From NCBI RefSeq assembly GCF_009914755.1, contig NC_060934.1: a stretch of 64,000 bases of DNA. One strand, written 5' to 3'. The notes beneath the pieces were generated by a model that saw only the letters and a program-made list of their open reading frames with translations, did no database searches and was not told where the DNA came from. Numbering within the stretch: position 1 is the stretch's first letter; each line of letters starts with the position of its first letter. Shown here one piece after another: positions 1 through 64,000 of the stretch. Position numbers and translations under genes: made by a program. The stretch comes from the human T2T-CHM13v2.0 reference genome, Homo sapiens.

Positions 1-3000
1 TTAGTGGTAGAGTCAGGCTCTTAACCCACAGACTCTGCTGCCTCGATCCACCCTCAAAGCCACTTGACTTTACCTCCTCAATCTGTGCACTTCTCTCCAA
101 CCCCATGGCCAACACATGACACTGGCTCCTCACCACAGTCCCCTTACCAGCCCTCTTCGTGGCCCAGTTCTGCAGTGTGCCTAAGGCAGTCACTTCTGAA
201 AGCTCAACCTCGAGTCTGTTTCTTCAGCTCTCCCAGTGATTCTGCAAGCCATTCAACACCCTGTCACAAGCCCTCTCCTGTTTAGAATAGCAAGAGTGTT
301 TCTCTTCTCAGTTGAATCTTAACTGATGCCACTAGCTCAGAGCTAGGTGCATTGAGTTCTGAATAAATACTTAGGTCCATTGAAAAGCACATGTTTGGTG
401 CCCATTTTCCAGGTGCTCTATTAAGGGCTCAGGGTCATGTACAGGGTCTTTGCCCTCAAAGAGTTTGCTGCCTAGCAGAGATGCCTACCAGGAATTCAGA
501 AAAGGGAAAAAATTTCAACAGGGGCTTGTGGACATCTTGCTTTGTGGTCAGCTTCCATTCACCTATGTCTAGTAAGCATACCTCAATTGGTAAAGCCAGC
601 TCCACCAGGAGCTCCAGAGAGGTGAAGGAGATTTAGGTCTAAGTTAATCCACTAACTCCATCCCCTGGACACATTGATTGGTTTGGGAATGGGAATCTGA
701 CCCAAGTTAGACCAGAGAATGACAATACATCTCAATTCCAAGACAAAGTTTGAGGAGCTCTGGAGAAATAAGACTCACTCCTTCCGCTATACCAAAAAAT
801 TGTAAGGACGTGAGTGCCAGAACTGCTGTGCCTTTTGCTACTCTGTAGAGCCTGAAACCTCCGCCTTCATAAAAACGGGTAGACGAAGATTTGGAGAGAA
901 AGAAAATACTGATGATGTTGTTTGAGCTCTGAATCCAACTGTAACTAAATAAGATCACCTGGGTTTTTGGTTTCCTTGAGCCCCAAATTCCCATTTTTTT
1001 CTTAAGCCTCTTTGGGAGGGAGGTTTCTGTCACTTGCAATCAAAAGTGTCCTCACTGATTTAGAAGGTGTCCTGGAGGAGATGGAAGGAATGAGACTCTG
1101 AATGACTGACGATAATTAGGGGGAGAGATGGGAGGACATTCCAGGCAGAGAAACAGTCCATGGAAACCTGTGGAGCTGGGCTCCTGCTGGAATTTGAAGC
1201 CCAGGCATCGAATGCTGACTCTACACCCTGGTAGCCTCCTAACTCTTACCCTTCCTCTGAGCCACAGGATACTCTTGAAATGGGCTTTACGCTTTAAGCC
1301 TCACAGGGATGTGGGATGAAGATAATACATGTCAGTGTGTGATGGTGCCTGACTCTCAACACATGACTGCTGAGCAAACAAACCAGTCATTTCATAGGAG
1401 AAGAGAATGGAATAGGAAAATAACATGTGGTAAGGTGTGGAAAGCTGGGGAGGTTCATCTACCAAGCCCTGCCACGAGCTTTGTCCCTCTCATCCCTGCC
1501 CTCATAGCAACCTGTAGGGTATTGTCATTGCTGCCTAGCAGAGATGCCTACCAGGAGAGCAGTGATGCAGGAATTCAGAAAAGGGAAAAAATATCCAGAT
1601 AAGAGAATTGAGGCTTAGAGAAGTGAAGTAACTTATCTAAAGTCACATAGCTAAGAAGCACAGAAACTAACGATTCAAACTCATATTTTCTCCACCGTAA
1701 CGACTGTTCCCTGTGGGCTGGAGCTGAGATCTCTGCTGGCCTCCAGTGCAGGCTGAGCAGAATGGCCCCTCTCCTGTAAGTCCAGGCAAGCTGCCTGGCC
1801 TGGGGCAAATACGGAAAGGAATGTTTCTAGTCACTACCAGATGATGAATAGGTGGACCTGAAAGGCCAAGCATGGTACAGAGAAGACATTTCCACCAGCC
1901 AGCTCTCCAGGACACTGACTCGGGTAGCAGGGGTGAGAGTACAGACACCTCCCTGGGAAGGAAGCAGAGGAAACCCAAATTTGGGGAGTAGAGAGTCTAA
2001 GCTACCCAGAGGGGCTGGAGGAGGCCTGGGTCCCTGCAACCAAGACCATTCTGGAAAACAAGCAATCCCTGCCCAAGGGCCCTGCTATGTGGGCGGTAGG
2101 GAGAGGCTAGGGGAGGAAGTGTGGATGAGGCCTGGGGAGCTCTTCCCTAGTGCGGAGGTGGTGACTTCACTTTCCCAGGCCTTGATTTGCATCTGTGCCC
2201 TGGGCCTCTAGGAGGGGGTTGTTTGTGGAGAGGGTGGGTGTGTCTGTTGTTTGTGTGTTTTTCCTTCTGCCTTTAGCCCTCCCCCTTCCCCTCCTCAGTA
2301 ACTAGTAGAACCTGCAAGGCTCATGCCCAGCCTGGGTCCCTTCCTCTGACTCAGTGGAAGGGCAGGAGAGTGCCCCGAGGAGCTGCCCACATCCCTGGCT
2401 GAGTGCCTCACCCCCAGGGCCTCCACGAGGAGCAGCTTCCACAGGGTGCCTGTGGGGCTCATTCCTCTGGATGCTTTTCCCTTTGCTGTGAATGCCTCTG
2501 GGGCACGAATATATGGCCCTTGGGTCTAGGCCTTAGGGCTTCCGGTGACCAGGATAGGAAGTGTTGCAGGCCCTGCCCCGAGGGCGGCGCATTAGCTTTT
2601 CCCCCACTGCTTTCATCTACCCATCTCACCAGATTCCCCCATCAACCAGAGGTGGGTGTATCACCCCCATTTCACAGAGGAATAAAGTGAGGCCAGAAAA
2701 GGGAGAATGACTTGCCCAAAGTCATATGGCTAACAAGTGGCCTGGCAACTGGAATCTGCCTTTTTGGTCCCCATTCTGAAGCTCTTTCCATCACAGGCTA
2801 CTAATGTTCCCACACAGGGTGCAGGGATGCTGCTTTCCTCTCTGATATGGGACCTCACTGGACTCGCTCCCGAGTCTGCCCAAGTCATCTCTGGAAGTCC
2901 CTCGGGTGTCTTGTAAGTGCCCGCAGCCAGCCTGCTAATGTGTCTTCCACTTGACCTCTTTGTTGCTGTCGGCTGTGCACTGGGCAACTGCGGCAGGACC

Positions 3001-3229
3001 TTGCCTTACTCCCTGCCTGGGCTGCTCCATGAGGCCCCTGTTTCTCTATTTAAGGTGTGACCCCTGGTGCTGGCCAGTATGGCAGTCCTCAGTGCCTACC
3101 GAGGCAAAACGGTTTTGTGCTCTGAATTGAAAGAGGCAGAAAGCTCCTCTCCCTACTGTGTGTCCCAATTTGTAAGCTGGGCTCCAAAGAAGCCTTTTCA
3201 GCTTTTCCCTGCAGCCTCCTCTCTAAAGG

Positions 3230-3750
3230 GAGTAAGGGGCCAGTGTTTCCTGCTAGCCTGTCCCCATTCACTCACTTGCAATAAAAGCCTCAGCTCAGTT
3301 TATATGATTCCGGTGAAACTGCCCCCATCAGCACCATGACCAGGCTCCCTATACACATCCCCTTCCCAGACACTCAGATCTGGGAGTGGAGATTATGATC
3401 CTGCAATCAGTACCCTCTACCCCCCTGCCACAGTTATTGGTTAAGGGATGGGTACATGACCGAAGGCAGGCAAATCAGAGCCAATGAAACTCAGTTCCAG
3501 AACTTTTGAACTAGTTCTTTGCCCTGGTGAGAGGGTGTGAGGCCTGGAGCTTCTGCAGTCATCTTGCCCCCATGGGGTGGAACCAGCCAGTGATCGAGCT
3601 GTCACCTGGAGAAGAGCTGAGCCGAAAGATAACAGAGAACATGAAGTTTTGGTGACATTGTTTAGAGCCCCTGATTAAGTCTTGTCTGAAACCAGCCACA
3701 CCCCTTGGACTTCCATTCTAAAGTCAGTAAATTCCGTTTTTGCATTAAGC

Positions 3751-3782
<32 letters not shown>

Positions 3783-3830
3783 GAAAAAAAAAATTTTTTT
3801 TTTCAGTCACATCCACCATTCCAGCAATAC
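3230..3830 (+). mobile_element. ERVL LTR (LTR16-like) remnant
   Basis: CATGACC...CAAATCAGAGCC; TGACATTGTTTAGAGCCCCTGAT...CCTTGGACTTCC motifs. Confidence 0.55.
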
Positions 3831-5590
3831 AGAGAATGAGACTCAGGCCCCTTGCTCCTTTGCACTCCATGCTTAACCTCTCACCAAACTTCCTCCTTAG
3901 AGGCCTATCTACCCTCATGCAAATTAACTCATACAAACAGATACCGAGGAGGCCCACTACTAACCCGTAAGTGCCTTTGCCTTTGTGCTATTTGGAACTG
4001 TTTGATCTATACAGAAAAATTTGTCCCAGATACAGTCCATACTTGGCTTGGTGAGGTAGGGGTGGGTGGGAGGAAAGAAAGGTGGGGAGAGAGAACAAGG
4101 CACAGCGGCCAACACTCGCTCTGCCCAAGCAGATGCTGAACCCCAAGTTCATCCTGTCACTCTGAAGGGATGGTGTCCACACCAGAATTGGCCTAGGGCT
4201 GGATGTGCAGTAGAACTCAAGAAAGGCTGCCTGCCTTGGTCTTTGGAATTCCTCCTACTGCTCCCAGTTAGAAGGATGAGTTAGAAGAAAGAAGAGACCG
4301 TCAATCAAGTTGCTGGGTTTCGTAAACTGGCCCCACTTCCCAGGAGGATTTATCCGTGAGCCAGAGGCACCTCATTTCTCACTGCACCCTTTGGCCTGGC
4401 TCCAGCCACACCCCCACCCGCAAATAAGTCCTTTTCCTTCCTAGAGCAGGAGCCAGAGAATGAGTCAGTACCTCATTCTCTTCATTCTTTCATCACTGGT
4501 CAGGCCTCACCCTTCCCTCGGCCATCCCCTCCTCTGGGCAACCATCTGGATCATGTGTGGGCAAGGCTGTTCCCATACAGCCAGCTTGGAGGGTCCTCTG
4601 TGTGAGACAGGAGTGGGCAGGGCTGACCTCTCAGCTCCTGGGGACTGGAGAGAGAGCTGGGGCCTCCAGGGATGGGCCGCAACTACTGGAGTCTCTCCCA
4701 GCCCCTAAAGAAGGGTATTTCCTGGGGCCCTGTCTTCCTCCTCGGGCATTAAGTTTATTTCTGTGTCTGTCCTAGCAAAGAGGAATGAAAACTCCTTTAG
4801 GGAGTCCCCGCCATGCCCCAGACCCCACCACGAACTCTGAATTCTCGTGGCAATCCTCTATGTGGCGACCATCAGCCACACTGGAATGGAGGGACAAGGC
4901 TGTCGGGAGGAGGCATTTCTCACGCCTGTGCCGTGAACGTGCTACCTCTGCATGCTCAAGCCCATGCTGCGCCACTCACAAGGGGCTGTAGCATTCTGGG
5001 CCAGCGCCCTTCTCTCTCTGCCTCCTCGCCTACAGCAAGCTTTCTTCAGGCCTGCGGCTGGTGGGCCCCAAGCCAAGAGTGGATTCTTTCATACTCTCTG
5101 GTCTAAATCAAGCTGCATCAGGTGGCACTCCCGGTGACCCTCCTGCCTTATTTGGAAGAAGAGGAGGAAGCCAGAAAAGAAACCATCCAGGCACCATGGG
5201 CCCTTCTTATGGGTCACCCCACAGATGGCATCATTCTCCAGAGAGTGGGGAATATGAGCTCCGAGAGGCCCTGAGCAAGGTGTCAAAGGAAGAGAATAAA
5301 ATGAAGGAGCTGCCTTATAGGGCCCTAGAGGAGGACAAATATTTGCAAGTGGTAGTCATTTTCTCCCTGCAATTAAAGGAATTCTCCACTTTAAAGCAAA
5401 TGAAAATTAAAGGGAATGTGGGAGCCAGAGGGAGCCCCTGGGAATGTTACGGGGGGAGGGTAGTCTGTGAGGAGGGGTCTACTGGACCTGTTCAGTCAGA
5501 GCCCCGTCTGGAGCAAAGGTTGACCTCAGGCTCTGTTCTGGGTCTCCACAGTATTAAATCACCAAAGGGAGAGCTTCAGAAGCCCCAGAT

Positions 5591-5746
5591 AGCCCTGGTG
5601 TCTCCAAAGAACTAGAGAAAAGCAGCAGCCTTGGACCTTGGAGAATCTTCCAACATCACTTCCCAGCCCTGGTGTCTCCAAAGAACTAGAGAAAAGCAGC
5701 AGCCTTGGACCTTGGAGAATCTTCCAACATCACTTCCCAGCCCTGG
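5591..5746. repeat. Perfect 74-bp tandem duplication
   Basis: 5591-5664 is identical to 5665-5738, followed by a third copy of AGCCCTGG. Confidence 0.97.
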
Positions 5747-5792
5747 CCACACATTAGAATCACCCAAAGAGCTTTTAAAAATATTCACTCCA

Positions 5793-5978
5793 AGGCCGGA
5801 TGCGGTGGCTCACACCTGTAATCCCAGCACTTTCGGAGGCCAAGGTGGGAGGATCTCCTGAGGTCAGGAATTCGAGAACAGCCTGGCCAACATGGTGAAA
5901 CCCTGTCTCTACTGAGCTGAGATCACACCACTGCACTCCAGCCTGGGTGACAGAGTGAGACTCTGTCTCAAAAAAAAA
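5793..5978 (+). mobile_element. Alu with large internal deletion
   Basis: CCCTGTCTCTACT is joined directly to GAGCTGAGATCAC. Confidence 0.88.
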
Positions 5979-6130
5979 TACCCCAGACCAAATGGATCAT
6001 AATCTCTCTCAGAATGGGGGCTGGGCAGCTATTTTGTTTAATCTATTCACACGATACTACTGAGCTGTACTTCTCAAATTTCCCTTATGAGAAAAATCAG
6101 CTGGGGGGCACGTTTAAAAACGAAAAAGAA

Positions 6131-6601
<471 letters not shown>

Positions 6602-7239
6602 TTATCAGGCTCCCAATCAAGCAAAGCCAGCAAATCAGAATATCTGGAGGTGACTGGTGAAAATCAGAACCTCTGGGGAATTAGGCCCAGGTCTTTTTTG
6701 CATTTCTACCAGGCTTCCCAGGGGACATCTATGCTGACAGAAATTGCAAAATCACATTCTAATCCTCTGGTCTTTGCCCCAGCTCGCTCAGCTGGTTGCC
6801 CCTTTGACCCTCGGGCCTCCCTAGAGGCCTTCTCTGTGAACACACCGTAGCATCTGTCTTCTTCCTAGCACTCATCAATATTTGTGATTGTATATTTATT
6901 TCTGTGTTTCTTTAATGCCAGTCTCCCACCTAGATGATAAACTCTGTAAGGGCAAGAACCAGGTCTGTTTGGTTCTGTGTAAGGTGGTGGTGAATTACCA
7001 GTGTAGGCTCTGAAGCTTGGACTGCCTGGCCTCATATCCCAGCTCCCCTACCCAGCTGTTCTTTGATCTTCAGCAAGTTGCTTCTCCTTCCTGTGCCTCA
7101 GTGTTCTCATCTGTAAAATGGATATTTGAATAGTAGTACCTGCCTCACATGGTTGATGGGAGGAATAAATGAAATTATATATGTAAAACATTTAGCATTG
7201 TCAATGGCACATTGGAAATTGTCAATAAACATTAATTAT

Positions 7240-7683
7240 ATCAATAACAAGCCACCACCACAACTTAATAGCTGAAAACTGCAACCATGTAATTGCTCAC
7301 AATTCTGTGGGTTGACAGTTTGGTCAAGGCTCAGCAGGGTGGCTTGTTTCTGCTCCAGATGGTTTTGGCTGGGCTCACTCTTACATTTTTGGTCAAGTGG
7401 CTTGTTGACTGGGACTGCATAGTCTAACTTGATGGGCTGTTGGTGGAGGCTGTCAGTGAGGGAGGCTCAGTTCTCCTCCATGTGGCCTCTCCAGCAGACT
7501 AGCTGGGGCTTCCTCATGTGGTAGCTGGGTTCCAAGAGGGCGAGAGCAAAAGTCAAGAGTCACTTTCGCAGCATTAGTCAAAGCAAGTTACAAGGTCATC
7601 CTAGAGTCAAAGGACAGAGAAGTAGTGCTAGTTTTTGTTAGGAGGAGGTGCAAAGACTTCCTGGACATTTTTCATCCTCCATA
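7240..7683 (-). mobile_element. MaLR LTR (MLT1H/I-like)
   Basis: CTCACAATTCTGTGGGTTG...CTCCATGTGGCCTCTCCAGCAG motifs. Confidence 0.7.
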
Positions 7684-8439
7684 GTTGCTTGTTCCTGAAT
7701 CTAGCATGGTATACTCAGGTGCATGGCCCAGTATGCATTTAATAGGTATTTGTTGAAGAAATAACAAATGGATGTGCAGAGGAGAAAGAAACTAGAGGCT
7801 CGAGAGGAAAACTGATTTGCTCAAGGTCACAAAGCAAATGAGCGGCAGCACCAGGACGAGAAACTAGGTCCTGGCGCTCAGTCTTGCCTCTTCCCGTTGC
7901 ATCAATCTGCTCAGACAGCTGCCTGAAGTGGGGTTGAATTCTTCAAATAATTGCCTCACTCCTCAGCTTCTGTTGAGCCTCTGGAGATATATCTAGAAGG
8001 TCAGGACTGTGCTTGCTTCCTGAAAAGTCTGGGGATGGAAAGAAGGGAGCACTTTTCATTTCCCAGGGCATAACGCATTGCAGAAAATGATCAGAGAGCA
8101 TCAGCAGTCCTCCTTGGGTTCCACTGTATGTGGCCAGCGGCCAGGTTGGGAGGTCAGAGACAAAGGCAGACTCCAGTATAGACGCTCTGTGGCCTGCTTC
8201 TCATGTACCTGCTCTCACACACGTGTGCACACACACATACATGCATGCACCTTCTCTCGCCTCTCTCTTTAAGGTCTGGAAGAAAGCTACCATAAGTTTG
8301 AGCAGTTGGCCACATGGTCTCATTTGGGCTCTCAATTGGACTAGCAATTTCAGGAATTTGAACAGCAATTTTTGAACAGGGAGTTTGGGGAACGGCAGCA
8401 GGGGAAAGTTGGGAGGCGCAGAAGGGGTTGTGAAATGCA

Positions 8440-8760
8440 TGCTACAATTCCGTCATCAGCCCCTTCCTGTTGTTCTGGTACCGGGGGGAAACCTGGGCTG
8501 GCAGGACTGCGCTTCCTCCATCTAGAAGCTTTCCTCAGGCCTGCTGAGTCACCCACCTGCTGCGGGGAATGCACCTATTTTTAGCCTGAGGTAAATGAGC
8601 CCTGTAGTCACCCAGACCACATTCTCTTGGGTGTCTTTGTCACAGATGGTGTGGCCGGATGGGGACCACATTGAAGAGACCTCACCCCCACCCCTAACAA
8701 GGTCTCTTCCTCTCCTTCCTCTGAGAAGCCTCACTGCACAGCAGTGACTCACATAACCCC
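8440..8760. promoter_or_regulatory. Candidate enhancer (ARE/AP-1, MEF2, AP-1)
   Basis: TGCTGAGTCA at 8542-8551, CTATTTTTAG at 8575-8584 and TGACTCA at 8745-8751, all in unique sequence. Confidence 0.4.
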
Positions 8761-8783
8761 AGGAGAGAATGCGGCAGAGGGTG

Positions 8784-8975
8784 GCAGTGGGTGGCATACC
8801 AAGCTAGTGGGGGTGTGGCGGGGACAGAAGTAGTTTATCACTGACGTTGATTAGAATTGCTGGTGCATCACTGTTAGTCAGTTTATTATTGTTTGTAATT
8901 TTTCTGTAGATGATATGACCTCTTATTGTACCCATGTGCACCATTCCTATGGCCCCGTCCTTGGGGACACCACTG
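8784..8975 (-). mobile_element. hAT-type DNA transposon remnant (MER97-like)
   Basis: CAGTGG...CCACTG ends; TTTATCACTGACGTTGATTAGAATTGCTGGTGCAT core. Confidence 0.5.
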
Positions 8976-10254
8976 CTTGGGAGTTAAGATGGTGGAGATC
9001 TGGACCCCAGCAGCCTGACTAAAGGAGGCTTTACTACTTACTAACTGTTTGACTCAAGCAAGACCCTTTACCACTCTGAGACCCGACCTTGGAGCTCCTG
9101 GTCTGGTACTCAGGTCACAGAGGCTGGTAATGGATTCACAGGATTGAGAGCAGGAAGGGCACCAAGATGTCATCCCTTGCTCTATTGAGGTGAAAATGGA
9201 AGCAAAGAAAGGGGCAGATGCTTGCCTGTATCAGATGTCCAGAGACCCCTCTAAGACCTTGTTCAGGCAGAGCCACCTGTTAGGTAAAAGGTTGGTAAAA
9301 AGCAGGTGCTGATGACAAGGCCACTGTTGGTCAGAACTATTTCTACTTCAGTCTGTATCCAGCCCCTGCACCCAGTATAATGTAGTAGAGTATTTCTCGG
9401 AGAAGGGTGTGTGGACCACCTGCATCAGAATTACCTGAATCCCCTGGGGTGCTCATTAAAACTGTGAGTTTCTGATCCCCATCCCAGACTTGGGGGTTTG
9501 CTCCCAGCACTGTCACTCACTAGCTAGGGAATTTGGGGGGTGTCAAACTATCTGTGTACCACTTTCCTCACCTATAAAATGAGGCTAAACCTCCTTATGT
9601 ACATGTGAGGGACAAATGTATTTGCATGGGTGAGAGGTGCAGCCCGTCGCCTGGCACATTGGAGCTAGGCAACTTGTGATTTGAGTTCTTAGTATTTGTT
9701 TCTTATCCCCAGGCAGCTCCTGAAAGGCTTCACTCTTCTGCCCTGGTGCAGAAACGGGCCCTACCTCTTTCAGATTGGCCTGGAGCTGTCAGCTACCAGT
9801 GACTTCCAGAACCAACTTGCAAATGTCTGCCAATCAGTGGCACTGCTCAGACCAGAGCTCAGATAAGATGTTCTGCAGTCTGCTGAGAAAATCTTCCAAC
9901 ACAGTTGTGGGACACAGAAGTCACTCACCAGAAACACTGGTCATATCACTTCTCCTTATCTCTCTTCCTGGTGACGAAGCCCAATGCCTGTGAGATCTTT
10001 TTAAACAGAACCCTTTTTCCAAATAAGATTTGACCCGACACAGGGCCCCAGTGTATGTGAACAATAAAAGCTTCACTCCACTAGTTTAAATATATTTTCT
10101 AAGAAGTTCAAGTTTCCAACATGTTACTGTGTTACTTATGAAATCAGTGTGAACACAACTGAGGTGAGCTCCAGTGTGTGAAAATCACGTATCACTTCTA
10201 AATGTGCATGGTGCTGCTTATTACAAATATTCAAGTAGTTTAAAATACATTTTG

Positions 10255-10556
10255 GGCCAGGCACAGTGGCTCACACCTGTAATCCCAGCACTTTGGGAGG
10301 CCAAAGAGAGAGGATGGCTTGAGCCCAGGACCAGCCTGGGCAACACAGGGAGACCCCCATCTCTACAAAAAAATTAAAAATTAGCTGGGTGTGGTGACAT
10401 ACACTTATTGTCTCACCTACTCAGAAGGCTGAGGTGGGAGGATCACTTGAGCCTAGGAGCTTGAGGCTGTAGTGAACCATGATCCATGCCACTGCACTCC
10501 AGCCTAGGCAATAGAGTGAGACCCTGTCTTAAAATAAATAAGTAAAAATAAATAAA
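10255..10556 (+). mobile_element. AluJ
   Basis: TSD TAAAATACATTTTGGG on both sides. Confidence 0.92.
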
Positions 10557-11814
10557 ATACATTTTGGGAATTATATTTGAATTGAGTATTCACAAAAGCC
10601 ATGAAGCTCCCTTGGAAAAAGCCAAGATTTTGGTTAGCATGGTTTGCAATCCCTGGAGGATTCCAAACACCTTTTACTGGGTAAGGACATAGAGGCCTGG
10701 GTGGGAGAAGGGCTACATCAATCCAATAAGTGGCCAGCTTTGAGAATCAAGGCCTACTGGATCTCAAGCCAGGGTTCCTCCCATCTGCCCACATTCCTAG
10801 CCTGGCCCACCAAGTGGGACACTTACAGGGGTGGGGAGCCCCCTTAGGTGCTCTGGCCATTGGCTGAATTGGTCTTGAGTGACAAAGACTATGGCTCTCA
10901 GTGTCTGTGGCTGAGCAGGGGCGTGGCAGGGACAAAGCCAGGCCCCCAGGCCTGGGTGAGTAAGGTAGCGAGTGTGTGAGCCCCAGTTGTGAGCAAGAGG
11001 GCTTCAGCTGGTCTTGACTTGGGCTGCAGAGCTCTTGGTCCAGGCAAATTCTCACTCCACAAACAATATCTGAGCTTTTCAGTGCTTTGAGATCTGCAGA
11101 TAAGAGGCTATAAAGATGTATAAATTATTATTATGCTGAGGACAATTTCCTCCCTGGCTGGCAGCCTGCAAGGCTATGCCCAGTCCAATCTCTGCCCCCT
11201 AAGGGAGGACCTGAATGCAGGGGGAGATAAATGATGCCCAGAGCCCTCTGGCCAAGGCCAAGCCCACAGTATCCCCACCGGTGGAGAAGCCAGGCCAGGC
11301 CAGGCTGTCTTTCCCACCACATCCCACCCATCATGCCCAGCACGTGCCAGCAAGGCTTTTTCCTCTGGAGGAGGAGCTGCTAAGGTGCTGAGTCACCACC
11401 TTGATGTCAGCTGGTGCTCTCCACCCTGAGAAGAGTGCCCAGCAAGGGCGCAGCACATCAGCCTGTGCCAACAAACCTGCGGTGACCAGCCTGCTTTGGG
11501 GAGGAGTTATTTCCCCTAGGAGAGGGCACACGGTGAGCTGGGGGAATCTGTCCCTAACTCAGCCTGGGGTTCCTGCTGGGGACCATCTCACGGGGCCTCA
11601 GTGCACAAGGGTCCTTGTTGGAATAGGGCCCAGACTCCAGCTGCAGGGATGGATTGGGGGGATTTTGTTTGGTATCCCCCTGCCCCGGGAAGGAACCATT
11701 AGAAGGGAAAGGGGAGAGAGGAGGCCTCAGAAGTGGTACAAAGTGCCTGGGGGTCCTCCCACTTCATGGCTGTGGGCTTCTGGGTAGGTTACGCACCTAC
11801 CAATCGTAAGTTGC

Positions 11815-12285
<471 letters not shown>

Positions 12286-12614
12286 CCTTTGGTTGTATTC
12301 TTCTTTTAAAGGTAAATGCAAACAGTTTTTTAAACTGAACAGAAACAATGCTCATACTTCCTCTGATGTTTTTTATCCAGCTCCCCTGTCCCCCATCCCT
12401 TTCCCAAAGCAATTGCTCTTACCAGTTTGAGGATATCCTTCCAAAAAGTTCTTCTAGGTATCTATACATACATATATGTGTGTGTATGTGGCTATCCTTT
12501 TATTTTTTAAATAAATAGGAACATTCTATGTACATTTTACTGGATTTTTTTTTTTTTAATTTAATACCATCTTTTGGAAGTTGGTTCATATTGGCAGCTG
12601 GGATCTATGACTTT

Positions 12615-13030
<416 letters not shown>

Positions 13031-14817
13031 TATGTCTTTCTTTCTAAGGGGTATAGGCAAGCCCCCAGACCTCCCATGTGCTATTTAACAAGGCCTCTCT
13101 GGATAGACATTTAAAGGGTCTCCAGTCTCTTACTTCTTTGATGAATATTCTTTTGAATATGTCTATTTTAACTACTTCTCCTGCATTTGTGGGGTGCCCC
13201 GGTACACCCAGGGCACTGGAGGAGGCTGCAGGGACCAAGCGGATCATCGTGTGTGAACAAATGCCCAGCTCTCAAGTAGCCAAGGCAGCCCCAGTGGGAC
13301 CTGAAGGAGGTGTCACGTGAACCAGGCTACAGACGGGGTTCAAAGAGGAAGTGGGCAGGGCAGATGAATAAGATTAATTTCTGAAATTATCTTAACAAGT
13401 TCTTTTCTGATTATAAAGTAAAACATCCTCATTATAGGAAATTTGGAAAATACTGAACAGATGTGAAAATAAGTCACCTGGATCCCCCTCATCTGGAGGT
13501 AACCACTGTTGATGTTTAAAACATTTCCTGTCCGCCTATTTTCTAGATACGAAGGATTTCTAGTGGTCAAAGGGACATGAAGGAAGGGAATCCAGGGAGG
13601 GTCCTCTCTCAGCAGAGAAGGAACTGCAGGGAGCACCAGACTGTTTCAGAACACACAGAGAGGAGGTCAGACGCAAGAGGAGACAGGAGGAGATCATGGC
13701 AGACTGGGCAAGGGGCAGGGATGGGGGCTGACAATGCAGGTGAGCCTGAGGGTGGCAGGGAAGGATTTGCCCCTAGATCAAGAGAGCAAAAGACCTGAGG
13801 AGTCTGGCTTGGAGATTTTAAAGGGATATCTAAGAACAAATTTCACCAGGACTTTGGAAGAGCAAACCTGGCATTCCAAAGGGAGGTTCCTTTTAAAAAT
13901 ACTAACTTGAGAGTTGTAAAAAGAGATGCGAGGCCTGAGTGTGGCTGAGACTGCTAAGAAAAAGTTGTGGCTTCGCAGCCAAGAGTACAGGCTTGAAAAC
14001 AGCAAGATTTTATTCGAGTCCCAAAGATGCCACTTACCAACTGTGTAGGATTGAGTGATTGACTTATCTTCACTGCTTCTCAGCTTCTCTACTTGTAAAG
14101 CATGGGTGACACTAATACACCTGTGTCAGAGGGTCAGCGTAAGGATTACACAAGGTAATGCAGCCAACAGCCTGGAATGGCACCAGGCACCCAGAGGCAC
14201 TCAGTAATGTTGAGAGAATACAGAATGAGAGCAAAGAAGGGGCTGAGGCCAGAGCTGTGGTGGAAGGTGCTAGAAGGAAGAGGTGCCATTAAAGGTCCCA
14301 GAAGAGAGCAGCCTTCTGGACAGGAAGAGTGGCCCCTGTGCAGAGCAGTGCCTCTGGGGTTCAGAGAACATGTGGCGACAGTGCCAAACACTACCTGGGC
14401 CAAGGAAGGGCTCCAGGCCTAGAAGGTCTCTGGTGAGTGGCAACTTCAGAGCTGTTGCCATGGTGATGTGGACAGAAGCCAAAAGCTAGAGGTCCAGGGA
14501 TAATGGGAGATGAGGAAGTCCAGTGGGTGAATTTTGTAAGATCTTCAAGAAGTTTGGCAGTGAAAGGAAAGGGGGAAGTCCTAGCTCAAGGGAAAGGTTG
14601 TAGGGAAGAGAGAAAGAGGTGTTTTGTTTTGTTTTGTTTAGAGTGAAGGATATTTCAACATGTTTATAGACTGAAAAGAAAAAAAATCAATATAAGTTCT
14701 CAAAGAGAGGAAGTGACTAAGGATGTACTCCACCTCTCTTACACTTCAGTTTCTCATTTGAAAAATCAGAGTGAGAATAAAGGATCTCTGAGGCCCTGCT
14801 AGCTTTTTTAGCTCTTT

Positions 14818-14970
14818 CATCCATCCATCCATCCATCCATCCATCCATCCATCCATCCATCCAACCATCCATCCATCTATCCATCCATCCATCCATCTAT
14901 CCATCCACCCATCCATCCATCCATCCATCCACCCATCCATCCATCCATCCATCCACCCATCCATCCATCC
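14818..14970. repeat. (CCAT)n tetranucleotide microsatellite
   Basis: About 38 CCAT-type units with variants. Confidence 0.97.
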
Positions 14971-15289
14971 AGTATTTTAATACACACATTCTGTAGACCT
15001 CTGGCCTGGCCTAAGTGCTAAGACGGAGGCCATGGGCTGCAAGGAAGTAGGAAAGAAAAGTAGAAGCAAAGACTCCCTTCTCCAGGGGCCTGTGTTTAAC
15101 AGGAACAGTAGAGAAGACAATCAGGCAATGACTTAACAACATCACAAAAGGACCTTGAAAGCCATGCCCTTGTAACCATTTGACATCACATTCTAGCACT
15201 TACCCAAACCCCTGCCTGCCTCATCCCTGGCTTGCTAACCCCCAGCCTTTGAGAACCTGCCCTTGTTGTGTTAATCCCCTGAGTTCCCC

Positions 15290-15890
15290 CATGCCCAGCA
15301 TTGTGCTGGCCCATGTAAGCAATCAGATAATTAGTACTTACTATGTCCATACATCCAAGTATTTATTGAGCATCCACAATGTACCAGGCACTGGGAGAGG
15401 ATACTGAGCAAAACAGAGCTCTGCCCCCTTAAATTGTTTAGTCTTGAACTGGATGGTTTTGGGAAGCAAGACACAAGAGTCAGATGTGAATTTAAAATTG
15501 CAGCTGTGACAAGAGGAAGCAAGGCTTTCCACAAGCAGGGGGATCTGAGAAGGCCTCTCAGAGGAAGTCATTTGGGATCTGAAAGGGGAGCAGAAGGTCA
15601 CCAGGTGAACAGCACTCCAGGTGGGACAGGGGCTCCACCTGTGCAAAAGCAAAAGGGAAAAGAGAGGAAGAAAGAGAAGAAAAGAGGTGGAGAAAGAGGG
15701 AGGACAGGAGCCTGAAAGCAGGCAGTGTGGCTGGGAGGGGGAGGCTCTAGACTGAAGCAGAGGCTGGTAGGGCCTGATAGCCAAGATCAGGAGTGTACTT
15801 TATCCGAGAGTGGTAGGAAGCCGTGGGAGTAATTTAAACATGGAAGGGACATGATCAGTTTTTGTTTCAAAGACATCTCCTTGAAGAAAT
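15290..15890 (-). mobile_element. L2 remnant
   Basis: AAGTATTTATTGAGCATCC...AATGTACCAGGCACTG; AAGGGACATGATCAGTTT motifs. Confidence 0.65.
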
Positions 15891-16031
15891 GAGGTGCAGG
15901 TCAGTCTGTGTAGTTTGAGCTTATCATACAATACGGTATGTCTGGGACTGGGATGGGGGCTGGTTTTCTTCCTCTACTTTAGATTTAGATATTTCTGCAA
16001 TCTTTTCTTTTCTTTTCTTTTAAGAAGTGAG

Positions 16032-16450
16032 TGCCAGGTGCGGTTGCTCACACCTGTAATCCCAACACTTTGGGAGGCTGAGGCAGGTGGATCCTTTGAG
16101 CCCAGTAGTTCTGACCAGTCTGGGTAACATAGCAAAACCCCATCTCTACTAAAATTTTAAAAAACTAGCTTGGTGTGGTGGCACCTACCTATAGTCCCAG
16201 CTACTTGGGAGACTGAGGTGGGAGGATCACTTGAGCTGGAAGGCAGAGGTTGCAGTGAGCCAAGATTGCCTCACTGAACTCCAGCCTGGGCGACAGAGTG
16301 ACGCCTTGTTTTGAAAACAAAAAAAAAAATAATAATAGGGTCTCTCACTATGTTGCCAACGCTGGGTTCTAACTCCTGGGCTCAAACAATCCCCCCACCT
16401 CAGCCTCCCAAGTAGCTGGGACTATAGTAGTGAACCACTGAGCCCAGCTT
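16032..16450. mobile_element. Plus-strand Alu (16032-16336) abutting a minus-strand FLAM monomer (16338-16450)
   Basis: Two oppositely oriented Alu sequences almost adjacent. Confidence 0.85.
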
Positions 16451-18453
16451 GTAATATTTTTTTTAACAGTAAACCTGTGTTGCTTTTATTAGAAAAAAAT
16501 GATACTAAGAATTGGAAAATGACAGAACAGCTTGGGGAAGGGCAGGAGAGGAGACTAGAGAGCTCTGGCCAGCCCAGGGTGGTGCAAAACACCAAAACAG
16601 GCAGAGTGGGTGGAGCTGGGCATTGGAGCTTGAGGGTAAGCTGGGTTTGTCTGAGGGGCTCTGTCTTCCAGGAGCTCACCTTTTCAAAAGGTGTGAGGGA
16701 AGGAAGGAGGCTATAGGCCCAATAAGCAGTTGGCATTTCCTGACAATTGTTTCAAACACAAAGCCAGCAGGAGCTGCTCCCAGCGAGCCCCGCTTCTCCC
16801 CATAATCTAGCCTTGGGTAACAGGCTTCTCCCAGGAGATCACTGTTCTCAGTCCCTGGCAAGAGCTGGCCCCATGGGGAGTGCTTTGTTGATAGTGCCCA
16901 GTGCCCAGCAACCAGGCTGGGTTTGGGAAGGAGGCTGGAGTCTTCAGGAGGAAGGTCCTGCCCAAGATGGTGCAGAGGGTGAGTGAATGGGGGAGCCCAG
17001 GTGGGCCTTCCTTTAGCCCCAGCCCTTTAGGCTGCTCCAGAGGAGCCTTCGCCCCTTTCCCCAGAGCACAGGCTGATCTGTCAGCCAAGGAGTGGAAAGG
17101 AGAACATGGAGGTTCTTCCTGCCACTTGGATCCTACCCTGCTATGTGATCTTTGAGAAGTCACCAGGGTTGCCCACCCAAGGGTGCAGAGGCCAGAGATC
17201 CACGTGCTCCAACCCTGTTGGAGGTGGGAGTCTGTCAGGCTTTCTGCAAGTCTCACAGCTGTGTGTGGAGGGGAGACAAAGCATCCAGCAGCCTGGCTGG
17301 GGTTCTTCAGGTTTGGGCCCTCCTGGAAGAGGAGCCGGGCTCCTCATGGGAATTGCGCTCCTGGGGAGGGAGGAGGGCAGGAACACCTGGAAGGGCTGTT
17401 GGTTACCTCAGACCCCCAAACCTGGGAGCTACATCCCAGATCTCATATTTTGGAAATCAGGGGAAGATGGATGGGGAGTTTTAGAAGTCTGACAGTTCTA
17501 GTTTCACACCCAGATCTGCCTCAGTTTCCTCTTCTGGAAAATGGACATGATGCTGCCTCCATCTCCTAGCATGGCTATTGGGATTGAATGGGAAATCTTG
17601 GCAGAGAGCCAGGTGCATAGTTCTGCTCCCTCACCTCTGTAACCTATTTCCACCTCCCCACTCCCGCCCCGACTGCCCGTGTCCAGAAACCCAAATTCTG
17701 ACCCAGCGGCCAGGGGCAGGCCCTGGGTGGGCCACTTCCCTCTCTGGGTTTCAGTTTCCTCTTTGTATGAAACTGGGAGCTCTGTGGAAAGGCCAAAGGC
17801 AGGAATAGTAATCATTTCTGATCTGCAAGCAGTTTTACCCTCACACGAGGTAAAGGCACAGCACAGGCTCGGTCATGGGCTGAAATGAAGATGTGCACCA
17901 TAAAATCCCGGTGGCTGAATTAGTTGTGTCTTCCATGACAGCCAGTAGCAAAGGAAGGTTTCGGGCTTTCAGCCACACATGAAACGTCCTGGTTGCCTCG
18001 GCCTAGCCGAGATTAGACATTTCCTGGGAGGAGTGGTGGGTTAGTGGAGGGAGGTGGGGGTAGTTAGGGGAGGTGGGGGTAGTTAGGGAAGCTGGAGAGG
18101 GTCATCTGGGAGGAGGGGGCTAGGCCCCAGAGAGATGGCTGAGGAGTAACCCCTGAGCTGTTTTCCTCATCTTCACTCTGTAGAAACCTACTTTCAACAG
18201 AATATTAGCACAAATGCAAAAGGATATATGCAAGAGCAAGACTAGCACAGGATTGCCTGTCTTGGTAAAATGGAAGGCAACCCACAAAAACATACACAGC
18301 ACACTGCCAAAGATATCTAGAGCAAACTGGAATGTGGCCCATGGTACATTATTGTATGAAAAAGCAAGTCACAGAATTGAAAGTACAGTGTGATCTTATT
18401 TTATTACTATATATGCATTATATTCATATACTGTAACTGAATGTAATACTTGA

Positions 18454-18797
<344 letters not shown>

Positions 18798-19309
18798 CCC
18801 CATGCACATTTAAAGCATGGAAAATAAAATCCTGGAAGGACACATGGCAAACTGTTAACAGCATTTACCTCTAAGGTAGAAAAAAGATCTTAAATTTTTT
18901 CTTTTATACTTCTGCACTGTTTGAATCTCTTAAAATTAGCACATACTATATATGATGAACACCCCCTCCCAAATAAATATGAAAGGGGCTGGAAGGGGTC
19001 AGGTGGTCAACTCTCTCCAAGGTGCAACCAGAGGTAGCTGAGACTAACATGACATAGGTCCCTGTTGGAGGACGATGCCCCCAGTAAACCCAAATTAATT
19101 GAGTGACACCATAAAAAAACAGAATAGGGAGGAGTGGGGAAGACCAGTCCCTTTCCTTGTGTCCAGGGATCCCACCCATCTACACCTCCATCCTCCAGTG
19201 CCTGGCTAAGGCCCTCCTTAGTGCCCGGGCACAGACTGTGCTCTTCGGAGATGGCTCAAGTGGGCTGTGTGCTTAGGGAGATGGGGCACATGACTGTTAA
19301 CTACTTTAA

Positions 19310-19629
<320 letters not shown>

Positions 19630-21432
19630 TGAATGTTTCTGAAGCATGCTGTTTCTTCATTCTGGAATATTCACTAAAAGAGCCCCTACGAATAATTAAC
19701 CCAGTAGTAATAATAATGCCCACCATTTGTCATTCTTTCTATGTGCTCTGTACATTACACGTGCATCTCAGTTTATCCCAATCAGTAGGCGGTTCCATCC
19801 TTCAATTTCATTTTACAAATGAAGAAACCAAAGCTCACAGGGGACATGTAACTTGCCGAAGTTCACATAGCCACAGAGGGCAGAAGCTGAATTCAAACCA
19901 CTCACTCTGACTCAGCATCCACCTCAGAGCAGCCATTCAGTGGCCTCTTGTGACACATAAAGCAAGAAGATACCAGTGAGTTTTTGGACCATGTCTTCTT
20001 GGTAAAGTTACCATTAGTCTGACCACAGATGTTTCTCAAGAAGCAGTGAAGGGGTTGGTTTGGTGATGTCAGTGGCCGGGGTCAGATGAACCAAACCATT
20101 GCTAGGCTGTGATGTCTGAGGCTGCCCACGAACTGGTTATTGCCCAGATTTAAAAGAAAGGTGGAAAAAATTATCCTAGTCTACCATATGGCTCAGCCAG
20201 CCATAGTGTTTACATAGTCAGAAAAGGTCAACACAGAATAGCGATATAATCAAAATTACCCTCTACGGTGTGGCTGTATTGGGAAGAGAGAGGCGGGGGT
20301 GGGTGTGAGGCAACAGGAGCTAAAAGAACTCCTCGTCTCCCAGGGCAGGAAATCAAGAAAAAACTCCTAAAACTACACAGATCAAGAAGAAACTATGTGA
20401 GATGTTATTTAGAGACATGAAAGTGAACATTCCAAAGAATCCGTTTCAAGAGTCGAAAGTGGCCACCCTGGAGATGGGTCAGGGCTGCAGTTGTTCATGA
20501 CTAACTTTGTACATTTCTGAGAAATCTATGCTTATGTGTAACTTCTCTTAAAATAAAAAATTTAATAAAATCCAAAGCAAAAACAAACAGAGCAATTCTG
20601 GCCCCATTTGGGGAGGGAGTGGGCTGTGATTACGAGAATGAGGGCCCAGCGGGTGGGGATTCCTCTGTCAGGCATGCAACGGGAAGCTGGTGGGGTCTTG
20701 GCAAGGCTTTGGTGGAGAGACGTCATTGGAATGGTGACCTCATTTGGAACCGGTGAGGGCAGGAGAAGGTAGAAGGGTTAAAAAGAAGAAGAACCACCAA
20801 AGGAGAAGAAAAGGAAGCCTGGTCATTCTACAGCCAAGGTCATACTCCCAGGAGACCTACGGCCTTTTGTCGGGGTTACACAAATGTAAAACAAAGGTGT
20901 GGTCTCTCCACTAAATGGGGAAGTTTCCACCAGGAGGCCAGTGTGTCATTGAGTAATGTGAATAGTGGAACCCATCCCCAGCTAGTCAGGCCCACACATT
21001 CCATACCAGGACCCACGGGCCTCGGGGGTAGAGGCAGGAAGGTAGCATTTGTCTATTGTGAGAACAAGCAGCTTATGTAGACATCAAAGGTCTCAGGATA
21101 GCGTATATTCTTCCAGATCTGTGAGGCCCAAACACACACACATGGAGGAGGATCCCAGGGTCTCAGCCCCTCCCCAGATTCTCAAGACTCAGGCCTTGTC
21201 CCCTCTCCCATGGGGGTCCTATTGAAAGGAATCCAGAGACCCTGGGAGAATCTGAGTAGGAAGAGGGAACTGGACTTACTGCCATAGGCCCAGGCCTGGG
21301 TCAGGACTGTGTCTCTCTGGAAAAGCCACTCTCTTGGGAACTGAGAAAGCCCAGAGCTTGGGCCCAGAGCAGCCCAGGCCTTGACTGGCCTGCCTGTTCC
21401 GTCCTCCTGTCTTCTCCAGGAAGCATTTTCTC

Positions 21433-21436
21433 CTTC

Positions 21437-21491
<55 letters not shown>

Positions 21492-21529
21492 TTTTCCTTC
21501 CTTCCTTTCTTTCTTCCTTTCTTTCTTTC

Positions 21530-21561
<32 letters not shown>

Positions 21562-21972
21562 TCCTTTCTTTCTTCCTTCCTTCCTTTCTTTCTTTCTTTC
21601 TTTCTTTTCTTTCTTTCTTTTTCTTTCTTTCTCTTTCTCTCTCTCTTTCTTTCTCTCTCTTTCTTTTTTCTCTTTTCTTTTTTTTTTTTTGAGACAGAGT
21701 TTTGCTCTGTCACCCAGGCTAGAGTTCAGTGGTGCAATCTTGGCTCACTGCAACCTCTGCCTCCTGGGTTCAAGCGGTTCTCCTGCCTCAGCCTCCCGAG
21801 GAGCTAGTATTACAGGCATGTGCCACTGCGCTTGGCAAATTTTTGTATTTTTTAGTAGAGACAGAGTTTCAGCATGTTGGCCAGGCTGGTCTTGAACTCC
21901 TGACTTGAGGTGATCTGTCCACCTCAGCCTCCCAAAGTGCTGGGATTACAGGTGTGAGCCACTGCACCCAGC
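21433..21972 (-). mobile_element. AluS with ~255-bp (TTTC)n tail
   Basis: TSD CCAGGAAGCATTTTCTC at 21416-21432 and 21973-21989. Confidence 0.93.
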
Positions 21973-22088
21973 CCAGGAAGCATTTTCTCGATGAGCTCAC
22001 CAACTCACACCCTGCCTTTACATAACTAGTGTCTCAGTGTTCTGACCTCCAGATATTTGGTCTATAGAGGACACCTCAGCCTGTCTGA

Positions 22089-22507
<419 letters not shown>

Positions 22508-24032
22508 TGAGGCCCAATTTCCTCATCTGAGAACGTTAGGATGAAAACTCACTCCCAAGAGTTGCGAGGCTCAAAAGTGCTACCCTGGGTTAAGCACTGG
22601 CCCAAAGTGGAACTGGATTGGAAGAATGGTTAAGACTCAGGCTAGGATGGGGTTGGAGGGAGGCAGGGCCTTGGCAGCCCTCTCCCTTGCAGCAGTGATT
22701 TTTATTAAGGCAGGAACTGGACTGGACACACTCAGACAATCACCTTCATGCTGGAGATGTGGCTGGCGCTGGCAAAACCTCTGTGAGATGCTGACTCAGG
22801 ACAGGTGCCGCTGAGGCCCTTTAGGAAACAGAATTCCACCCATTAGAACCCCTTCAAATGGGGAAGCAGCTAAGTTTGTAGTCCCGCTTCAGGTAGGTTT
22901 GGAGGGGTTTCTCATTCTCTCTCAATTTGAGTTCAGATGCAGATGCCTCCTGGGAACTGAAACCCCTCCTATGCTTGGCCTGTATCTTGTTTGGATGCTG
23001 CTGTGTCTTGTAGCCATGCCACTGGGGTCACCAGCCAGGGCACATCATTGTCACACAGCCTCCAGCTTCCCAATTCTGACCCTTACCTGCAAAGCCCTCC
23101 CTCTGTCCCCTGGGGCTCACCAACACTGTTTCCCATCTCCCTTTTTCTTTCATCTTCACCACAGCCTGGGACAGATGTCAGGGAGGGATAATTATCTACA
23201 TTTTAGAGAGGAACAAACTGATCCAGAGAAGTAGAGTGACTCACTGTTCTTGCCTGGCTGGATCTAGTCATCTCCTAACCCAGCTACCATCTCTCTAATC
23301 CACCCAGCCCTGTCACCTGTCACCAGGGTTACCTTCTTAAAGCCAATGCCCCATTCAGACTTCTGGCTATTTTCCAGTGAGCACCCAGTAAAGAGTCCCC
23401 AGCTGCCCTCTCCTGCGTCATCACTCCCGTGTCCCTTTCTACACCCCATGCTGTGACCACATCAGCCCACTCACTCTTCCTACTATATGTTCTCCCCATC
23501 TCAGTGGCTCCCCTCATGCTGCATTCTCTGCCTGGTATTCTCTCCCTTCCCTCCCTTCCTTCTCTGAATGTCAAAGTTGAATTCCTCCACCAGGGTCCAG
23601 CTCAAATGTTACCGCCTGCTTTGGAGCCTCCCCCGCCAGTCCCCAGTAAGCATGAATCTCTTCTTTCTCTGCACTCGCTGAGTGCTTGGCTTTTACCTGC
23701 CCTGGTGCATCGATTTCATTCCACCTGGAGCTAGCGGTGTTTTGCACCATTTGCCTCCCCCAGGGTCTGTAAGCAACTTCAGACCCAGAACCCCAACTTA
23801 GTCATTGTGTTCTATGACCTTGGCAAGTAACTTGACCTTTTCTGGGCTATAAAATGGGGATGACAGCAGCTTTACCAGGGTAGGATAAGGATTGAACAAA
23901 TCACCAAGGTCAGTGCTTGGTGAATGATGGGGGACGATGATTGTGAAGCCAGTCAGAGCCAGCTGTGGCTGAGTCTTCTGAGCCCAGAAACTTGTTTCTG
24001 TTCACTTCCTTCCTTCCCCAAAAAGGCATTAA

Positions 24033-24366
<334 letters not shown>

Positions 24367-24384
24367 AGACTGTTGTGATTCTTA

Positions 24385-24570
24385 AAGGCAGCTACACACT
24401 AGAATCATCGGCGAGCTGTTGCATCAGAATCCCTTGAGGAACTGGCTGAAAATTTAGATTACTGGGCCTTACCCTGGACCTTCTAAATCAGATTTCCAGG
24501 GTGGAGCCCAGGAACCTGCATTTTTAACAAGCTTCCTAGGGGATTCTGCTGCAACAGTTCTGGCCACACT
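24385..24570. mobile_element. MER5A-like hAT MITE
   Basis: CATCAGAATC...GGAACCTGCATTTTTAACAAGCTTCC motifs. Confidence 0.7.
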
Positions 24571-25399
24571 GGGCCATAGGAAAGACAGAGGGTAGCTGGG
24601 GTGGGACATGATGATCACACCTTCCCCTTTGCTTAGGTGATCGTGGAAGTGGCTTTGGGGGATAACAGTGCCCACAGCCAGCCACCAGTACTCTTCATCT
24701 AGCTCCTCTTTGAGCCCTAGTCCAAGGCTAGGGTAACAGGGCTGGTCAGTAGCCAGACTTGGTTACTAGATTCGCAACTGGCAAAGCACCTGACCCAGTC
24801 TGGGTGCTCGGCAAATATTTGTGGAACCAACTGAATTCCCCTGGGGCTGGCTCTGGCAGGGGACCTGTGACCTAGCCTGCTGGGCTAGACCCTAGCCCCT
24901 GCTCCTCCTTCTGGGCCTGGCTGCCTCCCCAAGGAGCCAGCAGGGAGAGGTTTGACTGGTTCCATGGGGAGGAAACCACTGCGGCTCAGCCCAGGGAGCC
25001 GCACCCTGAGGAAGGAGAGCTGGGGCAGGAGTAAACATCTGGAGACCCCGTCCTCCCACCAGCAGTAGAGGAGGACCTCCGTCAGCAAGGATCTACTGAG
25101 CTGAGACCCAGTGAGCTGAGTCTTAGTGCTCACTCAGGGCTTCTCAATCCCAGCTGCACATAGAATATTGGAAAATATTCAGAAAGTACCACTCTTGGGC
25201 CCACCTCCAACCAATGGAATCAGAATCTCTGGGATGATGCCTGAGAATTGATACATCTGGAAAGCAGCACGAGCGATTCTGTTGTATGGCTAGAACTGAA
25301 AAACTGCCCGGCCAGCTGGCCTTTCTTTTACTCTCCTTTTGCCCCCCAATGCTTTGTAGTCTGACGTTGCTCAGAAATTTAACAGTAAAAAATCACAGC

Positions 25400-26150
25400 T
25401 CATAACTGGTGAGCCCTTCTGTGTGCCAGGGCCACACTGGTTACTGCAGATAGAGCAGTGAATGTGCCCCTGCCTTCACAGAAGCCACTCGCAGAGAAGA
25501 CTAGCAGAGAAGGCAGGCTAGCAAACAAAGCATCAGAATAGAGTGTTCTGGGGGTGTCCAAGAGGAGCCCCCACTTCAGAGCCTGAGGGTTGGTAGGGAT
25601 GAGGGGAGGCTTTCTGGAGGAAGTGGAGCCTAGGTGGAGGTCTGAGGACAGGTAGAACGGGTAGAGGTAAGCCTGGGGAAGGTGAGGTGGGAGGAGTGAG
25701 GAAGGCAGACGGAACAGCCTGTGCTAGCAAGAAGAGCCCCAAGCAAGAAGGAGCTCGATTCACGTTCAGATCTCAGATCGGCTGCAGTGTGGATGGAGGG
25801 ATTCCCACAGGAGGGATTAGACCTGGGAAAGGGGACAGGGCTAGATCGCACAGAGGTCTGTATGCCAGTAAGGCAATTTTGATCCTAAAAATAAGAAGCC
25901 AGTGATGGATTTAGAAGATGGGAGAGTAGAGATGGACAAGAGTGGAGCTGTGTTTCCTCTGCGGCTAGGTGCAAAATGGATTGGAGAAGGGAAAGTGGAG
26001 GCAGGAGACCAGCCAGGAGGAGAGCTGTCTGGCCTGGGAGACGAGGGCCACCTGGCTCAGGTGGCAATGAAAGGGTGCAGACAAATTGAGGCGCTACAGA
26101 GGAAGTGGCTTTAACAGGGCTTAGTGACTCACAGGAGAAGGGACAGGCAG
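25400..26150 (-). mobile_element. L2 remnants
   Basis: GGAGGCTTTCTGGAGGAAGTG; GGAGGCAGGAGACCAG motifs. Confidence 0.6.
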
Positions 26151-26246
26151 GAGTGCCCAGTATTATGGGCTGAACTGTACACCCCCAGAATTCACTTTTT
26201 GAAGCCCTAACCCCCAGTGCCCCAAATGTGATGGTATTTGGATATA

Positions 26247-26308
26247 TTAGTTTGGTGCAAAAGTAATTGCGGATCTTGCCATTACTTTCAATTACTTTTG
26301 CACCATAA
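26247..26308. mobile_element. MADE1 (Hsmar1 mariner MITE), internally deleted
   Basis: TA-flanked inverted repeat TGGTGCAAAAGTAATTG...CAATTACTTTTGCACCA. Confidence 0.88.
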
Positions 26309-26397
26309 TAGAAGCTTTGAAGAGGTGATTAAATTAAAACAAGGCTGTTACAGTGGACCTTAATCCAATCTGACTAGTGTCTTTATAAGAAGAGGAA

Positions 26398-26684
26398 TTA
26401 TTATTTTTTTTTTTTTGAGATGTAGTTTCCCTCTTGTTGCCCAGGCTGGAGTGCAGTGGTACAATCTCAGCTCACTGCAACCTCTGCCTCCTAGTCCAAG
26501 CGAGTTTCCTGCCTCAGCTAGGATTACAGCCGCCCACCACCATACTCGGCTAATTTTTGTATTTTTAGTAGAGACGGGGTTTCACCATGTCAGCCAGGCT
26601 GGTCTCCAACTCCTGACCTCAGGTGATCCACCTGCCTCGGCCTCCCAAAGTGTGGAATTACAGGTGTGAGCCACCATGCCCAGC
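26398..26684 (-). mobile_element. AluS with small internal deletions
   Basis: Dimer; GAAGAGGAA on both flanks. Confidence 0.9.
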
Positions 26685-26995
26685 TGAAGAGGAAATTTGG
26701 ACACACAGAGAGACATCAGGGGTGCACATGCACAGAGGAAAGGCCATGTGAGGATGTGAGGACACAGCCAGACATTTGCAAGCCAAGAAGAGAGGCCTCA
26801 GGAGAAAGCAACCCTACCAACACATTGATCTTGGACTTCCAGCCTCCAGAACAGTGAGAAATACATTTCTGTTGTTTAGACCACCAGTCTGTGGTGTTTG
26901 TTACAGCAGCCCTAGCTGACTGATACACCCAGGATGAAGCTGAGGTTTCTAGTTTGCACAGCCAGGTGTGTGGGTACCATGTATTGAAGGGGGAG

Positions 26996-27398
26996 TGATA
27001 TAGTTTGGATCTGTGTCCCTGCCCAAATCTCATGTTGAATTGTAATACCCAGTATTGGAGGGAGTGATGGGATCATGGGGGTGAATTTCTCATGAATGGT
27101 TTAGCACCATCCCCTTGGTGCCGCCTTCATGGTAGTGAGTGTGTTCTCAGGAGATCTGGTCCCTTAAAATTGTGTAGCACCTCCCCGCCCCCCGACTCCT
27201 ACTTGTGCCACATGATGTGCAAGCTCCTGCTTTGCCTTCCACCATGATTGGAAGCTTCCTAAGGCCTCCCCAGAAGCCGATGCCAGTGTTATGCTTCCTG
27301 TACAGCCTACAGAACCATGAGCCAATTAAACCTCTTTTCTTTGTAAATTATCCAGTCTCAGGTATTTCTTTATAGCAATGCGAGAATGGCCTAATACA
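26996..27398 (+). mobile_element. MaLR solo LTR (MSTA/MSTB-like)
   Basis: TGATATAGTTTGGATCTGTGTCCC...AATTAAACCTCTTTTCTTT...CTAATACA. Confidence 0.88.
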
Positions 27399-28009
27399 GG
27401 GCAGATGAGAGGTTGAGTTTGAAACCTGTTGTGTTAGAGGGGCTCAGTCACCAGTTGCACTGGCCACAGCTGCTCCTCTCCTGATGGCACAGAAAGGCAG
27501 CCACGTAGGTAGGGGATGGGAACCGGAGGTCTGGAGACCACGCTCTAGGTTTACCTGCACACTGTGTGGCATCGGAAAAGCCCTGCACCTGCTCGGGGGC
27601 CCTCCTGTAGCAGGACCGATTGGTCTTCCAGGTCCCAACAGGCCGGGCCTCCGAGGCCTATTCCCAGCAAGGTGCTCCTGGAACGACTTCAGCACCTCTC
27701 CAGGGAAGGTGCTGTTGTTCTTGGTTCTCCCATCCAGGATGTTAACCAGGAAGGGGGCCAGTGCCCCAGGAGGCCATGAAGTGCAAACAACTCTGAGTTG
27801 GCAGCAGTGCCCTGTTCCGCCCGCAGAGCCTCCCTGCAGGAATTTGGCTCCAATAGGTCCCCAGACACCCTCACCTCAGACCCAGGAGGCCCAGAGAGGA
27901 GCTCCCGGTGCCAGGGCTCAGAGAGAGCTGGCCCTACCAAGGCCTGTGCCTGCTCCTTCAAACACTTGGGCTTTCCCTCCTCGTCTCACACTCCAACATG
28001 CCCGACAGA

Positions 28010-28212
28010 TAGGACTGATAGATTCAGGGGGAAAAAACAAACAAACAAACAGGATGCCCAGTTAAATTTGAATTTCAGATAAACACCAAATAGTTTTTAA
28101 TATAAGTATTTTCCTTGTAATATTTGGGACATGCTTATTCTAAAAAAGTATTTGGTGTTTATCTGAAATTCAAATTTAACAAGGGTGTCCTATATTTTAT
28201 CTGGCATTCCTA
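28010..28212. mobile_element. MER53 palindromic hAT MITE
   Basis: Long inverted repeat GTTAAATTTGAATTTCAGATAAACACCAAATA / TATTTGGTGTTTATCTGAAATTCAAATTTAAC. Confidence 0.88.
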
Positions 28213-29078
28213 CCCAGAGAAGACCCCAGGAGTCATCCAGTGATCCCCAAAGAGGAATGGGGTGGTTCCTCTGCCCCCCAACTCAACCCACTTGCTTCAG
28301 CCAGAGGCTGATGACAACTTGTCATTTCCCAAATCCTTGTCAAGCTGCTCACCAGATGTTAGGGCTGGCTTTGGTGCCAAGGTATCTTTGGAAAGGTGTT
28401 GTGTCTAATTAACCTAATAAGTAGGTTGTAAGCTCTGACCGGAAGTGGTGGAGGATTCACCCTGACAGATGGGGAGGAGTGGGTCATGCCTGTTGCAGGC
28501 ACCTGCCCACAAGCTGCCGGCTGTGGCCTGCGGAAGGGCTAATGGGAGGCTTCAGCTTCACATGAGACACAGGGCAAGCAGAAGTTACACAACATCATAT
28601 TACCAGTGACAATAGCTGCCATTTATAGAGCCCTTACTATGCCAAGCATGGATCAAGCATTATCTCATTTAATCCTTACAACAATTCTAGCAGGCAGAAG
28701 CTGTTATTATCCCCATTTAATAGATGATCAAACTGAGGCCAAGAGGCTGAGTAACTTGCCCAAGTTCACATAGCTAGAAAGGGATAGAGACAGGAATTAA
28801 AACCCAGTACTTCAGACTCTGGACTCTGTGCTTCTAGCCACTGTCCCCTCCGTCCTTTCCCCCAACCCCAAATCGTTTTCAAGACATTTGGTGAATGACA
28901 TATACAGTACACGGAGAGATACAAGGAAATACCATTTATGATTCCATCAATGTTGATCAAGCATTTTCTGTATGTGAGACATTCTCCCTTTCCTCTGACC
29001 TCACGGACATCATAGTCTGGTAGGAGACACAGATATCAATAAATTATTGTATGAGAAACAGAACAAAAACAGTTCAAT

Positions 29079-29120
29079 GAAATATAATTGCTATTAAGGA
29101 AATATAATTGCTATTAAGGA
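29079..29120. repeat. 20-bp tandem duplication
   Basis: AATATAATTGCTATTAAGGA twice. Confidence 0.95.
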
Positions 29121-29492
29121 TACTGCTGTTAGGGAAGGCAATAGACTTGGTGATCAAGAGCCTGGGCCCTAGGGCCAGGCTGCTTGGACACAGTCTCCCT
29201 TTACTAGGTATGTGACTTTGGCTGGATTTCTTAGTTTATTTCTGCCTCAGTCTGCAAAATGGGTGCAATATTACTCACCTCACAATGTTGTAACAATTAA
29301 TTAAACCGATCCTTGAAAGGCACTTAGATAGTATCTAACAGTAATTACTTTAGTCAACAAATACTTACTGAGAACCTGCAATATGCCAAGCACTGCTCTA
29401 GGTTATTGGGATCCATTGGCAAACAAAATGGAAAAAATATCTACCCTTGTAGGGTTTATATTGTTGCTTACATTCTAGTGATAGCCATTATT

Positions 29493-29573
29493 GTTATTAT
29501 TATTATTATTATACATTTTCACTGCTCCTTGTGGAGCAGGGCTACCCTATAAGCAGTGAGCCCAGAGTAACCA
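29493..29573 (-). mobile_element. Short retroposed structured RNA (~53-nt body plus AT-rich tail) with TSD
   Basis: TSD AGCCATTATT at 29483-29492 and 29574-29583; (TAA)n tail on the minus strand; the body folds into two hairpins. Confidence 0.7.
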
Positions 29574-29629
29574 AGCCATTATTTTAAAATGAATTCTTAT
29601 TATGTAAATAATGTTAGTTCATATTTTAA

Positions 29630-29873
<244 letters not shown>

Positions 29874-30031
29874 TAAAATTGTTATTTTTAAGTGATTTGT
29901 TATTATTTAATAATTTTTTCTTGGCCTTAAGAGGGCACAAAACAGGAAGATATTTCACCCTCTGGGTTGGCACAAGAATATTTCCTATGGTTTTAAATTC
30001 CCACTGGGTTTGGGGATGGGAGTTGATACTA

Positions 30032-30517
<486 letters not shown>

Positions 30518-30739
30518 CTAAAGTTCACAAAGGCTAACATGGAGAGTGAACCTGGCACTGGGGCAGGGAGGGAGGCGGTCAGCGGCGGCTTCTGACAGCC
30601 CTGACTAACTGCCAAAAACAGGGTTTCAGCTGCGAACCAATGACACCCCAGAGCCCCAAAGACTTCTAGGAACTTTACCCTCCCCACTCCCAGCTTGCCC
30701 CAGCCCTGGTCCACACCTGTTCATTAGAAAATGACTTTT

Positions 30740-31026
30740 AAAAAATTTACTTATTTACTTTATAGAGATGGGGTCTCACTATATTGCCCAGGCTGGTCAG
30801 AAACTCCTGGGCTCAAGTGATCCTCCCGCCCCGGCCTCCCAAAGTTCTGGGATTGCAGTTGTGAGTCACTGTACCCAGCTGAGAAAATGACTTTTTATTT
30901 TCTTTATAAGAGGTGGGGTCTTGATATGTTGCCCAGGCTGCTTTTGAATTCCTGGGTTCAAGCAATCCTCCCACCTCGGCCTCTCAAAGTGCTAGGATGA
31001 CAGGTGTGAGCCACCATGCCTGGCTG
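30740..31026 (-). mobile_element. Two tandem FLAM/Alu left monomers
   Basis: Separated and flanked by three AGAAAATGACTTTT-like copies. Confidence 0.85.
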
Positions 31027-32335
31027 AGAAAGTGAGTTTTCATTTGTCACTTGTCATGCTGCCTGCCTGCCTGCTTCAGAGGGTGGGAGGGACGGGGGAT
31101 CCATGGGAAAACTGAAGCTCTTGTGAAGATTACAGAGGAGGCCTGATTGGGGAAAGGAAGGTGCCCTCCCAGGAATGCCTGGGAGACCCCGAGAGTAGGT
31201 GCTGTGTTCTCACGTTCTCATTGTCCTGAGAGACCAAGCCTCTGGCTGAATGCAGAGGAAGGTGATGCATCCAGCTGGGTGCCCCCTCCCCCAGCCCCCA
31301 TGCAAGGTGTTGGGGCTCACGGTACTTCAGGGTGTTCAGTTTGTAGTCAACAAGGGATAGGGGGACCTGAGGGTTGATTTTGTTCAGCAAGATACACAGT
31401 TTAAACTTTCAGCTAACGGAAGGTATTTTTGGTTTAGGGGAACAGGGATGAATTCTGGGCCACCTGCACATGTGTAAGTACAGCCATGAGCCTGCACCCA
31501 TGAGGGCACGTCTGCTGTGCGTGTCTGGATGCCTGTGTGTCTGCTCTCCATCTCTGGGTAGATTCACATATGAATACATATGTGAATACGGTTTGTGTGT
31601 CTGTTTGGATGGGCAGGAAAGAACTTAATCAAATGAGTCAGGAAATGAGGATTCCCTGGGGTCTGCTCCCAGCTGGGCCTCTCATGCAGTGGGGCCTTTG
31701 ATCTGTCCCTTCTGCTCTCCGGGCCTCCCCTGCCACACAGCCTGTTGCCCAAGCTATACTGGCTGATGCTAGTGCCCCTGAACGGGCTGGGTTCTTGGTG
31801 CCTCAGCCTGGCATGGGGAGAAGATCTGGGACTCAGGGAGCCTCCGAGGGTTGGCAGCAGGGTCCTGGGATGCACCCCATGACTGGCTAATTGGTCCCTT
31901 AGCACCGAGCTCAGGTACCGTCGCCCTGGTGCTGCTGCGCCTGCTCCCTGCCATGCCCTTCCAACTGGGCTGCACCGGGGACAGGAGGAGGAGCACCCAA
32001 CAACCCTTCGGCCCACCCCTGCACAACCAGGCCCAGCGATAAATTAGCATGTAGTGCCCAGGCTGGCCCCAAGCTACTCTGGCCACTTCCTGTTGGAGGT
32101 GGCCCCAGGCTCCCTGACCTCAAGGTGAGAAAATGCTGTTTCCAATGAACCTGCCCAGGATGACTGTTAACAGGGAGGAGGTCAAGGGCGGTGGCCATCC
32201 CTGAATCCAGTCAGCCCAACAGGGTCTACAAAAACAAACAAAACGTCCATGCCACCCACCCATCTGGGCTCAGGCTTCCTCTGCCCCCATCTCTCCCTCT
32301 CATTTCTGTCGCCAGCTGTCCTATTGGAAAAACAC

Positions 32336-32872
<537 letters not shown>

Positions 32873-33104
32873 TAGTGAACCAATTCCTACTGAGAGGACC
32901 AAAAATGGTGTCATTATTGAGATGATCACACTTGATCCTATACCAGTGGCAAAGTTCTTTCATGTCTGTGGGTACTCACTGGAGCCTCCCAGTAACTCTC
33001 TAGGCCAAGGCAGGAACCACTGCACATGGGACAAGCTACTTGCCCAAGGTCTTCCAGCCAGCAGGTGCAAGGGCTAAGACTAGAGCCCAGATCTTCTGAT
33101 TCTA

Positions 33105-33438
<334 letters not shown>

Positions 33439-34039
33439 TCACCAGCCTCGCTCCAGCAGACCTGCTGTTGGGTGGAAGCATAACCAAAAACAATGACTGA
33501 TGCCAGAATTTCAGGCTCACGCTTGACCTGTGGAGAAAAGGTTTTTGAGGTGGACTATGGAGGGGGACATTGGAACCTAAAGTTGCTCACTCGATTTGTA
33601 GATAGAAGGGGTGAATGTGGCTATGTATGGGGACACATATGCCAGGCACTGTTAGGCTCTTTACAGATGTGATTTCATTTACCTTCACAAGGTGGGGCAT
33701 TGTTCTCCCCACTTTATGGATAAGGAGATAGAGGCTCAGAGAGGTGACTTGAGTTGTCCAAGGTCATACAGCAAACAAGTGGCAGAGCTGGGCTTTGGAC
33801 CAGGCACTTTGGCTCCAAAGGGTTTGCCTCCACTACCACCTCACTTGGGATGAAGGCCTGAACTAGAAGCTGATTTGTGTGCATCAGACAGCACTCTGAA
33901 CTGGGCCTCCGCTACCCGCAGAACTCTCACTGAAGCTCTGCAAAGCAAAAGAACATGGCTCTCTAGGCCCCTTTCCCGGTGAACCTGCGGCCAGGGCTTG
34001 GGAAACAGACACTTGTTAGTAATTAACGGTGGCTGAACA

Positions 34040-34337
34040 GGCCGGGCGCGGTGGCTCACGCCTGTAATCCCAGCACTTTCGGAGACTGAGATGGGCGGAT
34101 CACGAGGTCAGGAGATCGAGACCATCCTGGCTAACACGGTGAAACCCTGTCTCTACTAAAAATACAAAAAATTAGCCGGGCGTGTTGGCGGGCGCCTGTA
34201 GTCCCAGCTACTCGGGAGACTGAGGCAGGAGAATGGTGTGAACCGGAAGGTGGAGCTTGCAGTGAGCTGAGATCGCGCCACTGCACTCCAGCCTGGATGA
34301 CACAGTGAGACTTTGTCTCAAAAAGAAAAAAAAAAAA
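34040..34337 (+). mobile_element. AluY flanked by ~93-bp direct repeats
   Basis: Full AluY (GAGATCGAGACCATCCTGGCTAACACGG). Repeats at 33947-34039 and 34334-34427. Confidence 0.95.
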
Positions 34338-34589
34338 GAACATGACTCTCTAGGCCCCTTCTCCCGTTGAACCTGCTGCCAGGGCTTGGGAAACAGACAC
34401 ATGTGAGTAATTAATGGTGGCTGAACAAAGAAAAGTGGCCAAAGTGGCCTGGGTGAGCCAGGCTGGGCCCGATCCACCTAGAAAAGCTTCCCTGAGGAGG
34501 AAAAAAAGCATCTCAGTCAGTAGTTCACCAGGGTTTCATGTTTTCATTCATTCAGGATCTCCAAGGTCAGTTTCCTTCCCAATTCCTGG

Positions 34590-35720
<1,131 letters not shown>

Positions 35721-36249
35721 TAGTCTCAGCCTCCACCACCCAGACAAGTGATAAAGCCCTAATTCTCTATGCATGACACTTCCGGTTTTATCTTTCAAAA
35801 CTCCTCCCCTTTACACATCACTCTCTAGCCTAAGTGAAGGGAGCACCACGAAACGCACCACACCACTGTGCCTTCACACACTCTGCTCTTGTCCCCCAGT
35901 GTCCATCTGGCCAACATCATCTTCACTGGGGCTCCTCCTCCCCCAGCCCTCCTGACCCTTCCCCAGAGCTGGCTTTCTCAGCTTTGTCCTTGAGCTGTTC
36001 ACAGATGACCTTGGCTCACCTGGATGGTGGAGACAGGCAGGACTTTTCTAAGAGGCCATACAAAGCAGCCCTGTGGGAAACGCGGCTGTGAGAATAACGG
36101 TGGATCCCAGTAGTCAAATACAAGGGCTCTGGAGCCAGGCTCTGCAGTTCAGAGCCCACTTTTTGGTACCTCCATTTTCTCATCTGTAAAATGAGATGAG
36201 AAAAATGCTGATTATAGTACTTACTTCCTAAGTGTGTTGTGAGGGTTAA

Positions 36250-36833
<584 letters not shown>

Positions 36834-38302
36834 TGAGCCCTGGGCGGTCCTCCAACAGCCTTCAGGCTTTAGTGCCTTCCCAGCCCCACTGTGTGTTACA
36901 GGGAAGAAAGCACAGCAGATGGGGGGACAAAGTCAGTCCCTAAGGTCAGCCGGCAAGAAGAGACCAGCCTGGGTCTGGCACCCCACTTTTAGCTGGGCGC
37001 TGCTCTTCCATCCCTTCTAGGAGGCCTGGCAAGAAGCTACTGAATAGAGTTGGGTCAGCGATTCTTTCCAAAGTCTGCCTAGGAGCTTGGTACCAAGCTC
37101 GTACCCCTTGTCACAGAGCCCTGAGAACACATCAAGTTAGGGAGGGTCCACCTGAGAGTATGGGGTGGGCCAGTCTAATTAGACCAGCAGGCATTTTTGT
37201 TGTCCATTCCCTTCTTCGTTCCACAAAGACTTCCTGAGCACCTACTATGCGCCAGGCACTGTCCTAGACTCTGAGAATACAGACAGAGCAGGACTGGCAG
37301 AAGTGGACCCCGGGAGAAGTGTGTCTGTGCCTGTGAGTGGGCAGCCACTTTGTGGCCCAGACCCTAGGTGTCCTGTCTGGTGCCCTCCCTCACGTCTACC
37401 TGTGGCCAACGTAGTAAAACATAAGTGCTGGACTACGCAGGTGATGCCAGTCCTGATTCTGCCATTGCCTCCCCAAAAGGCAAGGTGGCTTGCCTCTCTG
37501 AGTCTCAGAGTCCTCATCTACAAAGTGGGAGTGCAGCTGGGAGGTCCCAGCAAGTAACACCTGCCAAGGACCCAGCACTGTGGCCAGTGCTTCCCAGCAC
37601 ACAACAAATGGTCTTCGTCCACCTTCTGCCTCATCTGCCATCACCACGGCCCCCACCTCCTCGGACTGGAGTCCTGCCCTTCTTTCTGGCTTCCTGGGGC
37701 TGGTCACAGCTTGACAATAGCCAAGCCGCCCCTGGTCCCAGATGATACTGGAGACCTTTCCTGTAAGCCATTTTCCCTCTGAAGCTGGAGTCACACAGGT
37801 CTTAAAGCCTCAGCTCAGAGAAAGAAGAGGGGGAGGTGACAGGGGCTATATATCAGAGGCCTGTCTCAGCTGTTGGCAGAGATTCCTTCCCAGCCAGGGA
37901 CAGATGGCATCAGTCTCCTGGGGTCTGGATTGCCTGAGCTCCTGGGGTGGGTGCCAACACCAAGGGTGAGGAATTTGTGTGACCCTGTCACCTCCAGTCA
38001 GGGGACTCCCACACTCTTCTTCTTATAGCTGGGAACAAAGTGACAGGTCACTCTGAGGGGCAACTGATGACAGGCCCTTCTGTAACATTTATTTAGAACT
38101 GGCAGCCCCTCCTCCTTCCAAAAGGGCCTAAGGGAAAGCACTGACCATTTATGGAAGGCCTATTGTGTGCCCAGGCCTTTCTGCATTGACACTGCCATTG
38201 AGTCCCCACAAGAATGAGGAAACTGAGGCTCAGCAAGGTAAAGTAACTTCCTGACATCTGTCCACTAGTCCAAGGCAGAGGAGCATTAGAAAATGAGTTC
38301 CT

Positions 38303-38660
<358 letters not shown>

Positions 38661-41646
38661 AAGGACTTTCCTCTGTTATTTTTTAAAATGCAGATCAACA
38701 GGGCAAAAAGCATAAAAACAGACAATCATGCCTAGAGAGAGCAATAGTTCTTAACCTCCGGGAGAAGCTTTTAAGAATAGGATGTACATAATGCATTTAT
38801 AATGCTGATAAGTGCACTAAGCATTTTCTAGAGGGATATATAAGAAACCATTAGTAGCACAAACCTTTAGGAAGAGAAACGGAAGTGGGGAGGGAGCAGT
38901 GAGAGAATTTTGCTTCTCATTTTGTGTCTTTCTAGAACATGAATTATTTTCCATATGCATTTAAAAAGTGAAAACAAGGGGTTATCTGGACAGTAGGATT
39001 ATGGGCCATTTTAATTTTCTTCTTGACTCTTTTCTGAACTAAAAAAGAAAAATATGATTTTAAAAAAACCTTACGAAGCTAATGAAAGCTATGGACCTAA
39101 TCCCAATAAAATTTTACAGATATATTAATTCATATAATTAACAACCCTTTATAGGAAAGATTGGAGGGAATGATTATACTTAAAAGCCAGGCTAAAACAA
39201 GATTTTCATGACTAGAAGGATACATTCCTCTGATATCTATATTGAAGCTACTGTCATTAATAATTAAAAATGGAAAACAAAAACCTAGGCTAATGCGGTT
39301 TCTGGAACCAAGCATTTAATTTTACTTTGAGCCCCGTGCCTTATACAGAGCTTGAACAGAGGAGATGCTCAAAAAATCCATTGGTTAGTGGACATTTTGT
39401 GCTCACTGGATCCCGAAGCAGGTACCCAGTCAACACTTGTTAACAGAAACCAGTAGTCAAATACTATTGGTCCCAACCACTGTCCCTGGACCCCAGCTGG
39501 GACCCTTATCCAGGTGAGAGTCGGAGGAGTGTGGTCAGCCTTGGGCTGAGTTGTGAGATACTCTCCCCTGCAATGGGGTGAGGGTAAGGAGAGCACTGAC
39601 CACTGTCACTACCGAGTGTCTGGGAGTGGTGGACACAAGCAGGGTCTTCCTTTCCTGACTGCCCTTTTAATACAGTATGCAGAGGATGTGTGGACTCAGC
39701 CTCATTAAATATTTACTGCCTGTCCCCAGCCTACCTACCCTCCTCCAAACACGTGCAGGTGTACAGGTGAGCAGAGGCCAGGGCTGAAACTCTCGTTCTC
39801 ACATCTCTCTAGGAGCCAGAATCCAACCCCCTAGGATTCCTTTCCTCAGACCCAGGATATGAAATCACACCCAGAACACTGTGGGCACACCATGGCCTCA
39901 AAGGCAACACACGTCCATGTGTTGGCACCATCTTCCTCCAAACCAGATGACTTTTCCAGCTTCCCTCTCTGACATAGCCCCACATTCGCCCCATCACTCA
40001 AGCTCAAGGCCTCCATTTCCTCCATCTGTACCCCACTACCCCCAGTCCCGTCTCCAGACACCAGATGTTAGGAGCACTTCCTTCGGCAGCAACCTCCAGC
40101 CTTCCATCCCCTCTATTCTCCCCAGCAGCCCTGCTACCAGCCAATCAGTGTTCATGTCTGGGCTATTGCAGTAGACTCCTAACTTGTTTTCCTGATCCCA
40201 GGCCGTCCACCTCCAATCCAGCCTGCACCAGATGAATTAGAGCAGAGCACTCTTTTCCTCCATGCATGGCACAGCCCAGAAACATCTGAGAGCTTCCCAT
40301 TGGCTTCAGAATAAGAGTCTCACTTGCTCACCAGCATTCATTTAATTTAGCCAACACTTACATCATTCTGGGCCAGGTACTATTTATTCTAAGTGCTTTG
40401 CAACTATTCACTCATTTAAACTTTATAAAATGAATTTGGTACTGTTATGATCACTGTTTTACAGATGGAGAAACTGAGTCACAGAAGGGTTAAGTAACTT
40501 GTCAAGGTCCCAGCATTAGTAAGCAACAGAATTCAAATTTGAACCCAAGTAGTGTAGCTCCAGAGTCCTCATTCCTGTCTTTGGGCATTTGTGTCCAGAA
40601 TGCTCCATGCCACTTCGCTGACTACTTTCCCAAGGCTGAGTGTCTCCTTCGCCTTTTCCAAGCTTCTCTTCCATTTCTAGTGGCTCAGCCCAAGGGCGAG
40701 ACAAACTGATCTGAGTATGATTGTCTAGTCCTTTCCTTCCCATGAGGACTCCTTTGCTCTACCTTCCTCCTATGTGGACTGCCATCCACACCCCATCTCC
40801 AGCTCGTTCTTACCCTCTGTCCAGGCTGAGCTCTTCTCACTTCTCTGACACCTCCACCCTCCATTCTCAGTGGTCATGCACACCTCCCAAAACTTCCCCT
40901 CAGCCCTCACCTGGTGCTCTTGTCTAGTCTGTAGTATCAGTCGTCTTGTGGGGTCCGTAGAGATTCTATCTTTCTAGTTCCTTGAGGGTAAAGAGAGAGC
41001 ATGTTGCAATTCTCACTTATCTCCCCCAGTAGTCTGTTGCCAGAGGAAGCCGGAAGTAGCCAGAGGGAGCCAGAGGGACTAGTGAGACTGGACCAGTGAG
41101 GCAACCACAGGAAGGGACACAGAGTCAGCTAGGGGTAGGCTCTGCCTTCCTGGAAAAGGCCCTACACAGACTTGTTGGGCCATGCAAGGTGAGAAAGGAT
41201 GGTCCCAAGATTCGGCTTCTGCCTGCCTCTTCCACAAAGCTCCTGGCACTCTGGCCTCCTCATTCCCATCCCAGGGCATCTGTGCCAAGAATGCTGTGTT
41301 CCCATGTTCCTGCAGAGCCAGATTCCTGTCTCACAGCAGATGCTGCCTGAGTCACTTCCTCTTTGAGGCCTTCCCTGACCACTCCATCCAATTTGTTGCC
41401 ATTTCTCTTCCCCTATCTCTAGAGCCTCTCTCTCAGCATTGCCTTGTTTTATTTTTCTTTTTAATACTTACCAGTTTCCAAAGATATGACTTGATTCCTC
41501 AACCATTGTCACCCACCACCCCAATTAAAATGTAAGTTTCATGAGACATATCTCCCTTGTTCACCTCTGAACCGTAGGTCCTCACACATGCCTGGCACAG
41601 AGTAAGCCACTGATAAATATTTATTGAATGAAAGAAAGTATGGCCA

Positions 41647-41785
41647 GGGTCAGTAGCTCACGCCTGTAATCCCAGCACTTTGAAAGACTGAGGCAGGAGG
41701 ATTACTTGAGCCCAGGAGTTGGAGACCAGCCTGGGGAACATAGTGAGATCCCTGTCTTATTTTAAAAAAGAAAAAAAAAGAAAAA
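41647..41785 (+). mobile_element. FLAM monomer in an L2 3' end
   Basis: Single left monomer with A tail, next to ATAAATATTTATTGAATGAA. Confidence 0.8.
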
Positions 41786-42399
41786 GAATGCATGAAGGAC
41801 CAAATGAATGAATCTTGTTTGTTGCAAACCAATGCAGCCACACATGGGCCTGCGCTTCTCCTGTCTTTCTTTGGCTGGAAAAGACCATCTGTGTCCACAG
41901 GCAACTGCAACAAAGAACCTCATCCCAATGAGTGCTTTTGTCAAGATGCCAAAGAGGCCATGTGGGCAGATCTGGAGAGGTCAGGAAATAGGGACTAGGG
42001 ATGAGAGTGGTCTTGGTCCCCAGAAATTCCCACTTAAGTGGAGATGAGCTGCAGAAACCCTTTTTTGGTTTTAATCTTAATGCAAATCTTTAAAATGTGT
42101 ACATAATTTTTACCATTGTGGTAGGCAAAATAGCTTAATGTAGGCATAACTGCCTTAACCAACCATTTTCTTACTGAGCTCTCACATGAACCCTAAAAGG
42201 TAACTAGAAATCTGTTTTTAATGGAAGACATAGTTGAGGTTCAAAGATATTAAACTACTTGCCAAAAATTACTCAGTTCTAAATTTTGTCCTAGACCAGA
42301 ACATTACCGAATGATGTTTGACCTCCTCACTCATATTGCAATGAGATCCTTTGTACAGAAGAGACCCTAAGTAGGGGTGGGAGAATATTGATAATATTT

Positions 42400-42504
42400 A
42401 ACCCGTATTGAGCTATTTCTATGTGTCAGGCACTTTTCTGAGACACTTAAATATAGAAACTAATTTAATCCTGACAATGTCCTTTTAAGAAATGAACTCT
42501 TGTA
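42400..42504 (-). mobile_element. MIR, first part (continues at 47564-47584, 48222-48287 and ~48678-48720)
   Basis: ATGTGTCAGGCAC...TTTAATCCTGACAA, then after the insertions ATCCTCAGTTAACAGATGGGG...GAAATGAAGACACAGAGAGGTTAAGTACCTTGCC, collinear with the MIR core. Confidence 0.75.
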
Positions 42505-42791
42505 TGGGGTGGGACTGTGCAAGGTGGAGCAGCAACAGAGGTGAGGGCTCAGCAGGCAGTCACAGGATAGGGCTGTGGGAGCCAGGCCACTGAGGTTGGG
42601 GCTGACTGAACTCACGGACCTGATACTTTTCTCGAGAAACAAACCAGCTCAAAAGAAAAATGGCATTTGTTGCAACACAAGGAGCCGTGGTGGTTGACCA
42701 AACCACTCTGATGAAAAAGTACCTTCAGTTTGTGGTAGCTCTCACAGATGTAAATATAACTGATGAAACAAAGTTAAAAATCATGCAAGAA
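42505..42791 (+). pseudogene. TRRAP: Processed 5' fragment of TRRAP mRNA (probable CpG-decayed 5'UTR plus first 44 codons), fused to L1
   Basis: ORF at 42660 reads MAFVATQGAVVVDQTTLMKKYLQFVVALTDVNITDETKLKIMQE. The recalled TRRAP N-terminus is MAFVATQGATVVDQTTLMKKYLQFVAALTDVNTPDETKLKMMQE (39/44 identical). Upstream 42505-42659 is G-rich with many TG/CA, as expected for a decayed CpG-rich 5'UTR. Confidence 0.9.
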
Positions 42792-43748
42792 AGTATTTGC
42801 AAGCCTCATGGTGACCTCAAACCAAGAAACATGCAATGGATACACAAAAAATAAAAAGTAAGAAACTAAATCATATCACCAGAGAAAATCATCTTCAGTA
42901 GAAGAAGACAGGAAGGAAAGAAAGAAGAGAAAACCAGAAAACAACCAGAAAGCAAATAACAAAATGGCAGGAGTAAGTCCCTACTTTCAATAATAACACT
43001 GAATGTAAATGGACTAAACTCTCCAATCAAAAGACACAGATTGCTGGAATGGATGTAAAAACAAGACCCATTGATCTACTGCCTGCAAGAAACACACTTC
43101 ACCTATAAAGACACAGACAGACTGAAAATAAAGAGATGGAAAAAGATATTCCATGCCAATGGAAACCAAAAAGAGCAGGAGTCACTATACTTATATCAGA
43201 CAAAAACTATAAGAGACAAAGAAGACCACTATATAATGATAAAGGGGTCAATTTAGCAAGAGGATACAACAATTTAAAATGTATATGCACCCAACACTGG
43301 AGCACCTAAACATATAAAGGAAATATTATTAGAGCTAAAAACAGAGATAGACCCCAATACAATAATAGCTGGAGACTTCAACACCACTTTCAGCATTGGA
43401 CAGATCTTCCAGACAGAAAATCAACAAAGAAAAATCAGACTTAATCTGCACTATAGACCAAATGGATCTAAGAGATATTTACAGAACATTTTATGCAAGA
43501 GCTGCAGAATATACATTCTTTTCCTCAGCACATGGATCATTCTCAAGGATAGACCATATGTTAGGTCACAAAATAAGTCTTAAAGCATTCAAAAAAGTTA
43601 AAATAATATCAAGCATCTACTCTGACCACAATGGAATAAAACTAGAAATTAATAACAAAAGGAATTTTGGAAACTATACAATATATGGAAATTAAACAAT
43701 CTGTTGCTGAATGACCAGTGGGTCAATGAAGAAATTAAGAAGGAAATT

Positions 43749-44019
43749 GGGCCGGGTGTAGTGGCTCACACCTGTAATTCTAGCACTCTGGGAGGCCTAC
43801 GTGGGCCAATTCCTTGAGCTCAGGAGTTCAAGACCAGCCTGGGCAACATGACAAAACCCTGTCACTACAAAAAATACAAAACTTAGCTGGGTGTGATGGC
43901 ACATGCCTGTATTTCCTCCTGTATTCCCAGGGGGCTGAGGTGGGATGTTAAGGTTGCAGTGAGTCGAGATCACACCACCACACTCCAGCCTGGGTGGCAG
44001 AGCCAGACCCTATCTCAAA

Positions 44020-44056
<37 letters not shown>

Positions 44057-44110
44057 GAAAAGAAAAGAAAAAAAGAAAGAAAGGAAAGAGAGAAAGAAAA
44101 AGAAAAAAGG
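43749..44110 (+). mobile_element. Alu (J/S-like, partly deleted) with GAAAA tail, inserted in L1 ORF2
   Basis: GGCCGGGTGTAGTGGCTCAC start and A/GAAAA tail; L1 ORF2 resumes afterwards. Confidence 0.9.
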
Positions 44111-44421
44111 AATGAAAAAACTTCTTGAAACAAATAATAATGGAAAAACAACATAACAAAACCTATGGGATACAGCAAAAGCAATACTAAGAGGGAAGTT
44201 TATAGCTAAAAGTGCCTACATTGAAAAAGAGGAAAAGCTTCAAATGAACAATCTAACAATGCAGCTTCAAAGACTATAAAAGCAAGAGCAAACCAAACCC
44301 AAAATTAGCAGAAGAAAAGAAATCATAAAGATCAGAACACAAATAAATAAAATTGAAATAAAAAAATACAAAAGATCAATGAAACAAAAAGTCGGTTTTT
44401 CAAAAAGTTAAACAAAATTGA

Positions 44422-45936
<1,515 letters not shown>

Positions 45937-46233
45937 AAAAAGTTAAACAAAATTGACAAATCTTTAACCAGACTAAGAAACAAAGACAGAAGATACAAAT
46001 AAATAAAATCAGAAATGAAAAAGGAGACATTACAACTGATACTTCAGAAATTTAAAGGATCATTAGTGGCTACTATGAGCAAGTATATGCCAATAAATTG
46101 GAAAATCTAGAATAAATGGACAAATTCCTAGATACATGCAATCTACCAAGATTAAATTGGGAAGAAATCCAAAACCTGAACAGACCAATAACAAGTAACG
46201 AGTTTGAAGCCATAATAAAAAGTCTCCTGTTAA

Positions 46234-46364
46234 CCCATTTATGCCAGAGGTTGCAAATTTTTTGTGTGTGAAAAATCAGACCTTGACAATGACCTTGAGC
46301 AATAGGGTATAAATAACTCCTACAAACATAGCATTCCAATAATGGAACACTAGGCATAAATTGG
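46234..46364 (-). mobile_element. MER85 piggyBac (PGBD3-derived) MITE inserted in L1 ORF2
   Basis: TTAA at 46230-46233, then TIR CCCATTTATGCC; the other end reads GGCATAAATTGG. Internal near-palindrome ATTCCAATAATGGAAC matches the recalled MER85 consensus. Confidence 0.88.
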
Positions 46365-47584
46365 TTGTTGAAGAAAAGCCGGGGACTTGATGTCTTCACT
46401 ACTCAATTCTACCAAATGCTTAAAGAACTAATACTAATCCTCTTCAAAGTATTCATAAAAATAGAGGAGGAGGGAATACTTCCAAACTCATTCTACAAGG
46501 CCAGTATTACCCTGATACCAAAACCAGACACAGACACATTAAAAAAAGAAAAGTACAGGCCAATATTTCTGATGAATATTGACGCAAAACCCTCAGCAAA
46601 ATACTAGTAAACCTAATTCTACAATACATTAGAAAAAAAATCATTCCTCATATCCAAGTGGGATTTATCCCTGGGATGCAACGATGGTTCAACATATGCA
46701 AATTAATCAATGTGATACCTCATATCAACAAAATGAAGGATAAAAACCATACGATCATCTCAATTGATGCTGAAAAAGCATTTGATAAAATTCAGCATCT
46801 CTTCATGATAAAAGCCCTCAGAAAACTGGGGATAGAAGGAACATAGCTCAACATAATAACAGCCATATATGACAGACCCACAGCTAGTCTCATACTGAAT
46901 GGGGATAAACTGAAAGTCTTTCCTCTAAGATCTGGAACATGGATAAAGAAAATGTGGCACATATACATAATGGAGTACTATTCAGCTATTAAATAAGAAT
47001 GAGATCCAGTCATTTGCAACAACATGAATGGAACTGGAGATCATTATGTTAAGTGAAATAAGCTAGGCACAGAAAGACAAACATCACATGTTCTCAGTTA
47101 TTTGTGGTGATGGCATTAGGTGGGGCAAGAAAAAATTTTTTTTTAATTTAAAAAATTAAAATCAAAATGGTAGAACTCATGGACACAGAGAGTAGAAAGA
47201 TGGTTACTGGAGGTTGGGAAGGATAGTGGGGGGCTGAGGGAAGTTGGAGGTGGTTAATGCTACAAAAAAAAAAATAGAAAAAATGAATAAGACCTACAAC
47301 TTGATAGCACAAGAGGGTGACAATAGTCAATAACTTCATTGTACATTTTAAAATCACTTAAAGAATGTAGCTGGATTGTTTGTAACTCAAAGGATAAATG
47401 TTTGAGGGGATAGACACCTCCATGCCCCATGGTGTGCTTATTTCACATTACATGCCTATATCAAAACATCTCATGTACTCCATAAATGTATAAAGCTATT
47501 GTGTACCCACAATAAAATTTTAAACTTTTATAAAAAGAAAAATTTTTAAAAAGAACTATTGTAATCCTCAGTTAACAGATGGGG

Positions 47585-48222
<638 letters not shown>

Positions 48223-48287
48223 AGACGGGGAAATGAAGACACAGAGAGGTTAAGTACCTTGCCACAGACACACAACTAGTGAGTAAG

Positions 48288-48677
48288 TGTGGCAGCAGTG
48301 GTAATTTTCTTTGACTATCCCATATGCTTTCCTTTATACCTACCCTCTTCCTGGGAGGCTGGGCTATGACTAGTTCTAGCCAAAGAAATATGAACGGAAG
48401 TAATGTCTGTCACTTCCAAACTGAGGCAGTGAAAAGTCTCCAGGCACAATTCTCCAGTCTCTTCTTTCCCCTGGCATGGAGGAGATATGCAGGCAGTGCA
48501 GCTGCAAGATAATGGTGCCTCCAACCACCTAGATCCCTAAGTGACCATGTGGAGCAGAGCCCCCACTGTCCTGCATGGGGCATGGGGCATGTGGAAGAAA
48601 CAAATGGTTACTGTGTTCATCACAATTTTTAGGGTTATCTATCACCATGAGTCTACTAGCCCATCCTGACTAACACA
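48288..48677 (+). mobile_element. MaLR solo LTR (MLT1J/I-like)
   Basis: TGTGG...GACTAACACA termini; GGAAGTAATGTCTGTCACTTCC motif typical of MLT1. Confidence 0.7.
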
Positions 48678-48859
48678 TTAGTGGAATTAAGGCTCAAACC
48701 CCGCTCTGTCTTAACTGTGGATTCTAAGGTTCAACCTTTAGAGCTTCTGGGTATGTATCTCACCTAGTAATGGTCACAAATATCAGGACAAATTGGGCCT
48801 CTTCTCTCCTTCCCCAGCACCCTCAAGCATGGAAGGGACATATCTCATAGAGCCTTTGG

Positions 48860-49270
48860 GTATCTTTAAGCCTTTATTAGTGTTCCTACTCTCCATCCAT
48901 TTGGTTCTGGTGAAGCCCATGACCCAGCCTGGCCAATCAGAGAACTGAATCCTTCTAACCTCAGCAACTAGTCCCAAGACTCCAGTTGGTGCAGACAGGG
49001 CAAATCCCGGGACTTGTGTAGGATTTACCAGGAAAAGAAGGGCGGTCTCTTCTGCTTATCCTTAATGGGGTATGAACTGATAGCCATTCTGCCACCCTGT
49101 GGGAACTAAATGTGAAACCAATATAAGGTGAGCTAAAAGACCAAGAGTAGGTAGAACCATTTGAACCACCGAATTTAGCTGTGTCTGAGCCCAGCTCTAC
49201 TCAAAACTATCTGTTATTGATCAAGGCAGTCTGAATAGAACTTTTCTGTCACTTGGAACCAAAAGAATTC
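48860..49270 (+). mobile_element. ERVL LTR (LTR16/LTR33-like) remnant
   Basis: CATGACCCAGCCTGGCCAATCAGAG...TTTTCTGTCACTTGGAACCAAAAGA motifs. Confidence 0.55.
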
Positions 49271-51174
49271 AGAGTGGTCTCCCCTTGTACCTTCTGTCTG
49301 CTGTGTGTTCCAGATTGGGGCAGAAGAGAGATGTCTTGGCACCTGGGTAACCAGGAGCAGGGGGCACCATGCATAGTCACAGAGAAGTATGGAAGAGATG
49401 GTGGGCTTGGACACAGCAGGGTTGAGGTGCTGGAAGGGTGCCCACGTGGAGCTGCTCAGCAGGCTGGCAGGAAGTGTGTGTGCAGGTCTGGAGGGTGCAG
49501 AAGCCTCTGACCCAGACACAGGAGGTGGCAGCTGAGTGTGTGGGAGGACATGAGATCATGGAGGGGTGACAAGAAAGAAGACAGAGAATGGAGACCAGAA
49601 CCTTGGTAAGCAGGAATCTTGCCACAGTGGTAGAGTTAGGAGTGAAGGGCATTCAAGGGGCGGAAGATGTGTGTGGCCTGGGGAAATCTCCTGAGCCACT
49701 CTCCCTCAGTTTCTTTCTCTGTGAAATGGGTTCACAGTGTATACCTGTGCTGTGTTGTAGTGAGGATGGAGAACACATATTGAGCTCTTATCTGAGTGCC
49801 CAGAGCTCAACAAACATAAACTGGTATCAGCTATTGGGAGAAGAGAGACAGAATGCCCAGGGTGAATGTGGAAGAGAGTTCTCAGAGTTGCTTCCTTCCT
49901 AAAATTCTCCAGCCACTGCACTCACAGTCTGCTGTGCTGAAACTGCCAGTTGCCACCTTGCTCTCTCCACACCCTGGAAGCTCCTTGAATAGGAGCTGGG
50001 GCTCATTCCCTTTGTATCCAAGAGCTGGCACAGTGCCTGGCACAGAGCATGCACTGCATGAGTGCTTGTCAATCATTAGAGGAAGGAAAGGACTCACCCC
50101 AGTGCAGACATCTGCAGAGATGGAGGAAGAGAGAGGCCTGAGAAGGGGTTATTGGATTTGTTCATCAGAAGTCCCTAGTGACTGTTGGCAGTTGGGCGTT
50201 GAGGGGTTAACAGGGATCCAGAGCTGCTCCAGGTGTCCCTGTCCCCTCCACAAGTCACTCCCCACCACCACCTGCCCCCCCAGCAGGTGAAAGAAATTGG
50301 GGGAAAGGGAGGATCGGGCTGATTCCTCAATGAGTTTTCTAATGGACAGGCTCCCTCTCTTTCTCTCTCTCAGGCCCAGACTCGCCAACTCTGCCACCCC
50401 CTCAATTTGGCAGGGGCTCTTATCTCAGAAGCTGCTGGAAGAATTTGGCATTTTGACCCTATTTCATCACTCCTAGGGCAGTCTGGCAGACAAAGATGCT
50501 CCACACAGCAGCTGAGCTCATTCACAGAAGCACCGCACACACACAAGGCCCCTCCAAAGTGAGTCCCCCTCCCCCAGTGACCTGCATCTTTATGACACCT
50601 GCGCAGGCCTAAGGCACAGTGCTGCAGGGTGGATCTGACATGAGTTGGGGGTGGAGGTCTGGACTAGAACTCTGCCTCTCCTGGATCCTGGCCTTGCACA
50701 ACTTCACTTGCCCTGAGGCCTGACATTGCATCCTTGGGGTTTAAGTCACCTGGGCTGGGAGTGCTCAGTTAAGATGAAAATGCCCCCAGGGTGAAACACA
50801 GTCACTGCAGGGAAAAAAGATAAGTCCCACAGCTGAGTCCCTTTGAACCCACACAACTGGGATTTGCTGGAGGGCAAGATGCAGAAAGGGAATGGAGTGG
50901 AAAAGTACTGCAGAAACCTTTCCTTTCTTCACACTTTGGAATTCCACCTTTCTTTCCTTCAGTAAACATTTACTGGGTGCCAATTCCACACCAGTTGCTT
51001 AGCCAGGTGCCAGGGGCACCTAGTCTGTTCAATCCAGTCCCTTGAGGTGTGAGGTGAGATTGTGTATTAATGCCTGAGAACTACAGAGGTTGGAAAGGAG
51101 TCATGGGGAAGCCGAGGGACTGGAGGGTCCTGCCCCTGCCTTCCCAACCTCCAGCCACAGCCTTGCTAGCCCAC

Positions 51175-51252
51175 AGTAAGCTGTGATCATACCACTGAAC
51201 TCCAGCCTGGGCAACAGAGTGAGACCCAGTCTCTAAGAAAAAGAAAAAAAAA
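51175..51252 (+). mobile_element. Alu 3'-end fragment
   Basis: CAGTAAGCTGTGATC...CTCCAGCCTGGGCAACAGAGTGAGAC plus A tail. Confidence 0.8.
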
Positions 51253-53025
51253 TGGTGAGGGGTGAGGAGAGGCTGAGGGGGCACGGAAGGGTCAGAGCTC
51301 AGAGTCCCAGGCAGGCCAACACCTGGTGAGAGGGACTTGAAAGGACCTGCTCACGCCTCTCAACCCTCCAGTCCCTGAGGAGTAGGAGGTGACTGGGGGG
51401 CCTCCCGGGTACCTTCTCATTGAGGCAATCACAGTCTTCCAGTGCAAAGCATCTCATCAGCCTCACTCCTAAGAGAAGGATTTTCCCTCTTCCCTGTCCC
51501 CAGGTGGTTCCCATGGATGCTCCTCTCCTCGCCTCCACACAGGAGAGGAATGAACCTTGTTCCCAGCTGGAACCCCTCTCTGGATTCCAGGTGAACCTCG
51601 GAAGGCACAGTTAATGCCCTTCACCTAGATCATTGGTTCTGAAAGTGAGGTGGGAGGATCCATCATATCAGATACCTGGACGCTTATTAGAAAAGTAAAT
51701 CTTAGAAAAGTAAAGGGGTGGTCCAACACACCATTTCAACGAGCCCCCAATTGATTCTGATGCCATCCGCCTGGGAACCACTGGTCGGGAGAACAATTCA
51801 GCTAGAATTTTCTGGGTGCCTGGGTGTGGAGTGGGGAGAGGGGAAAAGGAGCATCCCCGTGGCCTGGCTGGTGGCAGCAGGTGGGCTTCTCCGGAAGAAG
51901 GAGCTGGTCTGCTTCAGGGCCTGGGGCCTGCCCCTCCCTCGGGCTGGGGATGCTCGTGGTGAGCAGGTGCAGTGGGGAGAGATAGACCGTGGTTTTCAGG
52001 AACTTCTTGAAGGGATCTGAAACTCCCAGAACATCAAGAGCCTTTCTTTGAGAAGATTTTAATTTAACACACAATTATCACTTGAATCCACTTTCATTGG
52101 AAACATTCAAGCCACACCAAAACAGAGGTAGCAACAAGGAAAAGTCCTTCCTTGATGCCCTCAATGCTAGATCCTGTCCAGAAGCAGCCACTGGTACCTG
52201 CTTGATGTTTACCCTTCAGGACCTTTGGGGACATTTATATGTACACACAAAAGGACAGAGTCTGGGTGCTTTTACATAAAGAGGCTAATGGGAGGAGGTT
52301 ATGCTGGGCAACTCCCTACTTCCTCCCTTTAATAACACATCTGAGAACCTCTGCTTTAAATGCCCGGAGATCCAGCATCAGGCTCTGGGCCTCTTTTCAA
52401 CAATATCTGGAGGGCGGTGGTTACAGGGGCAAGAAAAAAAACATTTTAACACCACAGCAGAGCACCCCACCCTTTTCCTGAATACCTCCACCACCCGCTT
52501 TCCATTGCCTACCCTATGACTGCACACACAAACACTGACGCTGGTCTGATTTAAGGAAACCCTTCCCAGTCCTCGCCCAGCATGGCAACCCCTGACCTCA
52601 CAGGCAGCACAGTGCTGAAGCACTGGGGCCTCCTTTTGCTCCAGACAGAAATTCCTTGGCCCGGAGAAGGCCCTCTCTGGAGTCCCAGGACAAATGGGCA
52701 TTGGAAGGGCTGTGTCACCACTGAGAGCTGTGCGTGTTTGCATGTACATTTACCCTGGGCGGGAGTTCAGAGCTTTCCTTTCGATTCCCAAAGGCCTCTG
52801 ATACTCTGTACAGGATAAAAACCAAGTTGTACATTGATTGCGTCTTAATGGGTTTTCTAATTTACAGTCGAATGCTTGGGAGTCAGCCAGCTCTTGGGAA
52901 AATGGTGGCCTCACCTTCCCCAAAAGCTCAGGCCCGGGTACAGGGTGTCCTCTCTCTAAATGGCAGAGCAAGAGGGAGGAAAAGCTGAAGATGAGAGAAA
53001 GAATGAGGCAGATGGGCAACCCAAG

Positions 53026-53790
<765 letters not shown>

Positions 53791-56269
53791 CCAAGGTAGG
53801 GGTGGCAAAAAGCAGAGCTCAGCCATGGCTTCTGGGGAGACCCTGGAGCCCCCACAGAGTCCCCAGCACTCAGCGCCTGAAAGGGCCAGGTCCCTTTGGG
53901 TCAAAGAGTCTGCCCTGTGCTCACTCAGCTGTGCAGGCAGCTCCCAGCTCAGAGAGAGAGTTCCCTAATAAACAGGCAAACCAAACCCATGTTCCCTCCA
54001 GGCCCTCGAGTCACCTGCCACTTGGCAATGAGAGGACGTCAGCCCAGTTCCTGGCTGGTGGCTCTGACAGGCGCCCATCTGCTCCGGAAGTGTCCGGCCT
54101 GGATAAACAGAGCCAGGCTCTGCCTCCCACGGCTGACCCAGCCAGGTCAAGCGGAAGCCCAGGGCCTCAGGCCTCAGGTCTCCCAGGGCTCACTTTCCAC
54201 ACTGACCTGGTCACAGCTGGCTACCCCAGCAGGAATGGGCATCCCTGGAAAATGGCTGTGAAGACGGGGGGAAGGAAGAGTTGGGGACCTACCTCCCAGG
54301 CCACTTCCCTGGATCTCTGCTGGGCCCAGGGTCACTGCCCCTCCCATCTGCCCCCCTCCTCACTCACGCCCACATGAAGCCATCTGCCACCCTCGCCCCC
54401 TGGCAGGCACCACAGCCTCATGACTCAGCGCCCAGCCCAGAGCTGCTCTGTGGGTGGCCACTCCGGAACCTTGCAGAGAGGGAGGTGCTGGGAAGGGGGT
54501 TTGAGCGGGGGTGGGTGGAGGCAGAAGACACGTGCAGACCCCAGGTGGCTGTTCACGGAGCACCAAGCCCTGACAGCACTGCCTTCATCCGGTTTTGCAG
54601 GCAACAACCTCTCCAGCAGAGGTGTTGCCTAAAATACCACGGCCCAATTGAAATGCACCTGATCAGTTCCATTTTTCCCTCCAGGTTTCCCCACCTGTTC
54701 TCGAGGTCCTGATCCCAGGCCACGCTGGGACCCTTTCTCCAGTTCCATCTTTGCTTCTTCCTGTGCCTTCCCCACCTTCTTGCAGCCCCTGGAACACATC
54801 CCTGGAACAGCTTATTCACCCCCACACAACCTTGAGTAGATAAAGGCCCACAAAGGTATTAGAGACTTCGTGTCATCCTTTGAGCAAGCGGCTTGACCCC
54901 AAGTGCCCACCCCAAAACGCCTGTGGTAATGGTGACACCGTAGGTGCCATTCTGGGGAAGGGAGAGAGTGAGGGTGGAGGATGTCATCCCCACAGTGGCA
55001 GGGCAAGAGACAGGTCCCCGCCCCAGGCATCTTGGGCAGGTGGCTCCAGGTTCCGTTCTGAGTCAGGCGTTTTTTACACCTGCTGCTTTCGCTCAAGGTG
55101 GCTCGGCACCTGGAAGATCAGGATTTGAGGCCAGGCTCCAACCCTGAGGGTGAGGATAGGGCCCGAGTGGGAGCTGTGTTTCCTCTGCTGTTGCTGAGAC
55201 CCATCCAGAAGTTCACTGCCCCTCTAGAGCCTCTCAGGCCAGAAGGGAGATGTAGCCACTTGGCCTCATAGCTGAAGAGAGGTCCTCAGGATTTGGCCCT
55301 GGTTCTGTCCCTTCCCAGGTAGCCCCCTGTGGGGTCAGATTCTCCTGGAGAGCCAGGCAAGGGTGCCCCTACTTCTTCCCAGCCCTGTTCCTTCCTAACC
55401 AAGTCTGTGGTCTCCTGTCATTTCTTAATGGTTATTTTAACTGCTGGGAACCTCAAGGAAACAGGCACTGCCTAACAAAAATAAAGAATCCTGGGAAATT
55501 TCAAGACACTTCAAAATTCTAGCAGGAAGAGCCCAACCACATTTGAATCCCAGTTCTGCAGTTATGTGTGAACCTGAGCAAGACACCCTCTCCGTGGCTG
55601 GGTTTCCTCAATTCTATGATAACAAGGGTACCTGCCCCAAAGGACTGTTATGATGCTGAAATGAGGCAGAGAATTGTGAAAAGGCACAACTTGAGATAGT
55701 CCGTTTCCTTTATAGAAATGGACACAGTTCAGTAACAGCAATAATTAATAATAATCACTGCGACCGTTCCTTTACATGTGCTGTGTTGACATGAGCGTCA
55801 AGCATTGTGTGGAGGGTTTCAGCTGCACTAACCTCCCTAAAGTCTGTGTACTTTGATCCAGTCTTTCTTTCCACACTCTATTTCAGGAGACAGTTCAACT
55901 CTCCCAGAGGAACCCCTTTCCCGCATTTACACCCTCCCTTTCCCGCTAGGCATTGGGCTATTTTCCAGGCCAACCCCTTCCCCCGACTCCAGGGAGCATC
56001 TCCCAGGAACTTGCGCTGCTTCCCAGAGCAGGAAGGTGGGCAGAAAACAGCCCCAGCTGGAAAATCAGAGTACATGTTTCCGTACAACTTCTTCAGAATG
56101 ATAGACTTCTAGAACAAACAAAAAGCTCCATTCAGGAGCCGCTCTCTATTTTGCCCTGGTACTCCCAGCCTGCCCCACTGCACAGCTGCAGAAAATGTGA
56201 TTTTCCTGAGGCCACACAGAGAGTAAGCAGCAAAGATTCCAGCAACATGTGGCACTTGCAATGCATGTA

Positions 56270-56850
56270 CTGCATCCATTCACTTAGTAAACACCTGCGG
56301 TGCTGACGTTATGCTCCACAGATGATCGATACCAAAAAGGCCCATGTGCTCAGGGCATTGACATTCAATGGAGAGGGCTCAGAGCCCAAACAAATCAACA
56401 AGGCAATCGCCAAGACTGAGAAATGCCATGAAGAAAATGCATCCTGGTGGTGTGGGACGGAGGGATAGGTGGATTCAGGGGAGGGAGGCTTCTCTTTACC
56501 TAGAGTAGTCAGAGAGGCCTCTCTGAAAGGTGACACTGAGCTGAGAACTGAACCATGAGACACAGCTCAGGGAGGTCTTGGGGAACGGGCGTCATGCTAG
56601 GGGAACAGCGAACGCAAAGGTCCTGGTGCAGGAATGTGTTTGTTCTCTTCGAGGAACAGGGCAATCAGTATAGTTGGAGCAGAGCAGATGAGGAGAGGTG
56701 GGAGAGGCAAGGAAGACAGCCTCGTAGCCACAGTAATGGGCTTGGATTGGATCCTAACAGCGACGGGCTAGGAGGGTTTCAGGTAGGGCAATGACCATTA
56801 TGCCTTATGGCCTAGAAAGATCACTCTGGCGGCTGGGAATGGCTCAAAGG
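56270..56850 (-). mobile_element. L2 remnant
   Basis: CATCCATTCACTTAGTAAACA; GTCAGAGAGGCCTCTCTGA; AGAAAGATCACTCTGGC motifs. Confidence 0.7.
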
Positions 56851-57435
56851 GGGCAAGCAGTTCCAAGGAAGCTGTGGTGGCCTGGACCACTGCGCCAGCT
56901 GTGAGGTGCAGGGAGGTGAGAGGCAAAGACCTTCAACCTAACGCACCTGAAGCACTTAGCACCGAGCCTGACACCCACTGAATTATGAGTGATGGCCCCT
57001 CCAGAGATGGGGCCTGAGGAGGAGGTGCTGGGGGCTAGATGCGGCCACAGGTAGCAGTGACAGGGGCTGGGGAGACTGCCTTTCCTGGGCTTAAGACTAC
57101 AGGCAGCCTCCAGAGGTAGCAAGTGGCGGCCGACTCTGTGGAGCCCACATCCTACTTTGGTCCTCTGAAGCCTGTGTCATCTTCCCATTCTTCAAAGGTC
57201 ATTCTCAGAGCCACTCTCTGTGACATAGAAGCATTCTAGAAATAAAAACTTGCCAGTAATTAGAATGGAAGTAGCTTACATACTTTTTATATTCCAAAAT
57301 TGTGTTTAAATTACACAAACGCATAAAAATTTCAAGTGCAAGAGCCCACAGTGAAAAATAATTCTCCCTCCACCTCTTCCCTCCCTCCCTGGAAAAAATT
57401 CTGTTTTCTACACATTCTTTTTCCAGAAATATTCT

Positions 57436-57437
<2 letters not shown>

Positions 57438-57478
<41 letters not shown>
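57438..57478. repeat. (CA)n microsatellite within an old L1M remnant
   Basis: About 20 CA units. Confidence 0.95.
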
Positions 57479-57480
<2 letters not shown>

Positions 57481-57947
57481 TACATCCTATTTTTAAACAT
57501 AAAGATAAGATCACATATATACTGTCTTGTACCCTTTTTCACACACACAAAAATATTTCTTGAAGATCATGTCATATCAGTCCATGGATCACAATCTCAT
57601 TCTTTTTAGTGGGTACCTAGTATACCATAGAATAGCTGTGTTAGAGAGGAAAGTGGGCATTTAGATGGCTTCCGGGATTAACCACTGTAAGGAATGTCAC
57701 AGACAACCTCCCCATATGTAGTCTTTGGTATTTTCATTGCACAAATTCCTAGAAGTGGAATTAATGGTTCAAAAGATAAATAACAATTTTTGTTTTCACA
57801 AATACTGACAAATTGCTCTTGGGAACAGTTGGATTAATTCACCCTGACCCCCACCGCCAGCTGACTCTGAGGGCATGCCCTTCACAATGTCAGCATAGGC
57901 ATGGTCCAAATGTTTCATCGTTGCCAGTCTCATGACACCTTACAATA

Positions 57948-58237
57948 TTTTTTTTCTGAGGCAGAGTCTTGCTCTGTCACCCAGGCTGAAGTACAGTGGC
58001 TTGATCTTAGCTCACTGCAACCTCCCACTCCTAGGTTCAAGTGATCCTCCTACCTTAGCCTCCCGAGTAGCTGGAACTACAGGCACACGTCTCCACGCCT
58101 GGTAATTTTTATTTTTGTATTTTTGGTAGAGACGGGATTCCGCCGTGTTGCCCAGGTTGGTCTCAAACTCCTGAGCTCAAGCAATCCTCCCACCTTGGCC
58201 TCCCAAGGGATTGCAGGCATTAACCACTACACCTGGC
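57948..58237 (-). mobile_element. AluJ
   Basis: Diverged dimer. Confidence 0.88.
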
Positions 58238-58966
58238 CTGTAACCGTACTTTTTAAGTGTAAGCACACCTGTATAGGTGTTGTGGGAGTTATCACCCCCA
58301 TTTTGTAGACCAGGAAGCACATGACGCCCACCCCAGGGCACAAAGCCAGTGGGGTGGAAAGCAGGGGCCAGGTGAGGGAGTGGCTGCCTCCACAGATACT
58401 AGGACTCTGGCAGTCAAGACAGTGTACACAGGTCGGAAGCCAAGAGACAGGGCAATGGTCAGGTCCGTAAACCCACTCCACCAGGACCAGGGACACAGAA
58501 CTGTCTATTCTGTACCCCTGCCTGTGCCAGCCTGAGGCCTGTTTGTGGGTGTCGATTAGCCATACCAGGGCAATGGGAAGTAGGCCACTTGCTGGAGGAG
58601 TAGAGAGCTTAGGAGTAGAGATAAGAAGTTTCCTTTCTTCCCACCATGAACAGGTTGGCGGTTGCAAAACAGGAAAATGCAGGCTCCATTAAAAGGAGAG
58701 ACAGAAAAAGAGAGGCCCCTGTCAATAAACCACAGTAGCCAAATAAACCTAAGTTTAGCATCACTCTCTAAGCCTGTATGGGAGCCTCTTGACTGCTGAT
58801 TCTTCTAATGGGCTCCACTTCCGTGAACTCAAAGGTAATGGAATGAGTTTCAACAAAAACTATGTTCTAAATAAAGCAATACAATCAGAGCTGCTGACCT
58901 TCGACAGAAAACTCTTCTTATAGGCCTTGGACTTGAAGTAAAGAATGTGCTCTTTGTGAGGGTGCA

Positions 58967-58968
<2 letters not shown>

Positions 58969-59010
<42 letters not shown>
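58969..59010. repeat. (TG)n microsatellite
   Basis: About 21 TG units. Confidence 0.95.
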
Positions 59011-59012
<2 letters not shown>

Positions 59013-59235
59013 GACTGAATTTCAGGCATGGCTGAAAACAGTAAAAAAAAAAGTTCTATCATGTTACTAGGACTTGCTTGTTTGAAAAAAAGAAAAAAAA
59101 AACCTTAAAGGAAAATGTTAGTGTAAAGAGGGCAGGGAAACATGGCTGTTTTGAAACCAACATCAGGGCCATATGGGTGTAGGATTTATTATTCATAGAT
59201 AGGATTTCCGTGGGTTTTCAAGGCTGGCCTCCAAG

Positions 59236-59432
59236 GCTCATGCAAACTCCCCCTCCTGGGTTTAAGTGATCCTCCTACCTCAGACTCCCGAGTAGCTGGA
59301 ACTACAGGCATGAGTCCCCACGCCTGGTTATTATTATTATTATTATTATTATTGTTATTATTATTATTTTGTATTTTTGGTAGAGATGGGGTTTCACAAT
59401 ATTGCCCATGCTGGTCTCAAAATCCTGATTTC
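59236..59432 (-). mobile_element. Partial Alu with (TTA)n linker
   Basis: Alu motifs flanking an expanded middle A-rich region. Confidence 0.8.
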
Positions 59433-60113
59433 CTGATTTTTAGCAATCAGGAAAGTCTCCTACAGAGTGCTCCAGCAGAGCCAGGCATGAGGCCCCTAAA
59501 ACAGGCATACTAGAAGCTTGTGTCCAGGCAGAGAGGGCTTGCTGAGCACTGCGGGTCACAATCAAGGGGCCATGAAGGCCCTCAGGGGTCCCAGATGATT
59601 GGATCAAAGAAGCCCAGAGCCTATGTCCATCACTTGCCAGTCTGAGATGCTGGAGTTTCAGTCGTTCATCTTTCTGAGTGAAGATGGTGTCCATTCATTC
59701 CACTGTCTCAGGCAGTCAATAAATAAATTATTTTTGAGCCCACTACAAATCAGAGACTGTGCTGGGGCACTAGTGGTGGTGAGAGGTTGGTGATGGGGGC
59801 TTTTACAGGGGTGGTGGGGAGTATAAGTGGCTTTGGAAAACAACTGGGCATTATCTTGTAACACTGAAGTTGCACACACCAATGACCCAGCAATTACTTC
59901 CACTCCTAAGATTATGCCCTGAAAACTCTTGCACATGTATGAAAAGCCTTCACAAGGATCTTCAAAGAAGCATTATGCATAATTGTAAAATTATGAAAAT
60001 CCCAGATGTCCTTTGACTGGAGAAGGAATGAATTGAGATCTCTTCCCACAATGTAATATTATGCAGCAGTGAGAAATGAATGTACTAGAGTTACATGCAA
60101 TCAGATGGATGAC

Positions 60114-60600
60114 AGCCAGGCGTGGTGGCTCACGCCTGTAATCCCAACACTTTGGGAGGCTGAGGCAGGTAGATCACTTGAGCCCAGGAATTTGAGACCA
60201 CCCTGGCCAACATGGTGAAACCCTGTCTCTACAAAAACTATGAAAATTAGGCCAGGCACAGTGGTTCATGCCTGTGATCCCAGCACTTTGGGAGGCCAAG
60301 GCCGGCAGATCACCTGAGGTTAGGAATTCGAGACCAGCCTGACCAAAATGGTGAAACCTCATCTCTATTAAAAATACAAAAATTAGCCAAGCGTGGTGGT
60401 GGGCACTCATAATCCTAGTTACTCAGGAGGCTGAGGCAGGAGAATCGCTTGAATCCAGGAGGTGGAGGTTGCAGTGAGCCGAGATCATGGCAATGCACTC
60501 CAGCCTGGGTGACAGGGCAAGACTCTGTCTCGAAAAAGCAAACAAACAAACAACAGCAACAACAACAACAACAACAACAAACAAACAAAACAAAAAAAAC
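60114..60600 (+). mobile_element. Alu left monomer followed by AluS with (CAA)n tail
   Basis: Two GGCCAGGC-type starts (~60114 and ~60250). Confidence 0.88.
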
Positions 60601-60862
60601 CCCAGAAACTTAGAAATGCTGGTTCCTTGGGTTTTTTTATAATTAAAAAAATTCTTTTCAAGATGAATGAATCTTGAAACAAATGATGCATGAAAAAAAC
60701 GAATTTCAGAAGACAACAATACACTATGCCATTTTTTCTAAAGCTTAAAAATAAGCAAAGATAAACCTTTTCTAAAGAAATCATATAAACGTCTTAAAAC
60801 GTTTTTAGAGCAAGCAATTTTGAGCATCAAATTTAGGACACTTGTTACCCCAGAGGGGCAAA

Positions 60863-60909
60863 CAGAATATGGGATGGGGAGGTGCCAGAATATGGGATGG
60901 GGAGGTGCC
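60863..60909. repeat. 23-bp tandem duplication
   Basis: CAGAATATGGGATGGGGAGGTGC twice. Confidence 0.95.
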
Positions 60910-61027
60910 CACAGGTAGGGTCAATGGTTTCAGTCACATTCTAGTTGTTGGGCCACATAGTATGTTACAAGCCTTTGTTTCATTATGTTTTATTAATTAC
61001 AAGTATTCTTTTATACAAAAAAAAACT

Positions 61028-61322
61028 TCTTTTTTTTTTTTGAGACAGAGTCTCGCTCTTTCACCCAGGCTGGAGTGCAGTGGCGTGATCTCGGCTCACT
61101 GATAGCTTTGCCTCCCCGGTTCACGCCATTCTCCTGCCTCAGCCTCCCGAGTAGCTGGGATACAGGCGCCTGCCACCATGCCTGACTAATTTTTTGTATT
61201 TTTAGTAGAGACGGGGTTTCACCGTGTTAGCCAGGATGGTCTCGATCTCCTGACCTCGTGATCCGCCCGCCTCGACCTCCCAAAGTGCTGGGATTACAGG
61301 CGTGAGCCACCGCACTCGGCCA
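61028..61322 (-). mobile_element. AluY
   Basis: Dimer with Y diagnostics. Confidence 0.92.
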
Positions 61323-61586
61323 AAAAACAACATTTTAAAAGAAAGAAATACTGCATTACTCCTGCTGTGAAGGAGAATGCTATCTATTTGAGAAGCCAGA
61401 TGCACAAACCAACAAAAAAGGCATTTTGTATGTCAAAATACAAGACTAGATCTCTATGAATGTCAATACATGTTTGGACTCTGTTTTTTTTAGACATTTG
61501 CAACATTTAATGTGAAACTATAATTGTTTCATATTGTTTCCTGAAGATATTGATACAGTATAGGTCAAATGAAACACCAAAAGTAG

Positions 61587-64000
<2,414 letters not shown>

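What the first reader, a model, noticed from the sequence alone, without database searches (positions are those of the whole stretch)
33947..34427. AluY flanked by a ~93-bp direct repeat: a giant target-site duplication
Seen: 33947-34039 (AAAAGAACATGGCTCTCTAGGCCCC...GGTGGCTGAACA) ends exactly at the Alu 5' end. A copy begins exactly in the Alu A-tail (34334-34427) with about 7 differences. Established: Alu TSDs are normally about 7-20 bp and begin at an A-rich L1-endonuclease site, as this one does (GC|AAAA). Inference: second-strand cleavage or priming occurred ~93 bp from the first nick, so retrotransposition duplicated unique host DNA. The divergence between the two copies dates the insertion.
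Basis: partly seen in the sequence, partly recalled or inferred. Interest (0 to 1): 0.7.

Follow-up and report, generated by a model that had tools for sequence, protein, structure and literature searches.

The report
Alu with an oversized target duplication
A full-length Alu on human chromosome 10 sits between two 93-base copies of otherwise unique DNA, about six times the usual duplication and likely made when it inserted; 3 of 126 other Alus checked show similar oversized repeats, so these may be commoner than published catalogues suggest.

Summary
Observation confirmed. A full-length AluY-type element (34040-34319, tail to 34333) is flanked by a 93/94-bp direct repeat with 6 substitutions and 1 indel; a genome search found it only here. 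The repeat starts at an endonuclease-type site (TTTT/G) and ends exactly at Alu base 1. Copy divergence (5 non-CpG changes; 4.4 expected from the Alu's own decay) fits one shared age. Best reading: a large target-site duplication (TSD) tied to the insertion. This is a known outcome for L1 in cultured and tumour cells and for HERV-K, but I found no report for full-length germline Alus (published ranges 7-22 bp, 0 of 416 longer). New clue: the repeat's last 5 bases equal bases 5-9, where a normal 9-bp TSD would end (chance 1-3%, seen post hoc). That favours a normal stagger, host extension on an intact template and microhomology joining over a simple distal nick. In a small control, 3 of 126 other full-length Alus (2.4%, CI 0.5-6.8%) had 42-, 46- and ~80-100-bp repeats of similar anatomy. 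No primate empty site could be examined.

The parts
33947..34039 (+). 5' copy of the 93-bp duplicated target; starts AAAA, ends at Alu base 1
33946..33947 (-). inferred first-strand L1 endonuclease nick, bottom strand 5'-TTCTTTT/GC
   Evidence: TTTT/g appears among L1 cleavage sites in PMC5223499 Tables 1, 3 and 4
33951..33955 (+). GAACA at +5..+9, where a normal 9-bp TSD would end (also 34338-34342 in the 3' copy)
34035..34039 (+). GAACA at the end of the repeat, the 5' junction microhomology (also 34423-34427)
34040..34319 (+). full-length AluY-type element body; 6 private non-CpG substitutions and 1 deletion against 29 relatives; 17 CpGs left
34320..34333 (+). A-tail (A5 G A8) running into the 3' copy
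34334..34427 (+). 3' copy of the duplicated target (94 bp)
34427..34435 (+). A-rich, endonuclease-compatible stretch at the distal end of the repeat (possible second bottom-strand nick; chance about 3%)

Best explanation
The two 93-base copies flanking this full-length Alu are likely one target site duplicated during the insertion, likely by a normal short stagger whose free left end was extended 84 bases by a host polymerase and then joined to the Alu copy at the shared GAACA. Shown in sequence: unique DNA, A-rich start, flush end at Alu base 1, GAACA at +5..+9 and +89..+93, and divergence compatible with the Alu's age. Inferred steps: (1) L1 ORF2p nicked the bottom strand at TTTT/G (33946/33947) and reverse-transcribed the whole Alu RNA. 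(2) The top strand was cut at about +9 and the cDNA began copying onto that overhang. (3) The ends came apart and the left 3' end was extended on an uninterrupted template, most simply the sister chromatid. (4) The cDNA end, now complementary to GAACA, captured the extended end at +89..+93, and fill-in fixed a 93-bp duplication. The broader claim, a duplication made at insertion by any route, I put at about 0.75; this specific route at 0.42.
For: Both ends of the repeat coincide with the two ends of the insertion. Copy-to-copy non-CpG changes are 5 in 87 sites, against 4.4 expected from the Alu's 6 private changes in 235 sites (p=1.0; 6.7 expected if three lineage-shared changes are counted too, p=0.79). 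A microhomology of 5 or more at a 7-20-bp TSD end occurs at 1.2% of local positions (3 of 247, the observed one included) and 3.0-3.4% of pooled positions, 1.9% with this prefix fixed. Two of three independent control cases show it too: 5 nt at +12 and 4 nt at +12; P=0.022 for at least 2 of 3 with 4 nt or more. Extension of the reciprocal end by break-induced replication is the published proposal for L1 'large TSDs', and the same paper argues that the second nick has a fixed short spacing (10.1101/2024.12.14.628481, passages).
Against: The microhomology was noticed post hoc. If matches to the Alu 5' end are also allowed, the chance for this locus rises to 5-7%. One of three control cases (L036) has none. 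The other two have only 3-nt matches in their 3' copies (L015 by script; L042 read), and both contain hairpins (z -7.1 and -2.3) that offer another cause. De novo Alus show no long TSDs (0 of 51 in sperm, 0 of 45 in HeLa), so an at-insertion route has not been seen for Alu. Divergence cannot separate insertion time from the following few million years (CI 0.27-4.4).
Confidence: 0.42

Rival explanations
1. Distal second nick. The top strand was cut, or a nick was translated, to +93; the 93 bp were unwound and filled in on both sides.
For: De novo L1 inserts with TSDs of 40, 47 and 54 bp and up to kilobases occur in repair-deficient cells, and the authors propose an unrelated distal nick (PMC5223499). 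It gives exactly this anatomy. Control case L036 has no microhomology.
Against: It does not predict the in-register GAACA (chance 1-3%). All of those L1 inserts were 5'-truncated, whereas this Alu is full-length. No hairpin in the 93-mer shortens the effective distance (z -1.0, +0.6, -0.1).
Confidence: 0.26
2. Later template switch. The Alu inserted with an ordinary 9-bp TSD; while it was still polymorphic, replication or recombination switched from the empty homologue to the filled allele at GAACA and added 84 bp to the 5' flank.
For: It predicts the in-register GAACA. It would explain 3 of 126 long repeats among mostly old Alus against 0 of 416 in new or polymorphic sets (Fisher p=0.012).
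Against: It needs a second rare event on 5 bp of homology exactly at the junction. The 3 of 126 versus 0 of 416 gap may be ascertainment: one survey capped TSDs at 30 bp by design, and I did not check the detection limits of the three sets.
Confidence: 0.17
3. Two endonuclease nicks on the same strand of sister chromatids. The cDNA primed at +1 was joined to the end left by a second bottom-strand nick at the A-rich site at +93.
For: An A-rich endonuclease-compatible site lies within 1 nt of the distal end (chance 3.3%). cDNA capture of a downstream break on the sister is the published model for L1-bridged tandem duplications in tumours (PMC7058536, passages).
Against: The two control cases with a defined distal end (L042, L015) have no such site there. 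It leaves the GAACA match unexplained.
Confidence: 0.08
4. The Alu landed at the junction of a tandem duplication that already existed.
For: A slippage duplication would explain GAACA at both ends of an 84-bp unit. The wide age interval allows an older duplication.
Against: It needs an exact hit on the junction with a TSD of 1 bp (93-bp unit) or 5 bp at a non-canonical nick (84-bp unit). The shortest TSD among 416 published Alus with a TSD was 7 bp. In the 84-bp version the AAAA match to the tail is a coincidence.
Confidence: 0.05

Closest known systems
Canonical Alu TPRT insertion
   Same: Full-length body, A-tail, endonuclease-type first nick, repeat flush with the 5' end
   Different: TSD 93 bp against 7-22 bp (320 polymorphic Alus, PMC4607524), 8-18 bp (51 sperm, PMC12633430) and 7-18 bp (45 HeLa, PMC11260458); passages read
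Large TSDs of de novo L1 inserts (PMC5223499; HeLa studies it cites)
   Same: Long duplication beginning at an ORF2p site with a poly(A) junction; sizes of 40-54 bp and above 200 bp listed
   Different: Engineered, 5'-truncated L1 in cultured, mostly NER-deficient cells; here an old germline, full-length Alu mobilised in trans
L1-associated tandem duplications in clones and tumours (10.1101/2024.12.14.628481; PMC7058536)
   Same: Element bridges the junction of a tandem duplication; proposed extension of the reciprocal end or capture of a sister-chromatid break
   Different: 1-10 kb to megabases, somatic, L1; no in-register short-TSD microhomology was described in the passages I saw
HERV-K (HML-2) sites with 111- and 250-bp TSDs (PMC5488345)
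   Same: Germline human insertions with TSDs of this size, confirmed against single-copy empty alleles
   Different: Integrase chemistry, not target-primed reverse transcription
Repair-mediated duplications (PMC2671141)
   Same: Local DNA copied into a break, often with microhomology, attributed to synthesis-dependent repair
   Different: Their proximal class lacked poly(A) tracts (0 of 39) and was not defined by a newly inserted element at the junction

Membership tests
AluY-type SINE | Dimeric 7SL-derived body of about 282 bp with A-tail | tested here: met
   two SRP-like arms 34041-34155 and 34175-34321; 39 other full-length genomic matches at 92-95%
AluY-type SINE | Subfamily diagnostic bases against a curated consensus | tested here: inconclusive
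   No curated consensus was available. The element carries some but not all of the changes shared by young copies among the 29 relatives. The labels AluY and Yk-like are recalled.
L1-mediated TPRT insertion | First nick at an ORF2p site (TTTT/A, TTTT/G variant) | tested here: met
   5'-TTCTTTT/GC; variant listed
L1-mediated TPRT insertion | 3' poly(A) tail joined to the target | tested here: met
   34320-34333
L1-mediated TPRT insertion (canonical) | TSD of about 7-22 bp | tested here: not met
   93/94 bp
Large TSD (true target-site duplication) | Repeat begins at the nick and ends at the element's 5' end | tested here: met
Large TSD (true target-site duplication) | Duplicated DNA otherwise single-copy | tested here: met
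   2 places in the genome; the search gives lower bounds
Large TSD (true target-site duplication) | Same age as the element | tested here: inconclusive
   compatible (ratio 0.6-1.1) but the CIs span 0.14-4.4
Large TSD (true target-site duplication) | One copy at the empty orthologous or allelic site | not testable with these tools
   no relatives held for this genome; no paralogue of the site found
Hairpin-shortened target (loop-out) | Stable stem within the duplicated DNA | tested here: not met
   z -1.02, +0.64, -0.13 for the copies

The most novel reading that the evidence does not exclude
Alus with 40-100-bp target duplications are an overlooked class making up on the order of 1-5% of older full-length Alus, hence thousands of loci. 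Many end at a microhomology in register with a normal 9-12-bp stagger. They would record a germline step in which a normal insertion intermediate falls apart and is rebuilt by host synthesis, and would give thousands of twin-dated fossils for testing second-strand models.
Probability: 0.3. Interest if true: 0.7.

Novelty: new variant of a known kind. Interest (0 to 1): 0.45.

Why it matters
How the second strand is cut and the 5' end joined is the least settled step of L1/Alu insertion. Large TSDs are treated as products of cultured or tumour cells and of truncated L1s; one human survey collected only 5-30-bp TSDs and called for study of longer ones (PMC2912911). If a few per cent of old full-length Alus carry them, one reference genome already holds enough cases to test the rival mechanisms by computation. 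Retrotransposition would then have duplicated more unique DNA than counted, and long flanking repeats could allow clean Alu excision that mimics empty sites in phylogenetic use (inference). This single locus lies in an intron of an uncharacterised lncRNA (hub annotation) and shows no sign of function.

Tried and rejected
Chance similarity: rejected. Minisatellite or segmental duplication at the locus: none found. A paralogous empty site: none found for the window; for control L042 three paralogues exist, but all carry both copies at the same spacing. Hairpin loop-out for this 93-mer: not supported. Excess transversions (4 of 6): not significant, P=0.10. Microhomology between the Alu 5' end and the target: none. 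A structured RNA: all 19 Rfam hits were below gathering score and were SRP or miRNA models, almost all on Alu sequence. A 5'-truncated element: rejected, the Alu starts at base 1. Rows of 28 nt or more dropped from the control count as low-complexity, weak or Alu-versus-Alu: L029 (76 nt, GA-rich), window 47934 (40), L015 2796 (31), L028 (28), L036 6562 (40), L039 2956 (38), L039 4614 (29). Seven Alus too near a locus edge were not scored. Two papers sought by PMC id were not held. PMC6191304, PMC4245944, PMC11195612, PMC5402677 and the LoMA preprint gave no long-TSD Alu data in the passages seen.

Full report
Observation. The sequence shows a full-length Alu at 34040-34319 with a tail A5-G-A12, a 93-bp copy ending at 34039 and a 94-bp copy starting at 34334 inside the tail. 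The copies align with 87 identities, 6 substitutions and one 1-bp indel, and the match does not extend past either end. The longest perfect run is 23 bp. Whole-genome searches with the 93-mer, the left flank and the right flank each returned only these two places (lower bounds by the tool's own warning). No tandem array lies here.

The element. A genome search returned 39 other full-length matches at 92-95%; I held 29 of them as loci. Against their majority the Alu has 20 differences. Four are states shared with 8-13 relatives (a lineage split, not decay), nine sit in CpG contexts, six are non-CpG substitutions found in at most 1 of 29 relatives, and one is a deletion. It carries some but not all of the changes that mark the young copies among the hits, so it looks like an early member of a side lineage of AluY; the names are recalled, and no curated consensus was available.

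Age. Six changes in 235 non-CpG sites predict 4.4 between two copies of 87 sites, and 5 are seen. Counting three lineage-shared changes as well predicts 6.7. The age ratio is 0.6-1.1 with 95% limits from 0.14 to 4.4. A shared origin fits, a very recent duplication does not, and finer dating is impossible. With a recalled rate of about 0.15% per million years the Alu would be roughly 17 million years old, with wide error; PMC2671141 (passage) places most AluY at 30-18 million years.

Junctions. The repeat starts at bottom-strand 5'-TTCTTTT/GC, a variant listed among L1 cleavage sites. The Alu 5' end has no extra bases and no microhomology with the target. The last five bases of the repeat equal bases +5..+9, so the junction reads exactly as it would after an ordinary 9-bp TSD. 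Chance for 5 or more matching bases at any end from +7 to +20 is 1.2% locally, 3.0% across the window and 3.4% in the larger pool; 1.9% with this prefix fixed; and 5-7% if matches into the Alu are also allowed. I noticed this after looking, so it is a clue, not proof. An A-rich endonuclease-compatible stretch begins within 1 nt of the distal end (chance 3.3%). The 93-mer forms no unusual hairpin.

Control. I scanned all other full-length Alus in the window, the 29 loci and eight 10-kb stretches from Alu-rich chromosomes: 71 + 22 + 33 = 126 scored, 7 unscored at edges. Most called repeats were 8-21 bp. Three had complex-sequence repeats of 40 bp or more that begin in the tail: L015 (46/48 bp), L042 (42 bp, 3 mismatches) and L036 (78-bp core at 68 identities, 10 mismatches and 2 gaps, plus an A-rich start, with 11 unmatched bases before the Alu). 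L015 and L036 exceeded all 1000 shuffles; L042 was not shuffled. That is 2.4% (95% CI 0.5-6.8%). Seven other long rows were dropped as low-complexity, weak or Alu-versus-Alu (listed under Tried and rejected). All three are older Alus (77-84% to a young probe); none of the 29 young relatives had a complex-sequence long repeat. L015 and L042 show 5- and 4-nt matches at +12 in the 5' copy (P=0.022 for at least 2 of 3) but only 3 nt in the 3' copy, and both contain hairpins (z -2.3, -7.1). L036 shows neither. More than one route probably exists. The sample is small and not random, and none of the three has an empty-site check.

Literature (passages unless stated). Alu TSDs were 7-22 bp in 320 polymorphic loci (PMC4607524), 8-18 bp in 51 sperm insertions (PMC12633430) and 7-18 bp in 45 HeLa insertions (PMC11260458): 0 of 416 long, upper limit 0.9%, Fisher p=0.012 against my control. 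PMC2912911 restricted itself to 5-30 bp and asked for study of longer TSDs; the LoMA preprint capped its plot at 30 bp. Large TSDs are established for L1: under 10% of HeLa events, most events in NER-deficient cells, with a distal-nick model (PMC5223499, passages and the first part of section 17). [quoted passage not shown] PMC7058536 gives the sister-chromatid model. PMC5488345 documents 111- and 250-bp TSDs for HERV-K. Nine full-text searches on the topic gave no report of this locus or catalogue of long-TSD Alus; I saw most hits only as listings. The library lacks most subscription papers, I read no supplements (one search is a listing only), and per-locus tables there or in dbRIP may already hold such cases.

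Mechanism. Shown: the anatomy. From established knowledge: target-primed reverse transcription by L1 ORF2p from the TTTT/G nick. Inferred: everything at the 5' junction. I favour a normal stagger of about 9 bp, extension of the left end on an intact template, and capture at GAACA (0.42) over a distal nick (0.26), a later switch from the empty homologue (0.17), two same-strand nicks on sisters (0.08) and a pre-existing duplication (0.05). The last needs a 1- or 5-bp TSD exactly at the junction.

Verdict. Real, and well outside published Alu ranges, but a variant of a known outcome of L1 machinery, with no sign of function. Its value is as a pointer to a possibly common, uncatalogued class that is easy to test. 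Interest 0.45.

Noticed in passing
L042 minus strand: 5' copy 1166-1125, Alu 1124-841, 3' copy 826-785 (G000:C7, about 76.001 Mb): Older Alu with a 42-bp flanking repeat (3 mismatches) from a TTTT/AT site. The repeat is a 14-bp-stem hairpin (z -7.1) leaving 10 unpaired bases, the length of a normal TSD, and the target after it begins GGC like the Alu. Present with both copies in three segmental-duplication paralogues.
   Followed up: partly
L036 4770-4847 and 5172-5251, Alu 4859-5149 (G000:C19, about 13.005 Mb): Older Alu placed behind the A-tail of another Alu, flanked by a 78-bp core repeat at 85% identity plus A-rich start, with 11 unmatched bases at the 5' junction; no hairpin or microhomology.
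   Followed up: partly
L015 1109-1154 and 1452-1499, Alu 1155-1437 (G000:C12, about 1.668 Mb): Older Alu with a 46/48-bp AT-rich flanking repeat containing a 10-bp stem; a younger Alu later inserted at the end of the 3' copy, and a partial third unit follows it.
   Followed up: partly
window 34040-34319: The Alu shares some but not all of the changes that mark a young lineage among its closest genomic matches, so it may be an early intermediate of that lineage.
   Followed up: partly
window 35277-35563: Neighbouring Alu with a 21-bp perfect flanking repeat and a short internal tandem duplication in its right arm.
   Followed up: no
window 33640-33815: Stretch that reads like an old MIR element just upstream of the repeat; recognised from recall, not tested.
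   Followed up: no
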